DNA of 64,000 nucleotides from a virus, in the IMG/VR virus record IMGVR_UViG_3300035145_004174, positions 1-64,000 of that record, one strand, 5' to 3'. The translations under genes and the position numbers were made by a program. This document shows, piece by piece, positions 1 to 64,000 of this stretch. Below the pieces are notes generated by a model. That model was not told the origin of the DNA. It made no database searches and saw only the letters and a program-made list of their open reading frames with translations. Position 1 is the stretch's first letter. Every line of letters begins with the position of its first letter.

Positions 1-6
1 CTATAA

Positions 7-546
7 TCATGACCCTGTGCTACCAAAGCCTCCAGCTCCCCTTTGGGTTTCGTCTAGTTTTTTTGAGATAAAAATTTTAGGATGTACATGCTTTGAGAAA
101 ATCAATTGTCCTATTTTATCTCCTTTAGAATAAATCATACTCTCATCTATTCCCAATAAAAGGTTTTGGGAATCATTAATAATATAATAATTTTCTGGTT
201 GAGGTATGTATTTAAATCTTAGTTTAATAGTCTCTCTATATCCAGAGTCAATAACACCTACCGAATTACATAATGCAAGATTGTATTTGCTTATACTTGA
301 CCTAGGAAATACCTGAGTGAATATTTCGTAGTCTCCAAATTCATCTAAATCTGGTTGAATAGAGATGTTTGTATCGTATTCAAGGAAATAAATTTTTTTA
401 TAAAGTTTTCCTTGGTAGATGTCCCCAACTATCCTAGGATAATCTGCAGCAATTAAATCATAACCTGCATCTCCTTTGTTTTGGGGAGATACTATTTTTC
501 CTTTTGGAAGATTTTTATTTAAATCTAAACATATGTTAATTTTCAT
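7..546 (-). CDS. dut: Trimeric dUTPase
   Basis: Motifs AGYDL, PRSS, GVIDSGYR and C-terminal RGAGGFGSTG. Confidence 0.95.
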   Translation of the reverse strand: MKINICLDLNKNLPKGKIVSPQNKGDAGYDLIAADYPRIVGDIYQGKLYKKIYFLEYDTNISIQPDLDEFGDYEIFTQVFPRSSISKYNLALCNSVGVIDSGYRETIKLRFKYIPQPENYYIINDSQNLLLGIDESMIYSKGDKIGQLIFSKHVHPKIFISKKLDETQRGAGGFGSTGS

Positions 547-853
547 TTTCTTTTTTCATTAAATTTATAATTTTATTATACTTTGAAGATAGATCATACA
601 TACCTGCATTAGCTAGTACATCTGGAGTATAAAGCATGTAACAATCGTCAACAACCTCCATTTTTTCCAAAATGGAGGAAATATCAAGAACTGTTATGTT
701 CGGAGCTAAGTTTAATTCTTTTCCGAATTTTTTATTGGACATTTCTACGGCTATAGCTGCCGCATCAGCTTCATCGGTTGTTTTCACCATGCATTCCCAA
801 TTTGCACAGCTTACATAGAATGCCTTTTTTCCGTCTTCCTTATTTTCTATCAT
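536..853 (-). CDS. Hypothetical protein
   Basis: 105 aa ORF overlapping the dut start; sigma70-like promoter upstream. Confidence 0.75.
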   Translation of the reverse strand: MIENKEDGKKAFYVSCANWECMVKTTDEADAAAIAVEMSNKKFGKELNLAPNITVLDISSILEKMEVVDDCYMLYTPDVLANAGMYDLSSKYNKIINLMKKENEN

Positions 854-971
854 TGCTGATCAATTTAATCTGTTTTCCCGAAAAATCAACCCTTTTTTTT
901 TATTTTATATAATTAAATCATATTGAATAATATATAAATTCTATGATTATATATTATTAATATATTATATA
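854..971. promoter_or_regulatory. Divergent AT-rich promoter region
   Basis: Minus strand TTGATT-N16-TAAATT just upstream of ATG 853; almost pure A/T tract before ATG 972. Confidence 0.5.
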
Positions 972-1862
972 ATGGAAGAAATTAAGATATGTTTTATTGA
1001 CGATTCCGTCTCTGTCGTAGGGGGGACCAGTTTAACTATCGATGCTATAGTTGAACCTAATATCAAGAACGTGGATTTCGTAAGCACTAGGGAATTCTCA
1101 CTTAAGAATCTATTTTCTGATTATGATTTTTTTATCTTAGGCAACCTGACTTCCTTTACTAAAAATTCTCTCGATGCAATTTTACACATGATGGAGCAGA
1201 AACCTTTTTGCAAGATAGAGTTTGATTATGGTTATTGCGAATATAGAGGAACGATACCGCATAAAATCATAGCGGGCGAAGATTGCTCCTGTCCTTTCGG
1301 AGATAGTGGAAATTTAGTTTTTTCTAAAATATATTCATTAGTCAAGAGTAATTCACTTCATACATTTTACATGTCTGGAGCTCAAATGAAAATTCATTCA
1401 AGACAATTAAACTGGGACGACCATACAAGAAAAAGTGTTCTTTCTTCTTGCTTTACTTCGGAAACTCTCTCATTATTCAAAGAACTTAAGAAAAAAAACA
1501 AAAACAACAAATATGCCATAATAGATGGTCAAGGAGGTTGGCACACACAAGCCAAAGGAATAAAAGAAAGCATAGAGTACGCAAAAGCCAATAATATTGA
1601 ATACGATCTAATAAAAACAGAAACACACAAAGAAATGCTTCACTTATTGTCTCAGTACAAAGGTTTAATATTCCTCCCTATAATAGAAGATACTTGCCCT
1701 AGGGTCACTATTGAGGCTAGATACATGGGATTGGATGTTATTACTAATAATAATTCACAACACATAAAAGAAGATTGGTGGAAAGCTGACGACTCTCACG
1801 CTTTTCATTTTACAAAATCTAGACCTAATTATTTCTGGAAAATTTTAAAATGTTTAAAATAG
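972..1862 (+). CDS. GT-B fold glycosyltransferase (GT4-like)
   Basis: N-terminal GGTS motif, KG motif, C-terminal EDTCPRVTIEARYMG (ExF/CxxxxxEAxxxG). Confidence 0.7.
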   Translation: MEEIKICFIDDSVSVVGGTSLTIDAIVEPNIKNVDFVSTREFSLKNLFSDYDFFILGNLTSFTKNSLDAILHMMEQKPFCKIEFDYGYCEYRGTIPHKIIAGEDCSCPFGDSGNLVFSKIYSLVKSNSLHTFYMSGAQMKIHSRQLNWDDHTRKSVLSSCFTSETLSLFKELKKKNKNNKYAIIDGQGGWHTQAKGIKESIEYAKANNIEYDLIKTETHKEMLHLLSQYKGLIFLPIIEDTCPRVTIEARYMGLDVITNNNSQHIKEDWWKADDSHAFHFTKSRPNYFWKILKCLK

Positions 1863-2569
1863 TAATACCGTGCCACGGAAATAAATCTAATAATTTAGAA
1901 TCTCTTATTTCTAGCATAGAAAACCAAAAGCACTCTACCAAACTTGAGTATTATTTCTTAGAGGATCAAATAGACAAAGACTATAAGAATAAAATTACAG
2001 AATTTTGCAGTGGTTCTGAAAAAAGTTTTTTTATAGAAAATACTTACGGAACTAAGCTTTATGGAATTTATAATATTTATAGATTCTTATCAAGATTGAA
2101 TTCCGATTGTTTTATTGGGGTTATAGATTGCGACGACCACCTTTGGGGTAACGACTGCATTAGTAATATAAAATTAGAATACGATAAAGGGTTCGATTGT
2201 GTTTGGACTGCAAATGAACTGAAAGGTATTGGCGTTAATTTCTCTGGTCCTTTGGCTCATGATTGCGATGTATATTCCCACCCTTGGGTTTCAAGCCATT
2301 TCAAGACATTCAAACTTTCTGATTTCAAAAAAGTTCCTGAGTCTAATTTTAAAGATAAAGAGGGTAAATGGTTTGATTCTTGTTATGACCAAGCCTTAAT
2401 GTTGCCTATTTTGCATAATGTATTTAAGAGGGGTGGTACCACTAAATACATAAATAAAATTCATTATATATACAACGGAACATTAAACCCAGACGCGGAG
2501 TCAAAATACAGAATATCTCAACTTGAAAACGAGCACTTTATTAGATCTAGGGGGTATTTGAATGAGTGA
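1850..2569 (+). CDS. Glycosyltransferase family 2
   Basis: IVIPCH start, SI..Q, DCDD (DxD) motif, WVSSHFKTF, DQALM. Confidence 0.8.
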   Translation: MFKIVIPCHGNKSNNLESLISSIENQKHSTKLEYYFLEDQIDKDYKNKITEFCSGSEKSFFIENTYGTKLYGIYNIYRFLSRLNSDCFIGVIDCDDHLWGNDCISNIKLEYDKGFDCVWTANELKGIGVNFSGPLAHDCDVYSHPWVSSHFKTFKLSDFKKVPESNFKDKEGKWFDSCYDQALMLPILHNVFKRGGTTKYINKIHYIYNGTLNPDAESKYRISQLENEHFIRSRGYLNE

Positions 2570-3476
2570 TTTTTATATTAATAATTATTCAAATACAGAT
2601 GGGCCTTCTATATTTTCCAATCGCCTTAAAATTGAATTAGAAAACCAAGGTCATAAATTTAATGATCAATCGTACAATAGATTATTAATAACAAACGGAA
2701 ATATTGTAGAAAATAAATTTAATATACTAAGGCTTGATGGATTGTATCTAGACTCTGGTAATACACTTGGCCCGAATGAAGAGTTGAACCGACCTATCTT
2801 TGAATGTTACAAAAAATCTGACCATATTATTTTTCAATCAGAATACGCTCGTAATGTATACGAAGCTTTTACTGGTGAAAAAAAATCTAACTCTATTATC
2901 TATAACGGGGTAGAAGATATATTTTTTACAAATAATGAATCTATAGATAAGCCATATGGTTTTGAAAAAGTAGTTATAGCTTCGTCTAAATGGAGGAGGC
3001 ATAAAAGAATCGAAGAGTGTATTGAAGCTTTTAAGGACAAAAGATTAAAAGATGTTGCCCTAGTTATTCTTGGCGGTTATTCAAATGTAGATCTTCCAAA
3101 TGTTTTTAGTTTACCTATGATAAATCCTGTTGATTTACCCAGGTATTATAAAATGGCCGATGTGATGATTCACTTGTGTTGGTTAGATTGTTGCCCTAAT
3201 TCTGTCGTAGAAGCATTGGCTTGCGGAGTTCCTGTTGTTTGCAGTCACAATGGGGGAACAAATGAGTTAGTTAAACAAGATGGGGTGATATTAAAATTAG
3301 AAGAAGATTATGAATACGGATCTCTTGTTGATTTATATAATCCTCCTAAAGTTTCTATTGACTCTATTGTAGATGGAGTAATAAAATGCCTTGATATAAA
3401 ACAAATTAATCCTAGGTTAGATTTAAATATATCTAATACAGCAAAACAATACTCCAGTCTATTTAAAAATGAATAA
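2562..3476 (+). CDS. Glycosyltransferase family 4
   Basis: IYNGV, HKR, DCCPNSVVEALACGVPVV..GGTNE. Confidence 0.9.
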   Translation: MSDFYINNYSNTDGPSIFSNRLKIELENQGHKFNDQSYNRLLITNGNIVENKFNILRLDGLYLDSGNTLGPNEELNRPIFECYKKSDHIIFQSEYARNVYEAFTGEKKSNSIIYNGVEDIFFTNNESIDKPYGFEKVVIASSKWRRHKRIEECIEAFKDKRLKDVALVILGGYSNVDLPNVFSLPMINPVDLPRYYKMADVMIHLCWLDCCPNSVVEALACGVPVVCSHNGGTNELVKQDGVILKLEEDYEYGSLVDLYNPPKVSIDSIVDGVIKCLDIKQINPRLDLNISNTAKQYSSLFKNE

Positions 3477-4293
3477 TATAGAATTTTTCTTTCAACACTT
3501 GTGTGAATACTATAACGTAACTATCGAAGATGCTATAGATTTATCAACCAGAAAAACTGGTAGAAAGCCTAGTTTACCTGGATCAAAAACATGCGACCCT
3601 GTCTCTGGAATGAATCTTGAAGAAATTTGGGATTCACAAGAAAGAGATTCGGAAGAATCTATTTTTAAATTTTACAAAGATCAAGGAGCTTGGAGTGCAT
3701 TCAGGCAATGCATGAGACTATCTCAAGCTGTCGGTGCATACCAGAATTACCTATTAAATGTAATTGAAAGATTGGATACTCAATTTAAAATCGGAAGAAC
3801 TGTTTCTATATGTGAATATGGATGTGGGACTGCCCCATTCGGATTCCTTCTTCTCAACCTATTAAAACCAGATATTAAAATTAATTTTTATATATCGGAT
3901 GTTGACTGCGAGCATTTAAACTTTGGAGAATGGAGGTTGAATCAAATCAAGAAGCATAGAAAACTAGAAAATGTAAAAATTATAAAAAAGCTCGTCGAAC
4001 CTAATTCCTTGCCGACTTATGAAGATAAATTGGATGCTGTATTTATATTTGAAGTCTTAGAGCATGTCCCCAGCCCAATTGCCACAACATTAAATTTAAT
4101 AAACCAAATAAACTCTGGCGGGTTCTTTATAGAAAATTTCATAAAGCATGAAGATGAAAAAGGGCGTTGCGACCTACCTTCCTCCCAAAAAGAAAGGTCT
4201 GAATGTCTTGAATATTTAGATAAAAATCTTAATTTGTTCATGGGAGAGACTGAAAGTAAATCTCCAAATGGAACTAGAATTTGGATGAAGTAA
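3469..4293 (+). CDS. Class I SAM-dependent methyltransferase
   Basis: EYGCGTA motif I; FEVLEHVPSP. Confidence 0.85.
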   Translation: MNNIEFFFQHLCEYYNVTIEDAIDLSTRKTGRKPSLPGSKTCDPVSGMNLEEIWDSQERDSEESIFKFYKDQGAWSAFRQCMRLSQAVGAYQNYLLNVIERLDTQFKIGRTVSICEYGCGTAPFGFLLLNLLKPDIKINFYISDVDCEHLNFGEWRLNQIKKHRKLENVKIIKKLVEPNSLPTYEDKLDAVFIFEVLEHVPSPIATTLNLINQINSGGFFIENFIKHEDEKGRCDLPSSQKERSECLEYLDKNLNLFMGETESKSPNGTRIWMK

Positions 4294-5216
4294 TGATTTT
4301 CTATTTTAATAGAATACCACTGAACTCTCCATGGGGAGGAGGTAATCAATTTTTGCAATCAATGATTGATTTTTTTAAAATAAAAGGTCACACCGTAGTC
4401 CACGACCTAGTTCCAAACATTGACTGGATATTCACAATCGACCCTAGGCCTAGAGAGCAAGGAGTGGGAATTAACGAAATTCATAATTACAAATTAAAAA
4501 ACCCTAATGTTAAAATTTTTTATAGGGTTAATGAATGTGATAAAAGAAAAAATACACATGGAATGGATGAGCTGATATATCATATGGTTTCCATTTCAGA
4601 TAAGGTTGTTTTTATTAGTGACTGGCTTAAAAAATATTTTTTTAGATTGGGAGTAAATAAAGAATCTCATGTAATTACAAATGGATGTAATCATGATCAT
4701 TTTTACCCTAAAGACCATTCTGGGTTTACAGAAAAAATAAAATTAGTAACTCACCACTGGTCAGATAACTGGTTAAAAGGTTTTGATATTTATCAAAAAA
4801 TAGACGAATATATCTCAAATAACCCAGAATGCCCCTTTGATTTCTACTACATAGGAAATCATAATAATTCGTACAAACCAAATTCTACTAAATTAATAAG
4901 TCCAACATGTGGCAAAGAATTAGGAGATTTATTGCGCCAATTTGATCTTTATGTTACTGCTAGCAGATGGGAGCCTGGAGGAATGCATCATATAGAAGCT
5001 GCATCCTGCGGCTTGCCTATTCTTTATCATAAGGATGGCGGAGGAATAAATGAATTAGCAAGTTTACACGGAGAAGAGTTTGGTGATTTCGAAGAGTTTT
5101 TATATAAATTCAATATTTTAAAATCTAATTATCTAAAATATCGCAACGAAATAAATTATAATAATTTATCTTCATATACTTGTTGTGAAAAATTTTACAA
5201 TTTAATTTGTAATTAA
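4293..5216 (+). CDS. Glycosyltransferase family 4
   Basis: PWGGGNQF, ITNG, KGFD, EPGGMHHIEAASCGLP; ATG overlaps upstream TAA. Confidence 0.88.
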   Translation: MIFYFNRIPLNSPWGGGNQFLQSMIDFFKIKGHTVVHDLVPNIDWIFTIDPRPREQGVGINEIHNYKLKNPNVKIFYRVNECDKRKNTHGMDELIYHMVSISDKVVFISDWLKKYFFRLGVNKESHVITNGCNHDHFYPKDHSGFTEKIKLVTHHWSDNWLKGFDIYQKIDEYISNNPECPFDFYYIGNHNNSYKPNSTKLISPTCGKELGDLLRQFDLYVTASRWEPGGMHHIEAASCGLPILYHKDGGGINELASLHGEEFGDFEEFLYKFNILKSNYLKYRNEINYNNLSSYTCCEKFYNLICN

Positions 5217-5227
5217 ATTTTCAAGCT

Positions 5228-6034
5228 ATGGGAATGGGAGGGCATTTAATGTGGACTGCGGTTGCAAGAAACATTCGCAATCACACAGATAAAATATGTG
5301 TCCCACTTGAGGGTCACAATTTTTGCAAAAGTGATATATTTTATAATAACCCAAATTTTTCATATAATGGAGATTTTTTATTAGACCTATCCTTACCTCA
5401 AACGAACTACATAAAAGAAGATGGTGCTGTTGTAAAATTTGCTTGCCCCAAAAAACATGCCATAGTTCATGCCCTCAATTTTTATGGCATACATAACAAT
5501 GTAGATTTAAAATGTGAATTATTTTTAACTAAAGAAGAAGATTTGATCTCCCAAAGTGTCACATCAAACCTTCCTAAAAAATATGCATGCATTGAACCTC
5601 ATTCCAAAACAAGCTGGATGCAGTCTAGGCTGTATTCTTTTGAGAAATATCAAAATGTAGTAAATGCTTTGAAAGATCAAATAACCTTTGTTCAGATAGG
5701 GGCTAAAGGTGCCCCACGATTAGATAATGTAATATATATTAACGGATTATTAAGTTTTAGGCAGACTTACAATGTACTTAAAAATTCTAATTTCTTTTTG
5801 TCTACCGAAGGAGGGTTGGTTCATTTATCTAACAGTGCTGGCACCAGATCTTTTGTTATTTACACTAGTTATCAATTTCCAGAAATGACAATGTATCCAG
5901 ATAATTTTTTGATAGATATATCTTTATATAGGAATCAAATATTAGGCCACAAAAACAACCCTTTGTATTTAGACGAAATAGAAAAGCACGACGAGAATTC
6001 TATTATAGATTTAATTCAAAAAGAGAAGCTATGA
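5228..6034 (+). CDS. GT9 (heptosyltransferase-like) glycosyltransferase
   Basis: GMGGHLM..AV start, FVQIG, EGGLVHLSNS. Confidence 0.75.
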   Translation: MGMGGHLMWTAVARNIRNHTDKICVPLEGHNFCKSDIFYNNPNFSYNGDFLLDLSLPQTNYIKEDGAVVKFACPKKHAIVHALNFYGIHNNVDLKCELFLTKEEDLISQSVTSNLPKKYACIEPHSKTSWMQSRLYSFEKYQNVVNALKDQITFVQIGAKGAPRLDNVIYINGLLSFRQTYNVLKNSNFFLSTEGGLVHLSNSAGTRSFVIYTSYQFPEMTMYPDNFLIDISLYRNQILGHKNNPLYLDEIEKHDENSIIDLIQKEKL

Positions 6035-6972
6035 ATTTTATTTTAAGACAAATGTCTCATATTAGATATATGATCCCCTTAATTATTGAAGGTAATTATA
6101 GAGGTATAAAATCAACTATTTATTGGCAGTCCTGTGGTAAATACAATTCACCACATCTATATGTAGATGTTTTAAAAAATTTATCAAAAAAGTTTTGCTT
6201 CACTTTAATTAATTCTGACTCAGGAAACTTAAATGGAATAACTTTTAATGTAGAAGGAGATGGCATAGGAAATTTTCAAACAGAAAAGTTGGTAATACTG
6301 ACTAACATGACTGATTTCCATATTGGTCATAAAAGATATTGGGACAAAATAGATAAGTGCATTTTCCCTTCTAAATATTTTGCTTCTTTAGCGGGAAGAG
6401 AACTTGATTCTAAATCTCTTTTTTTAGGTAGCCCTAAATACGATGTAACTTTAGACAAAAAAGATATTTATAAAAAATATAATCTTAATGAAGATTATAA
6501 ATATGCATTTATGCCTCTTCCAAGAGCAAGGGATTATCATAATATGAATATAAATAATTTATGTTCCTTAATTAAGGATATGGGGTATAAAGTTATAACC
6601 AAAACCAGAGGAAAAGATAACTGCTCAGCTAAATCCGACCTTCATTTGGTTGACTTTTCGTGGTATCCCCATGACAGTATGGAGCTTATGTCCGTTTCAG
6701 ATTTCGTAATTAACTTTGATTCGACTTCAATAAAAGAATGTATAAAATTAAAAAAGAAAGTATTGAACTACAACATAAAACCTTTTCAGCAATTATTGCC
6801 AGTTTTCTATGAATCAAAATCAGTACTAAACGTTAAAAAAGATTTTGATCTAAACAATGAGCTTAGAATTAAAAAACTCCTTGAGTCTCCTTACGATTTT
6901 GATTACTATATAGATCAGTATTTGTTTACAGGGAATTCGTCCAAAAGAATTATAGATTATTTTTTTAAATGA
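6031..6972 (+). CDS. GT-B protein, CDP-glycerol glycerophosphotransferase/capsule-synthesis-like; candidate nonulosonate transferase
   Basis: LGSPKYD and ELMSVSDFVINFDSTSIKE motifs; coupled to neuA. Confidence 0.55.
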   Translation: MNFILRQMSHIRYMIPLIIEGNYRGIKSTIYWQSCGKYNSPHLYVDVLKNLSKKFCFTLINSDSGNLNGITFNVEGDGIGNFQTEKLVILTNMTDFHIGHKRYWDKIDKCIFPSKYFASLAGRELDSKSLFLGSPKYDVTLDKKDIYKKYNLNEDYKYAFMPLPRARDYHNMNINNLCSLIKDMGYKVITKTRGKDNCSAKSDLHLVDFSWYPHDSMELMSVSDFVINFDSTSIKECIKLKKKVLNYNIKPFQQLLPVFYESKSVLNVKKDFDLNNELRIKKLLESPYDFDYYIDQYLFTGNSSKRIIDYFFK

Positions 6973-7550
6973 AAATTAACGTTATTATTCCAGCCAGAGG
7001 TGGCAGCAAAAGGCTTTTGAATAAAAACATACATCCTGTTTGGGGCAAGCCTATGATATACTGGGCTATAAAATCTGCTTTAAATTTAAACAAATGGCAC
7101 GAAACCAAAGTTTGGGTAAGCTCTGATAGTTTAGAAATATTAGATGTCGCAAAAGAATTTGGAGCTAATACTATATTAAGGTCGAAGAATCTTTCTGGAG
7201 ACTTGGTCTTTAAGCAGGCTGCCATAAGAAATGCAGCATTGGATATTTCCAAAACAGACCCGAGCGACTTATGGGTATCCTTGCAGGCTAACTCTCCAGA
7301 AATTTCTGAAGTACATCTTAAGCAAGCTATTGATGTATTAGTAGAAAATGAAAGAGATGAGATATTTTCTGTTGACTCTAATTTTATGCAGAATGCAGCG
7401 TTTAGAATATTTAAGGGGGGTTATGTCTTTCAAGAAGATTTAAGTACAAATTGTGGGGTAATAGTTTGCGATATCCAAGATGTTCATACAATAGATGATA
7501 TTAAGTTTATAGAATCAAAACCGTCAACAAGAATAATTAATTGGTCGTAA
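6969..7550 (+). CDS. neuA: Acylneuraminate cytidylyltransferase (CMP-nonulosonate synthetase)
   Basis: IIPARGGSKRL..KNI...GKPMI, VSSD, LQANSP, DVHT..D. Confidence 0.9.
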   Translation: MKINVIIPARGGSKRLLNKNIHPVWGKPMIYWAIKSALNLNKWHETKVWVSSDSLEILDVAKEFGANTILRSKNLSGDLVFKQAAIRNAALDISKTDPSDLWVSLQANSPEISEVHLKQAIDVLVENERDEIFSVDSNFMQNAAFRIFKGGYVFQEDLSTNCGVIVCDIQDVHTIDDIKFIESKPSTRIINWS

Positions 7551-8182
7551 TGAATAATAAAAAATCAAAATATTACTGGGGAAGTGATGTGGCACATGGA
7601 ACCTATCTCTATAATGATAAAAACTCATGGAAGGGTCTCCAACTTGAGTTTTTGTTCGAATTTATAAAAAATAATTTTAAGTTTTCTGATGGCACAAAGT
7701 GTCTTGATATTGGATGTAATGCTGGTCTTAATTTAAAAACATTCAAAGAGAAATATGATCATGTGGATAATAAGTATATTGGATTTGATTTGAACGATAC
7801 AGCACTAACTTTAGCTAGACAAAATCTGCCCGATGGCGAATTTAAAAAATGCAATTTTCTATTAGAGAATCCAATTAAGTCATATAGCGATGATTCTTTT
7901 GATATTTGTTTCTCAACATGGGTCTTAACACACCTTAATATTTCAGACGAAAGGGAAAATTTAATTAAGGATATGGTTCGAACATCGAAAAGAGGTATTA
8001 TCTACGAAGCATATGCAGAGAAGTGCGGCCTAGATTACCCTCCAAAATATTCGGAAAAAAGTAAGCCAGATAATTTTAATGTTGTGGTTTACGATGACTA
8101 TAGAAGGTATTCTAACTTAATTATGATTCACGAACTTCAATACGAAAATTGTTCCAAGTTATATTATTGGGATAAAACATGA
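7550..8182 (+). CDS. Class I SAM-dependent methyltransferase
   Basis: LDIGCNAG, GFD, FDICFS.WVL.H. Confidence 0.85.
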   Translation: MNNKKSKYYWGSDVAHGTYLYNDKNSWKGLQLEFLFEFIKNNFKFSDGTKCLDIGCNAGLNLKTFKEKYDHVDNKYIGFDLNDTALTLARQNLPDGEFKKCNFLLENPIKSYSDDSFDICFSTWVLTHLNISDERENLIKDMVRTSKRGIIYEAYAEKCGLDYPPKYSEKSKPDNFNVVVYDDYRRYSNLIMIHELQYENCSKLYYWDKT

Positions 8183-8201
8183 GTTGATTTTAAAAAATAG
8201 T

Positions 8202-8903
8202 ATGTCAATATATATTATAAGTGAGTTATGCGGTCAATGGGGAGGATCTATTGACAAAGCAAAAAAAATGATAGATCAATCTGCTGATTGCGGGGCTGAT
8301 GCCGTTAAAGTTCAACTCTATGATACTTACAGGATGCCTGGAGAAAATAGACATAAATGGGAATACCTCTCTATGTCTAAAGATGTTTTCCTGGAATTAA
8401 AAGATTATTCTGAGGAAAAAGGTCTTGATTATTTTGCATCAGCTTTTCATGAAGATAGATTTCAATGGGTTTTAGATTCTGGATTGAAAACAAATAAAAT
8501 AGCTAGCATTCTTATTGAAAATGATTTTGATCTTTGCTCTAAAATGTTAGATTCTGGATTAAAAACTTATCTATCATTAGGAAAGTGGACAAAAAAATCC
8601 TTACCCTTTCATCAGCTCAACAATGTTGATTATTTGCATTGTGTTTGTAAATATCCACATTCAGTTAATGAAGCGAAAAAATTAATGCCTAAGCGCTTTG
8701 GCGACAGATTAGTAGGTTATAGCGATCATACAACAGGCATTGAATCATGTAAGCTTGCAATAGAAAGAGGGGCAACTGTAATTGAAAAACATTTTACATT
8801 AAATCGCAGCTCGCAATGTGATACTGAAAGTGCTCATATATGTTCAATGGACCACAAAGAGCTACTAGAATTAAGAAGTCATTGTGATACGAGATATAAA
8901 TAA
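8202..8903 (+). CDS. neuB: N-acetylneuraminate (nonulosonate) synthase family, no C-terminal SAF domain
   Basis: IISE, GADAVKVQ, KIAS, LHCV..YP, GYSDHT, IEKHFTL. Confidence 0.9.
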   Translation: MSIYIISELCGQWGGSIDKAKKMIDQSADCGADAVKVQLYDTYRMPGENRHKWEYLSMSKDVFLELKDYSEEKGLDYFASAFHEDRFQWVLDSGLKTNKIASILIENDFDLCSKMLDSGLKTYLSLGKWTKKSLPFHQLNNVDYLHCVCKYPHSVNEAKKLMPKRFGDRLVGYSDHTTGIESCKLAIERGATVIEKHFTLNRSSQCDTESAHICSMDHKELLELRSHCDTRYK

Positions 8904-9567
8904 TATTTTAATAATAGCAGCTCATCAAGACGATGAAACTATAGGTTGCGGTGGGTCTATTAAAAAGTGGCATCTAGAAAATAAAACAATAAATTTAGTC
9001 TTATTTACGGACGGCAGCACAGGGATAGATCAACTAAATTTATATGATTCTATTACTGAGGTTAGAAATAAAGAATTGGATACAGTAAAAAGTATATTAG
9101 GCATAAATAAAGTCGTAACTTTAAATGAAAAATGTCAAAGTATTGAAAATAGCCAGAATACATTCCATAAAATAATTAAATTAATTAGAGAATATAAGCC
9201 CGACTTAATCATAACACATTCAAATATAGATAAACATAGAGACCATAGAACTATAAACGAAATAGTTACAGAAGCTTGCTGGAAGGCTCAGGAAAATATT
9301 CATCCTGAATTAGGCAAACAACATAAAATAAAAGACTTATGGGCATTTGAGGTAACAGATTTACTCCCTAAAGTAGATTATGTAGTAGACATCACAGACA
9401 CCTATCATTATAAAATTAAAGCTATGGATACCTATAACTCCCAGCATAACATAATGAAAGGAATTAATAACCATTTAAAAGGCATGGCATTATGTCGAGG
9501 TTATATGATAGAAAAAATGTATGGAGAGGCTTTTGTAAGGATATCAAAACAGCCAGTTATATTGTGA
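8884..9567 (+). CDS. PIG-L/LmbE family N-deacetylase
   Basis: AHQDDETIGCGG, D.HRDH, K..AM..Y.SQ. Confidence 0.9.
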   Translation: MIRDINNILIIAAHQDDETIGCGGSIKKWHLENKTINLVLFTDGSTGIDQLNLYDSITEVRNKELDTVKSILGINKVVTLNEKCQSIENSQNTFHKIIKLIREYKPDLIITHSNIDKHRDHRTINEIVTEACWKAQENIHPELGKQHKIKDLWAFEVTDLLPKVDYVVDITDTYHYKIKAMDTYNSQHNIMKGINNHLKGMALCRGYMIEKMYGEAFVRISKQPVIL

Positions 9568-10265
9568 AAAATATAATAATAACCTCTACTCAACCTAGGC
9601 ATAATTATTATGCAGGTATGTTGTGTGAAAATATTAATATAGATTATATTATATGGGAGGATAAACCTGAATCGGGTGGAGTTTTTAAAGATTTTAACAA
9701 TAAAGAAAAGCTTAAATTTGATAAATATTTAGATTTTAAATTTAAATGCCCTCAATTAAATTTGAAAAAAGGCGAAATTAATAATCCCCCCACGATAGAT
9801 AGAATAAAAGATATAAACCCTGACATTATATTTGTTTTTGGTAGTAGTTTATTAAAACCAGAAGTTTTTAATCTGGCCAAAAAAGGCTGTATAAATATAC
9901 ACACAAGTTTAGTTCAATATTTCAGAGGGGTCGATAGTTCTTTTTGGGCAATTCATGATGAGCGGCCAGAAGCTATAGGAGCGACCCTTCATTTTATAAA
10001 CAATACTATAGACGCAGGGGACATAATAGACCAAAAACAAGCAAGCTTGTCTATAGATGACAATTTAGATGATCTATTTTTAAAATCATGCGAATGTGGG
10101 TTTAATATGTTATTAGATAATTTAAAAGATATCGTAAACCAAAAAACAAAAACAAAAAGTCTATCTAAGTTGGGAAAGTTATACACACTTAAAGATATGA
10201 ACAATCATGTAAAACAGATTGCCCAAGACAAAACATTTGACGTTCTAAAAAAATATATAAAATAA
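9564..10265 (+). CDS. Formyltransferase (Formyl_trans_N family)
   Basis: INIHTSLVQYFRG, GATLH, IDAGDII; GTG start overlapping upstream TGA. Confidence 0.85.
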   Translation: MKNIIITSTQPRHNYYAGMLCENINIDYIIWEDKPESGGVFKDFNNKEKLKFDKYLDFKFKCPQLNLKKGEINNPPTIDRIKDINPDIIFVFGSSLLKPEVFNLAKKGCINIHTSLVQYFRGVDSSFWAIHDERPEAIGATLHFINNTIDAGDIIDQKQASLSIDDNLDDLFLKSCECGFNMLLDNLKDIVNQKTKTKSLSKLGKLYTLKDMNNHVKQIAQDKTFDVLKKYIK

Positions 10266-10272
10266 TTTATTT

Positions 10273-11046
10273 ATGAAAACCTCCTTGGTCGTCGGCATTA
10301 AAAATAGAACATCTCATTTTTTACAAACCTTTCCTTTCATGATATCTCAAATTGGTCAGGATTATGAGCTTGTAATAGTCGACTTTCATTCGGAGGATGA
10401 ACTTTTGCAATTGTTCCAAAAAGAATGTAGGCTTAGAAAAGATACGGTGTCAAAAAATTTAAAAGAAATAAAGTATGTTAAAGTAAATGAAAATTTAAAA
10501 TACAACCCAAATAAAGTAAAAAACTTAGGAGCAAAAATAAGTTCTGGTGAAAAAATTGCATTTACTGATGCTGATGTATTTTTATCAATGGACTATTTAT
10601 CTTTCTGGTCTAATAAAGTAAAAGAAAAAAAGACATTCCTGGCTACTAGATTTCAAGAAACTAGAGTTTCTTTAGCGAAAAGAATTTCGCCAGAGATTAA
10701 CTATGGAAACATAATCGTTTCTTCAAAAGATTTTTATGAAATTGGTGGTTGGAATGAATCAATGGTTAAATGGGGGGGCGACGACGATGACCTTTGCCAT
10801 AGATTAAAGCTATACGGTCTTAGAGAAATCAACCCAACAGACCCTCAAGATTCTAGACATTACTCAATATTACATGGGGATGATTTAAGACTAGCAGAAC
10901 TCGAAGTTCCAGAAAAACACAACGCTGACCCCGAATTGGGCGAAACAATATTCCAAAGAGTTTTTTCTAATACTAATTTTCTAAACAATAATAATTGTTT
11001 TTTTAAATATAAAAATTATAATATAACCACCATTAATTTTAATTAA
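10273..11046 (+). CDS. Glycosyltransferase GT2/GT7-like
   Basis: FTDAD, GGWNE....WGGDDDDL. Confidence 0.85.
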   Translation: MKTSLVVGIKNRTSHFLQTFPFMISQIGQDYELVIVDFHSEDELLQLFQKECRLRKDTVSKNLKEIKYVKVNENLKYNPNKVKNLGAKISSGEKIAFTDADVFLSMDYLSFWSNKVKEKKTFLATRFQETRVSLAKRISPEINYGNIIVSSKDFYEIGGWNESMVKWGGDDDDLCHRLKLYGLREINPTDPQDSRHYSILHGDDLRLAELEVPEKHNADPELGETIFQRVFSNTNFLNNNNCFFKYKNYNITTINFN

Positions 11047-11059
11047 AACCATCAATAAG

Positions 11060-11677
11060 ATGAATGCAGATGTTTCAATAGTAATTACTAATTACAATTA
11101 TTCTAAATACATACAAAGATGCTTAAGAAGCTGTATAAATCAGAAGTATGTAAATCATGATGTAATTGTTGTTGATGATTGCTCTACGGACAATTCTATA
11201 GAAAAACTTTCCCCCTTTCTTGAAGATATAAAACTTTACAAAACTGATCAGAATTCTGGAGTTGCTGCTGCTGCTAATTTGGGTGTAGAGAAATCAAAGT
11301 CTCAGTTTTTTATTCGCGTGGATGCTGATGATTTTATCACTAGTAATATGTGCTACATCATGAAAGAGTATCTTGAAGCTAATAATGATTGTTTTTGTGT
11401 GTCTTGCGACTACTATATGGTAAATAATGGAGAAGAAGTCGTTGAAAGAAAGTATGCCGAAGTAGATGATATATCTTGCGGAATTATGTACAGAAGAGAT
11501 TTGTTCTTAGATTTAGGTGGTTATAATCCTGATATGAGACACAAAGAAGAAAGAGAATTAAGAAAAAGATTAGGATTGGAATATAAAATAGATCATTTAA
11601 AAATTCCATTTTATAGATATAGAATGCATGATTCTAATAAAACTAAATCTAAAGAGTATGAACAAACAAAAGTATGA
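11060..11677 (+). CDS. Glycosyltransferase family 2
   Basis: VSIVITNYN, VVDDCSTD, VDADD, YRYRMH. Confidence 0.92.
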   Translation: MNADVSIVITNYNYSKYIQRCLRSCINQKYVNHDVIVVDDCSTDNSIEKLSPFLEDIKLYKTDQNSGVAAAANLGVEKSKSQFFIRVDADDFITSNMCYIMKEYLEANNDCFCVSCDYYMVNNGEEVVERKYAEVDDISCGIMYRRDLFLDLGGYNPDMRHKEERELRKRLGLEYKIDHLKIPFYRYRMHDSNKTKSKEYEQTKV

Positions 11678-11815
11678 AAAAGGTTTTATTCGATTTAACA
11701 CAAAGTTCCAGTTGGGGAGATAAATCTCAAATGCTTTCCTGGATTTGCTGGTATAGCAAACAAGGTTGGCCCCTGGGAAGTAAATCTATCAAAACTTAAA
11801 AAAAAAATAAATTAA
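11674..11815 (+). pseudogene. Probable internally deleted gene remnant (41 aa ORF plus out-of-frame tail)
   Basis: ATGA-coupled ORF 11674-11799 MKKVLFDLTQSSSWGDKSQMLSWICWY resembles a GT-B N-terminus; another frame reads VGPWEVNLSKLKKKIN* to 11815. Confidence 0.35.
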
Positions 11816-11852
11816 TACTAGATTTTATTTTATATAAATGTATCATAAGGTA

Positions 11853-12755
11853 ATGGATATAACACTAGGAGTCATAGGAAATGGATTTGTAGGATCAGCG
11901 GTGGTTCATGGCTTTAATCATTTTGTTAAAAGCGTTAAAGTTTTTGATAAAGATCAAAATAAAAGATCCCATTCTCTTCAAGAAACTTTAGGTCAAGATA
12001 TTGTATTTGTATGCCTTCCTACTCCAATGTCTCTTTCTGAAGATGGCAAGTGCGATCTTTCTATTCTTGAATCTTTTTTTTCTGAAGTTTCTGGCCTTTC
12101 CCCCGATTGTATTTTCGTAATAAAGTCTACTGTTCCAGTAGGAACAACTTCAATACTTCAAAAACAGTATGATAAATTAAAAATTTTACATTCTCCTGAG
12201 TTCCTTACCGCGAGAACATCTCTTTTAGATTTCATAACCCCCTCTAGGAATATAATAGGTTACCCAAAAGAGTTTTACTCTAACATGCATTCTATCCCTA
12301 ATAAAGTTGTGGAGCTTTTTGAAAAAAGATTTCCAGGAGTAAAAACATTATTAATGAATAGTGACTCTACAGAAATGATCAAGTATGTAGCTAATTGTTT
12401 TTTTGCCACTAAAATTAGTTATTTTAATGAAGTCAAATTGCTTTGCGATAAATTAGATTTAGACTATGAAGAAATTCTTGAAGGGGTTCTTTCTGATGGT
12501 AGGATTGGAATAAGTCACTATCAAGTCCCAGGGCATGATGGTAAACTCGGTTTTGGGGGAACATGCTTTCCTAAAGATATAAACTCTTTTATAAATTTAA
12601 TGAAGCTTAATGGGATAGACCCTAAAGTTCTTCAATCTGTTTGGGATAGGAATGTTTCAGTTAGACCAGAGAAGGATTGGGAGAAATTTTCAGCAGCTGT
12701 ATCTACGGGAACTGAGGAATTTGATTTATCTGGCTGTGGGCATGATCATATTTAA
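11853..12755 (+). CDS. ugd: UDP-glucose/GDP-mannose dehydrogenase family (short form)
   Basis: GNGFVG, CLPTP, IKSTVPVGT, SPEFL, KYVANCF, GFGGTCFPKD. Confidence 0.9.
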   Translation: MDITLGVIGNGFVGSAVVHGFNHFVKSVKVFDKDQNKRSHSLQETLGQDIVFVCLPTPMSLSEDGKCDLSILESFFSEVSGLSPDCIFVIKSTVPVGTTSILQKQYDKLKILHSPEFLTARTSLLDFITPSRNIIGYPKEFYSNMHSIPNKVVELFEKRFPGVKTLLMNSDSTEMIKYVANCFFATKISYFNEVKLLCDKLDLDYEEILEGVLSDGRIGISHYQVPGHDGKLGFGGTCFPKDINSFINLMKLNGIDPKVLQSVWDRNVSVRPEKDWEKFSAAVSTGTEEFDLSGCGHDHI

Positions 12756-12776
12756 TAAATAATTAAAACAAAAAAA

Positions 12777-13709
12777 ATGAAATATACAGTAATTGGAGGA
12801 GCTGGCTTTATAGGAAGCCATTTGGTTGATAAACTTTTAGATCTTGGACACGAAGTGGTTGTCTTGGATAATTTGTCTAGCGGTAAGGCTGAGAATGTTA
12901 ATAAAAGAGCTAAATTACACAGAGTTAATATAGAGCTTTTGGGAACTCCTCTTTCTGAAAAAATAGATGCATATAAAAATGCAATAATGGATGCCGCAGG
13001 TTCAGACGCCATTTTTCATTTAGCGGCTAAAGCCAGAGTTCAGCCTTCTATTGAAGACCCTGTTGGTTATAATAAACATAATGTAAATGGAACACTATCA
13101 GCTCTAGAACTTTGCAAAAATTTAGAGGTAAGAAGATTTATTTACAGTGCGAGTTCTTCTGCATATGGAGATGCTAGTGTTTTTCCTACTCCAGAAGATC
13201 ATCCCACGAATCCACAAAGCCCTTATGGATTACAAAAGCTTATAGGTGAAGAGTATTGTAAAGTTTATAGTAAATGCTACGGGATAGATACTGTATCTCT
13301 TAGATATTTTAATGTTTATGGAGACAGATTTTCCAGCGATGGTGACTACGCTTTAGTTTTGGCAATTTTTTTAAAACAAAAAATGTATAAAAAAGCTTTG
13401 ACTATTACTGGAGACGGAACTCAAAAAAGAGACTTTACTTTTGTCGGAGATGTTGTCAATGCAAATATTTTAGCTATGGAATCTTCTAATAAATTTAATG
13501 GAGATGTTATTAATATAGGTAATGGTGATAATGTTTCTATAAATGAAGTTGCGGATTTAATTGGGGGAGAAAAAAAATATATCGAAGCTAGGCAAGAACC
13601 TAAAGAAACTCTAGCTGACAGGTCTAAAGCTAAAGAGCTACTCGGGTGGGAGCCAAGCATGACACTACAGCAATGGATCCCTAAGTATCTTAAGCAAGAA
13701 GGTCTATAA
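12777..13709 (+). CDS. NAD-dependent nucleotide-sugar epimerase/dehydratase
   Basis: GGAGFIGSH, HLAA, SSSAYG, YGLQK, LRYFNVYG, RDF. Confidence 0.93.
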   Translation: MKYTVIGGAGFIGSHLVDKLLDLGHEVVVLDNLSSGKAENVNKRAKLHRVNIELLGTPLSEKIDAYKNAIMDAAGSDAIFHLAAKARVQPSIEDPVGYNKHNVNGTLSALELCKNLEVRRFIYSASSSAYGDASVFPTPEDHPTNPQSPYGLQKLIGEEYCKVYSKCYGIDTVSLRYFNVYGDRFSSDGDYALVLAIFLKQKMYKKALTITGDGTQKRDFTFVGDVVNANILAMESSNKFNGDVINIGNGDNVSINEVADLIGGEKKYIEARQEPKETLADRSKAKELLGWEPSMTLQQWIPKYLKQEGL

Positions 13710-13723
13710 AAATTTTTTAATTT

Positions 13724-14785
13724 ATGAAAAAAATAATTATAACTGGAGTTACTGGTCAAGATGGTAGTCATATGGCCGATTTCTTAATCAAGAAGTTAGA
13801 GCTAGATTTAGATGACATAGATTTTAAAATTTATGGTGCTGTAAGGAGACTTAGTGTAAAGAATCATGAAAACATTCTCCACTTAGAAAATAATCCTTAT
13901 TTTGAATTGATCGATATGGATTTGAACGATGCTCATAGTATTAGAGATGTCATTATTGATATTCAGCCAGACTATTTTATTAATTTTGCTGCTCAGTCTT
14001 TCGTGGCTGGTAGTTGGAAATATCCCATACAGACCTGGGGCACTGATGCTGATGCCGTTTTACATATACTTGAATCTATAAGAAGATTCGCACCTTCTTG
14101 TCGTTTTTATAATGCTGGATCTTCTGAAGAATTTGGTGATGTCATTTATAGCCCTCAAGACCAAAAACATCCACTAAGGCCTCAATCTCCCTACGGAGCA
14201 GCCAAGTGTGCGGCTAGGCATATAGTCAGAGTCTATAGAGAATCTTATGATTTATATGCGGTTCAGGGTTGGCTGTTTAATCACGAAGGAGTTAGGAGAG
14301 GCTTGGACTTTGTAACTAGAAAAATTTCCTATAATGTAGCTAAGTTTAAAGTTGAATCAGATAAAAATTTAAAGACCACCCCTTTTCAGCTTGGAAACCT
14401 TGAAGCTCAAAGAGACTGGAGTGATGCTGAAGATTTTATGGATGGAGTTTGGCTTATGCTTAACCAAGAAAAACCAAAAAATTATGTGTTAGCTAGTGGG
14501 GAAATGCATACAATAAGAAGCTTTTTAGAAAAAACTTTAGATAGAGCCTCTATTGATTTTTATAAAACGGGATCAGGTTCTAATGAAAAATATTTCTGCA
14601 AAAAAACAAACAATTTGATAATGAATGTGGATGAAAAATTCTATAGACCAGCTGAGGTTCATGAGCTTTGCGGAGATCCATCTTCAGCGGAATCTGAATT
14701 AGGATGGGTAAGGAAAACTGACTTCACTGGTCTTGTTAATAAAATGTTTGATTCCGACTATTCCAAATTAAGTGAAAAAATCTGA
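13724..14785 (+). CDS. gmd: GDP-mannose 4,6-dehydratase
   Basis: ITGVTGQDGS, AAQSFV, SPYGAAK, FNHE..RG.DFVTRKI, RPAEV. Confidence 0.96.
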   Translation: MKKIIITGVTGQDGSHMADFLIKKLELDLDDIDFKIYGAVRRLSVKNHENILHLENNPYFELIDMDLNDAHSIRDVIIDIQPDYFINFAAQSFVAGSWKYPIQTWGTDADAVLHILESIRRFAPSCRFYNAGSSEEFGDVIYSPQDQKHPLRPQSPYGAAKCAARHIVRVYRESYDLYAVQGWLFNHEGVRRGLDFVTRKISYNVAKFKVESDKNLKTTPFQLGNLEAQRDWSDAEDFMDGVWLMLNQEKPKNYVLASGEMHTIRSFLEKTLDRASIDFYKTGSGSNEKYFCKKTNNLIMNVDEKFYRPAEVHELCGDPSSAESELGWVRKTDFTGLVNKMFDSDYSKLSEKI

Positions 14786-15719
14786 ATCTATCTTTGTGGC
14801 TGGCCACAAAGGAATGGTTGGTTCTGCTACCTTAAAAGAATTAAAGAGGCGTGGTTATAATAGTGTAATTACGGCTTCGAAAGAAGAATTAGATTTAAGA
14901 GATTATTCTGAAGTTAAGTCTTTTTTTGATAGATTTAATATAAAAAATGTAATTTTATGCGCTGCTAAGGTAGGAGGTATATTAGCAAACAATAATTATA
15001 GGGCAGATTTCATATCAGATAATCTTTCTATAGGGTCCAACATTGTAAAAGCTTGTCATGAATATTCTGTCTCAAAATTAATTAACCTTGGCTCTTCTTG
15101 CATATATCCTAAAGAAGCTGAAATACCTATAAAAGAAGAGAGTTTACTTACTGGGCTCCTAGAGTACACTAATGAGCCTTATGCTATAGCGAAGATAGCG
15201 ACTCTTAAAATGTGTCAAAGTTTTTACGATCAACATGGTTCTAACTTTTATTCTCTAATGCCTTGTAATCTTTATGGGATAAATGATAATTTTGACTTAA
15301 ACTCCTCTCATGTATTACCAGCTCTTATAAGGAAAGTTCATGAAGCCAAACAAAACAATTTAGATAATGTTATTTTGTGGGGAAGCGGTAAGCCTTTAAG
15401 AGAGTTTCTTTTTTCTGAAGATGTTGCTTCTGCTATAGTTTTCTGTTTGGAAAATGTAAATGCTGAAGATGTTTACTCTCAAGGGATTTCACACTTAAAC
15501 TGTGGTTCCGATGAAGAGTTATCTATAAAAGAGCTGATGCTCAAAATCAAAAAGATAATAGAATATGAAGGCGATATAATTCTTGACCCATCTAAACCCG
15601 ATGGAACTTTTAGAAAAAAAATGGACAACTCAAGAATCAAAAAGCTTGGATTTATTCCGCAAGTCAGCATGGATGAAGGCATTGCAAAAACCTATTCTTG
15701 GTATCTTGAAAATATGTAA
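14772..15719 (+). CDS. fcl: GDP-L-fucose synthase
   Basis: AGHKGMVGS, AAKVGGI.AN, LGSSCIYP, NEPYAIAK, SHVLPAL, KPDG. Confidence 0.96.
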   Translation: MKKSESIFVAGHKGMVGSATLKELKRRGYNSVITASKEELDLRDYSEVKSFFDRFNIKNVILCAAKVGGILANNNYRADFISDNLSIGSNIVKACHEYSVSKLINLGSSCIYPKEAEIPIKEESLLTGLLEYTNEPYAIAKIATLKMCQSFYDQHGSNFYSLMPCNLYGINDNFDLNSSHVLPALIRKVHEAKQNNLDNVILWGSGKPLREFLFSEDVASAIVFCLENVNAEDVYSQGISHLNCGSDEELSIKELMLKIKKIIEYEGDIILDPSKPDGTFRKKMDNSRIKKLGFIPQVSMDEGIAKTYSWYLENM

Positions 15720-15774
15720 GATATTAAGGTTGACTTTATTTGCTTTTGTCCTTAAATTCAATTCATAATTTATT

Positions 15775-15790
15775 TTCGAGAAAACTCGAA
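15775..15790. terminator. Short hairpin between fcl and nrdA
   Basis: TTCGAG-AAAA-CTCGAA. Confidence 0.3.
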
Positions 15791-15838
15791 TTCAACAAAA
15801 TAATTGTGTAATAGAAATAATCCGACCCTAATTTATAT

Positions 15839-18289
15839 ATGGACATAAAAGTTAAGAAAAGAAACGGCAGACTAGAAGATTTTAATGTAGAAAAAATAAA
15901 TACTATAGCACAGAGGGCATGTCACGAGATAGAAGATGTTTCGGCTAGCGAAATTGTCCTAGATGCCCAATTACAGCTATTCGATAAGATTACAACAAGA
16001 GAAATAGATCAAGCTTTAATACTATCAGCAAGAGAAAAGATAGAAAAAGAGCCAAATTACTCTTATGTAGCCTCAAGTTTATTACTTAATACTTTGTACA
16101 AAGAGGTTTTTAATGAAGGTGTAGACTCTGACGTCTTCAAATTACAGTACAGAAAAAGCTTTATACAAAACATTAAGAAGTTAGTAAAATCAAATAGGTT
16201 AGATTCTAGGTTATTGGATTTTGATTTGTCGTTATTATCCGAATCTTTAAAAATTAGAAGAGATAAATCCTTAAAGTATTTAGGTTCTCAAATTTTATTT
16301 GATCGCTACTTCCTAAGACTAGACAACAAGATCATGGAAACGCCTCAGTCTTTTTACATGAGGGTTGCTATGGGTTTAGCTATAAACGAAGAAAATAAGA
16401 ACGAAAAGGCTATAGAATTCTATGACCTTTTAAGTCAGCAATTTTATACTTCTTCGACACCTACATTATTTAACAGCGGAACAACCCATTCCCAGCTTAG
16501 CTCTTGTTATTTGAATACTTTTGATGATAGTATTGATGGTATTTTTGACGGAGCTTGGCAAGAAGCTAGAAAGAGTAAGTATGCTGGCGGACTTGGTTTT
16601 GATGTTACTCCATTTCGATCTACTGGCTCTCATATAGAAGGAACTAATGGGATTTCTAGCGGATTAGTTCCGTGGCTAAAAATTTATAATGACCTTTTGG
16701 TTGCTGTTAACCAAGGTGGTAAGCGTCCAGGAGCTGGTTGTGCATATTTAGAGCCGTGGCATTTAGATTTCGAAGACTTCCTTAATCTTCGAAGAAATAC
16801 TGGAGATGATCGCTTGCGTTGTCACGATATGAATACTGCCTCTTGGATTCCTGATGAATTTATGCGTAGGGTAAAGAACGAAGATGATTGGTATTTCTTT
16901 GATCCAAGCGAGATGACTTACGAAGACGGCAAAACTCTTCACGATTATTTTGGAAAAGATTTTGATGATAAATACAAAGAGGCTTGTCTTGCTGCGGAAT
17001 CTGGAGACGTAAAAAACTTCAGGAAAATCCCCGCTAAAGATTTATGGAGAAAAATGCTTACGGTTTTATTTGAAACATCTCATCCATGGTGTACATTTAA
17101 GGATCCATGTAATATTCGTTATACAAATCAACATGAGGGTTCTGTTCGTAGTAGTAATTTATGCACAGAAATAACTCTCCATACAAAAGCATCTAAATAT
17201 AAAGATGGTGAAAAAATAGAAGTAGGAGAAACTGCTGTTTGTAATTTAGGATCTATTAATTTATTAAACCACCTTAATGACTCAAATAAAATAGACTTTC
17301 AAAAGTTAAAATCATCTATACATACTGCCATAAGAATGTTGGATAATGTTATTGATATAAATTTTTACCCAACTAAAGAGGCTAGTAATTCTAATCTAAG
17401 AAACAGACCAATAGGTTTAGGGATAATGGGATTGCATGATGTCATGCACGTTCAAAACATAAATATTGATAGCGAAGAAGCTGTTTCTTTTAATGATAAA
17501 TTATTTGAATTTTTTAGCTGTGAAGCTATATTAGCTAGTTCTAAATTAGCAAAAGAAAGAGGCGGTTATCAAAATTACGAAGGGTCTTTATGGTCTCAAG
17601 ATATTTTTCCTATCGATAGCTGGAATAATTTATTTTCTTATAGAAATAAAACTAAACCTAAAAAAAATGGAGAAGGCCAATCTTTAAAAAGGTGGGATAT
17701 AGTAAGATCTCATGTTAAAAAACATGGCATGCGAAATAGTAATGTTATGGCTATTGCTCCGACAGCTACTATAGGTTATATAAATGGAGTAGAACAAAGT
17801 ATTGAGCCGAATTTTTCTGTTCTATTTGTTTACGAGAACAAAAGCGGAAACTTCTATATAACAAACCCTCATTTCGTTCAAGATATGAAGGACAGAGGCC
17901 TCTGGAATATTGAAGTCTCCCAGTTGGTCAAAAGTTGTGATGGGGATCTTTCTTTATTAAATGGATCTATACCAGAAGACTTGAAGAATAAATACAAAAC
18001 ATGCTTTGATCGAGACATGTTTAAATTAATAGAATGTAATTCTGTTCGTCAAAAATGGATAGACCAAGCTATTAGCTTTAACCTTTACAATAAAACTGTC
18101 TCTAAAAAATATCTTAACGATCTCTATATGGCGTGTTGGGACTCTGGATTAAAAACTACTTATTATTTAAGAAACAGAGCGGCATCAAAAGTGGAGAAAT
18201 CCACAGGGTCTACTTCTACCACTACTGAGGCTAGCGCATGCAGTATTGAAGCTATGAAAAATGGAGAGGTTTGCGATTCTTGTCAATGA
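15839..18289 (+). CDS. nrdA: Class I ribonucleotide reductase alpha subunit with ATP cone
   Basis: VKKRNG ATP cone, TPTLFN, SSCY, SSNLCTEI, VCNLGS, APTA, KTTYYLR, C-terminal CxxC. Confidence 0.97.
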   Translation: MDIKVKKRNGRLEDFNVEKINTIAQRACHEIEDVSASEIVLDAQLQLFDKITTREIDQALILSAREKIEKEPNYSYVASSLLLNTLYKEVFNEGVDSDVFKLQYRKSFIQNIKKLVKSNRLDSRLLDFDLSLLSESLKIRRDKSLKYLGSQILFDRYFLRLDNKIMETPQSFYMRVAMGLAINEENKNEKAIEFYDLLSQQFYTSSTPTLFNSGTTHSQLSSCYLNTFDDSIDGIFDGAWQEARKSKYAGGLGFDVTPFRSTGSHIEGTNGISSGLVPWLKIYNDLLVAVNQGGKRPGAGCAYLEPWHLDFEDFLNLRRNTGDDRLRCHDMNTASWIPDEFMRRVKNEDDWYFFDPSEMTYEDGKTLHDYFGKDFDDKYKEACLAAESGDVKNFRKIPAKDLWRKMLTVLFETSHPWCTFKDPCNIRYTNQHEGSVRSSNLCTEITLHTKASKYKDGEKIEVGETAVCNLGSINLLNHLNDSNKIDFQKLKSSIHTAIRMLDNVIDINFYPTKEASNSNLRNRPIGLGIMGLHDVMHVQNINIDSEEAVSFNDKLFEFFSCEAILASSKLAKERGGYQNYEGSLWSQDIFPIDSWNNLFSYRNKTKPKKNGEGQSLKRWDIVRSHVKKHGMRNSNVMAIAPTATIGYINGVEQSIEPNFSVLFVYENKSGNFYITNPHFVQDMKDRGLWNIEVSQLVKSCDGDLSLLNGSIPEDLKNKYKTCFDRDMFKLIECNSVRQKWIDQAISFNLYNKTVSKKYLNDLYMACWDSGLKTTYYLRNRAASKVEKSTGSTSTTTEASACSIEAMKNGEVCDSCQ

Positions 18290-18726
18290 TTGACCCTGTA
18301 AAAAGAGCTTCTGGTGTAAGTATTGTTTGTGGCGATCAAATATTACTAGGCAAAAGATGCCTAGAATGGGAAGGAAAACCTATTACTCTTGGGGGTTATT
18401 GGAGTATATTCGGAGGGTCCATAGAAGAAGGTGAGAACTCTATGATTTGTGCGATTAGAGAGTTGAAAGAAGAAACGGGTATAGATGTTCCATTTCACTC
18501 ATTATCTTATGTTAAAGATATTTATAACGAAACTATATGCGGTAGCATTACTCGTTTTTCTGTTTATATTGCTGGACTCCTCTACCAACCAGATATCTTC
18601 CTTAATGATGAACACACAGATTACATCTGGTTTGATATTAAAAAAATCGACGACTTTCCATACAAAATCAAGCCAGACTTAGTTGATTGCATTAAAATGT
18701 ATTTCAATAAGAGGTATATTGAATAA
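18286..18726 (+). CDS. NUDIX hydrolase
   Basis: GGSIEEGENSMICAIRELKEETG Nudix box; LNDEHTDY.W. Confidence 0.92.
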   Translation: MIDPVKRASGVSIVCGDQILLGKRCLEWEGKPITLGGYWSIFGGSIEEGENSMICAIRELKEETGIDVPFHSLSYVKDIYNETICGSITRFSVYIAGLLYQPDIFLNDEHTDYIWFDIKKIDDFPYKIKPDLVDCIKMYFNKRYIE

Positions 18727-18787
18727 TTTTTTTTGAAAAAACCTAAATATTTTTTATTATAAATTTAATTCTAACCAAAAAAATATC

Positions 18788-18979
18788 ATGATCCAATTTT
18801 ATAACGTTAAAAAGAAAGAAAAAGTCGAAATTTCAGAAGATAGAGTTGAGAGAAAAACCTACGAAAAAGTTTCGAAAGCTGGAAAGCTTACAATTAGATA
18901 TGCTCTTGCTGCGATAGATGAAGACGGAACAAAGTTAACTAAATTCTGCAGCAAGGATGTCTACGACAGCCTTGGTTAA
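18788..18979 (+). CDS. Small basic protein, possibly CC1-like nucleic-acid binding
   Basis: 63 aa, Lys-rich; FYNVKKK...YALAA...GTKLTKF; sigma70-like promoter upstream. Confidence 0.6.
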   Translation: MIQFYNVKKKEKVEISEDRVERKTYEKVSKAGKLTIRYALAAIDEDGTKLTKFCSKDVYDSLG

Positions 18980-19413
18980 TGGGCCCAATTCTAAATACTA
19001 TATTGGGTGCGGGAATTAAACTCGCATGTAATTTGATAAACTCCTGGCTGGAGCAAAAAAGGCAAGACCAAATGATGCTTGCCGCCAGAGACAGCGCAAT
19101 GCTTGATGCCATGATTAAAAATCAAGCTGCCCAAGCCAGCGACCCCTTTGTTAAGACTACAAGGAGAATATTGTTTATGTCTATTACATTTACAATGTGT
19201 TATCTTATGTTGTATTATGCTCACAACCCAACCATTAGTTATGATATAATAGTGCCTCGTGGAGATGGAGCTAAATGGGGTTTCTTTAGCTGGATATTTG
19301 GAGGTAAAGACTGGGAAGTTGTTACATTAACTGGAGGGCTGATGCTTAGTTCTTTTATAGATTTATGTTTTATGGTTGTCGGATTCTATGCTATTCCTAG
19401 CAAGAAGAGATGA
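18979..19413 (+). CDS. Membrane protein, possible holin (3TM GTA-holin-like)
   Basis: Hydrophobic segments after DPFVKTTRR, basic C-terminus. Confidence 0.5.
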   Translation: MGPILNTILGAGIKLACNLINSWLEQKRQDQMMLAARDSAMLDAMIKNQAAQASDPFVKTTRRILFMSITFTMCYLMLYYAHNPTISYDIIVPRGDGAKWGFFSWIFGGKDWEVVTLTGGLMLSSFIDLCFMVVGFYAIPSKKR

Positions 19414-19417
19414 TTTT

Positions 19418-19431
19418 GTGTAATATTCTAC
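19418..19431 (+). promoter_or_regulatory. GTGTA-N9-ATG putative phage promoter
   Basis: GTGTA atattctac ATG; same spacing at 29168. Confidence 0.45.
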
Positions 19432-20490
19432 ATGAACTTTATTGATTTAAAAAACGAGATTCACCGTGCAAGCAAGTCTGAATTTATCAGTCAACGCGCT
19501 ACTTGGGTATCTAATATCAAAACTTTACTCGCTAATGCATCAGAGGCAGACATTGAATACTTCAGGAATCATGTTGGCAGAGAGTTGTTTAGAAAAGCAA
19601 ACTTATTTGACGATGCATCTTTTATAAAAGATGATTTTGACTCTGGGTTTCGTCCTAGAAGAGTCGATCCAATTACGGGATTAAATGGAAAGATTATCTC
19701 ATGGTACGATGCATCAGATTCTAGTTCTCACGACCTAGATTCTCAAAACAGAATTCTAAAAGCTTATGATAAAGCTGGATCCTTTGATTTATCTACTAAC
19801 AAAGGGATAGACAGAACCCCGACAATTGATCCTTTAAAATTTGATGACGGAAGATTAAGAAATACTTTCTTTTTTAATAGAGGAGAGGGGCATGATAATT
19901 GTTTGTTCAGGAGTTATGATTTTTCTCATAACTTTAGCTCAGCTGGTGAATTAAATATGCTCATTGTTGTACATCATATGGAATCTAATCCAGGAGATCA
20001 AGATTCTCAAGATTTTATTTTTGAAGCTGCTCAAAACGGCAGGCATGATACGGGAAGCCCTAGGTTTTTTCTTAGAAAAGGTGGTGAAAATGGAAGCGAT
20101 GGATCTTTTAATAATGCAGGGCTTGGAGGCGCAATTAGTTTCAATGAAACACAAGCTGGATTACAGCTAGATAACCCCGTTAATTTACTACTTAACATTC
20201 ATCTCAAAAACGGTTCTCAAGCATTACGATTAAATGGTACTGAAATTAAAACATCAACTAATGCTACTGTAGTCAACATAACCAACGAACCTATAAATGG
20301 TAGTGGTAACGGAGGTGGAGGAATCTACTGGGGAAGCAATATCTATGGAGGACAGACTTTAGAAGGTGGATTTGGCGAGATAATATTGTACAATGATTTT
20401 TCAGGAGATGGAGAGTTCCTAGAATCTTATCTTGCTAAGAAGTGGGGCTTCAATATCCCCACCCCTAAACATTTTAAAACATTTGTGTAG
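19432..20490 (+). CDS. LamG/concanavalin A-like domain protein, likely virion-associated
   Basis: WYDASD start of domain and GEIILYN...ESYLAKKWG end. Confidence 0.65.
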   Translation: MNFIDLKNEIHRASKSEFISQRATWVSNIKTLLANASEADIEYFRNHVGRELFRKANLFDDASFIKDDFDSGFRPRRVDPITGLNGKIISWYDASDSSSHDLDSQNRILKAYDKAGSFDLSTNKGIDRTPTIDPLKFDDGRLRNTFFFNRGEGHDNCLFRSYDFSHNFSSAGELNMLIVVHHMESNPGDQDSQDFIFEAAQNGRHDTGSPRFFLRKGGENGSDGSFNNAGLGGAISFNETQAGLQLDNPVNLLLNIHLKNGSQALRLNGTEIKTSTNATVVNITNEPINGSGNGGGGIYWGSNIYGGQTLEGGFGEIILYNDFSGDGEFLESYLAKKWGFNIPTPKHFKTFV

Positions 20491-20492
20491 TT

Positions 20493-21083
20493 TTGGATTT
20501 TATACTTTTTAGCCTATTAATAGTTTCTTCGATACTATCGGTTGGTTTTTATTTAAAATTTAAAAAAACTTTTAAATATTTGAAAGATATAGAAAATGAT
20601 AATTTTTTAATTCAAGCTAGGTTCAAAGATTTAGAAAAAAATTTAGAGCTAAAAGAAAATCAACATAGACTTAGTATGGAATCGTTAAAAGAATCTTTTG
20701 AGCATGAAAGAAAATCTATAGAAGAAAAAAAGGTAGAAATACAAACCAAGGAAAAAGATTTCCAGATTGCCGTGGCAAAGCTCACCGAAGACCTTGAAGA
20801 GCAAAAAGAATTAAAATCTAAAGTTACCTCTCAGAAAAAAAGTAGCGAAGTTAGGTTGGGGCATATAGCAGAAACTCTTGCTCCTTTTCTAGATCAATTT
20901 GAATTTGAACCAGAAGAATGTTGCTTCTTGGGAAAGCCAATTGATTACGTGTCCTTTGGAGAAGAAGAAATTACATTTATAGAAGTTAAAAGCGGCCAAA
21001 GCCAACTAAGCACAAAGCAAAGAAAAATTAGAGATCAAGTCAAAGCTGGAAAAGTTTCTTGGAAAGAAGTGAGAATAAAATAG
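20493..21083 (+). CDS. Holliday-junction-resolvase-like endonuclease (Endonuc_Holl type) with N-terminal TM and coiled coil
   Basis: SEVRLG.IAE.LAPF, FLGKPIDY, FIEVKSG..QLS..QR.IRD. Confidence 0.85.
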   Translation: MDFILFSLLIVSSILSVGFYLKFKKTFKYLKDIENDNFLIQARFKDLEKNLELKENQHRLSMESLKESFEHERKSIEEKKVEIQTKEKDFQIAVAKLTEDLEEQKELKSKVTSQKKSSEVRLGHIAETLAPFLDQFEFEPEECCFLGKPIDYVSFGEEEITFIEVKSGQSQLSTKQRKIRDQVKAGKVSWKEVRIK

Positions 21084-21131
21084 TTTACGCTTGATTTAAA
21101 CTTTTTTCTATTTATAATCGTTCTATAAACT

Positions 21132-22145
21132 ATGGATACTAAAACTGGAGAATTACTTACTGAAAATATAGCTGGAGTGAATAGAATTTTGCCCCATAAG
21201 CATAAATATGCATGGGATTTATTCTTAAAAAGTTGCGCCAATAATTGGATGCCCACTGAAATATCTATGCAAAACGATATAAAACAGTGGAAAAATAATG
21301 AAATTTCAAAAGATGAAAAATTACTTGTTAAACGCTGTCTTGGATTCTTTGCTGGCTCTGAGTCTTTGGTTGGTAATAATTTGTTATTATCCGCTTTTCG
21401 TTTTATCACGGATGCTGAATGTCGTCAATACATACTTCGTCAAGCCTTTGAAGAGAGCCTTCACAATCTCACGGTAGTTTATATTTGCGACAGTCTTGAT
21501 TTAGATATTGAGGAAGTTTTCGCTGCATACGAGACTATTCCTAGCATAAAAGCTAAAGATGATTTCTTGATGAGTATTACTGATGACATCAGTCGTCAAG
21601 ATTTTGATTCTACAACCAAAGAGGGTAAGCAAGAAATATTGCGCAACTTTTTGACTTATTGGATTGTGTGTGAAGGTACATTTTTCTTTAGTGGCTTTGC
21701 CATGTTGCTAGCTTTAGGAAGGCAAAATAAACTACAGGGTATTTCTGACCAAATTAAATACACATTAAGGGATGAAAGCTCTCACATTGCCTTTGGAACC
21801 TATTTAATTAATACTCTCATAGAGCAAAATCCCGACATCTGGACTAAAGAAATCCAGGATGAGTTCGTTTCACACATTAAAAAAGCTGTTGAGCTAGAAA
21901 TTGCTTATGCTCATGATGTGTTACCAACAGGAATATTGGGGCTCAATGCTGAAATGTTTGTTGACTATATGCATTATATTGGCAATCGTAGATTAGAAGC
22001 TATTGGGCTAGACTACCGCTTCCCAAGCGACAAAAACCCTTTTCCTTGGCTCGGAGAGGTTGTAGACGTTCAAGCTATGGGTAATTTTTTCGAGAGGAGA
22101 GTTAGGGAGTATCAGCAAAGCGGCTCTCTTGAAGATGACTTCTAA
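21132..22145 (+). CDS. nrdB: Ribonucleotide reductase beta subunit, class Ic (R2c)-type
   Basis: FFAGSESLVGNN (E77), RQAFEESLHNLTV (V115 at the radical Tyr position), CEGTFFFSGF, RDESSH, NFFERRV.EY. Confidence 0.95.
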   Translation: MDTKTGELLTENIAGVNRILPHKHKYAWDLFLKSCANNWMPTEISMQNDIKQWKNNEISKDEKLLVKRCLGFFAGSESLVGNNLLLSAFRFITDAECRQYILRQAFEESLHNLTVVYICDSLDLDIEEVFAAYETIPSIKAKDDFLMSITDDISRQDFDSTTKEGKQEILRNFLTYWIVCEGTFFFSGFAMLLALGRQNKLQGISDQIKYTLRDESSHIAFGTYLINTLIEQNPDIWTKEIQDEFVSHIKKAVELEIAYAHDVLPTGILGLNAEMFVDYMHYIGNRRLEAIGLDYRFPSDKNPFPWLGEVVDVQAMGNFFERRVREYQQSGSLEDDF

Positions 22146-23355
22146 AAAGTCTATAACTATAGTCATAGCTTATTATAACTCTTGTAAATACAGAGAAGCA
22201 AATTTTAACTTCGTCAGAAGTCATATATTAAAAAGTGAAATACCTTTGGTTGTTTCTGAGCAATTACCTTTAGGAGAGGCAGCTAAAGATATTTTAGGCG
22301 ATAAATATAAACATATATATCATAATTCTAGTTTACCTTTTCACAAAACAAAACTTCTTAATTTAGCTTTTGATCATGTTGAAACCGATTATGTTCTGTT
22401 TTTAGACTGTGATGTTTATTTCGAATATTCCAAGCTTATAGATTATATTAGCGATCAAAAAGTTCTAAGACCTTTCAGCTCCGTATTCTGCTTAGAAAAA
22501 AATGCCTCCAGTAGATTCATATCGAATGAGACAATAAGCACCGAAAATTCTACGGTTGATAGATTTTTTGGAAAGCATGCGATAGCTTTAAAAAGCTCTA
22601 TCTTTCTTGAGTCTGGAGGGTACGATGAAAATTTCTTTGGATGGGGGTGGGAAGATTTTGATTTTATATTTAATAAATTAAAATATTATCAATTTGATAT
22701 TGTTGAAGATTTGAATGCTGTTCATTTGTGGCATCCTTCGGCAAAAAAAGTTAATGAAAGAAATAATTATCATAGGTTCTTAGAAAACAAAGGTTCCAGG
22801 AAACCTTTAAGCATATGTACTGTAATAGATGAGGATTTTGAAAACCAAAAAATAAATATTGAAAATTTTTTGAACAATCATATTCAATACAATGAACTTA
22901 TTGATTTCACTATGGTTTCTTTTGGTCCTTATGACCCTTACCTTTTCGATTCCATTAAAGATATTTGGGTCAAGTTTCCCTGTGTGAAACATTTTTCTTA
23001 CTCGGATGCTAATGTTCCTTTTTTCGAAAAGATTAACACATCAATTTATTTATCTGAAGGCGAGTCTTTCTTTTATTTTGATTTCAGTTATGATATTAAA
23101 CATTTAAACCTTACAACTTTTTTATCTCTTAGTTCTAGATCTGCTGGTTTTCTTGAGCACGAAAACTTTATAGCATATAAAAGAGATTTTTTCAACCAGC
23201 ATAATGGTTACAAAGAATCATTATCTATTAATGATTGTAATAAATTGTTTAAAACAAAATCAGTTTCTCCTCAACCTTTTAATGTTTGTACTTTTGGAGT
23301 CAGGGATGGGATTAATTATTCAAATTTTAAAAATAATTATTCTGAGCCGATTTAA
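22135..23355 (+). CDS. Glycosyltransferase GT2/GT7-like with C-terminal extension
   Basis: FLDCD, GGYDENFFGWGWED, HLWH. Confidence 0.82.
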   Translation: MTSKKSITIVIAYYNSCKYREANFNFVRSHILKSEIPLVVSEQLPLGEAAKDILGDKYKHIYHNSSLPFHKTKLLNLAFDHVETDYVLFLDCDVYFEYSKLIDYISDQKVLRPFSSVFCLEKNASSRFISNETISTENSTVDRFFGKHAIALKSSIFLESGGYDENFFGWGWEDFDFIFNKLKYYQFDIVEDLNAVHLWHPSAKKVNERNNYHRFLENKGSRKPLSICTVIDEDFENQKINIENFLNNHIQYNELIDFTMVSFGPYDPYLFDSIKDIWVKFPCVKHFSYSDANVPFFEKINTSIYLSEGESFFYFDFSYDIKHLNLTTFLSLSSRSAGFLEHENFIAYKRDFFNQHNGYKESLSINDCNKLFKTKSVSPQPFNVCTFGVRDGINYSNFKNNYSEPI

Positions 23356-23394
23356 CTTGTTTTTAAAATCAAAACATTTATTATTAATTATAAA

Positions 23395-23742
23395 TTGAAA
23401 ATAAAACAATCATACAAGAAAGAAATAATTAATTCTTTACTAGATGTACCATCGAAAGGTAAAAGAAATTTTTGGGGTAGAGAAATAAAATTTTTAAATG
23501 AACTCTATGAGCTTTTTCCAAATGTTGATTTTTGGCTAAAGTTAACTTTTGAAAAAAAATACGACTCACTACTTTTCTTAAAAGGAAACTTTGGAATGTC
23601 TATCTTGAAAAAAAGATTTTTAGAGTTTAACTATAGACCTAGGAAAGTAGATCATATTAATATCTCTGACAAAAAGTATGGCGATAATTTTATTAAAACT
23701 AAACAACCTAAAACTATAAAAGATTTTTTGAAAAATGAGTGA
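23395..23742 (+). CDS. Hypothetical protein
   Basis: 115 aa ORF coupled to recA; TTG start uncertain. Confidence 0.7.
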   Translation: MKIKQSYKKEIINSLLDVPSKGKRNFWGREIKFLNELYELFPNVDFWLKLTFEKKYDSLLFLKGNFGMSILKKRFLEFNYRPRKVDHINISDKKYGDNFIKTKQPKTIKDFLKNE

Positions 23743-24817
23743 TACATTAAAAATAATAGACGACTTTCTCGCCGACAAAGAAAACAAAAAATATCATTAC
23801 AATAATTACCAAGATGATGATTATAAAATTTCTTCTGGAAGTATAAATTTGGATCTAGCTCTAGGTGGGGGCTTCCCTTCTGGAGCTCATAGATTTACAG
23901 GAGTTAATGAAGGGGGTAAAACTAGCTGTGCTTTAACTGTTGCTAAAAATTTCCAAAAACATTTTGGAGAAAAAGGTATGGTTGTTTATGTGAGAAGCGA
24001 GGGTAGACTCAGCCCAGAGTTACTTAATAGGTGTGGTATAGATCAATCTCCAGAAAAATTTTTTAAATTTGATTGTAATATTTTTGAAAAAGTTTTTCAG
24101 TTGATAAGAACTCTAGTAGAAGAAAATCCTGATGACAAAAAATATTTATTTATAATAGATAGTGTGGATGCATTGTGTAGAATTGGCGACTTTGATAAAC
24201 CTTTTGATGAAAGCGAACAGGTTGCTGGCGGAGCTTTGGTCACTTCTGTTTTTCTTAAAAAAATGGTTTTACCAATCACTAAAATGGGACATATGATGAT
24301 ACTCACTTCTCAGGTAAGGGTTGAGGTCGCCGCCAATCCTTATGCTAGTAGAGGTGGCCCCAAGGTAAAACAGGCTGGAGGTAATGCTGTAAAACATTAT
24401 GCAAATTTTATTTTGGAATTCCAAGAAAGGTATACTAATGACATTATATACCCTAATTCTTCTGCGTCTAAAATAGAAGACAAAGGGGATCCAATAGGGC
24501 ATATTTGCAAAATTATTTTCCGAAAAAGTGTCAACGAAAAGACTGGAGGTGTAGTAAGATATCCTATAAGATATGGCCAGACAAATGGTAACAGTATATG
24601 GATTGAGAAAGAAATAATAGATATGATGAAATTATGGGGCTACATAGAACAGAAAGGCGCTTGGATTTCTTTTGACGAAGATGTTGTTAAATTAGCTCAG
24701 TCTAAAAATATAGAATGTCCAGAAAAAATCCAAGGAGAAAATAAGTTGACCCAGTTTATAGAAGAGAATAAAGACTTTACAAATCTTATGCTAGAGCAAA
24801 TACAATCTAATTTTTAA
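23735..24817 (+). CDS. recA: RecA/UvsX-like recombinase
   Basis: SSGSINLDLALGGG, Walker A GVNEGGKTS, IIDSV, SQVR, AGGNAVKHYA, KGAW. Confidence 0.92.
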   Translation: MSDTLKIIDDFLADKENKKYHYNNYQDDDYKISSGSINLDLALGGGFPSGAHRFTGVNEGGKTSCALTVAKNFQKHFGEKGMVVYVRSEGRLSPELLNRCGIDQSPEKFFKFDCNIFEKVFQLIRTLVEENPDDKKYLFIIDSVDALCRIGDFDKPFDESEQVAGGALVTSVFLKKMVLPITKMGHMMILTSQVRVEVAANPYASRGGPKVKQAGGNAVKHYANFILEFQERYTNDIIYPNSSASKIEDKGDPIGHICKIIFRKSVNEKTGGVVRYPIRYGQTNGNSIWIEKEIIDMMKLWGYIEQKGAWISFDEDVVKLAQSKNIECPEKIQGENKLTQFIEENKDFTNLMLEQIQSNF

Positions 24818-25228
24818 ATGAAATTCAAAACTATCCATGGAGGATTAAAAAGAGTACCCAAAGTAAGAAATTATTTAATTGATTGGGATGCAGAAAGCAA
24901 AAGTAAAATTCAATTTAAGACCAAGCAATTTATAAAAGATTTTTGGTATAATAATTTGGTTTTTGAAGAATTTCCAGTTGCTGGAACTAGACTCTCCTTA
25001 GATTTTTATAATGCTACAAAAAAAATTGCCATAGAAGTTCAAGGAGCGCAGCACAGAAAGTATGTCCCTCATTTTCATGGTGGACATAAATCTAACTATA
25101 TTGATCAACTCAGGAGGGATAAGCAAAAACTAGAATTCTGTGAAATAAACGGAATTCATCTTATGGAAGTTTATGATGGAGATGTTTTAGATAAATCTCT
25201 TTTTAAAAAGCATGGAATAAATTTGTAG
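24818..25228 (+). CDS. PD-(D/E)XK / DUF559-like endonuclease
   Basis: LDFY....IAIEVQG.QH....FH...RD..K...C..NGI. Confidence 0.78.
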   Translation: MKFKTIHGGLKRVPKVRNYLIDWDAESKSKIQFKTKQFIKDFWYNNLVFEEFPVAGTRLSLDFYNATKKIAIEVQGAQHRKYVPHFHGGHKSNYIDQLRRDKQKLEFCEINGIHLMEVYDGDVLDKSLFKKHGINL

Positions 25229-25259
25229 TGTATATATTATATATTGAACACTATAAATA

Positions 25260-25508
25260 ATGGAAGATTTCGACCCTAATTCAGAATATCACTTTAGCAT
25301 CCCTAAAGATTTCCTAGAAAGGCTTTATGACTTTACGGGTGGCAAAGAAGGTAATGCTGGCTTTGTTTTAAGTTATGTGAACGACGAAGGCAAAGCATTA
25401 GTTTATACAAGGGCTAGTTCTGAAATAGTAGAAATGGGTTTAAGAAAAGCTTTGGAAAAATATTTAATGCAAATGGAAGAGGGGGAAATCTCTATAGATC
25501 TTCCTTAA
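25260..25508 (+). CDS. Hypothetical protein
   Basis: 82 aa ORF, GTGTA motif upstream. Confidence 0.75.
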   Translation: MEDFDPNSEYHFSIPKDFLERLYDFTGGKEGNAGFVLSYVNDEGKALVYTRASSEIVEMGLRKALEKYLMQMEEGEISIDLP

Positions 25509-25556
25509 TTCTTTTTTTACTATTGTTTTTTTTTATTTTTAAGTTATACATACTTT

Positions 25557-27077
25557 ATGCGTTTGTATAACTATGAATTAGAACAGCATTTAATAGGGGG
25601 GCTACTACAATCACCAGAAGTTTTTTATAAAATTTCTAATTTTGTTTCCGAAAAAGATTTTTTTTCAGATGGTAGTTCTATAAATAGAACACTATTTATT
25701 TTAATTAAATCCTGTATAGAAAAAAATGAATCTGTCGATGAGTATTTAATATCTGAAAAGGTTAAGTCGCTAGGTATAAGTTTTGAGGAGGGGATAGATT
25801 GCTTGGAGTACCTACAAAGTCTTTTATTGAGAAGATGCTCGGAAAGCTCTATAATCGATACAGCTAAGCAACTTAAAATACTAACTCTTAAAAGAGACAT
25901 TTCTCAAATTGGGTCTGATTTAAAATCAAGTATGTCTAGGCCAGATTTAATTAACTATCAAGATATAATAGATAAGGCGGATTCAATATATAATGGTAAA
26001 ATAAATTTTTACGAATCAGGGTCTGATATTCCAGAAAATATTTACGAAAATATGGAAGAAATGATCGAAGAAAGAGGAGAAAATCCCATTGACGATCATG
26101 GACTTGAGGGTCCCCACCAAAGACTTCATGAAATTTATGGATCTCTACTTAGGCCTGGAAATATAAGTGTAATCGTTGCTAGGTCAGGCATAGGTAAAAC
26201 ACAATTTTGTATGGATTTTTGCACAAAAGTTTCTTCCATGAATAATAATGTACCTATTCTTCATTTTGACAATGGAGAGATGAGTATTGAAGAATTGACA
26301 ATGAGACAATGTGCTGCTCTTTCTGGAATTCCATTAAATTTGCTTGAAAGTGGAAGGTGGAGAAATGCTGGAGACGAAGTTGTTAACAAAGTTCGCAGAG
26401 TTTGGAAAAATCTTCAAGGCATGAAGTTTTATTATTATAATTGTGGTGGTATGTCTGTTGATGAAATGGTAAACACAGTAAAAAGATTTTATTTTTCAAA
26501 CGTAGGAAGGGGAAATCAGATGATTTTTAGTTTTGATTATATCAAAACAACATTTCAGCCCTCTGGAAATAAATCTGAATGGCAAATAGTTGGAGAAATG
26601 GTTGATAGGTTTAAAAGATTGATAGCTAAAGATTTGATCTTCGATAAAAAACCTGTAGTATCTATGTTGACTAGTGTTCAAATGAATAGGGTTGGAACTA
26701 GCCGCAATAGAACTGCTGACAATATAGTTGAAGATGAGACTGTAGTATCTTTATCGGACAGGATTACGCAGTTTTGCTCTCATATGTTTCTTCTTAGAAG
26801 CAAAGAGCCAGCTGAAATAGCCGAAGATGGCGAGTTTGGAACCCATAAACTTACTAATATAAAAGCTAGACACTTAGGTCAAGATCCAATGGGTGAAATT
26901 GAGCCAGTAAGAATGGCCGATGGAACTTTAAGAAGAAACTATTTAAATTTAGATTTTAATAATTTTAATATAACAGAAAGGGGTGACCTCAGAGACTTGG
27001 TCGAGCACTTAAGGGTAGAAGGAGTTTCTCCTGACCAAGACGGAGACAGTGACTTACCAAATCTTTTCAATGATTAA
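25557..27077 (+). CDS. dnaB: Replicative DNA helicase
   Basis: DnaB N-terminal domain (ELEQHLIG), Walker A ARSGIGKT, GEMS.EE, FDYI, SVQMNR. Confidence 0.92.
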   Translation: MRLYNYELEQHLIGGLLQSPEVFYKISNFVSEKDFFSDGSSINRTLFILIKSCIEKNESVDEYLISEKVKSLGISFEEGIDCLEYLQSLLLRRCSESSIIDTAKQLKILTLKRDISQIGSDLKSSMSRPDLINYQDIIDKADSIYNGKINFYESGSDIPENIYENMEEMIEERGENPIDDHGLEGPHQRLHEIYGSLLRPGNISVIVARSGIGKTQFCMDFCTKVSSMNNNVPILHFDNGEMSIEELTMRQCAALSGIPLNLLESGRWRNAGDEVVNKVRRVWKNLQGMKFYYYNCGGMSVDEMVNTVKRFYFSNVGRGNQMIFSFDYIKTTFQPSGNKSEWQIVGEMVDRFKRLIAKDLIFDKKPVVSMLTSVQMNRVGTSRNRTADNIVEDETVVSLSDRITQFCSHMFLLRSKEPAEIAEDGEFGTHKLTNIKARHLGQDPMGEIEPVRMADGTLRRNYLNLDFNNFNITERGDLRDLVEHLRVEGVSPDQDGDSDLPNLFND

Positions 27078-28113
27078 GTTAAATTTTAAGGAAACCCTCG
27101 AGAATTTGGGTTATAGATTATTAGATAGAGGAGATTATTGGCAAACTAATGCTTTATTCAGAGGTGGCGATAATAAAACCGCAATACAAATATATAAAGA
27201 TACAGGAGTATGGAAAGATTATGTAAATCAAACTCCATTCATGCCATTTAAAAAGTTAATTCAAGCAACTATCGGCTCTACCGAAGATGAGATGGTAGAT
27301 TCCTTATTAGTAAAGAATGAGCTCTTCGATAACCCTCATGCTAAAATTCCTCAACCTAGAATTTCTATGGAGAAAATATACAAAGAAGATTGTTTATCTA
27401 GATTGCTTCCTCACTATTCGTTTTACGAATCCAGGGGTATATCTATTGAAACCCTTAAGGTATTTAAAGGTGGTTTGTGTACAGAAGGAAAAATGTACCA
27501 ACGTTTTGTTTTTCCTATTTATAATCTTAACGGCAAAATACATGGATTTTCTGGTAGAGATATGGCGGAGTCCAAAGATAGGCCAAAGTGGAAACACATA
27601 GGAACTAAAACTAAATGGGTATTTCCATTCCATATTTCAGAAGCTTTTATAAAAGAAAGTTCTGAAGTTATTTTAGTTGAAAGTATTGGAGATGTTTTAA
27701 GTTTGTACGAGCAAGGAGTAAAAAATGTCTTATGCACTTTCGGGACTCTTATATCCCCGTCGTTAATTTCTATTTTAGTTAGAGTTAATCCTGATAATAT
27801 ATATTTAAGCTTGAATAATGATCGGTCGAATCATAATAATCCAGGGTTATTTGGAGCTTTAAAAAGTTTTTATAAAATAATTCAAGTTATTGATTATAAT
27901 AAAGTTAAAATATGTCTTCCTACAAAAAATGATTTTGGAGAAATGGATGATGATGATTATCATAAATGGTTTTCCAAAAAAAATCTCTGCAATACTGACT
28001 TTGATTATTCCAAACTCATTGAATCTACTGATAAAATGTGTCTTAACCAAGATCAGCCAAAGTCATTGTTAAGCAAAATTAAAAAATTTAAAAAAGAATT
28101 TAAAAATGAATGA
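27070..28113 (+). CDS. dnaG: DNA primase (TOPRIM)
   Basis: SRGIS, RFVFPI, GFSGR, PKWKH, LVES.GDVL, LNND. Confidence 0.85.
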   Translation: MIKLNFKETLENLGYRLLDRGDYWQTNALFRGGDNKTAIQIYKDTGVWKDYVNQTPFMPFKKLIQATIGSTEDEMVDSLLVKNELFDNPHAKIPQPRISMEKIYKEDCLSRLLPHYSFYESRGISIETLKVFKGGLCTEGKMYQRFVFPIYNLNGKIHGFSGRDMAESKDRPKWKHIGTKTKWVFPFHISEAFIKESSEVILVESIGDVLSLYEQGVKNVLCTFGTLISPSLISILVRVNPDNIYLSLNNDRSNHNNPGLFGALKSFYKIIQVIDYNKVKICLPTKNDFGEMDDDDYHKWFSKKNLCNTDFDYSKLIESTDKMCLNQDQPKSLLSKIKKFKKEFKNE

Positions 28114-29173
28114 GGATGTTATTTTATCGGCTAGTAAAATCAAAACAGCACAGAGTTGTAGCTGGAAATACTGGACTAGTTATGTTTTAAAATTGCCTCA
28201 GTCTAGCAACGACGGGGCTAGCAGAGGTTGGATTTGCCACTTGGTTTGTGAGCTTCTTGGTGAGCCAAAGCATAGATCTCATTACAAAAAAATTATAAAA
28301 AAGGGTACTATTCATGCATCCAAAGGAGTTAGTAAATTAGTTAAATTTCATGCGAGAAACTTAAATGTTGACGACTCTGATAACATGGAGTTGATAGATA
28401 TGATGACGGTCAAAGCTCTCTTGTTTGATTTTTTTGGAAAAGAAAGGGGCAAACCTTCTGAATCGATATCAGAACAAGAGTTTAATATTAAAGTCTCGGA
28501 AGATGGCAAGGATTATAAAATAAGAGGTTTTATTGATAAATTATTTCTCTATGACTCTGGAAAAAAAGCTTTAATAAGAGACTTCAAAACTAGTAAACAA
28601 ATTTTTAAAGGCAAAGAAATATCAGATAATTTACAAAATTTAATGTATTGTTTGGCTGTCAAAAAAACTTTTCCTTCAGTTGATGATGTTGAAGTTGAGT
28701 TTTTATTTTTAAAATTTGAATTAGAATCAGATTTACTAGGCAAATCTGGCAAAGGAGTTCTAAAAATGGAAAAAATTAGCAAACATGAGTTAGAAGGGTT
28801 CGAATATCAATTAACATCCATACAGGAATACCTAGAGAACTTCGACGAGGAATGCGCGGTTAGTGATTTCGCTGCGGACAGAAATTATCCAGCAGATGGT
28901 ACTTTTGGAGGCCCTTTAATGTGTGGCAAAGAAGGTTTTAAAAAATCAAGAGGCGAATATGTCCTTGATTCCGATGGTAATAAAATAAAAAATTTTATAT
29001 GCGAACACAGGCTTCCGTTCGACTATTATGAACATTCAGATGAAAATGGTAAAATCATTAAATGTTATAAGGAAAAGCCATCTATAAGTTTGAAAAAAGG
29101 GGAGTCTCTTAATCTTAAAAAATACGAAGGTTGCCCTCATTTCAGGAGTAGCAAATCAGCTTTTTTAGTGTAA
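28106..29173 (+). CDS. PD-(D/E)XK nuclease, RecB/AddB/Cas4-like
   Basis: LSAS....C.WKY, G...H, GFIDKL, IRDFKT, Q.LMY; several C-terminal Cys. Confidence 0.85.
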   Translation: MNEDVILSASKIKTAQSCSWKYWTSYVLKLPQSSNDGASRGWICHLVCELLGEPKHRSHYKKIIKKGTIHASKGVSKLVKFHARNLNVDDSDNMELIDMMTVKALLFDFFGKERGKPSESISEQEFNIKVSEDGKDYKIRGFIDKLFLYDSGKKALIRDFKTSKQIFKGKEISDNLQNLMYCLAVKKTFPSVDDVEVEFLFLKFELESDLLGKSGKGVLKMEKISKHELEGFEYQLTSIQEYLENFDEECAVSDFAADRNYPADGTFGGPLMCGKEGFKKSRGEYVLDSDGNKIKNFICEHRLPFDYYEHSDENGKIIKCYKEKPSISLKKGESLNLKKYEGCPHFRSSKSAFLV

Positions 29174-29181
29174 AATAAGTT

Positions 29182-29316
29182 ATGGCAGTTTTTAAAGACA
29201 TAAAAAATAGTGGACTTGTTTTTGTTAAAGGTCACCTTTTGCTAAAAAAACGTAATAGAAATATTAAATTTTATGCCAAAGAAAAGGGCAATAGTCCACA
29301 TTCTACTGGGGAATAA
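29182..29316 (+). CDS. Small basic hypothetical protein (44 aa, absent from ORF track)
   Basis: MAVFKDIKNSGLVFVKGHLLLKKRNRNIKFYAKEKGNSPHSTGE*; fills the gap exactly; GTGTA-N9-ATG upstream. Confidence 0.5.
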   Translation: MAVFKDIKNSGLVFVKGHLLLKKRNRNIKFYAKEKGNSPHSTGE

Positions 29317-29318
29317 AA

Positions 29319-31181
29319 ATGGGTACACCTATATGGCCAAGAAAACCTTTATCGAGGGATCAAAGAATATTTGAAAGCTCTCGAGCGGGCAGAAAAATTA
29401 CAGAAGGCGCGGCTAGACTTATTGAATCAGTATCTCCATTTACAAAATCTTTCAGCTCCCAAATAGCAATTAACCAATACGGACAAAAAGAATTTGCAAA
29501 CATGTCCGCAGGATCTCTTCCTGTAAATAAGTCTATTATTCAAAGCACTGAGGTTAGATATCCTTCTAAAGATTATAATGACAATGGTTTTTTCAATGGC
29601 TTTCCTTTTTTGCTTCAACAAGAAAATGAATATATAAAGCCTATAGAAAATAAATTTAAAGTTAATGATCAAGAATCAGTATTTACTAGTAACTTTTGCG
29701 AAAGAGGATTGACTGGAATACCTGTTTCTAATTATGATGCTGTTAATGTTCTGGGTGGAGGTTATGAGTTATATAAAACTGATGGATATTATTCCCCTTG
29801 TGATAATTTTAATAGCAGAAGAGCGGTCACTTGTAATAATTTCTGGAACTTGGCTGTAGTTGAAACTGACTTTGTTATACAAACTAGGTCTTGTCCTGAT
29901 TTTTATGAAACTGGGTATTGTTTTCATACTGACAAAGATGATGATGATTTGCAATTAATATCTGAAGATTATGAGGTTGTAGAATCTTTTTCTGACAACT
30001 CCTACTTGCCTCATTTAAGGAAGTATATTGATCCCACTGGTTCTACTCAGCAGTGCTCGATCAATGAAGAGAGTAGATTAATAGAAGGAAGCGGTCAGAA
30101 CTATTCTTCTATGTTCGTTCATGGTCATGATACTGGTAATTTTGCTGATTTTTTTATGCCTTTATCTATTCAACCTAGTAATACAGGCGCTTTTACTATC
30201 ACTTTTGACGAAGGGGTGGCTGGTTATTTAGAAAATTTAGATTCTTTTGGTGAGAAAAAAGCATTCAATTGCAATATGCTTTTTGATTTCAATATAAAAG
30301 ACAAGGATCATGAAGGTTTTGTAGGATCAAACATAGAATATCACTGCTTTCCATATAAAGCTTATATAATACCTGCGAAAGGTTGGGACTTTACGGTTTT
30401 AGGCTCTAAAGTTAAAGGTATATATTATACTTACCCTCAAAATGCTGACCTGAGGTATGCTGGAGATCAATCTAGCACTATTAATCATAGACCTTGGTAC
30501 AAAGATATTACTTTTTCTTATTCGAAAAATTCTCCAGCTAGATTTGGTGGGCATGATATAGTTTACAACGATTCGCCTTATACCCATATTCCATTTGAAT
30601 ATGCTGCGGGTAAAGTGGAGGACGGTAAAGATGTTTATTACTCATACTACTTTTCTGCTGATAGTAGATTTTCTTATGTTACGCCAATTATAGATTTAGA
30701 TGAATCTACTTCTCAATACAGACCAGAGTATAAATATGGATTGAGATATTCAAATCTTATTGGCTCTGAAAAACCTGAAATTCAGTATTTCCATAGCCTC
30801 AATAGAGATAGCTTAGTGCTTTCTGACGAAATGATACAGAAATTTTTTAATGAAAAGTATAGATATACTCAAATTAGAACTGTTGGAACGAATAGCTTGA
30901 CTGCAGAAGATATATCTAATTTATTCAGAAATGCTTCAATTAACCCAAATAATAGGTATATGAGTGAAGCGAATATACTACATGCAGAGAATAAAGCTAG
31001 AACTCTTATTGATTCTGAAGTTTCCTCTAGATTTATAGGGCGCAAAAAATCTGATTACTCTCAATATACAGCTCCAGCTGAAAGAGCAAATCTTAGATTC
31101 AATCAAAAACAAATTAACCAAGGTCAATTCCCCGAATTTAGGAGGCCTGTTGCGGTTCCAGTACGTCGTCGCGCGATATGA
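29319..31181 (+). CDS. Hypothetical protein, possibly virion structural
   Basis: 620 aa ORF, aromatic/beta-rich, no recognised motif. Confidence 0.7.
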   Translation: MGTPIWPRKPLSRDQRIFESSRAGRKITEGAARLIESVSPFTKSFSSQIAINQYGQKEFANMSAGSLPVNKSIIQSTEVRYPSKDYNDNGFFNGFPFLLQQENEYIKPIENKFKVNDQESVFTSNFCERGLTGIPVSNYDAVNVLGGGYELYKTDGYYSPCDNFNSRRAVTCNNFWNLAVVETDFVIQTRSCPDFYETGYCFHTDKDDDDLQLISEDYEVVESFSDNSYLPHLRKYIDPTGSTQQCSINEESRLIEGSGQNYSSMFVHGHDTGNFADFFMPLSIQPSNTGAFTITFDEGVAGYLENLDSFGEKKAFNCNMLFDFNIKDKDHEGFVGSNIEYHCFPYKAYIIPAKGWDFTVLGSKVKGIYYTYPQNADLRYAGDQSSTINHRPWYKDITFSYSKNSPARFGGHDIVYNDSPYTHIPFEYAAGKVEDGKDVYYSYYFSADSRFSYVTPIIDLDESTSQYRPEYKYGLRYSNLIGSEKPEIQYFHSLNRDSLVLSDEMIQKFFNEKYRYTQIRTVGTNSLTAEDISNLFRNASINPNNRYMSEANILHAENKARTLIDSEVSSRFIGRKKSDYSQYTAPAERANLRFNQKQINQGQFPEFRRPVAVPVRRRAI

Positions 31182-31215
31182 AAATAGCCCAACAAATAGA
31201 AAGAAGGATGGTATA

Positions 31216-32457
31216 ATGAGTGCTCCCGCTCCCCCTCCTCCTAAAGCTCCCCCTCCTCCTGGTGGTGGCGGTAGTTCGAGCACGAGTAGTTCTAGTCCTT
31301 TTAGTGATTTTGCTGGCGGAAAAGCAATGAGTACGCCCGCTGCTGACCCAGCTCCTACCTTCAATACAAAAGGAACTACCAATTTCCAAAGGGATAGCTT
31401 CAAAGAATCTTTACCTTTAACCACGGAGACTGGAGACCTTGTTCCTAAGCAGCAAAACACCAATGACGGTCAAAATATAGATAAGGCCTTAGACACATTA
31501 TCAGACACAGCTAATACTCTAAAGGAAATAAAAAAAATGCGGGACGAGATTGCTAAGCTCAAGCAGGAAAATCAAGAGCGTGCAAACAGGCTTGCAGAGA
31601 TGGCTAAAAAGGCTCAAGAGCAATCGCAAGGTGATGGTGGGGATAATCAAAAGTCCCAGTTAAGCGAGGAAGAAAAGCAAAAGCTTGAAGACGAATACCG
31701 AAAGAATGGTTGTAAAGATTGTCCCCCTGGAAAAGATGAAAAAGATGCTGTTGATCCAAATAAAGCAGCTCCTCCTTCGCCCAACGCTCGAGAGAAAGAA
31801 GACTTAGGAGATGACACTCAAGGCAAGGATCAGAGTTACAACGATCTTCCCCCCGCATGGTCAGAGACATTTTTTCATGACTTAGAGCAAGGAGATAGTT
31901 TTGGTTTAGTTTTTGACAGTAAAAGCGGAATTCATATGGGTAACGCTATGCTTCTTTCAGCTGTTCAAATGTACAATGATCCTTCTAAGTTTGCTCCTGG
32001 AGAATCTCATACTTCTGGAGCAATTAAATTCACCAAATGGAAGTACGGCAAAACTTGCGTGACATATACTCCAGTTGCTGGCGGCGGGCCTCTTGGAGAC
32101 TCAAATGCAATGAATGGTTATAATCTTTTGCGGGACATTCGGCAGGATACCGAAAGAATGCTATCTCTTGAGCTGAGCATCAAAAACACAATGAAACACC
32201 TTAACAACCAAATCTCTTCCCTTGGTATTGATTTAGCCTACACTTTTGGAGATAGTGCTGCAAAAGATGAATTTGGTTTCGATGATAGTGTTTTTCTATC
32301 TTATCAACAAAATGGTGACGGATTGTTCGGAATGGAAAATCTGGGAGGGAATATGATGGATAATTTAGAAAATATGGTTTATGGAGTGGGAGCCGCCTTA
32401 AATAAGACCTGGGAAAATCTTGTGGACGCAAAAGACTTTGTCATGGATGCGTTTTAA
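31216..32457 (+). CDS. Hypothetical protein with Pro/Gly/Ser-rich N-terminus and coiled coil
   Basis: SAPAPPPPKAPPPPGGGGSSSTSSSS; heptad-rich segment. Confidence 0.75.
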   Translation: MSAPAPPPPKAPPPPGGGGSSSTSSSSPFSDFAGGKAMSTPAADPAPTFNTKGTTNFQRDSFKESLPLTTETGDLVPKQQNTNDGQNIDKALDTLSDTANTLKEIKKMRDEIAKLKQENQERANRLAEMAKKAQEQSQGDGGDNQKSQLSEEEKQKLEDEYRKNGCKDCPPGKDEKDAVDPNKAAPPSPNAREKEDLGDDTQGKDQSYNDLPPAWSETFFHDLEQGDSFGLVFDSKSGIHMGNAMLLSAVQMYNDPSKFAPGESHTSGAIKFTKWKYGKTCVTYTPVAGGGPLGDSNAMNGYNLLRDIRQDTERMLSLELSIKNTMKHLNNQISSLGIDLAYTFGDSAAKDEFGFDDSVFLSYQQNGDGLFGMENLGGNMMDNLENMVYGVGAALNKTWENLVDAKDFVMDAF

Positions 32458-32686
32458 AGATGTGAAAAACTCAAGAAAAATAGACCCCCTGGAAATTACT
32501 TCTTTTTTTGCTAATCATAAAAAAGAATCTGCCATACCAGCAAATTCATTCAATGATTTAGCTTTCCCCGATCCAGAAATAGATTTATTGGAAGAGTATC
32601 CTGATGCTTTTGGCAAACAAAGAATGGCTGACGGGAGCTCAATCCTAATCGAAAAACAAAAAAAATTCAAAAAGAAAAAGCAATGA
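32447..32686 (+). CDS. Hypothetical protein
   Basis: ORF overlapping both neighbours; basic C-terminus. Confidence 0.6.
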   Translation: MRFKDVKNSRKIDPLEITSFFANHKKESAIPANSFNDLAFPDPEIDLLEEYPDAFGKQRMADGSSILIEKQKKFKKKKQ

Positions 32687-33921
32687 GGCATTTATTACTT
32701 TGTTCTGCTGTATTTCTTTCTTCTATAGCTGCATATTTTAGCATAGTTGGCTTGTCGACAATTTTTCCTGGCTCTATTTTTTCTATAGTTGTTATGGCCT
32801 TAGGTTTAGAGTTTGCAAAGATAATCGTTGCAGTCTGGACTCATCAAAATTGGAAAAGAATTTCCATACTAACAAAGTCTTATTTATCTTTTGCTGTTTT
32901 TATTTTGATGGGCATAACCAGTACTGGGATTTTTGGCTTTTTAAGTAAGTCTCATATAGAACATTCCTCCAGCGTTTCTTTTTCAGAAAATATAATAAAA
33001 GAAATAGAAAGAAAGATTGAACTAGAAGAAGGTTCTATTAATAGGCATAAGTCTTTAATAGATGAAAAGAAATCTGTAAAAAATTCATTTGAAGACAAAA
33101 ACAACAAAATTATTTCGCAGCTTTCTGGTCAAATAGATAGCATTTACTCTAGGCTGGACATCGATGTAAAAGTATCTAATGAAAAAATAGATAAACTTCA
33201 GTCTAGAATAAAAGACTTAGACAATCAACTCCAAGAATTAAGAAATCAAAAAACTGGATTCTTCTCTAGTAACAAAAGTAAAATAGATAATCTTGAAGCT
33301 TCTCAAAAAGAAGAAAGAGAGTACATTGCATCTCAACTTGTTAGCTTGAATGATTCAATAGTTAATTCAAAAAAATCTGCCTCTTCCAAAGTCGAAGAAT
33401 TGAGAATGCAAATAAATTCTCTTCAGAGTAAAGATATAGACATAGAGGATGAAGATTTATCACTGATATCTTCTTATGAGAATAAAATAAAAGAGGCTTT
33501 ATCAAGCATAGAGCAGCTTAATCTTGAAAAATTTAAACTTGAAAGCGAGAATCTTAAAATAGAAAATGAGCTTGGTCCAATTAAATACATAGCTGAATTT
33601 ATAAAAGAGTTTGGAGGTCCTGAACTAAACACATCAGGATCAATAAGGCTAGTCATATTACTCATAGTATGCGTTTTTGATCCATTGGCTATAGTTATGA
33701 TTATATGTGCATTTAGTTTAAATAATTCTAGCCCACCTCTCCAGTCTTCAAAAGAAAAAGATTTAAAATCTTTTAAATTCGTAACTGAAAATAATGATAG
33801 CGGAATAATTTCCGAAGAAGACCCGAACGAAGAAGTTGAAAATATTAAAGAGTCTGACACGGATAATCCTTCTAAAGAAAAGAAGCTTGTAAGGAAAGAC
33901 GGCTACAGTTATTACGAATAA
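32683..33921 (+). CDS. Membrane protein with long coiled coil (type seen in large phages)
   Basis: Three N-terminal TM segments, TS.GIFGFLSK.H, coiled coil, ELGPIKYIAE, VFDPLA. Confidence 0.75.
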   Translation: MRHLLLCSAVFLSSIAAYFSIVGLSTIFPGSIFSIVVMALGLEFAKIIVAVWTHQNWKRISILTKSYLSFAVFILMGITSTGIFGFLSKSHIEHSSSVSFSENIIKEIERKIELEEGSINRHKSLIDEKKSVKNSFEDKNNKIISQLSGQIDSIYSRLDIDVKVSNEKIDKLQSRIKDLDNQLQELRNQKTGFFSSNKSKIDNLEASQKEEREYIASQLVSLNDSIVNSKKSASSKVEELRMQINSLQSKDIDIEDEDLSLISSYENKIKEALSSIEQLNLEKFKLESENLKIENELGPIKYIAEFIKEFGGPELNTSGSIRLVILLIVCVFDPLAIVMIICAFSLNNSSPPLQSSKEKDLKSFKFVTENNDSGIISEEDPNEEVENIKESDTDNPSKEKKLVRKDGYSYYE

Positions 33922-33925
33922 GTCC

Positions 33926-33958
33926 TTGACTTTTTTTGTTTATCATGCAGGATAAAAT
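33926..33958 (+). promoter_or_regulatory. Sigma70-like promoter
   Basis: TTGACT followed by a -10-like element just before ATG 33961. Confidence 0.4.
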
Positions 33959-33960
33959 GC

Positions 33961-34701
33961 ATGATACCTATTTTTAAATCTGATTTTTCAATCGGAAAAA
34001 GTATTCTAAGGTTAGATGAGAAATCTTTTAATGAAAATTCTGAATCAAGTATATTTAAAATACTAAAAGATTCCAATCTCACTAATTTAGTTTTAGTAGA
34101 AGACACAATGACTGGCTTCTTGGAAGCTCATCATAATTGTTTGAAGTTTGATATCAATTTAATATTTGGATTGAATATATTTTGTGACTCTTTAGCGGAC
34201 AAAAAAAACAAGGACAAGTATATAATTTTTTCTAAGAATAAAGATGGATGTATTGCTTTAAATAAAATATATAGTTTTATTCACTCTGAAGAGGGCGGTT
34301 TCATTTCATTAGACCAATTAAAAGAATTTTGGAGCAACGATGTTTCTCTTTATATACCCTTTTACGACTCTTTTCTTTATAACAATTTCATGTATTTTAC
34401 TGAGAGTATACCTGATTTAGAATATTTCAATCCAACCTTTTTTATAGAAAATAATAATTTACCTTTTGATAGTTTTATAAAATCTTCCGTAGAATCTTAT
34501 TGTAAAAAATATAACTACACATCCTTACTTGCTAAAAGTATATTTTATAACAAAAAAACTGACTTCTCTGCGTTTCAGGTTTATAAATGTCTCTGCTCTA
34601 GAAATTTTTCTAATAATTCTAGTATCGAATCTCCCAACCTAGATCACTGCTCTAGTAGTGAATTTTCTTTTGAAAGCTATTTACAACATGAAAGCACTTA
34701 A
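33961..34701 (+). CDS. Stand-alone, degenerate PHP domain of DNA Pol III alpha
   Basis: Follows the DnaE N-terminal pattern (S.FS..SI, LVED.MTGF.EA, IFGL, IFSKN.DG..ALNKI.S); HxH metal ligands absent. Confidence 0.75.
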   Translation: MIPIFKSDFSIGKSILRLDEKSFNENSESSIFKILKDSNLTNLVLVEDTMTGFLEAHHNCLKFDINLIFGLNIFCDSLADKKNKDKYIIFSKNKDGCIALNKIYSFIHSEEGGFISLDQLKEFWSNDVSLYIPFYDSFLYNNFMYFTESIPDLEYFNPTFFIENNNLPFDSFIKSSVESYCKKYNYTSLLAKSIFYNKKTDFSAFQVYKCLCSRNFSNNSSIESPNLDHCSSSEFSFESYLQHEST

Positions 34702-35644
34702 ATATTCAGACATTTGTTTAATTCCTAATTATAGCGAGGTTCATAGTAGAGTTGATTGCGATCCCTCTGTAGAGTTTTGTACTAGGGAATTTATGCTACC
34801 AATTATACCTGCCAATATGAAATCAGTTATAGATATGAACTTATCTAGGAATTTGGCTAATGATCGTTATTTTTATATCATGCATCGATTTGGTAACTCC
34901 CTTAAAGATACCGTTATTCAAATGAATGAAGAAAGATGGCCCCTCATTTCTGTTAGTATGGGCGTAAAAATTTCCGATAAAAAAGATATACTAGCTCTTG
35001 CAAAACTTAAACAAAGAATTGATTTCATAACAATTGATATCGCCCATGGACATTGTAAAAGAATGCGTGATGCAATTAATTATGTTAAAAAACATTTTCC
35101 TCGAACTGATATTATAGCTGGAAACGTTGCGACGCCAGAAGCTGTAAGGCAACTTTATGATTGGGGGGCATCTGCCGTAAAAGTTGGCATAGGTCAAGGC
35201 TCTCCATGTACAACAAAAGACAAAACAGGGTTTACAATGCCAATGTTTACTTGCGTTCAAAAGTGTTCTGCTGTTATGGATGATGGATACCGTATTCCTG
35301 TTATTGCGGATGGTGGAATAAAATGTAACGGAGATATAGCAAAGGCAATAGTTGCTGGAGCGACAATGGTTATGGCTGGAGGTTTATTTGCCGCATGTAT
35401 TGATAGTCCAGCTATCGAAAGTTCTATTGATAATATTTCTCATAAAGCATATTTTGGATCTGCAAGTGCAGAAAACAAAGGTCATAATAATAATATAGAA
35501 GGCAAGCTAACAAACATAGCTTGCAACAATATGACTGTTGGTCAAAAACTTTTCGAAATAACTCAAGACTTGCAAAGCGCTATAAGCTATGCTGGTGGAA
35601 ATCAAATATATGCTTTGAATCAAGTCCAATACTACGAAGTATGA
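34688..35644 (+). CDS. guaC: GMP reductase
   Basis: PANM, MHRF, IDIAHGH, AGNVAT, KVGIGQGSPCTT, ADGGI, YFGSAS. Confidence 0.93.
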   Translation: MKALKYSDICLIPNYSEVHSRVDCDPSVEFCTREFMLPIIPANMKSVIDMNLSRNLANDRYFYIMHRFGNSLKDTVIQMNEERWPLISVSMGVKISDKKDILALAKLKQRIDFITIDIAHGHCKRMRDAINYVKKHFPRTDIIAGNVATPEAVRQLYDWGASAVKVGIGQGSPCTTKDKTGFTMPMFTCVQKCSAVMDDGYRIPVIADGGIKCNGDIAKAIVAGATMVMAGGLFAACIDSPAIESSIDNISHKAYFGSASAENKGHNNNIEGKLTNIACNNMTVGQKLFEITQDLQSAISYAGGNQIYALNQVQYYEV

Positions 35645-36282
35645 ATGAGAATTTATTAAGATTTAAAAAAAATCAAAAGTATGTAATATTTGATTATGAG
35701 ACTTGTAACCTAAATCTTAGCTCTTTGGAAAATAAACCTTGGCAATTAGGGTTTATTTGTTGCTCTGGATCTAATATTATAGATAAGTTTGACTTGACTG
35801 TAGGTTGGGATGAAATAAATGTTTCTGATGACGCCGCCAAGATAACTAACTTCAACATAAATAAATATAATAAAAATAAAATTGATGCAAAAAAATGCTT
35901 AGACTCTTTTGAAAAATATCTTTATGACCCTGATTACATTATTGTAGGCCATAATGTTTTAGGCTTCGATGTTTATATTCATAATATTCATAGATTACTT
36001 TGCGGCAAAGAGGGTGATTATTCATATATGAATAGAGTGTTGGATACTAATTGTTTAGCTAGAGCAATAAAAAATGATATAAAGTTTGACCAATCTTCTT
36101 GTTTGATTTCCTGGCAGTATAAGCTTTTAAATTATAGAAAAAAAGGAGTCAAAACAAATTTAAAACAGTTATGTAAAGATTACTCAATAGAGTTTGACGA
36201 TTCTAAATTGCACGATGCTTTATATGATGTTGAAAAAACCTTTGAAGTATTAAATAAGATAATATGGGACATAGAGATATGA
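35641..36282 (+). CDS. DEDDh 3'-5' exonuclease (DnaQ/epsilon-like)
   Basis: FDYET, GHN..GFD, LDT, HDALYD. Confidence 0.9.
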   Translation: MNENLLRFKKNQKYVIFDYETCNLNLSSLENKPWQLGFICCSGSNIIDKFDLTVGWDEINVSDDAAKITNFNINKYNKNKIDAKKCLDSFEKYLYDPDYIIVGHNVLGFDVYIHNIHRLLCGKEGDYSYMNRVLDTNCLARAIKNDIKFDQSSCLISWQYKLLNYRKKGVKTNLKQLCKDYSIEFDDSKLHDALYDVEKTFEVLNKIIWDIEI

Positions 36283-38822
36283 GCGACTTTTTTTACAAAC
36301 AATTTTCTAGTTACGAAGGTTGCACTCCTCCAGGAGTTAGATTACCTGAAATAATTATAGAACCTAAGTATTATAAAAAATTAAATTTATCAAAAGATAT
36401 ATCTAATTTTCATTTTCTTGAAAGTATTTGCTACTCATCTTTAGAATCAAAAAACATCAATAATTCTAAATATAAAGAGAGGCTCGATTATGAGCTGTCT
36501 ACATTAAGAGATCTCGGTTTCGTTGATTACATACTCTTGAATTGGGATATAATAAATTTTTGTTTTGAAAATAAAATACCCACTGGGCCAGGTAGAGGAT
36601 CTGCTGCAGGAAGCTTGGTTTTATTTTTAATAGGAGTAACTAAAGTTGACCCTATAAAATACGATCTCTTTTTTGAAAGGTTTGTCTCTAAAAGTAGAGC
36701 TAAGAAAATAAAAAAAGATGGAATTATTTATCTAGATGGAAGCCTTCTAGCAGATATAGATAATGATATAGCTTATGAACATAGGCAAACTGTCATTAGT
36801 TATATTGAAAAAAAGTACCCATCAAGAACTGCAAAAATTCTTACTTTAAATACTTTAAGCGGTAAACTCTGTATAAAAGAATGTGGAAAACTAGTCTCAA
36901 GAATATCAGAACAAGAAGCTAATTATGTTAGCGATATGATCCCCAAGCAATTTGGCAATGTGGCTAGATTGACCGAAGCTTATGAAGAGAGCGAAAAGTT
37001 TAAAAAATTTGTTGATGAAAATCCTAAAGTTTACGAGATCTCCTTAAAACTCGAAGGCTTGAAAAAAAATACTGGAATACATCCTTCTGGAATTGCAATA
37101 TCTTTTAGTAAAATATCTGAAATATGTCCTCTTCAAAAAAGTAACGATGGCTCTCTGGTTACTGGATATGACATGAACTGGGTCTCAGAACTCATGGTTA
37201 AATTTGATATACTCGGATTGCGAACATTGTCAGCCATTTATTCTTGCTGTAATAATTTAAAAATCGATCCTACTGATATAAATCTCGATTCTGATGATAT
37301 TTATTCTAACCTTGATGATTTGAGAACTCCTCATGGTCTTTTTCAAATTGAGGCTAGTGCAAATTTTATGGTTTGTAAAAAAATAAGACCTTCTAGTCTT
37401 GAGCAATTGAGTGCTGTTATTGCTATAGCTAGACCAGGAGCTATGGATTTTGCAGATTTATATAAAGACTATAGAGATACTGGCAGACACCAAAGTGTTG
37501 ATTCTTTTTTTGACGATGTATTGTCTTATACTGGCGGCATACCATTATACCAAGAGCAGCTCATGAAGATGGCTGTAAAGGTTGGATTCAGCCTAGAAGA
37601 ATCAGAAGAATTGAGGCGTATCGTTGGGAAGAAAAAGGTAAAAGAGATGCCTAAATGGAAAAAGAAAATAGAAGAAAAAATAAAATCCAACAATTTGTCC
37701 AGCAACATTTCTGATGTTCTTTGGAAGGTTGCTGAAGATAGTGCTAATTATTCTTTCAATAAAAGTCACTCTATTTCTTATGCCATATTGGCGGCTTGGA
37801 CTATATATTTAAAATTCAAACACCCTCAAGACTTTTTCCTTAGCTTATTAAAAATGACTAAGTACGAGCCTTCTCCACAAGATGAGATAAACAAAATATC
37901 TCAAGAGTTAGCTCATTTTGGAATTTCTTTACTTTCTCCAGATTTAGCTCTTTCTGAGATGGATTTTACTATAGAAGGTTCTGATATACGCTTTGGCCTC
38001 AATAGCATAAAAGGAATAAGCGAAAAGTCTTTAGAAAAATTAAAAGATTTCAGAAACTCTAGCAAGCCAAACAAGTATGATACTTTTCTATCAGCGAAAG
38101 AGTCGGGTCTTAACATTGGAGTTTTATCTGCTTTAATTCAAGCTGGAGCATTATCTTCCTTCAAAACAAACAGACCTCGCTTGGTTTTAGAGGCCCAAGT
38201 TTTTAACTTATTAACAGACAGGGAGAAAAGAAATTTTATAAAAATTGGTCCAAAATATAATTTTGATATTTTAAATTCCATACATGATTGCGTTCAAAAC
38301 CAAATAATTGGAGACGACAACAAGCCTATCATGAAAGACTCTAGGTTTGCTACATTAAAATCCAAATACAAATCTTATAAATCTATTTATGAAAAAAATA
38401 AAAAATATGAAGATTTTGCTAATTGGTTTTTTGAAAAGACCTTATTAGGGTTTAGTTATAGCAAAAATCTCTCTGAATGTTTCGGTGCTAATAAAAATTT
38501 CAAAACATCCTTGCATTTCAACTCTTGCGAAAAAGGAGATCGAGCTAAATACATTGGTGTGGTTGAAGATATTATTTCTAGAAAAAGCAAGAAAAATAAT
38601 AATTATATTAAAATGACAATAGGTGACGAATACGGTCGATATGATGCTTTAATTTTAGATGCTAAAGAAAAAAATCTTACTAAATTTTTATCATCAAATA
38701 CTATGCCTGAAAAAAATAGCATAATTGTTTTGCTTGGTAGCAAAGGTGAAGATATATTATTTGTTAATCAAGCATCTGTTATAGATGAAAAAATATATAT
38801 GAAACTTTCTGAAATTAGATAA
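36279..38822 (+). CDS. dnaE: DNA polymerase III alpha catalytic core lacking the PHP domain
   Basis: GPGRGSAAGSLV, FERF, DIDND, HPSG, KFDILGL, YSFNKSH, IRFGL..IKG. Confidence 0.95.
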   Translation: MSDFFYKQFSSYEGCTPPGVRLPEIIIEPKYYKKLNLSKDISNFHFLESICYSSLESKNINNSKYKERLDYELSTLRDLGFVDYILLNWDIINFCFENKIPTGPGRGSAAGSLVLFLIGVTKVDPIKYDLFFERFVSKSRAKKIKKDGIIYLDGSLLADIDNDIAYEHRQTVISYIEKKYPSRTAKILTLNTLSGKLCIKECGKLVSRISEQEANYVSDMIPKQFGNVARLTEAYEESEKFKKFVDENPKVYEISLKLEGLKKNTGIHPSGIAISFSKISEICPLQKSNDGSLVTGYDMNWVSELMVKFDILGLRTLSAIYSCCNNLKIDPTDINLDSDDIYSNLDDLRTPHGLFQIEASANFMVCKKIRPSSLEQLSAVIAIARPGAMDFADLYKDYRDTGRHQSVDSFFDDVLSYTGGIPLYQEQLMKMAVKVGFSLEESEELRRIVGKKKVKEMPKWKKKIEEKIKSNNLSSNISDVLWKVAEDSANYSFNKSHSISYAILAAWTIYLKFKHPQDFFLSLLKMTKYEPSPQDEINKISQELAHFGISLLSPDLALSEMDFTIEGSDIRFGLNSIKGISEKSLEKLKDFRNSSKPNKYDTFLSAKESGLNIGVLSALIQAGALSSFKTNRPRLVLEAQVFNLLTDREKRNFIKIGPKYNFDILNSIHDCVQNQIIGDDNKPIMKDSRFATLKSKYKSYKSIYEKNKKYEDFANWFFEKTLLGFSYSKNLSECFGANKNFKTSLHFNSCEKGDRAKYIGVVEDIISRKSKKNNNYIKMTIGDEYGRYDALILDAKEKNLTKFLSSNTMPEKNSIIVLLGSKGEDILFVNQASVIDEKIYMKLSEIR

Positions 38823-41203
38823 TGGAAAAATACAACCTAACACCTAGGGTTCAAAAAGTAATATCTTTAGCTAGAGAAACTGCTGATAATTTAAAATGTG
38901 ATATAGTAGATTTAGATCATTTATTATTTGCGGTTCTAGATAGCGGCCAGTCTACAATTGTTAGTTTCTTTGAAGACTTGAACATATCTTTAGATGATTT
39001 TAAAACATTTGTATTTAACAATATACAAGGTGATTTTTTTAGCAGTTCTGATTCCTCAAAAATTTCTTTTTCTAAAGATTTTAAGGATGCGTTTTCGGAG
39101 TCTAAGGTTTTGTGTGAAAAATTAAATCACAATTATATAGGGGTTGAGCATTTATTTTATTCTTTGATATGTCATGAAAAATCTCCTTTAATTGATTTTT
39201 TCAAAACTTTTAAAGTTAGCGTTAAAAAATCAAAAGAAAAACTTGAGAAGTTTTTTAAGACTGGCGAATGGGACGAAACAAAAAAAAGAAAAAAAGTAAG
39301 CCCTCCTCCTATCCCCCAACAGGACAACTCAAACCAATCTTCAAATTTAGAATCTTATTGCAAAAATTATAACTTAATGGCTCTTCGTGGTCATTTTGAT
39401 AAAGTCATATTTAAAGAAGAAGAATTGTCTAAAATATCTGAAATATTATGTAGGAGAAATAAAAACAATCCTGTATTGGTTGGGCTTCCTGGCACAGGAA
39501 AAACTACTTTGGTCGAGGGTCTAGCTCAATCTATAGTCAATGGAACTTGCACCAGTTTTCTTTCTAATAAAATTATCTATGAGTTGGATCTTGCTGCCAT
39601 GATAGCTGGAACTAAGTATAGAGGTCAGTTTGAAGAAAGACTAAAAGGTTTGCTAAAAGAAGTTTCGAATTCTAATAATATAATTCTATTTATTGATGAG
39701 ATTCACACTATAATAGGGGCGGGTTCTGCGGAGGGCAGTTTAGATGCCGCAAATATATTAAAACCTTCTTTAGCTAGAAATAAAATTAAATGTATAGGAG
39801 CTACCACCCCCAAAGAATTTAAAAGATTTTTCACGAAAGATCCTGCTTTAGAAAGGAGATTTGAGGAAGTCCAAGTGGTGCAACCTTCTCCTAAAGAAGC
39901 TTACGAGATATTGAAAGGCATCAGTTCTCAATATGAAAAATTTCACCATGTAGTATACAGAAAAAATTCTTTAAAGCTAGCTGTAGACTTATCTGTTAGA
40001 TATATAAATGATCGACAGTTGCCAGATAAAGCTATAGACATCATAGATCAAGCTGGAGCCAAAGTTAAAATGAGAAATTTTAAAAAGCCAGAAAAAGCTC
40101 TACTTCTTGAGAAAAAGATAGATGATTCTATGCATAAAGATTATGATGGTTTTGACGAAGAGCAGGAGGATTTATTGTCTCAATATAAGTCTGTATTAGA
40201 ATCTTGGACAAATTCTTATCAAAATAAAAAATTCTTTGTAACTAAAGATGATATTTACGATGTGATATCATCAAGGACAGGCATACCAGTCGGAAACTTA
40301 ACCGAGAAAGAATCTAATATTTTATTAAATTTAAATAATTCTTTAAATAAAATTGTTTTTGGTCAAAGTAAAGCTTGTTCTGCCGTTTCTCAATGTATAC
40401 TTAGGTCAAAAAGCGGACTTACAGAAGGGAGCAAACCCGTGGGATCTTTTCTCTTCTTAGGTCAGACTGGTGTTGGCAAAACTTTCATGGCTAAAGCTTT
40501 AGCCAAGCATGTATTTGGTAGCGAAGATAATTTAATACATATAGATATGTCAGAATATTCTGAGAAGATAAACATATCAAGACTTATAGGCTCTTCTCCA
40601 GGTTACGTTGGTTATGAAGATGGAGGTCAATTAACTGACAAAATCAAAGCTAAGCCTTATTCTGTCGTACTTTTTGACGAGATTGAAAAAGCTCATCCAG
40701 ATGTTTTAAATGTTCTCCTTCAGCTTTTAGATGAAGGTAGGCTTACTGATAATTTTGGAAGAGTTTCCGACTTCACTAATACCATTGTTATATTAACTAG
40801 TAATATAGGAGCGAGATCTTTGACTAAAAATACTTCAGTAGGGTTTGTTTCTTCAAAAAAAGAATCAATGAGTGACGCTCGCAAGGAAGCTGAAAAAAAA
40901 TTAACTCCAGAATTAATTAATAGACTTGATGAAATTATAGTTTTTAATTCTTTCTCTTTAAAAGATATAAAATCATTTTTTATCAATGAGCTTAAGCAAC
41001 TAAAATCTAAAGTAAAAAAGAACAATAAAATTATTTTAGAAATAGAGCCAGAAATGGTTGATTTTTTATCAGAAGAAGCTTATAATAAAAACTTAGGTGC
41101 TAGACCAGTAAAAAGAATGATTCAAAAATATATTGAAAATGATGTATCCAAATGGATAATAAATCAACAAACTGGAAAACTGACAATTAAAAAACCAATT
41201 TAA
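38822..41203 (+). CDS. clpC: ClpA/ClpC-type AAA+ chaperone/unfoldase
   Basis: Clp N-repeats, GLPGTGKT, LFIDEIH, GQTGVGKT, LFDEIEKAH, VGF ClpP-docking loop. Confidence 0.93.
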   Translation: MEKYNLTPRVQKVISLARETADNLKCDIVDLDHLLFAVLDSGQSTIVSFFEDLNISLDDFKTFVFNNIQGDFFSSSDSSKISFSKDFKDAFSESKVLCEKLNHNYIGVEHLFYSLICHEKSPLIDFFKTFKVSVKKSKEKLEKFFKTGEWDETKKRKKVSPPPIPQQDNSNQSSNLESYCKNYNLMALRGHFDKVIFKEEELSKISEILCRRNKNNPVLVGLPGTGKTTLVEGLAQSIVNGTCTSFLSNKIIYELDLAAMIAGTKYRGQFEERLKGLLKEVSNSNNIILFIDEIHTIIGAGSAEGSLDAANILKPSLARNKIKCIGATTPKEFKRFFTKDPALERRFEEVQVVQPSPKEAYEILKGISSQYEKFHHVVYRKNSLKLAVDLSVRYINDRQLPDKAIDIIDQAGAKVKMRNFKKPEKALLLEKKIDDSMHKDYDGFDEEQEDLLSQYKSVLESWTNSYQNKKFFVTKDDIYDVISSRTGIPVGNLTEKESNILLNLNNSLNKIVFGQSKACSAVSQCILRSKSGLTEGSKPVGSFLFLGQTGVGKTFMAKALAKHVFGSEDNLIHIDMSEYSEKINISRLIGSSPGYVGYEDGGQLTDKIKAKPYSVVLFDEIEKAHPDVLNVLLQLLDEGRLTDNFGRVSDFTNTIVILTSNIGARSLTKNTSVGFVSSKKESMSDARKEAEKKLTPELINRLDEIIVFNSFSLKDIKSFFINELKQLKSKVKKNNKIILEIEPEMVDFLSEEAYNKNLGARPVKRMIQKYIENDVSKWIINQQTGKLTIKKPI

Positions 41204-41204
41204 A

Positions 41205-41747
41205 ATGACTGAAGACAAAAAAAAATATAAATATCAAGTATCTATAGCTGACAAAAGGGTAATGGAGTACAACCAAGTTGGCCCTGAATATCATTCAAGA
41301 AACTGGTTCAAGTTTGAAACCATTCTTGATTTTTTAAAATTTTTGAAATCAAAAGATGGTAAGAAATTTGAACTTTCTGACGGCATGAATATCTCAATGA
41401 TAACGCAAAAAGACACTGACAGAATTTTAAGCATAAATCTTGTAGCGTCAATTGATTGTGATGTAGAGGGAGCTATTGAAGAGCATGTTTTTGACTCCAA
41501 AGAAGAGGCTAATGATTTCATTAAAAAAGAAAACCTTAAGCCTTCATCCAACCTTCTTGACGAAGAATCTAAAGATCAACTTAGTAAATTCTTTTCGGGC
41601 AAAAAGTGCTTTTTTCCAGAAGCTTCTAAACTTCAGTCTGATTATTTCGATGCGAAGGAAAAATTGGAAGCCTCAGATGTAAAAGGAGAAATTATTCTAG
41701 GGATGGAGTACGAACAAAAGGTCGTAGATATTTTAATCAATTATTAA
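41205..41747 (+). CDS. Hypothetical protein
   Basis: 180 aa ORF in operon. Confidence 0.75.
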   Translation: MTEDKKKYKYQVSIADKRVMEYNQVGPEYHSRNWFKFETILDFLKFLKSKDGKKFELSDGMNISMITQKDTDRILSINLVASIDCDVEGAIEEHVFDSKEEANDFIKKENLKPSSNLLDEESKDQLSKFFSGKKCFFPEASKLQSDYFDAKEKLEASDVKGEIILGMEYEQKVVDILINY

Positions 41748-41765
41748 ACAAAAACCAAAACAATT

Positions 41766-42362
41766 ATGTCTATTCAAATATATAAACCAAACAGCAAAAA
41801 CACAGGATCAGCTTTCACATTTTCCAAAAGTTTAGATAAAAAAACTGGATCTCCCGTTTTTTATATCAGTGCTATATCTCAGTTCTCTTGGAATGATGAT
41901 ACTAAAACTGGTTCTTTTTCTGGAAATTCAAAAAACCCAGAAAAAACTATAAATGTCAAGATCAGTGAATCTGAAGCTGGTTCGTTAATAAGCTCGTTTA
42001 ATTCTAGGTACGAGTATACCGCTTTTCATAGTTACGAAGGCAACAATACAACAATTAAATCTACACCTTGGGATAAGAAGCAGAAGGTTTCTAAATACGA
42101 TACAGCCTCAAAGGGTTTCGTCGATTCCGAGATTCAAGTTCCAGCTTTTGGTATGACTTTGTCTAAAGGCAAAGGCAACTCTATAAAGATAGCTCTTGAG
42201 CCTGGAGAGGTTGAGCTTGTTAAAAGCTTGCTTTCAATATTCATTGAAGATTTCTTAAGATTTAAAATTTCTCTATCAGAGTCTTACTCGCAAAAATCTA
42301 CTCAAAAATCAGAACCTCAATCAACCGAAGAGCAAGATGAGTTTGAAGATGCTCCATTCTAA
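41766..42362 (+). CDS. Putative single-stranded DNA-binding protein
   Basis: Acidic SSB-type tail EEQDEFEDAPF; beta-sheet/helix repeats ending ISESEAGSL and LEPGEVEL. Confidence 0.6.
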   Translation: MSIQIYKPNSKNTGSAFTFSKSLDKKTGSPVFYISAISQFSWNDDTKTGSFSGNSKNPEKTINVKISESEAGSLISSFNSRYEYTAFHSYEGNNTTIKSTPWDKKQKVSKYDTASKGFVDSEIQVPAFGMTLSKGKGNSIKIALEPGEVELVKSLLSIFIEDFLRFKISLSESYSQKSTQKSEPQSTEEQDEFEDAPF

Positions 42363-42367
42363 TCCAA

Positions 42368-44281
42368 GTGGATAAAAAATTAAAAATATTATATCACAGT
42401 AATTATTCCAAAATACTTACTGGGTTCGGCAAAAATGCAAAAAATGTATTAAAATATTTAGCGAAAACAGGTAAGTATGAAATTGTTGAATTAAGTAACG
42501 GTGTAAGCAAAAGCAGTGAAGACTTAAAGAAACTTCCATGGAAAGCTGTGGGTGGCATACCAGATGATCAGTCTGTGATAGATAAGATAAACAAAGATCC
42601 TAATTTATCTAGACAAGCCCAATATGGAATGATTGGGATAGACGATATTATCAAATCTGAAAAACCAGATGTTTACATAGGTGTAGAAGATATATGGGGT
42701 CTCTCCTCGTTTACCAAAAAAAGCTGGTGGAACAAAATCAATTGTATGATATGGACCACCTTAGATAGCCTTCCTCTTTTACCCGATGCTGTCAAAAGAG
42801 CCCCATCTATAAAAAATTATTTTGTCTGGGCTTCTTTTGCCGAAAAAGCCATGAAAAAACTTGGTCATGACCATGTTAAAACATTGCATGGGGCTGTAGA
42901 CTGCTCTAACTTTTTCAATGTTGGCCCTGAAAACAAGAAAAAATTAAGAAATTTTTTTAATATTGACGAAGATGCTTTTGTTATAGGTTTCGTTTTTAGA
43001 AATCAGCTCAGGAAAAGTGTCCCAAATTTATTAGAAGGATTCAAGATCTTTAAACAAAAAAACCCAAAATCTAAAGCTAAATTATTATTACATACTAACT
43101 TTGCTGAAGGTTGGGGGATTCCCGCATTAGTTGAGGAGAAAGGTTTAGATAAAGATGACATTTTATGTACTTACTATTGTCCTAATTGTAAAAGATATGA
43201 AGTAAAACCTTTTCAAGGACACAAGCTTGATTGCAAGTTCTGTGGGTCAAAAGAAAGCTGTAACACAACCTCTATAGTTGCTGGGGTTGACGAAAATCAA
43301 CTTAATGAAATTTACAATTTAATGGATGTTTATTGCCATCCTTTTACATCTGGGGGGCAAGAAATACCGATTCAAGAAGCTAAACTTACTGAGCTTATAA
43401 CTCTAGTCACTAATTACTCTTGCGGTGAAGACATGTGTACTGATGAATCTGGAGGTTTCCCTCTTGATTGGTCTGAATACAGGGAGCCTGGAACTCAATT
43501 CATAAAAGCTAGTACATCCCCAAACAGTATCTCTAATAAATTAACTAAGGTTTATAAGATGGATGATTTAAAGAGATCTTCTCTTGGTAAAAAATCTAGA
43601 CAATACATCATTGACAATTATTCCGTTGATGTTATTGGTAAAAAATTAGAAAATATAATTGATTCTATGGGGGCTACTACTTACGACTTTTCTTTTGAGG
43701 CGGAAAAGAGAAACCCAAAATACATTCCACCAAATATAGATAACGATTCTGATTGGCTTATAGATTTATATAAAAATATTTTAAAAGTTGATTTGGACCA
43801 TAATGACGATGGGCACAAGCATTGGATGAATGCTTTAAAAAACGGAGCCACTAGAATTTCTATTTTAGATTATTTTAGATCAGTAGCTGAGCAAGAAAAT
43901 AAAAACATGTCTCAGAAACCTATAGACTTGAATAATATAATTCAAAACTCTGGTAATAAGAAAGCTTTATTTTCCGTAAGTACGTCAAGGGAAGATGTTT
44001 TTTTGGTTCTAACTTTATTAGAATCCTTCAAGAAGAAAAATGAAAATTGCGATATCTTTTTTGCTACTCGTCCTGAATTTTTTTCCATGGTTGATTGTAA
44101 TCCTTTTGTTTACAAATGCATACCTTATCAAGATGGGCTTGACAGTGAAAAATCTATGCTAGGAGCAAACTTAAAAGAAGGTGAAAAATATTTTGATTAT
44201 TGTTATAATTTTAATTTTTTACTTAGAGGTGGTCCAGACATGATTTCGGCTCAAAATAATTTATTTGAAATTTATGAATAA
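42368..44281 (+). CDS. GT4 glycosyltransferase with Zn-ribbon insertion and C-terminal extra domains
   Basis: TGFG, RNQ.RK, CPNC...CKFC, SGGQEIPIQEA. Confidence 0.82.
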   Translation: MDKKLKILYHSNYSKILTGFGKNAKNVLKYLAKTGKYEIVELSNGVSKSSEDLKKLPWKAVGGIPDDQSVIDKINKDPNLSRQAQYGMIGIDDIIKSEKPDVYIGVEDIWGLSSFTKKSWWNKINCMIWTTLDSLPLLPDAVKRAPSIKNYFVWASFAEKAMKKLGHDHVKTLHGAVDCSNFFNVGPENKKKLRNFFNIDEDAFVIGFVFRNQLRKSVPNLLEGFKIFKQKNPKSKAKLLLHTNFAEGWGIPALVEEKGLDKDDILCTYYCPNCKRYEVKPFQGHKLDCKFCGSKESCNTTSIVAGVDENQLNEIYNLMDVYCHPFTSGGQEIPIQEAKLTELITLVTNYSCGEDMCTDESGGFPLDWSEYREPGTQFIKASTSPNSISNKLTKVYKMDDLKRSSLGKKSRQYIIDNYSVDVIGKKLENIIDSMGATTYDFSFEAEKRNPKYIPPNIDNDSDWLIDLYKNILKVDLDHNDDGHKHWMNALKNGATRISILDYFRSVAEQENKNMSQKPIDLNNIIQNSGNKKALFSVSTSREDVFLVLTLLESFKKKNENCDIFFATRPEFFSMVDCNPFVYKCIPYQDGLDSEKSMLGANLKEGEKYFDYCYNFNFLLRGGPDMISAQNNLFEIYE

Positions 44282-45440
44282 AATAGAAAAGATTAGCTTG
44301 AGTTATGCTTTGAAGTCCTCAAAGCCTTTTATTAATTTTTGCTTTTACCCTCTCCCTTTTGATAGGTATGTCACGATGGATTTCTCTAAAGATCCTCAGT
44401 CTCTTTGCTATAATCATTGGCAAGATGTTATTGATATCATCAAACCTTATTTAGATGAAAATAACATTCGTATTCTTAGGCTAGGAGATGCAGATAGTTA
44501 CCAAGTTGACGGCATTCAAGATTATACCTCTAAGACTTTCAATCAAAATGCTTATATTCTAAAAAATTCCATGTTGCACTTTGGTTCGAATGGGTTATTG
44601 ACTTTTCTTTCTAGCAATCTGGACATCCCTTTAGTTTCTCTTTTTTCAGGCACACCTTCTTCCCTTTTTCCTTTTCCTGAGACCTCTAAACGTATATTCA
44701 TAGACTCTCCTAAAGATGGCAAAAATCCAAGTTTTTCCGACTATGAATCACCAAAAACTATTGATAAAATAGATCCCTGTGAGATTTCTAGATCTATATT
44801 AAATTTGTTGAACATCTCTCACCAATTAGAATCTTCTAAGCTTATATTTCAAGGGGATATGTCTAACATTAAAACTATAGAAATAATTCCAGATTTCTTT
44901 CCCTCCAAAAGTCTTCTTCCAGGATCACTTATAAATGTAAGGGCTGACCTTTTTCTTGATGAACAAAATATTTTTGGACTATCTCAATCCAATAGACGTC
45001 TTGGGATTATAACAAAAGATAGGCTTTCAGCAGGTCTTCTTAGTTCTATTTCTAAAAGTGTTCAAAGGATAACTATTAATGCTGATGAGGGAATAGATGA
45101 AAAATTTCTTTTTGATTTAAAGATGTTAAATATTCCATATGAATTTTTTGTAACAAAAAAAGACAGGCTTAAAGAATTAAGATTAGATTATATAGATGAA
45201 ACGATTGAGCTTTTTGAGAAACCAAAAAAACCCCTTGCTTTTAAAGTTGAAAATTCACATAATGCTTATGTGAAGTCATCTAAAATATTATTATCTAAGT
45301 TGGGTAGTTTTCCTACAAAAGCCCACTGGATCTGTGATAAAAAAAGTGAAGGAGTTTTTCAGGAATATATAGATTCCTCTGATTTTTGGGAAGACTCTGA
45401 TTTTATAAATATATATCAATCTAAAAATGAAATCGTCTGA
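44274..45440 (+). CDS. GT9-like protein
   Basis: Y.HWQDVI, QNAYILKNSMLHFG....LS....IPLVSLFS. Confidence 0.6.
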   Translation: MNKIEKISLSYALKSSKPFINFCFYPLPFDRYVTMDFSKDPQSLCYNHWQDVIDIIKPYLDENNIRILRLGDADSYQVDGIQDYTSKTFNQNAYILKNSMLHFGSNGLLTFLSSNLDIPLVSLFSGTPSSLFPFPETSKRIFIDSPKDGKNPSFSDYESPKTIDKIDPCEISRSILNLLNISHQLESSKLIFQGDMSNIKTIEIIPDFFPSKSLLPGSLINVRADLFLDEQNIFGLSQSNRRLGIITKDRLSAGLLSSISKSVQRITINADEGIDEKFLFDLKMLNIPYEFFVTKKDRLKELRLDYIDETIELFEKPKKPLAFKVENSHNAYVKSSKILLSKLGSFPTKAHWICDKKSEGVFQEYIDSSDFWEDSDFINIYQSKNEIV

Positions 45441-46185
45441 AAAAAATACTCCTCCAAGCTCGTATAAGAGAAACGAATATGGATTAATTTCTAATGTAGA
45501 TTATGTGTTCAATGAAGATGGATCTGTTGACTGGAGATCCATGATTAAAGAAGAGCATCTTTTCCCCAATAAAGGCTGGTTTGATGCCAGAAAAAAAACC
45601 ATGCCCAAGAGTATTTCTGGATTAAAAGATCACCAACTTTTAATTAAACTTGGGGGTATCAAAGAGCTCGCAAAACTAAGGGGGTTCACATCTGTTCAAT
45701 ATAAAACTGTGAAGTGTGACCAAGACCATGTTGCGGTTTCTTGTTCTATAACTTTTTTACCTAATTATGAAACAGGAGACAACCCTGTCGTCTTTGAAGA
45801 CATGGCGAATGCTACCTTAAACAATACCAGTAGTTTTGCTACAAAATTCCTTGAAACTATAGCTTGTAATAGGGCTTTCGTTAGGTGTGTTAGAAATTTT
45901 TTAAATGTACATATTGTTGGCGATGATGAGATAGATAAATCTGATGGTTCCAACTCTATACCTACTATTTCTAAGTCAAGTTCTTTATCTCCACAGGGCA
46001 TATTAAAGAATACATGTATTGACCATGGACATTCATCTTTTAATGAATTTATGGAAGTGCTAAGGACTTGGCACACTACAGGCATTTATATTGTACCAGA
46101 TAATGTTGACCCCAAAACATGGTCTGATTTTGAAGACATCCCCGCAAAACAAGCTAGGGAGTTTTTAAAATTAATTAAAAATTAA
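45427..46185 (+). CDS. Putative Rad52/Sak-like single-strand annealing protein
   Basis: GIKELAK, ANAT..N....F..IA.NRA.VR.VR..L.....DEI pattern. Confidence 0.5.
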   Translation: MKSSEKNTPPSSYKRNEYGLISNVDYVFNEDGSVDWRSMIKEEHLFPNKGWFDARKKTMPKSISGLKDHQLLIKLGGIKELAKLRGFTSVQYKTVKCDQDHVAVSCSITFLPNYETGDNPVVFEDMANATLNNTSSFATKFLETIACNRAFVRCVRNFLNVHIVGDDEIDKSDGSNSIPTISKSSSLSPQGILKNTCIDHGHSSFNEFMEVLRTWHTTGIYIVPDNVDPKTWSDFEDIPAKQAREFLKLIKN

Positions 46186-46220
46186 TATTCGTAAAAGTGA
46201 TAGGGATTTTAAATACATTT

Positions 46221-46640
46221 TTAATCCTTATAAATTAAATCTATGCACTTTTTAACCCATTCATCAACAGTTCCTTCTTCTAAAATTAAATCAGGATTTT
46301 TTGGAGGATCAAATATTTTATTAGTGTCTTCAAATCTTCCTTCCTTAATTCTATCAATATATATTATTATATCTGCATTAAAAGCCTCCCTAGTTTCGTC
46401 TGTGGGGCAAACGAAGTCTGCTATAACATAGCCCCCTCCAAAAGACGCCCAATCGCACATCTTACTGAGTCTTTTGGCTTGTTCTAACCTATCTTCCATT
46501 GACCATTTCAAATCTTTATTTATGTGTTCTCTTACTAAGTCAGCATTAAACCATCCAGATTTAATTTTTTTGGACAAAACAGAAGCTAATGTAGTTTTAC
46601 CGCTACCAGGAAGCCCCATAATTAAAATTTTTTTATTCAT
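46221..46640 (-). CDS. cysC: Adenylylsulfate kinase-like P-loop kinase
   Basis: MGLPGSGKTTLA, NAD.VR, DL.WS.EDR..QA.R, DFVCP, F.DT...F..P. Confidence 0.8.
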   Translation of the reverse strand: MNKKILIMGLPGSGKTTLASVLSKKIKSGWFNADLVREHINKDLKWSMEDRLEQAKRLSKMCDWASFGGGYVIADFVCPTDETREAFNADIIIYIDRIKEGRFEDTNKIFDPPKNPDLILEEGTVDEWVKKCIDLIYKD

Positions 46641-46680
46641 TGATAATATCATATAATGATAATTAATACTTTCAAATGTT

Positions 46681-47223
46681 ATGAAAAAAAACTTATTATT
46701 TAAAACTAAAACATACTTAGTAGGCCATATGCAATATTTAAATGGCAGAAACTGGAGGCAAGAAGTTTGCTCTCAGTTAGAGCCTAAAGGTATAACATGT
46801 TTTGATCCTTATAAAAAACCTTTTGTTAAAGATATAGAAGAGGACGAAAAATCTTTACAGGAGATGCAAGAGCACATTGAGCTTGAAAATTATGAATTAG
46901 TTTCTGAAAAGATGAGGGTAATAAGATGCTATGACCTTAATCTTGTTGACAGAAGTGACTTTGTGATCGCTCATATTAATCCTAAAATTGCTAGTTGGGG
47001 TAGTGCTGAAGAAATAGTAACTGCTGTTCGAATGAAAAAGCCTATTTTTATTAGCGTGGAAGGTGGGAAGAAAAAAACTCCTTTATGGATTTTAGGAATG
47101 CTGCCTCATAAATATATCTATGATTCGGTTGATGATATAATAAAAACTATTTTTGATATAGATTCTGGAGCGATAGAGATAGATTCTGATAGATGGAGGT
47201 TATTGAGAGAAAATTTCAGATAA
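46681..47223 (+). CDS. Nucleoside 2-deoxyribosyltransferase-like protein
   Basis: YLVGHM, WR, FDPY, DL.LVD.SD, GS.EE...A. Confidence 0.78.
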   Translation: MKKNLLFKTKTYLVGHMQYLNGRNWRQEVCSQLEPKGITCFDPYKKPFVKDIEEDEKSLQEMQEHIELENYELVSEKMRVIRCYDLNLVDRSDFVIAHINPKIASWGSAEEIVTAVRMKKPIFISVEGGKKKTPLWILGMLPHKYIYDSVDDIIKTIFDIDSGAIEIDSDRWRLLRENFR

Positions 47224-47299
47224 CTTTTTTATTTCTGGTGTATATATAGTTGTGACGGTAAAACTTCAAACAACTAATTTATTAAACTATTAAAATATT

Positions 47300-47770
47300 A
47301 TGGCAGGACAAGGATTAGCAAGAGCAGCGGTAGCAGCTGGTAGAGCAATAGGGCCAGCAGTCTCGAAACTTGGAAAACGGGCAGCTCAAGAGAGCGGAAA
47401 ATACAGTAAAGCAGGAAAAGAGGCTGGGTCGAATGTAGTATCAAATACTGGTGCTTATGTAGACGACCCTAGTAGACCTTTTCAAACAGGAAACAAAATT
47501 ATAGATAATATAGGTAACTTCATTTTTGGAGATAACAGTCCGACAGATGATGATTTTAAACCAGGTGGTAAATACAATCCTTTTCCACCAGATCATCCTG
47601 CTCCAGGGTCTGGAGATGAAGGAAATCCACCAGGCGGAGAAGGTAAAGATGGAAAAGGCAGCAAAGCCAGTATCGCTGCAGCAAAAGAATTACAAAATCA
47701 ACAAAATTTACCTAAAGGCAGGCAGGACTTCCCAGACATTCCTGCTAGTAGCTGGCCTATGTTTGGATAA
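47300..47770 (+). CDS. Gly/Pro/Ala-rich hypothetical protein
   Basis: 156 aa, GTGTA motif at 47238. Confidence 0.75.
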   Translation: MAGQGLARAAVAAGRAIGPAVSKLGKRAAQESGKYSKAGKEAGSNVVSNTGAYVDDPSRPFQTGNKIIDNIGNFIFGDNSPTDDDFKPGGKYNPFPPDHPAPGSGDEGNPPGGEGKDGKGSKASIAAAKELQNQQNLPKGRQDFPDIPASSWPMFG

Positions 47771-47789
47771 TTTTAAACTATTATAAAAA

Positions 47790-49691
47790 ATGAGTGAAAA
47801 AAGAGTATGGACACGTCAAGAGTTAGTTGACCCCTTGGTTGGAGATTTTGATACTTCTCCTTTTCCTATAACCCTTGGTGTTGATGGTAATGAATTGCTT
47901 CAATCTGAATTTAAAGATTTAACGCCAGAACAAAGACTTGATTCTTTGTATACCACGATGGCGGTAAATCATGCGAGAAAATCTTTAGGCTTAGATAGCT
48001 TGTATCAATTGCGCATAAATAAAAATCCCGAAGTTATTAACCTTACCGCTGAAGGTGGTAAATTTGTTTATGATAATACACCTCAACCAAGAATACTTCT
48101 TGTTGTGGGTAAGTCATATACAATCAATACTCCCTCCCCTCATCCTATCGCTTTAGCAGAAGAGCTAGATGATAACGGCCAAGGGTTCGTAGAGTATACG
48201 GCGGAAGGTATTACTAGAGTTACTCCTAATCAAATCAAGGTAACACCTACGGTTCGTACTCCCAATTTATATTATTACTGCACTGCACACGCTAATATGG
48301 GAGGAGAAATAGGAGCTACAAATGCTTACACTTTTGAAACTGTTCAGGTTGAAGGATCAGACGGGCTTGTTGATGATTATTTTATTCGATGGGATCCTTC
48401 ACAATTTAATAGGCTTTCAGTTGAAGAAGTGGCTATAGACTTAGCAGCTCTAACCTTAGATTCGGATAGTCAAGTAAGACAAACTTATCTTTCTTTTATT
48501 CCTCAAATAGACACTACAACAAACAATAGTTTTGATGCTAGTGTAAATGTTCAAAATTTTAAAGATTCCATTGCTAATGACATGGTCTTTTTAGATCAGG
48601 AGGATTATTTAGATTTATCAGGAAATACTCTTCTTATGAAATGGACCAACACTGAAGAGCCTATAATTCAAAACGAATATAGTGATGCCCTTGCTATGAA
48701 TTCTGGACCTGGGCACAAACCCTATACAGACAACTTAACCACAGAGCAAGCAGCTCAAATAGATACAGGGATAAATAGGTATAAAGAAATTATTTCCGAA
48801 GGCAAATTACCAGCTAGTAGCTATTTCAATCCTCCAAGAAAACAAGCTAATGACAATCCATCTGCTTTTGAGGTTGTTGAAACTGCACCTATAGCCGCAA
48901 GATCGTACTTGCATCAATGTTATGAACTTTGCAACTGGAATGAGATTTACCAACCAGCAGACGGAATCTTCTTTGATAGTATATTTTTGTTTTTAAATAT
49001 CAAAGACCCAGCCTATGGAATATCTGCGGATGGTAGTGGTTGCCAAGACTACATGGAACCCAGACAGAAAGTTAGAATTGCTAGGGTGTTAACCGAAAAA
49101 GGGATTTTCAGTAAACGTAGAAATGTAGAGTTTACAATGGAGGATCAGCCTCGTGGTTCTCTTTTTATGGGAGATTGTGTGGTTTCAGTTCCTACGGCAT
49201 ATGTTTCGCCTAGATATGATATATTTCCTAGGTTTGATATGTTTTGTTATGGCGAAAACAACCACAAGTTTGAAAATAATCCAAATTTAAAGTATAGAGT
49301 AAAGCACGATTTAGAACAAAAAGATGGTAACATATCCCTTACTGAAGAGCAGCTTCAAGAAATGAGTGATAATGCGGTTTGGTCGGCAGTTCAAGATTTG
49401 CCCTCCGCTTTTTCCCAAGACCATTTTAAGCTTAGAGGTACAGATGGAATCACAAAAATTAGTGTGTTTAAAAGAGGCGTTAATATTAACACATCTAATG
49501 TTGGTTACAAATCTGCTACTTTTAGTGCTGGGACAGCGCAGCAAACATATTGGGTTCTTGATCCAGCATTAACATTGAACTTAGATCTTTTTAATCATGG
49601 GGTAAAAAGAATGTTCATTTTAGACGAAACTGGTTATGATCTAAATTCATCCGCTCAATCTTTTGAAAACTTATATTCTTATAAAGTTTAA
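47790..49691 (+). CDS. Probable virion protein with cupredoxin-like insert; paralogue of 50937-53012
   Basis: HP...LYYYCTAHANMGG; shared blocks with the downstream paralogue. Confidence 0.7.
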   Translation: MSEKRVWTRQELVDPLVGDFDTSPFPITLGVDGNELLQSEFKDLTPEQRLDSLYTTMAVNHARKSLGLDSLYQLRINKNPEVINLTAEGGKFVYDNTPQPRILLVVGKSYTINTPSPHPIALAEELDDNGQGFVEYTAEGITRVTPNQIKVTPTVRTPNLYYYCTAHANMGGEIGATNAYTFETVQVEGSDGLVDDYFIRWDPSQFNRLSVEEVAIDLAALTLDSDSQVRQTYLSFIPQIDTTTNNSFDASVNVQNFKDSIANDMVFLDQEDYLDLSGNTLLMKWTNTEEPIIQNEYSDALAMNSGPGHKPYTDNLTTEQAAQIDTGINRYKEIISEGKLPASSYFNPPRKQANDNPSAFEVVETAPIAARSYLHQCYELCNWNEIYQPADGIFFDSIFLFLNIKDPAYGISADGSGCQDYMEPRQKVRIARVLTEKGIFSKRRNVEFTMEDQPRGSLFMGDCVVSVPTAYVSPRYDIFPRFDMFCYGENNHKFENNPNLKYRVKHDLEQKDGNISLTEEQLQEMSDNAVWSAVQDLPSAFSQDHFKLRGTDGITKISVFKRGVNINTSNVGYKSATFSAGTAQQTYWVLDPALTLNLDLFNHGVKRMFILDETGYDLNSSAQSFENLYSYKV

Positions 49692-49733
49692 TTTTAAAAA
49701 TTAAAAATAAATCCAAAACGAAAAGGAAAAATC

Positions 49734-50912
49734 ATGAAAGCACAAAGCTCATTAGTATCAAGTAACATAAGTCAAGCAATGCTTGCTAGTTCTAAGAAAG
49801 AAGCTAGATTTGCAGGGGGAACTACATCCAGATCTATGAATGGTAGCGATACTGACCGACTTCCCAGGGGAGCAAAAGTTTATCATCAAGGCACTATACC
49901 AAATGACAGCGCTTATACTAAAGCCCTCCAAGATTCCGTTGAAAGTAGTGTCAATCGAATAATGCATCCTCAAGTCGGAGAAGGCGGAGGTCCTGGTGCG
50001 GTAAAAAGCTGGAGAAATCAAAAAGATGATGCTGGTTATCCAAAAAATGACAGTGATATTCCCGAAGATTGGGAAGAGCAATATCACAAGGACTTTCCTA
50101 CACCTGGCGGACAAGACTGGCCTCAACAACCCAATCCTCCCGCTAGCAACACTGGAGCGAAAGGTCATTCAGGAAGTTCAAGTAGCCATGCAGCTGCTGC
50201 AGGGGGGCAAGGGGGCACGCTTCCTGATTTCGTTAGTGGGCCAAGTGTTTCTCCTGGGTTAGGCTCAGGGGCTGGGGGGCCTGTTTTTAAATCTCAGTCT
50301 AATACTGGCTCAGAAGAAGATGCTCCCGTCAATCAAATTGTGAACGCTCTTGATACAAGCAGTAAGCCAGCATTACTCAACAGTATTGAAAATAGTCTTA
50401 AAAGTAAACTACGACCAACTGGAGAAATAATTGATTCTCCTCGGGGGCAAGTAATAGGAGTGGCTCTAGATAAATTAGGCGGAAAAGATACTGTTATATT
50501 CCCTTCTAAACCTAGCAAGGGTGTTACTAAGACAGATAAATTAGTAAAGAAAGGTGTACTTTTACAAGCTCCCACTTCAGGTAAAACAGTTAAAACTTAT
50601 GTGGCTTTATCTGACCCTAAAGGCTCGGATATGCCTAAAGTTTGTGGGTGCAAAGCGTTAGCGCCTCTTGCTTTGTCCAAAAAAAGACCCCAGAAAGGCC
50701 AAACTCATCAGGTTATTGATGGCGATAAATATAAAAATATGAGCAAGTTTTCCCTTCAAAAACCTTCAGGAATACATAAGCCTTCTGGCCCTGTTTTTGA
50801 TAGCGTAGTTAAAGGTTCTTCAAAAAGACCCAAGAATCACCAAGTTACCGTCGCGACTGTTTCGGTCAACGGTGGTAGAACTTACAATACTCTTGCTTAC
50901 AAAGTCGATTAA
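49734..50912 (+). CDS. Gly/Pro/Ser-rich hypothetical protein
   Basis: 392 aa ORF, low-complexity middle, Lys-rich C-terminus. Confidence 0.75.
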   Translation: MKAQSSLVSSNISQAMLASSKKEARFAGGTTSRSMNGSDTDRLPRGAKVYHQGTIPNDSAYTKALQDSVESSVNRIMHPQVGEGGGPGAVKSWRNQKDDAGYPKNDSDIPEDWEEQYHKDFPTPGGQDWPQQPNPPASNTGAKGHSGSSSSHAAAAGGQGGTLPDFVSGPSVSPGLGSGAGGPVFKSQSNTGSEEDAPVNQIVNALDTSSKPALLNSIENSLKSKLRPTGEIIDSPRGQVIGVALDKLGGKDTVIFPSKPSKGVTKTDKLVKKGVLLQAPTSGKTVKTYVALSDPKGSDMPKVCGCKALAPLALSKKRPQKGQTHQVIDGDKYKNMSKFSLQKPSGIHKPSGPVFDSVVKGSSKRPKNHQVTVATVSVNGGRTYNTLAYKVD

Positions 50913-50936
50913 TAATTTAAATAAATTTAAAATAAA

Positions 50937-53012
50937 ATGAGAACATTAGAATTCCCAGAAAGCGAAAAAAATGTAGATAGAACTGAAAAATTGACAGTTC
51001 AAAAAAGACTGAGTGATGATATAGGCAAATTTGATTACTCTCCCTATCCTATAACAATAGGGTTGGATGGCGATGAAATTGATGAAGCAGCATTCGCCTT
51101 ACTTACAGAAGAACAGAGAAAGCAAGCTATATATTTAACTATGGCAGTAAATTATGCTAGAAAAAAATTAAATATAGATGACTTGGAAGATCAAAGAAAA
51201 AACGCTAATACCACAATATATGTACTTGGTGGAAATCCTTCAGACTCTAGCTTTACTTGGACCAAGTATGAAACCAACCACTATGGGGATAAATTAGGAG
51301 ATGGACAAGTTATTACTGCCGATGCAACCAATCCATTGGAATTTACGGTTGGTAAAAGGTATGTTTTTGAGGTTTCAGCGACAGAAGAGCTAGGTTTTTA
51401 TCTAGATCCTAATGACAAAGCTGGTTCAGAGTTCTGGGATTCAGAAGTCCTTACTGATAGTGATGGTCAATTTGACGAGCCAGAAATGAGAGAAAATTTA
51501 CCCGCAGGATGGGAGCAAATAGTTTTTGAGCCTAATGAACTTACTCCTAATTTATATATTTGGTCACAGGCTAATTCTAATAAAGATGTTGCTATAAATA
51601 TATTTTTGCCTATAGACGAAGGTGATGATACTATCAAGCATACTCCTAGCGAATTTAACTTATTAAGTAAAGAGGCTGTTGGTTTCGAGCTAGATGAAAC
51701 GGTTGATCTTGATGCACTTGATGACACTAATGATCCAACAGGGCTATTAAGATATTTTGCGACAATAAAGAATGATCTTCCTTATTTCCCATTAGTTACC
51801 GATAATGGAGATGGTAGTTTTGACATGGATGTTGATATTACAAATTTCATAACTGCCGTTGAAAAAGGAGAAATTTTACTTGATTATGAAGACTGGATCG
51901 ATCCAATAGGCAATAATTGTTTTGCTAAAGTTATGGAGCGTCCCGCTGGAGATACACTCGCTTATATTTTTGGTTCTAACCACTTGCCGTTTACCGATGG
52001 CATGAGTGCTGAAACTATTGCTGCGATCACTAAAGCTAGAGATGATTATTTTCTTGAATTAAAAAAAGGACGTCTTCCAATGAGTGGATATTTTAATCCT
52101 GTAAGGAGGAAGATGAACCCTGATGACGCTGATAGTCTTCCCATTATTCCAGAACAATCTCTTGCCTCTAGAGCCCCCAGCCATTCATTTTTTGAATTAT
52201 CTAATTGGGGAGAGGAATATGTTGGAGTTGAAGGTGTTTATTTTGATGACATTTTTAGCTTATTAAATATTAAAGATCTGGGCTATGGGATTTCTGACGA
52301 TGGATCTGGCGGACAAAACTTAATGCTTGCTAATCAAAGATCTAGAAGTTGCAGGGTTGTTGGCGATAATGGAATGATGGTAGATGTGGCTGAATACTTT
52401 TTTCACCATGCTACTCAACCAAGAGGTGGTCTTTATTTTGGTGAGTTTGTTGTTGCTCCTCCTAGGAGTTATATTCCTATTAGGTATAAAGCTGTACCAA
52501 GACTTGATCTTTTTTGTTTTGGCGATATTGCATCTAATTTAACTCTAGACTCTCAGTGGTCAAATGATTCATCTTGGACTCAACTTGCAAAACTTGGAGA
52601 AATTGGATGTAATGTAAATTTAAGATACAGAATATATCATGATTTACTGCAAATTAATCCTGATTTTGAACTTTCTGATTTAGATAGCGTCATAAATTTA
52701 ATTGAAATTAATTCTGATACTTTTAGTACTTCTAAATCTTTTGATTCTGCAACCAGTTCTCATAATTTTGGATTCAGAATGAAAGACGGAAAAACTGTTC
52801 GTCCTCTTTTCAAAAAAGGCGGCTCTAGTGTCTCAGTGCCTCAATACAAAGAGGCCATCTTAAATTACCAAGACGAGGTTAGAACATATTGGATTCTTGA
52901 TGCTGTAATAGATAAACCCGTATTAAAAATTCCATATTTAAAAAAATATGTTATTTCTCCAAATGGAATAAGCTCAGACGAATCAGCTTCATCCATTACT
53001 TTTGTAGTATAA
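50937..53012 (+). CDS. Probable virion protein; paralogue of 47790-49691
   Basis: FDYSPYPITIGLDG, TMAVNYARK, LNIKDLGYGISDDGSG, QPRG, YWILD. Confidence 0.72.
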   Translation: MRTLEFPESEKNVDRTEKLTVQKRLSDDIGKFDYSPYPITIGLDGDEIDEAAFALLTEEQRKQAIYLTMAVNYARKKLNIDDLEDQRKNANTTIYVLGGNPSDSSFTWTKYETNHYGDKLGDGQVITADATNPLEFTVGKRYVFEVSATEELGFYLDPNDKAGSEFWDSEVLTDSDGQFDEPEMRENLPAGWEQIVFEPNELTPNLYIWSQANSNKDVAINIFLPIDEGDDTIKHTPSEFNLLSKEAVGFELDETVDLDALDDTNDPTGLLRYFATIKNDLPYFPLVTDNGDGSFDMDVDITNFITAVEKGEILLDYEDWIDPIGNNCFAKVMERPAGDTLAYIFGSNHLPFTDGMSAETIAAITKARDDYFLELKKGRLPMSGYFNPVRRKMNPDDADSLPIIPEQSLASRAPSHSFFELSNWGEEYVGVEGVYFDDIFSLLNIKDLGYGISDDGSGGQNLMLANQRSRSCRVVGDNGMMVDVAEYFFHHATQPRGGLYFGEFVVAPPRSYIPIRYKAVPRLDLFCFGDIASNLTLDSQWSNDSSWTQLAKLGEIGCNVNLRYRIYHDLLQINPDFELSDLDSVINLIEINSDTFSTSKSFDSATSSHNFGFRMKDGKTVRPLFKKGGSSVSVPQYKEAILNYQDEVRTYWILDAVIDKPVLKIPYLKKYVISPNGISSDESASSITFVV

Positions 53013-53025
53013 TATATTATTTAAC

Positions 53026-53046
53026 TTGACAAAGCTAAAAGCTTTG
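53026..53046 (+). promoter_or_regulatory. TTGACA element overlapped by a hairpin (promoter and/or terminator)
   Basis: TTGACA at 53026; CAAAGC-TAAAA-GCTTTG at 53030-53046, followed by a pyrimidine-rich run. Confidence 0.35.
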
Positions 53047-53155
53047 CCTTGATCTTTCCTTTCTTTTAGTTAGGATTATTTCGTGAAACAAAATTTTTTT
53101 TTTGAAAGCTTTTGTAAAAAGTTCGAATACTGATAAGCCACCTTTAAATTAGAAC

Positions 53156-54052
53156 ATGGACACGATTGTAACTATAGCAATATGCACGAGTAATAATTAT
53201 AATACCTGCGCGCGTCTATTAAATAGTCTTTTTGTACAGGATTTCAATGGTTTTAATGTTATCATACAAGATAACACTCCAGCGCATCAAAAAGATACAG
53301 GCTTCATTAAAAAACTTATAAAAGATAAACTAAATTATAAGTATATTTATAAAAATTATGGAAACTCTTGTAGTTCTAGAAATTTATGCATCAAAAAATG
53401 CAAAACTAAATACATACATTTTCTTGACGACGATGTCATTTGCCCAAAAAATTTCTGCAAAAATTTATCATCTTTTCTGTATGAATTTTCGCCTTCCGCC
53501 GTGGGTAGCAAAGTAATCCCTGACTGGAATGGCCTTCAGAGGCCAGAATGGATGTCTATTTACTGTTTGTCTTTAATGTCAATGATTGACCATGGCTCAG
53601 AGGTAATAAAGGTCGACAACAAGACAAGAAGCCCTCTTATAATAGGAGCTAGTATTTGCTTTTTAACTTCTGCTCTCAAAAAGTTTGGCGGTTTTACCGA
53701 ATCGCTAGGCAGAAATAGTTGGAACGAATCTTTAATAAGTAATGATGAAACTCAAGTTATCTCAAAAATGCTTGATTCAAACTTAGATGTTTATTATGCC
53801 CCTAATTTTCCAGTCTACCATTTGGTTCACGAGGATAGGCTAAAAAAAAGTTGGATAATAAAAAGGTCTGCTTGGCAAGCGGTTTCAGATATCATTTCTA
53901 ATGACACATCTTTTTACGAAAGTTTTAAAAAAAAATCTTTTATAGAGTCTTGTTATATATCTATTTTTACTGGCAGGCTTTCAAATATAGAAGAGCTTTC
54001 TAGAAAAGTTAGAATTTTGACATACTTCCTTCTATCTGGTATTATAAAATAA
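53156..54052 (+). CDS. Glycosyltransferase family 2
   Basis: VTIAICT, SRN, FLDDD, GGF...LGR, DETQ. Confidence 0.88.
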   Translation: MDTIVTIAICTSNNYNTCARLLNSLFVQDFNGFNVIIQDNTPAHQKDTGFIKKLIKDKLNYKYIYKNYGNSCSSRNLCIKKCKTKYIHFLDDDVICPKNFCKNLSSFLYEFSPSAVGSKVIPDWNGLQRPEWMSIYCLSLMSMIDHGSEVIKVDNKTRSPLIIGASICFLTSALKKFGGFTESLGRNSWNESLISNDETQVISKMLDSNLDVYYAPNFPVYHLVHEDRLKKSWIIKRSAWQAVSDIISNDTSFYESFKKKSFIESCYISIFTGRLSNIEELSRKVRILTYFLLSGIIK

Positions 54053-54054
54053 CT

Positions 54055-54966
54055 ATGAAAAAAAATATAATCTTATGCTTTCGTCACCAAGCGTTTTTTA
54101 ATGGTAAAATTGACTCAACTTTTTACGGTATTGGAGATATAATGAAATCATTTTTATCAGCCTACTTGTTTTGCAAGCAAAATAATTTTAATTTTTTTGT
54201 TAATTTTGACGGACATTGCCTTAAATCTTTTTTAAATTTTAAAAAAAATGATTTTAGGTTACATTTTAAAAACAAAAAAATTCCTAAAAATGTTCCCTTT
54301 ATTAAAGGCTCTGATTTTTTTGGTTATATTGAAGATTATGCGGGCAACGATGTCTTTTTAACAACTGATGGTAATAATTTATTTAATTTTCACTACGAGG
54401 ATGAAGTTTTGCATGATTTTGAGGAGACTTTCTTTTCTAGCCCTAAAATAAAAAGCATTTATGAATCTAATTTTTCAGGTTGCAAAAAAGTTTTTCATGC
54501 TAGATTGGGCGATGGGAATATGGTTTCAGATAATTTTTTGAATGATTTTTATTTAAGAGATTTTAAACATCAATATTCTTCTGCCGATTGGTATAATTCT
54601 ATAAGCTTTGACGATCTATACCCTTTTATTTTAAAGAACTTCAAAGTAGAAATAAGTTCTTGCGACTATATCTCATCTGACCATCTTTCCTTCAAGAAGT
54701 TAGTTTCTTCTAATTTTGATATTAAATTCACAGATTCTGAACCAGTTCATCTCGGCATAAAAACTCCATCTAAAAATTTGATAAGTACATTATGCGATTT
54801 ATATTCAATCTTCTATTCCGATGGGGGTGTTTCAATATCACAATATCCTTTCTCAGAAAGACCTTCGGGGTTTGTTTATTGGATAGATAAAGTATTTTTA
54901 AAAGATTATAAATATTATGCTGTAGATTGGCTTTACAAAGGTATAAAACCAATTAATTCCTTTTAG
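54055..54966 (+). CDS. Fucosyltransferase-like protein (GT11/GT23-type)
   Basis: GIGD, FHARLGD, ISSD, SGF. Confidence 0.55.
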   Translation: MKKNIILCFRHQAFFNGKIDSTFYGIGDIMKSFLSAYLFCKQNNFNFFVNFDGHCLKSFLNFKKNDFRLHFKNKKIPKNVPFIKGSDFFGYIEDYAGNDVFLTTDGNNLFNFHYEDEVLHDFEETFFSSPKIKSIYESNFSGCKKVFHARLGDGNMVSDNFLNDFYLRDFKHQYSSADWYNSISFDDLYPFILKNFKVEISSCDYISSDHLSFKKLVSSNFDIKFTDSEPVHLGIKTPSKNLISTLCDLYSIFYSDGGVSISQYPFSERPSGFVYWIDKVFLKDYKYYAVDWLYKGIKPINSF

Positions 54967-55930
54967 TTTTTTTTCTTGTTAGATGTCCCTTTATAGACCT
55001 TACTGATTTAAGCGGGACCTTTGTTGTTTTAGCTACATCTATACAAGAAGCTCCTTTTTTTAACATTCTGGTAGCTTTTTTTACATCTCTAGGTTTTTTG
55101 ATTAACCAAGATAATTTATTTTTTATTATACAGCTTGCCACCTGCTTGGTCTCAAATTTATTAGAAAACAACCTTCGATTTATTTCTTTCGGTGAAAATG
55201 TATTTGGGTTTAAATATAATGTTTTTTTTATTAATTCTTTATCTTCTTTTTTTATGAATATGTGAGATTTTTCAAAAAAATTTTTAATTGCAATTTTTCC
55301 TTGGCTTACTTTGTCGTAGGATTCGTCTTTTAATGTAGCTCCGTTGAAATAAGACCTCACATTAGCTTTAATATCTGAAAAGTATTGCGATATTCTTTGA
55401 TGCGTCAACCCCATCTGTTTAGCTACTTCTTCTCTGGTTAAGCCTTTTTCTAACAACTCAAATACTTTTTTCTCTTTTGAGTTAAGTATTGATGAATATT
55501 CTTTTATTATTTTTAGTAGAGATTCATGTTTATCTTTTTTATCAAATTCAAAATCGTCATCAATCCCCGTTGTGTTAATTATGTTTTCGTAAACACTAAT
55601 CATTTCTCCATCCTCATTGTAAACAGAACCATCAACTCTTCTTTTTACATATGATTTATTTGATTTTATTTGATGAGACCATTTTATCAAATTTCTTGCA
55701 TGCACAAATGCAGATATTTTAAAATTATTTTGATTAAATTCTCTTTCTCTTTTATTATATTCTATAATTGAATCTCTTTTTTTTATTAAATCCATATTTA
55801 TTTCGCTCACTAACTCTTCGTGAGTCATTATATGGTTCTTGTATCTATATTTTCCGATTATTTTAGCTAGGTCTTCTTGGAATAGTTCGAGCCAAGAATT
55901 ATAATTTTCAATATCTTTTTTTGTAACCAT
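54953..55930 (-). CDS. Sigma70-like factor with extra C-terminal HTH(s)
   Basis: Region-2-like FKISAFVHARNLIKW, region 4 LNSKEKKVFELLEKGLTREEVAKQMGLTHQRISQ, tail KGASCIDVAKTTKVPLKSV. Confidence 0.72.
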   Translation of the reverse strand: MVTKKDIENYNSWLELFQEDLAKIIGKYRYKNHIMTHEELVSEINMDLIKKRDSIIEYNKREREFNQNNFKISAFVHARNLIKWSHQIKSNKSYVKRRVDGSVYNEDGEMISVYENIINTTGIDDDFEFDKKDKHESLLKIIKEYSSILNSKEKKVFELLEKGLTREEVAKQMGLTHQRISQYFSDIKANVRSYFNGATLKDESYDKVSQGKIAIKNFFEKSHIFIKKEDKELIKKTLYLNPNTFSPKEINRRLFSNKFETKQVASCIIKNKLSWLIKKPRDVKKATRMLKKGASCIDVAKTTKVPLKSVRSIKGHLTRKKTKRN

Positions 55931-56963
55931 TATTTATTAAATGGAGTTTTAAATGGGCTAGGGTACTCCTTCTCCCAATTAATTTCTTGTTTGCTTTGTT
56001 GCATATATTTTTTTAATAAAGATTTTTTTATTTTTAAATAATCTGCCGCTTTAGATCTAACATTATTACAGTTATTTAAAGCATGTTTTATTATAGGTAT
56101 CCAATGTTTTAATTTTTCTTCTCTTTTTCTTGTTTTAGCTTTTTTTAAATTTTTATTTTTTTTTTCTCTTGTTCTTCTGTCAAACAGAAAGGTTTTATTC
56201 CTTGCTCTGCCCTCTTTTTCATAACTTTTTTTTGAATTTCAGACCTTTGCTCTTTAGAGATTTTAGGTAAAACTCTTTCGTAAGGAAAGTTTTCATTCCA
56301 CCAGCTCAAGGGGTGGATTCTTTTCATTACCTTGTATAACTGAGTTCTTCCCATGTTTAAAGATAATGAAGCAGCCTTTCTGTTGTTTTTAGAAATTTCT
56401 AAAGCTTCTATTATTCTTTTTTCGGTTCGGAGCATTTCTTCTTTGTCCCAATCTATCCATTTTGCCCCATTCCATTTTTTTCCAATTCTTTTTTCTATAG
56501 CTAAATGCTTTCCTTTTCTGTGTATAGTTGAATAGTTGTTTGGCCCACTCTTAAACCCTATTGTTTCCAAGTGTTCGTAGTTTGTTTTGTTGAACCTGTT
56601 AGAGTAACCTTTTGGTCTTTGGGTTTCGTATTTAAATAAAAAATCATTTTCATTTGGGTATGCACATTTCTTAATTTGATCCCAATCCTCTAAGTCTAAC
56701 CTTCTTGATATCCCTTCTCCTATTAATCTTTTATAATCTTTATGAAGCATAAAACCTTGCAAGGATTTAATCTTCACACCACCTTCAAGCAATTTACTCT
56801 TAAGGATATTTTTGGCTAAATCATAAGATTTAGATTTTATAAATGTTTTATAATCTTTTTCTGATTTATCTCGGTATATTTCTGTATAAGATATTATCCA
56901 ATATTGATCAAAATTAAAAACAGTATTCCTAAATTGTTTTTGACAATATTTACCTTTTTTCAT
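55930..56963 (-). CDS. Unknown N-terminal domain plus two Fis-like HTHs, frameshifted at an A10 tract
   Basis: Frame 0 stops at 56145; the -1 frame from 56156-56165 continues ~70 codons with IIKHALNNCNNVRSKAADYLKI to a TAA overlapping the next ATG. Confidence 0.7.
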
Positions 56964-57615
56964 TTGAAAATAACTCTTCCATTGCATTATTTCCTATAGA
57001 TATATTCTCCCAAGATTCGTCTTGAAGATAATCATCTTTTACTCTGCATCTTAATTTGTCTTCTAATCTAATTATGTTAAAGCTTACAGCTTGATGGGTA
57101 ACTCCTAAAATTTCAGATATTTCCACCTGTTTATACCCCTCTAAAATTAGGTCTATTAATTGAATTTCATTTTTAGTTAAGAATTCTGAGTAATTTTTAA
57201 TTAATTTTAAAAAATATTCATGTTTAGAGTTTTTATCAAAATCGAAATCTGATTCTATACCTTTTGTATGTTCTAAAGATTCGAATGTACTTACTTGCCC
57301 TCTATAGGTTTTTATTGAATAATCATCTCTGTTTGTGTAAAACTTTTCTTGTTTTTTTCTGCATTGATACCATCCAATTGCATTTTTTATGTAACAACAA
57401 ACTTGAAATCTAAAAGATTCGAAATTGAACTCATCAAAAAAATCATTCCTGAAGTTTATTATTGCATCTTTCTTTTTTATTAGGGCTAAATTTAAATCGC
57501 TAGCAATCTCTTCTACCGACATTAAGTGATTGTGCCTTCTTTTAGAAGCTATCAAACTTAAAATATCATTTTGAAATTCTGATAAGTACTTGTAAAATTT
57601 ATCTTCTTGGGTCAT
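56950..57615 (-). CDS. Sigma70-like factor; paralogue of 54953-55930
   Basis: NHLMSVEEIASDLNLALIKKKDAII, region 4 LTKNE...EGYKQVEISEILGVTHQAVS. Confidence 0.75.
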   Translation of the reverse strand: MTQEDKFYKYLSEFQNDILSLIASKRRHNHLMSVEEIASDLNLALIKKKDAIINFRNDFFDEFNFESFRFQVCCYIKNAIGWYQCRKKQEKFYTNRDDYSIKTYRGQVSTFESLEHTKGIESDFDFDKNSKHEYFLKLIKNYSEFLTKNEIQLIDLILEGYKQVEISEILGVTHQAVSFNIIRLEDKLRCRVKDDYLQDESWENISIGNNAMEELFSNEKR

Positions 57616-58010
57616 TATGCTTTAATTTTTTCCTCCATATTGTTTTCTTGTTCTTGCTTTACTGTTCCTATGCAATATTTGAATAAATAATCATTTTGAT
57701 TAGGAAATGAACATTCCCTAATGTGCTGCCAATCTTTTATTGATAGTGGCAATTTGTGTCTGTTCAAATAGTTTTTATAGAACATATGAAAATTTTTGAA
57801 TTTAAAATCTTTAAATGAGTTTTGCTCTTTTAATTTTTCTTTCAACACGAAGGTTGCAAACTCAAGCGATCTAGCTTTTATTACTGAAATAAACTCAAAA
57901 ACTTCTCCACTTAGAGATGTTAGTGTGTAATTTATTTTCCAATATTGGTCGTAACCAAATTTCTTTTTTCTATACTTTTCTTGAATATTTTTTTTAGTCT
58001 TCATCTTCAA
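57615..58010 (-). CDS. Hypothetical protein; paralogue of the N-terminal domain of 55930-56963
   Basis: DQYW.I.YT, IK..S...A..LK.KL, DW..I..C.(F/Y)PN.ND.LFKY shared. Confidence 0.78.
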   Translation of the reverse strand: MKMKTKKNIQEKYRKKKFGYDQYWKINYTLTSLSGEVFEFISVIKARSLEFATFVLKEKLKEQNSFKDFKFKNFHMFYKNYLNRHKLPLSIKDWQHIRECSFPNQNDYLFKYCIGTVKQEQENNMEEKIKA

Positions 58011-58239
58011 CCTTTCTATCTACTTTTTCTTTAAAGCATGGATTATTCTCGTATTCACCTACAGATCTTCCGATATTGAAGGAAAATCTGTCAATAAATA
58101 TTATTACTCCAAATAATATATATAATGCATAATTTGTCAAATCTAAATTTAACAACAATAACCCTATTACTATTACATATGGTAAATACTTATTTAATAA
58201 GTAGTCTATTACCGCCCAATTACTTTCTTTAATCTTCAT
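57994..58239 (-). CDS. Small two-TM membrane protein (possible anti-sigma)
   Basis: Two hydrophobic segments; directly downstream of the ECF sigma. Confidence 0.6.
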   Translation of the reverse strand: MKIKESNWAVIDYLLNKYLPYVIVIGLLLLNLDLTNYALYILFGVIIFIDRFSFNIGRSVGEYENNPCFKEKVDRKVEDED

Positions 58240-58801
58240 AATTTCCGTATACTTCGTATTTATTCATTTTTCTTTTTGCGCACTTTGTTAAGTTACTTCT
58301 GATCCTAAACATTGTGCCTGAGACAGCTCCAATGCTTCTTCCTGTTATTTTTGAAATTTCTTTCATGCTTTTTTCTTGCTTGAACCATAAATTAGCTATC
58401 AAGCTCATATGATCTGGCAAGTCTCTATAGCATGAATTTAAAATTTTACTTTCTAGTTTTATGTCATTTTCATTTATTTCCTGTGCTTCATCCATTATAG
58501 TTTCTACCATTTCACTGTTAAATGATAACCTATTTCTTTTTGATTTTGTTAAAAATCCCATTATTTGAAACCTAGCTATAGCGAAAACCCAATTCTTGAA
58601 CTCGCCTTTTGAGGGGTCGTAGCAATCTTGTCTTTTGAATGAGATCATATTTGTTTCTTGGAGTACATCCATAGCATCCGCTTTATTCGGTATTATTGAT
58701 AATATAAAACCAAGTAGCCTTGGTTGTAGTATTTTTAACTCGCTCTCAAAACAAAATTGTTTTGAATTCTGCTTTGTAATTTTCTTTTTTGCTTTAAACA
58801 T
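58229..58801 (-). CDS. ECF sigma-70 factor, Rhodopirellula/Verrucomicrobium (TIGR02989)-like
   Basis: QPRLLGFILSIIPN.ADA.DVLQETN, F.NW.FAIARFQ, R.SF..E.VE.I, C...LP, S.KEIS..TGRS.GAV...MFRIR..L..C. Confidence 0.85.
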   Translation of the reverse strand: MFKAKKKITKQNSKQFCFESELKILQPRLLGFILSIIPNKADAMDVLQETNMISFKRQDCYDPSKGEFKNWVFAIARFQIMGFLTKSKRNRLSFNSEMVETIMDEAQEINENDIKLESKILNSCYRDLPDHMSLIANLWFKQEKSMKEISKITGRSIGAVSGTMFRIRSNLTKCAKRKMNKYEVYGNYED

Positions 58802-59024
58802 CCTGCATCTCCCATTTCTCAGAATACGGATTATACTTTTCTACCGAAATGGTTTGTACCGTGATCTTGTTTGAATCTAACATTGCATCATGAAACTTTA
58901 TAGCTTCTTCAGCGTTATGGGCCATATAATAATGATAATTGTTCATCGCAATATGTTCGGACGATGCATTGTATTTAACTCTGAATTCAAATAATTTATC
59001 AAATTTATATTTTTTCTTCTTCAT
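58794..59024 (-). CDS. Hypothetical protein
   Basis: ORF overlapping neighbours. Confidence 0.65.
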   Translation of the reverse strand: MKKKKYKFDKLFEFRVKYNASSEHIAMNNYHYYMAHNAEEAIKFHDAMLDSNKITVQTISVEKYNPYSEKWEMQDV

Positions 59025-59193
59025 GACCTCGCCAATAAATACCATCAAGTAAAACAAAATTTATTTCATTTTCGATTTCGATATCGACACCTACTGGGTC
59101 TCCCTCTAGCACTGGAAGGTCTGATTCTACATAGAAGAATTCTTCTTCTTGTTCTGCGTGTACTAATTGGCATGATTTCATTTTAATATTCAT
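59005..59193 (-). CDS. Hypothetical acidic protein
   Basis: 62 aa ORF overlapping neighbours. Confidence 0.55.
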   Translation of the reverse strand: MNIKMKSCQLVHAEQEEEFFYVESDLPVLEGDPVGVDIEIENEINFVLLDGIYWRGHEEEKI

Positions 59194-59450
59194 ATTTTAA
59201 TTTCTAGTTGTTTTTGATTATGTTCTGATTCTAAAGCATTTTTCTGGTTAATGTCAACACTTTTTTTATTTTTTTTGAAATTCTTTTGGGCTATCCTTAC
59301 CATGAACCTCATCAAGGAGAAAGAATAAGCTTTACTGAAGCTTATGGTTTGCACCTCTTCTGTTTCTTTATTTTTGATAGTTACTCGAAATTGCTTTAGC
59401 TCAGAATCGTACTCAAATTCTCCAAATTTAAGTTCTTTTATTATTTTCAT
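59190..59450 (-). CDS. Hypothetical protein
   Basis: 86 aa ORF in operon. Confidence 0.65.
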   Translation of the reverse strand: MKIIKELKFGEFEYDSELKQFRVTIKNKETEEVQTISFSKAYSFSLMRFMVRIAQKNFKKNKKSVDINQKNALESEHNQKQLEIKI

Positions 59451-59451
59451 G

Positions 59452-60495
59452 TCAATCGATTGGAATTGTTTTAATTATTTCTCTCGCCATTGTTGGGGGA
59501 AAACATTCACCAAGAACTTTTCTAATAAAATTCTCTGATTTGTTACCTTTAAATTTGTCTAAAAATCTTTCTGGAAGTCCACAAATAATACCTAATTCTT
59601 CAACCGACAAGACTCTTGCGTCGGAATATGTTCCATCTGTTAGTTTATTTCCTGGGTGAACATTGTTTTGGCTTGAAACCGCTCCATTGCACATGGTAAC
59701 TGTTGGGGCTGGCTTGTCCCAATCTATTCTTTTGTAAGTCGTAGAGAACCCTTTTATTCTTCTTCCATCTTTTTTTGGATAATGAATTTTATTTTCAAAT
59801 GCGGTTTTCCCTGTTGGTGTGTTTTTCATCCAAACTATGTGATTAGGATTATGTTTTTTTGCGTAATGCCAAGGTAATGAGCTTTTTTCTCCAGATTCTA
59901 AGGAATCTAGATGGGATATCGCATCTTTTGTTGTTATTATTTTTTTTCTAGATTCTGGATGCTTCCATTTTCCGCCTCTAGAGATCAGCCCAATAAACCT
60001 TTTCCTTGATTGAGGTGTATTATAATTTTTTGCATTTAAAATTTTCCACCTTAGAGACCAAGGTTGGGGAAGTTTTGACTCAATATAATTTATGATGTTT
60101 ACTATGTTTCCGTCATCATTTATAAACGTCTCTGACATGCCAGATACATTTTCTATCAACATATATTCTGGTAAAATTTCATTAAACACTTCCATGGCAT
60201 GAATTATTAATGAGTTCCTGTGGTCATTTGGAGACCTTTTTGCATTAGCAACACTCATTCCTTGACAAGGTGGGGTTGCTATAATTAAATCTATTGTGTC
60301 GCAATTCTCATAAATTTGCTCTTTTATTGTTGCATTTGTTATGTCTCCGCAAATAACATTCACATCAGGATGTATCTCTCTGTACATCTTGCATCTATCT
60401 TCTTGTAGCTCGTTAGCTACAACAACATCCACTCCGAATTCCTTGAAATAAACCTCGCCAAAACCTACATTAGAAAAAAGAGATAAAGCCTTCAT
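59452..60495 (-). CDS. Orphan C5-cytosine DNA methyltransferase (HgaI-type)
   Basis: SLFS..G.GE, PPCQGMS, ENV, PQ.RKR, SSQNNVHPG..DGTYSDARVLS. Confidence 0.92.
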   Translation of the reverse strand: MKALSLFSNVGFGEVYFKEFGVDVVVANELQEDRCKMYREIHPDVNVICGDITNATIKEQIYENCDTIDLIIATPPCQGMSVANAKRSPNDHRNSLIIHAMEVFNEILPEYMLIENVSGMSETFINDDGNIVNIINYIESKLPQPWSLRWKILNAKNYNTPQSRKRFIGLISRGGKWKHPESRKKIITTKDAISHLDSLESGEKSSLPWHYAKKHNPNHIVWMKNTPTGKTAFENKIHYPKKDGRRIKGFSTTYKRIDWDKPAPTVTMCNGAVSSQNNVHPGNKLTDGTYSDARVLSVEELGIICGLPERFLDKFKGNKSENFIRKVLGECFPPTMAREIIKTIPID

Positions 60496-60581
60496 TCTGT
60501 ATTATAATAATATTATTAACAAGAATATCAACTCAAAAAGTGTATTTATAATTTAGTTGAATTTTTAATATATTATAAGCG

Positions 60582-61232
60582 ATGAAAAACTCTAAAGTAA
60601 TAACATGTATAGGGAATTGCCAAGCCCTTAGTTTGACTTGGTATTTGTCTCAATTGGGTCCAGAATTTGATGTTTCCTATGTGAGTCCTTCTATGAAGCT
60701 CCAGAATTTGATTATTGGAGATTCTGTCGAGGAGGCTCCATCGGCTCCTAATTATGCATTAGACGATTCCAAACACGACGAAATAAAACCATGGGCAGGG
60801 AAGCTCATTAAAAGGGCAAAAAACCCATCTATGGGGGTCGATATGGTCAAAAAATCAGATCTAGTTTTTTATCAGACAATTAGATTGGAAACATCTAAAC
60901 TTTTCAACCTTGCAAAATTGCGAAGCTATGTTGATGTTTCTAAATTAAAACAAATTGGAGTGTTTCATTATAATCCCAATGACCCTTTTATTGAATCTGG
61001 TTTTGTGGGAATGATGGAAAGAGAAAAAAGACATAAGATAGAATTTTCGATTTGTGAATTGATTTACAAGCACCGAGATAAAATTTACTGCCAACCAGGA
61101 AACCGCAGGCATCCAAATTCTTTTTATTTTTTAGAATTAGTGAGGTCTATTTGTGAAAAAATGGAATGGGATTTTTATGATGAATCTACTTATATGGAAA
61201 TTCTTGAACAAAAATGGCCATTTAAATGTTAG
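60582..61232 (+). CDS. WcbI-like polysaccharide biosynthesis/acetylation protein
   Basis: IGNCQA..L N-terminus and C-terminal HPN. Confidence 0.6.
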   Translation: MKNSKVITCIGNCQALSLTWYLSQLGPEFDVSYVSPSMKLQNLIIGDSVEEAPSAPNYALDDSKHDEIKPWAGKLIKRAKNPSMGVDMVKKSDLVFYQTIRLETSKLFNLAKLRSYVDVSKLKQIGVFHYNPNDPFIESGFVGMMEREKRHKIEFSICELIYKHRDKIYCQPGNRRHPNSFYFLELVRSICEKMEWDFYDESTYMEILEQKWPFKC

Positions 61233-61936
61233 AACTTATAATTAAAATACTCTATATCTTTTATATAAATTTCTTTAACTAAATTAAAGGATTTATCATC
61301 GTAGTATTCTCTGTAGTCTCTTGGCTTGATATTTTTTTTAATTTGCTTTCGTTTTCGCATTTCATTTATCTTTTTTTCTAAATCTATTATTTTTTCTGTA
61401 TCTTTAGTCGAAGTTTTTTCCTTCTCTAAAAGTTTTATCAATCTTTTTTCTTTTTTTTCGTTATCTCTTTTGTTTAAATGGTAGAGCTTTTCCATCTGGC
61501 CCAAGCCTATAATATTGCAAATATTTTTAAAATCTTCTTCTAGGTTTTCGTATTTTCCAATAAAGTCTAAATTTCCGTAGTTTTTTTCGCAAAATTGATG
61601 AAATGTTGGTTGCATTTTAAAATGCATTGAAGATATGTACTCAGAGAATTCCATTTCTCTGTATTTTTCGTTATAAATTAGGTGGTATTTTAAAGAGACA
61701 GCTCTATCCCAAGGGTTCCTAACAAATGCAAACTTGAAATAATTGCTGCATTCTGGGTACTTTATTAATGCACCTTTTAATCCGCTATGTCTAATTTTAC
61801 CTTCTTTTTTTTTGTGGTTTTCGAATCTGACCCAATTAATTTCTGGATGATGTCTTCTTAAAGCAGTGGATATCGAAAGAGTTCCTGTTTTTGGGTATTC
61901 TAAAAATATAAATTTATGTTCGTGTGATATTATCAT
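61229..61936 (-). CDS. Sulfotransferase family 2
   Basis: FIFL.YPKTG..SI, FVRNPWDRAVS, FIGKYENLEEDF, DIEYFNY. Confidence 0.88.
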   Translation of the reverse strand: MIISHEHKFIFLEYPKTGTLSISTALRRHHPEINWVRFENHKKKEGKIRHSGLKGALIKYPECSNYFKFAFVRNPWDRAVSLKYHLIYNEKYREMEFSEYISSMHFKMQPTFHQFCEKNYGNLDFIGKYENLEEDFKNICNIIGLGQMEKLYHLNKRDNEKKEKRLIKLLEKEKTSTKDTEKIIDLEKKINEMRKRKQIKKNIKPRDYREYYDDKSFNLVKEIYIKDIEYFNYKF

Positions 61937-62586
61937 TACTTATCTTCAAATTCATAACCAAAAAACTCAATGTCTTTTGCGTATTTTTTTGCAACAATTT
62001 CTCTAGTCTCATCGTCGTAGTATTCGGTATAATGTTTGTGACTTGATTTGTTTTTGTGTGGAAGTTGTTGTGTTGGGATTCCGATTTTGTCACAAACTAT
62101 ATTGAAGTCTTTTTGGATATTTTCAAATCTGATTACATAATCAAGTTTATGGTCATTATATTTTTTTACACAAAAATAATCAACACATGGTTTGGGTCTG
62201 TAGTTATTTCTGTTCCTTTGAATTAGGTTATTAATAAATATCTTTTTATTAAACGATTTATGCCCTTTCCAAAAATAATATGAAATAGCACGATCCCACG
62301 GATTCCGTGTTACGCCAAACTTGAAAAAGTCTTCAATGCTTTCGTATTTTTTTTGCCAAGCATTATAGTATGCGTTTAATGTTGCATGCTTATGTATTTT
62401 TAATTTTTTATTAGATGACCTAATTTCAAATCTGTCTAAATGAGATTTACTCTTCGCATTATGAGTTGCTTGTTCCTCGGTTACCCAAATCTTATCCTCA
62501 GAATAGTTTTGAAGGTAATTTTGTATAGAATTACCCGCAGTTTTTGGAACATGAATAAAAATAAATTTATGTTTATGACTTATCAT
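61936..62586 (-). CDS. Sulfotransferase family 2
   Basis: FIHVPKTAGNSI, RNPWDRAIS, IRFEN, YYDDETREIV. Confidence 0.9.
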   Translation of the reverse strand: MISHKHKFIFIHVPKTAGNSIQNYLQNYSEDKIWVTEEQATHNAKSKSHLDRFEIRSSNKKLKIHKHATLNAYYNAWQKKYESIEDFFKFGVTRNPWDRAISYYFWKGHKSFNKKIFINNLIQRNRNNYRPKPCVDYFCVKKYNDHKLDYVIRFENIQKDFNIVCDKIGIPTQQLPHKNKSSHKHYTEYYDDETREIVAKKYAKDIEFFGYEFEDK

Positions 62587-62611
62587 TATTGTTAATCATT
62601 ATTAATCTAGC

Positions 62612-62628
62612 GTGTATAACTTATACAC
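62612..62628. repeat. Perfect inverted repeat GTGTATAA-C-TTATACAC
   Basis: Read directly in the intergenic gap between two sulfotransferase genes. Confidence 0.75.
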
Positions 62629-62678
62629 CATTGCATTTTTATGTAGACATCTTTCTTTCCAAAATTGTTTTTTTCATT

Positions 62679-63254
62679 TTACTCTCCAAATTTGTATCCA
62701 AAATACTCAATGTCTCGTGCATATCTTTCCGCAACAATTTCACGAGTTTCATCATCGTAGTATTGGGTGTAGTGTTTTTTGTCTGAACGTCGCCTTTTTT
62801 TTGTATTTTTATTTATGGTGATCCCTATTTTTTTGCAAATATATTCGAGGTCTTGAGTTCGGTTTTCAAATCGACCTATGAAGTCCATTTTTTCGGGTTC
62901 AAAATAATCCAACAAGCTATCTCCGCTTTCATGAATAGCTGGCTTGTAATGCTCTAAAAAATATTTTAAAGTTTTACCAGAATGATGCCCAATTTTACCA
63001 CCTCGCCCTTTAATTGGACTAGAATACCAACCTCTATCAAAATATTTTGATATTATAATGTCCCAAGGGTTTCTGACAAAAGTGAATTTAAAATAGTTCT
63101 CAAAGTTTTTTTGGTTCAAATGATTTTCCCAATCTCTTAAACTCCAATGTTTATTTCCCTCTTTTGCCTCGTTGTATTGAAACTGAGCTTCTATACTCGT
63201 GCCTCCAGTTCGAGGAACATGGATGAAAAGAAATTTATTTTTGTGGTTAATCAT
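62679..63254 (-). CDS. Sulfotransferase family 2
   Basis: FIHVPRTGGTSI, FVRNPWD, FIGRFEN, YYDDETREIV. Confidence 0.9.
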   Translation of the reverse strand: MINHKNKFLFIHVPRTGGTSIEAQFQYNEAKEGNKHWSLRDWENHLNQKNFENYFKFTFVRNPWDIIISKYFDRGWYSSPIKGRGGKIGHHSGKTLKYFLEHYKPAIHESGDSLLDYFEPEKMDFIGRFENRTQDLEYICKKIGITINKNTKKRRRSDKKHYTQYYDDETREIVAERYARDIEYFGYKFGE

Positions 63255-63270
63255 TTAAATATTACATTGT

Positions 63271-64000
63271 TCATTCTAGCGATTTAAATTTTGTTTTTGT
63301 TGTGCATGTATTGCTAATATATCTATACACATTACTAGTTCTAGTTCCCACAAAACTCACAGATCTCTTTGCTATTTCGATTTCTGAAAAAAATTGTACA
63401 AAAAAATTTCTATCATATTCTTTTTTCTCTTCTATATCAATATCTGTAGAATGTCCGTCTTGTTTTTTTTCTGTTAAATAATACAGCTTTATTGGCAAAT
63501 TTTCAAACAATATAAATTGCTTAGCTTCATCGATGACTTTGTAATCATCAGTCATTATAAAAATTGACCCAAATTTTTTTGAGATTTTCGCCAAATATTG
63601 GTCAAATTCATACCTTTTAGACTCTGGTCTGCCCCTCCGTTCTCCCCATTTGTATTTTTTCTCCAACACCTTGTCCCCTCTTCTTATATGAAAACAACAG
63701 AATTCTTCAGGTAAATTCAAAGATGATATTTTGTCTTCCACTTCTTCTAAGAATTTTTTTTTATATTTAAAAAAATTTGAACATTCGACTTTTGATAAAT
63801 TCGTGTGTCGTGTTAAACGACAAGGGCCTTTTCTTGTAGAAGAAGCAGCTCGCCTTTTTAGGGATTGAGGAAAGTCAAATATTTCGTAAATATGTGTTTT
63901 TTTAAAATATTGAGAATTTCTTGAGTTAACAAAAAATTTAGATTCAGTATTTGCTATGTCTCTTTGAAAAAAACTAACCAAGCCATTTAGTTCCGAGCAT
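63271..64000 (-). CDS. Alpha-1,6-fucosyltransferase/NodZ-like (GT23) protein, 5'-truncated by the window edge
   Basis: FHIRRGDK, IFIMTDD, FVGT.TSN; frame stays open to 64000. Confidence 0.75.
   Translation of the reverse strand, partial: CSELNGLVSFFQRDIANTESKFFVNSRNSQYFKKTHIYEIFDFPQSLKRRAASSTRKGPCRLTRHTNLSKVECSNFFKYKKKFLEEVEDKISSLNLPEEFCCFHIRRGDKVLEKKYKWGERRGRPESKRYEFDQYLAKISKKFGSIFIMTDDYKVIDEAKQFILFENLPIKLYYLTEKKQDGHSTDIDIEEKKEYDRNFFVQFFSEIEIAKRSVSFVGTRTSNVYRYISNTCTTKTKFKSLE

What the first reader, a model, noticed from the sequence alone, without database searches (positions are those of the whole stretch)
54953..58801. Three-sigma operon built from a duplicated [unknown domain]-[sigma-like] module
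Seen: a translationally coupled minus-strand run reads ECF sigma (58229) > 2-TM protein > X1 (57615) > sigma-like A (56950) > X2 with two Fis-like HTHs (55930-56963) > sigma-like B with extra HTHs (54953). X1 and X2 share DQYW.I.YT...DW..I..C.(F/Y)PN.ND.LFKY. Sigma A and B share FQ.D...I...R..NH.M..EE..S..N..LIKK.D.II and DF.FDK..KHE..LK.IK.YS..L. In the second copy both partners gained DNA-binding extensions. Known: phages such as T4 (gp55/gp33) and SPO1 (gp28, gp33/34) use sigma plus co-factor pairs. Inference: X is a dedicated co-activator or anti-sigma of a divergent sigma family, forming a multi-tier transcription cascade that I do not recognise as described.
Basis: partly seen in the sequence, partly recalled or inferred. 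Interest (0 to 1): 0.8.

Follow-up and report, generated by a model that had tools for sequence, protein, structure and literature searches.

The report
Phage sigma factors with docking partners
An uncultured marine phage carries one operon with an ordinary ECF sigma factor and two very divergent ones, each preceded by a gene for a small undescribed domain that is predicted to dock onto an extra helix at the sigma's end, which would be a new way to build a two-part promoter-recognition factor.

Summary
On the minus strand, 54953-58801 encodes ECF sigma, a 2-TM protein, X1, sigma A, X2 and sigma B, with overlapping stops and starts. X1/X2 (35% identity, E 3e-18) and sigma A/B (34%, E 1e-31) are true paralogues.

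- **Sigma A/B:** they are very divergent ECF-like sigma factors, not plain LuxR regulators. A profile comparison matches the ECF family over the full length. The AlphaFold model has a sigma-2 domain (Z 9.6) and a sigma-4 domain (Z 10.2).
- **X:** it is a confidently folded alpha/beta domain with no clear structural relative. Only 79 clusters exist among 1.84 billion proteins. Most members carry Fis-type HTHs after X.
- **Linkage:** searching from X, all 25 assessable X genes in 18 distinct viral contigs sit directly upstream of a sigma A/B-type gene.
- **Binding:** a complex prediction (0.72 against 0.00 for controls) docks X1 on a conserved helix behind sigma-4. This favours a sigma-tethered co-factor over an anti-sigma.
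- **X2:** it needs a -1 shift at an A10 tract to reach its second HTH and its coupling to sigma B.

A transcription cascade and the target promoters are not shown. This scan already reported the same module in related phage genomes (e1-5344676, e1-5747575, e1-5698427, e1-5814138).

The parts
58229..58801 (-). Canonical ECF (group 4) sigma factor, 190 aa
   Evidence: Pfam Sigma70_r2 E 7.2e-11, 42.2 bits, above the cut-off of 24. NCBIfam TIGR02937 65 bits, above 42.9. The best subfamily is TIGR02989 (Rhodopirellula/Verrucomicrobium type) at 97.5 bits, below its cut-off of 124.55. phrog_1740 sigma factor E 2.4e-16.
57994..58239 (-). Small protein with two predicted membrane helices, 81 aa, of unknown role; it overlaps the ECF stop by 11 nt
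   Evidence: No family match. It is conserved at 45-63% identity directly upstream of X1 in related contigs, including those where the ECF gene lies elsewhere.
57615..58010 (-). X1: a stand-alone X domain (131 aa from TTG 58010; public gene calls start at ATG 58004, 129 aa)
   Evidence: AF2 pLDDT 85.3, pTM 0.76. No Pfam, PHROG or NCBIfam family. The family profile finds 79 clusters in 1.84 billion proteins. P0021 is 129 aa and 100% identical.
56950..57615 (-). Sigma A: divergent ECF-like sigma (221 aa) with sigma-2 (about residues 1-96), a linker, sigma-4 (about 127-192) and a tail helix
   Evidence: hhalign vs the ECF family: probability 95.5%, E 1.4e-8 over 158 columns. TIGR02937 E 4.8e-7 over 13-189, below cut-off. 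The Foldseek top 50 are all sigma factors. VIA gives Z 9.6 for sigma-2 and Z 10.2 for sigma-4. Pfam GerE 25 bits, above 23.5.
56953..57021 (-). Conserved C-terminal tail helix of sigma A (residues 199-221, motif D-E-S-W..I..G..A...L-F), the predicted docking site for X
   Evidence: The motif is kept in 32 of the 33 family members aligned; one row (P0016) ends before it. It forms the whole sigma side of the predicted interface (residues 201, 204-205, 207-221).
56145..56987 (-). X2, frame-0 product (280 aa): X domain plus one Fis-type HTH
   Evidence: 35% identical to X1. Pfam HTH_8 E 4.9e-5, 23.4 bits, above 22.
56156..56165 (-). A10 tract, the probable site of a -1 shift (ribosomal or transcriptional slippage)
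   Evidence: Read directly. An A10 tract with the same -1 arrangement is present in the relative L001 (7430-7439). Orthologues in L003, L004, L005, L007, L010 and L011 are single ORFs of 345-373 aa.
55928..56165 (-). X2 extension in the -1 frame: a second Fis-type HTH, ending in a TAATG overlap with the sigma B start
   Evidence: The frame is open with no start codon of its own. HTH_8 E 9e-4, 19.4 bits, below the cut-off of 22. It is 55% identical to the equivalent open frame of L001. The uninterrupted orthologue in L003 has two HTH_8 stretches (E 9.4e-11).
54953..55930 (-). Sigma B: paralogue of sigma A (325 aa) with the same sigma-2, sigma-4 and tail helix, plus about 100 further residues
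   Evidence: 34% identical to sigma A. TIGR02937 E 6.4e-10, 38.9 bits, over 14-193, just under the cut-off of 42.9. phrog_351 sigma factor E 3.5e-10 over 97-321. Tail motif D-E-S-Y..V..G..A...F-F.

Best explanation
Sigma A and sigma B are very divergent ECF-like sigma factors, each with sigma-2, sigma-4 and a family-specific C-terminal helix. The phage uses them, together with an ordinary ECF sigma, to redirect the host RNA polymerase. No phage polymerase was found in the 101-kb record. X is a dedicated sigma-binding domain that docks on the helix behind sigma-4. In its commonest form X is followed by one to three Fis-type HTHs. The X-HTH protein (here X2) would then be a DNA-binding subunit tethered to the sigma, positioned to read DNA upstream of the -35 region. 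X-HTH plus sigma would form a two-part promoter-specificity factor. The pair was duplicated in tandem in this lineage. X1 lost its HTHs and may only cap or stabilise sigma A, while sigma B added a C-terminal extension. X2 is made in a short one-HTH form, and in a long two-HTH form after a -1 slip at an A10 tract. Only the long form ends in a stop-start overlap with sigma B. Shown here: paralogy, the sigma fold, conserved adjacency and the domain fusions. Predicted: the X-sigma contact. Inferred: co-activation, use of the host polymerase and the roles of the two X2 forms.
For: Paralogy is established.

Sigma identity of A and B:
- hhalign to the neighbouring ECF family gives probability 95.5%, E 1.4e-8, matching residues 6-193 to 17-180.
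- TIGR02937 covers nearly its whole profile in both proteins (E 4.8e-7 and 6.4e-10).
- The Foldseek top 50 are all sigma factors.
- The sigma-2 domain matches 5uxx_C at Z 9.6 (rmsd 3.4, 84 aa) and 1h3l at Z 8.6. The sigma-4 domain matches 3mzy at Z 10.2 (rmsd 1.7, 66 aa).

X as a partner:
- The synteny is kept in 11 sigma-seeded loci.
- In X-seeded loci, 25 of 25 assessable X genes lie directly upstream of a sigma A/B-type gene, in 18 distinct contigs of which 9 are new. One further pair sits in a MAG contig.
- The complex prediction scores ipSAE 0.72 (runs 0.67, 0.72, 0.72) against a best control of 0.00. That mark was reached by 58 of 80 solved complexes and 2 of 110 mismatched pairs. The runs share at least 46% of contacts and the partner pLDDT is at least 77. 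No similar solved complex exists for X.
- The sigma side of the interface is the tail helix, conserved across the family. The X side lies in its best-conserved segment, residues 92-116.

X as a DNA-tethering module: 8 of the 10 longer X-family proteins scanned carry HTH_8 after or before X. X sits at the N-terminus in nearly all of the 79 clusters.

Host polymerase: no RNAP beta or T7-type polymerase was found in the record. TTGACA is 4.8-fold enriched upstream of genes.
Against: - Sigma A and B fall below the curated cut-offs of every sigma model. The only family match above cut-off for sigma A is GerE/LuxR.
- Core binding and promoter melting are untested.
- The X-sigma contact is a prediction only. 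Inter-protein covariation over 28 pairs gave no enrichment of tail columns (15 of the top 160 pairs against 20 expected).
- Only 4 of the 20 invariant or nearly invariant X columns are themselves predicted contacts.
- No promoter motif attributable to these sigmas was found.
- X1 has no DNA-binding part, so the co-activator model does not explain it directly.
- A divergent third X gene is not next to a sigma gene.
Confidence: 0.55

Rival explanations
1. X is an anti-sigma factor. It holds its cognate sigma inactive until a signal releases it, possibly relayed by the 2-TM protein. The X-sigma pairs would then be classical sigma/anti-sigma pairs.
For: The genes are strictly adjacent and translationally coupled, as in sigma/anti-sigma operons. 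Binding is predicted. X1 has no DNA-binding part. A conserved small membrane protein sits just upstream of X1.
Against: The predicted contact is confined to the helix after sigma-4. It leaves the sigma-2 and sigma-4 surfaces free, whereas known anti-sigmas occlude them (own knowledge of RseA, RsrA and FlgM complexes). Most X proteins carry Fis-type DNA-binding domains, which is atypical for anti-sigmas. X precedes the sigma gene instead of following it.
Confidence: 0.2
2. Sigma A and B are not initiation factors. They are LuxR/GerE-type DNA-binding regulators whose helical N-terminal domain only resembles sigma-2. X-HTH proteins are ordinary co-regulators that form heteromeric repressor or activator complexes with them.
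For: GerE is the only Pfam family above cut-off for sigma A. A PDB sequence-profile search finds only LuxR-type HTH proteins, and only for the C-terminal part. One public source names relatives 'CsgD family transcriptional regulator'. All sigma models score below their cut-offs.
Against: The profile-profile match to a bona fide ECF family runs through both domains in the right order. TIGR02937 aligns over nearly its whole length. The N-terminal domain matches solved sigma-2 domains at Z 7.3-9.6, and whole-chain Foldseek hits are exclusively sigma factors. The family's ECF HMM hits sigma A at E 1e-4 across both domains.
Confidence: 0.15
3. The module is real, but the pairing reflects only co-expression. 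X acts on another target, such as host RNA polymerase directly, in the manner of T7 Gp2 or the Bacillus epsilon subunit.
For: The X model has weak fold similarity to the B. subtilis RNAP epsilon subunit (6wvk_E, Z 4.4) and to T7 Gp2 (Z 2.8-2.9). A divergent X copy occurs away from any sigma gene.
Against: Those Z-scores are within the noise for this search: the best hit overall is Z 7.0, to a ribosomal protein. The complex prediction with controls favours direct sigma binding. Adjacency is 25 of 25.
Confidence: 0.1

Closest known systems
T4 MotA (with AsiA), sigma appropriation at middle promoters (PMC6755090)
   Same: It is a phage activator built of a sigma-binding domain plus a DNA-binding domain. 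The sigma-binding domain grips the last helix of sigma region 4, and the DNA-binding domain reads an upstream element. X2 (X plus Fis HTHs) docking on the helix behind sigma-4 would work the same way.
   Different: MotA acts on the host sigma-70 and needs AsiA to remodel region 4. Here the target is the phage's own divergent sigma, with a dedicated extra helix. X showed no detectable similarity to MotA in sequence or fold searches. The DNA-binding part here is a Fis-type HTH, not a double-wing domain.
phiEco32 gp36 (ECF-like phage sigma) with gp79 (PMC12276001; PDB 9m7y)
   Same: A phage-encoded ECF-like sigma works with a small phage protein that binds it and stabilises the open complex. The sigma A model aligns to chain 9m7y_F of that complex, a sigma-type chain (Z 6.7; Foldseek E 0.059).
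   Different: Gp79 binds the polymerase and invades the RNA channel with its N-terminus, and it is not a DNA-binding protein. No sequence relation to X was found. The genes are not arranged as a duplicated coupled pair.
ECF sigma factors with regulatory C-terminal extensions (ECF41, 42, 238, 29 and others; PMC7826278)
   Same: These are group-4 sigmas that carry an extra segment after sigma-4 which modulates activity. Short extensions of 20-30 aa are known.
   Different: Those extensions act in cis on the sigma core or sense metals. Here the helix is predicted to recruit a separate protein. That paper states that phage and very divergent ECFs were not captured by the classification.
Two-subunit sigma factors: B. 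subtilis SigO-RsoA, SPO1 gp33/gp34, T4 gp55/gp33 (own knowledge; SigO-RsoA cited in PMC7826278)
   Same: Promoter specificity is split between two co-encoded polypeptides.
   Different: In those systems the second subunit supplies or replaces a sigma region (region 2.3-like in RsoA, a flap-binding sigma-4 surrogate in gp33). Sigma A and B already have both sigma-2 and sigma-4, and X adds something extra.

Membership tests
Sigma-70 family, group 4 (ECF) - for sigma A and sigma B | Sigma-2 domain (regions 2.1-2.4) | tested here: met
   This is met at fold and profile level only. The N-terminal domain (residues 1-96) matches ECF sigma-2 structures: 5uxx_C Z 9.6, 1h3l Z 8.6, 2o7g Z 7.5, 2mao Z 7.3. 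hhalign aligns it to region 2 of the ECF family. Pfam Sigma70_r2 is not detected at E<=1.
Sigma-70 family, group 4 (ECF) - for sigma A and sigma B | Sigma-4 domain with an HTH for the -35 element | tested here: met
   3mzy Z 10.2, 3vep Z 8.9 and 2h27 Z 8.1 over residues 127-197. Sigma70_r4 and r4_2 are weak hits, and the related GerE family is above cut-off.
Sigma-70 family, group 4 (ECF) - for sigma A and sigma B | Two-domain architecture without regions 1.1 and 3 | tested here: met
   Sigma A is 221 aa. About 30 poorly ordered linker residues lie between the two domains. The TIGR02937 alignment covers profile positions 9-162 of 165.
Sigma-70 family, group 4 (ECF) - for sigma A and sigma B | Score above the curated family threshold | tested here: not met
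   TIGR02937 scores 29.5 bits (sigma A) and 38.9 bits (sigma B) against a cut-off of 42.9. These proteins are best called a divergent ECF-like subfamily.
Sigma-70 family, group 4 (ECF) - for sigma A and sigma B | Binds RNAP core and directs promoter-specific initiation | not testable with these tools
   This needs biochemistry.
LuxR/GerE-type transcription regulators | GerE HTH joined to a receiver, autoinducer-binding or other sensor domain | tested here: not met
   The GerE HTH is present (25 bits), but the N-terminal domain matches sigma-2 structures and no sensor domain.
Class I anti-sigma factors (ASD fold) - for X | Helical anti-sigma domain that contacts both sigma-2 and sigma-4 | tested here: inconclusive
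   The X model is a mixed alpha/beta domain. No anti-sigma appears in the fold searches. The predicted contact is limited to the tail helix. These are predictions only.
T4 MotA family - for X2 | Homology to the MotA N-terminal and C-terminal domains | tested here: inconclusive
   MotA does not appear in the sequence or fold searches. The resemblance is functional, not familial.
Fis/NtrC-type HTH (Pfam HTH_8) - C-terminal part of X2 | HTH_8 profile match above cut-off | tested here: met
   The first HTH scores 23.4 bits, above 22. The second, in the -1 frame, scores 19.4 bits, below cut-off. The uninterrupted orthologue L003 scores 41.7 bits with two stretches.

The most novel reading that the evidence does not exclude
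X plus sigma A/B is a previously undescribed kind of two-subunit promoter-specificity factor. A phage-only sigma subfamily evolved a docking helix behind sigma-4. That helix permanently recruits an exchangeable DNA-reading subunit (X fused to Fis HTHs, or to other repeats), which extends promoter recognition upstream of -35. In this lineage, programmed -1 slippage at an A10 tract sets the ratio of one-HTH to two-HTH forms of X2 and gates translational coupling to sigma B.
Probability: 0.35. Interest if true: 0.8.

Novelty: new variant of a known kind. Interest (0 to 1): 0.66.

Why it matters
Phage control of host RNA polymerase has repeatedly revealed new principles of transcription initiation, as with AsiA/MotA, gp55/gp33 and gp79. 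This case offers a sigma subfamily with a built-in docking helix and a dedicated, modular partner domain unknown to any database. It is conserved across a group of large, uncultured marine phages found in seawater, estuary and wetland metagenomes. If the model holds, it gives a compact, orthogonal sigma-plus-adaptor pair of interest for synthetic circuits. It also shows how promoter recognition can be extended by a tethered DNA-binding subunit. The proposal can be tested directly with four small recombinant proteins.

Tried and rejected
- **The look-up of encoding contigs:** Context came from IMG/VR loci instead.
- **Isolate phages:** DNA and protein searches of 50,697 GenBank phage records found no relative of the operon, of sigma A or of X2.
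- **X fold:**
  - Foldseek against PDB and BFVD gave nothing at E<=0.001.
  - The wide VIA search gave a best Z of 7.0, to ribosomal protein eL20/LX, which is within the background for that search.
  - The ESM Atlas gave only unnamed viral clusters scoring 0.81-0.83, which is the chance range.
  - A PDB sequence-profile search gave no hit at E<=10.
- **Covariation:** analysis of 28 X-sigma pairs showed no enrichment of tail columns among top-scoring pairs. One predicted contact, X residue 43 with sigma residue 215, changes together (V/I with L, F with F). This follows the paralogue split and may be a single event.
- **Promoter hunting:**
  - k-mer enrichment recovered only host-type TTGACA.
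  - The GTGTATA motif has just 3 intergenic copies.
  - ECF-type AAC-N16/17-CGT patterns are rarer than in shuffled sequence.
  - The consensus promoter scan of 54000-61000 equals the shuffle expectation, 37 against 35.3.
- **Sequencing runs:** no RNA holder was listed. Contigs from four independent DNA runs break at, or skip, 56107-56178. The length of the A tract could therefore not be checked in independent data.

Full report
**Context.** The window is the first 64 kb of a 101-kb IMG/VR virus record estimated to be 73% complete, with about 31% G+C.
- The plus-strand part of the window encodes replication and nucleotide-metabolism genes: the ribonucleotide reductase large subunit, a DnaB-like helicase, a DnaE-type polymerase and a Clp-like ATPase.
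- The finding lies in a minus-strand block that starts at a DNA methyltransferase gene (59452-60495) and ends convergently against a plus-strand gene at 54966.

**Observation.**
- One search confirms six consecutive minus-strand frames with overlapping or abutting ends: ECF sigma, a 2-TM protein, X1, sigma A, X2 and sigma B.
- X1 and X2 share 35% identity over 113 residues (E 3e-18).
- Sigma A and B share 34% over 208 residues (E 1e-31).
- X2 needs one correction. Frame 0 stops at 56145. The second Fis-like HTH sits in the -1 frame, which has no start codon and follows an A10 tract at 56156-56165. It ends in a TAATG overlap with the sigma B start.

**What sigma A and B are.**
- At the level of single-family HMMs they look like LuxR/GerE HTH proteins.
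- Several independent tests show a complete ECF-like architecture.
  - A profile of 33 family members aligns to the profile of the neighbouring ECF family over 158 columns spanning both domains (probability 95.5%, E 1.4e-8).
  - NCBIfam's sigma70-ECF superfamily model aligns nearly end to end with both proteins (E 4.8e-7 and 6.4e-10). Both scores are below its cut-off.
  - The ECF family HMM finds sigma A in the genome at E 1e-4.
  - An AlphaFold model (N-terminal domain pLDDT about 90) has only sigma factors among its 50 best Foldseek matches.
  - The Foldseek-independent search matches residues 1-96 to solved sigma-2 domains (Z 9.6, 8.6, 7.5, 7.3). It matches residues 127-192 to sigma-4 domains (Z 10.2, 8.9, 8.8).
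- After sigma-4 the model shows a further helix (residues 200-217). Its motif, D-E-S-W/Y..I/V..G..A...L/F-F, is kept in 32 of the 33 aligned family members. One row ends before it.

**What X is.**
- X folds confidently (pLDDT 85.3, pTM 0.76) as helix, two strands, helix, strand, helix, strand.
- No search gives a convincing relative.
- A profile search of 1.84 billion representative proteins finds only 79 clusters. X is nearly always at the N-terminus, and lengths fall into a class of about 110-150 aa and a class of about 230-420 aa.
- Eight of the ten longer members scanned carry Fis-type HTH_8 domains, some with further HTHs.
- A third, divergent X gene lies outside the window at genome position 68315-68824. 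There X is followed by short G-(R/T)-F repeats instead of HTHs, and it is not next to a sigma gene.

**Linkage.**
- Eleven IMG/VR loci seeded with the sigma family show the same gene order. Variants are a single X-HTH plus sigma module behind ECF and the TM protein, an ECF gene moved to between sigma A and X2, and X2-sigma B type pairs alone.
- The unbiased direction was also tested. Nineteen loci seeded with X contain 25 full-length X genes whose downstream neighbour can be seen, in 18 distinct sequences of which 9 contigs are new. All 25 are followed directly by a sigma A/B-type gene.
- A scan of 185,579 prokaryote species genomes found one more X-sigma pair, on a 47-kb contig binned into a Halobacteriovorax MAG.
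- The second refutation criterion, X not being linked to sigma elsewhere, is therefore also not met.

**Predicted contact.**
- The single complex job (sigma A with X1, each with its own alignment) scored 0.72 in its best run (runs 0.67, 0.72, 0.72). All three controls scored 0.00.
- That mark was reached by 58 of 80 solved complexes and 2 of 110 mismatched pairs. These counts hold only roughly because my own alignments were used.
- The runs share at least 46% of contacts, and the partner pLDDT is at least 77.
- X has no solved relative, so the pass is unlikely to come from memory of a known complex.
- The interface is the sigma tail helix (residues 201, 204-205, 207-221) against X residues 41, 43, 83-84, 92-100 and 104-116. 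The X side lies in the conserved segment with motif DW..I..C.FPN.N..LFK.
- Two cautions apply. Only 4 of X's 20 invariant or nearly invariant columns are themselves predicted contacts. A covariation analysis of 28 pairs gave no enrichment for the tail.

**Mechanism.**
- The contact leaves the core-binding faces of sigma-2 and sigma-4 free, and most X proteins carry DNA-binding HTHs. The best reading is therefore a sigma-tethered DNA-binding co-factor.
- This is functionally like T4 MotA, whose N-terminal domain grips the last helix of sigma-70 region 4 while its C-terminal domain binds DNA (PMC6755090). It is also like the sigma/partner pair gp36/gp79 of phiEco32 (PMC12276001).
- An anti-sigma role, especially for the HTH-less X1, remains possible.
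- Single-module relatives have X fused to HTH, so X1 probably lost its HTHs after the tandem duplication.
- No phage RNA polymerase was detected in the record. TTGACA-type promoters with upstream A-tracts precede many genes, mostly between 76 and 100 kb. The phage therefore depends on a host polymerase with a canonical sigma-70.
- The three sigma genes sit in one coupled run, which does not by itself make a cascade. No promoter class for them could be defined.

**The frameshift in X2.**
- The closest relative (L001/L002; 60% identical in the frame-0 part of X2, 65% in sigma A) has an A10 tract at the same place, with the same -1 relation between the two parts.
- The -1 frame is open and 55% identical between the two phages.
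- Six more distant orthologues are uninterrupted ORFs of 345-373 aa.
- An inherited, selectively maintained recoding site is more likely than an assembly error.
- Independent read or contig data could not settle the tract length.

**Relation to earlier scan notes.**
- The same module was reported by this scan in related phage genomes (e1-5344676, e1-5747575, e1-5698427, e1-5814138), with the same reading. My results agree.
- Those notes are AI notes on homologous DNA and are not independent evidence.
- Notes on this genome flagged the frameshift (e1-6071808), the third X gene (e1-6071809) and the PVC-like ECF (e1-6071810). I checked each one (51 and 53; 67).

**Verdict.** This is a new variant of a known kind of system, a phage sigma factor with a dedicated partner. 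It involves an undescribed partner domain and an undescribed docking mode, and no biochemistry exists yet.

Noticed in passing
window 55928-56165 (-); L001:7402-7659: X2 needs a -1 shift at an A10 tract to include its second Fis-type HTH. The same A10 tract and shift occur in the nearest relative, and the shifted frame is 55% identical there. Six more distant orthologues are in frame. This is a probable programmed slippage site.
   Followed up: partly
L014:4315-4824 (genome 68315-68824, +), outside the window: A third, divergent X-domain gene (hmmsearch E 1.3e-9). X is followed by three short G-(R/T)-F repeats instead of HTHs, and the gene is not adjacent to a sigma gene. Similar divergent copies lie about 3.4 kb upstream of the module in L018, L019, L022 and L024.
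   Followed up: partly
genome 76-100 kb (outside the window); also window 53156 upstream: TTGACA is 4.8-fold enriched in upstream regions (16 of 70). It usually follows an A-rich tract and is spaced about 17 nt from a TAnnnT box. This looks like a block of host sigma-70-type early promoters, which argues for a host with canonical -35/-10 recognition.
   Followed up: partly
L035 (PBIO01000024.1, Halobacteriovorax sp. MAG contig, 47 kb): This is the only hit for X among 185,579 prokaryote species genomes. It is an X(2xHTH-length)-sigma pair on a 41% G+C contig binned with a marine predatory bacterium. It could be a host lead or a mis-binned phage contig.
   Followed up: no
window 58229-58801 (-): The best subfamily match of the ECF sigma is TIGR02989 (Rhodopirellula/Verrucomicrobium type) at 97.5 bits, below its cut-off of 124.55. 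The PVC-host idea noted earlier is therefore only weakly supported.
   Followed up: partly
L005:7693-9324, L007:8321-9916: Sigma B orthologues in some relatives are 530-545 aa, with further GerE/sigma-4-like HTHs after the tail helix. This lineage keeps adding DNA-binding modules to both partners.
   Followed up: no
L006:6860-7354, L007:6797-7300, L019, L024, L030: In several relatives the ECF sigma gene sits between sigma A and X2 rather than at the head of the operon, while the 2-TM gene stays upstream of X1. The membrane protein is thus linked to X1 more tightly than to the ECF sigma.
   Followed up: no
genome about 97040-97115 (+), outside the window: A tRNA-like sequence with a CAT anticodon loop, read by eye in the region upstream of the ORF starting at 97119. 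It was not checked with ARAGORN.
   Followed up: no
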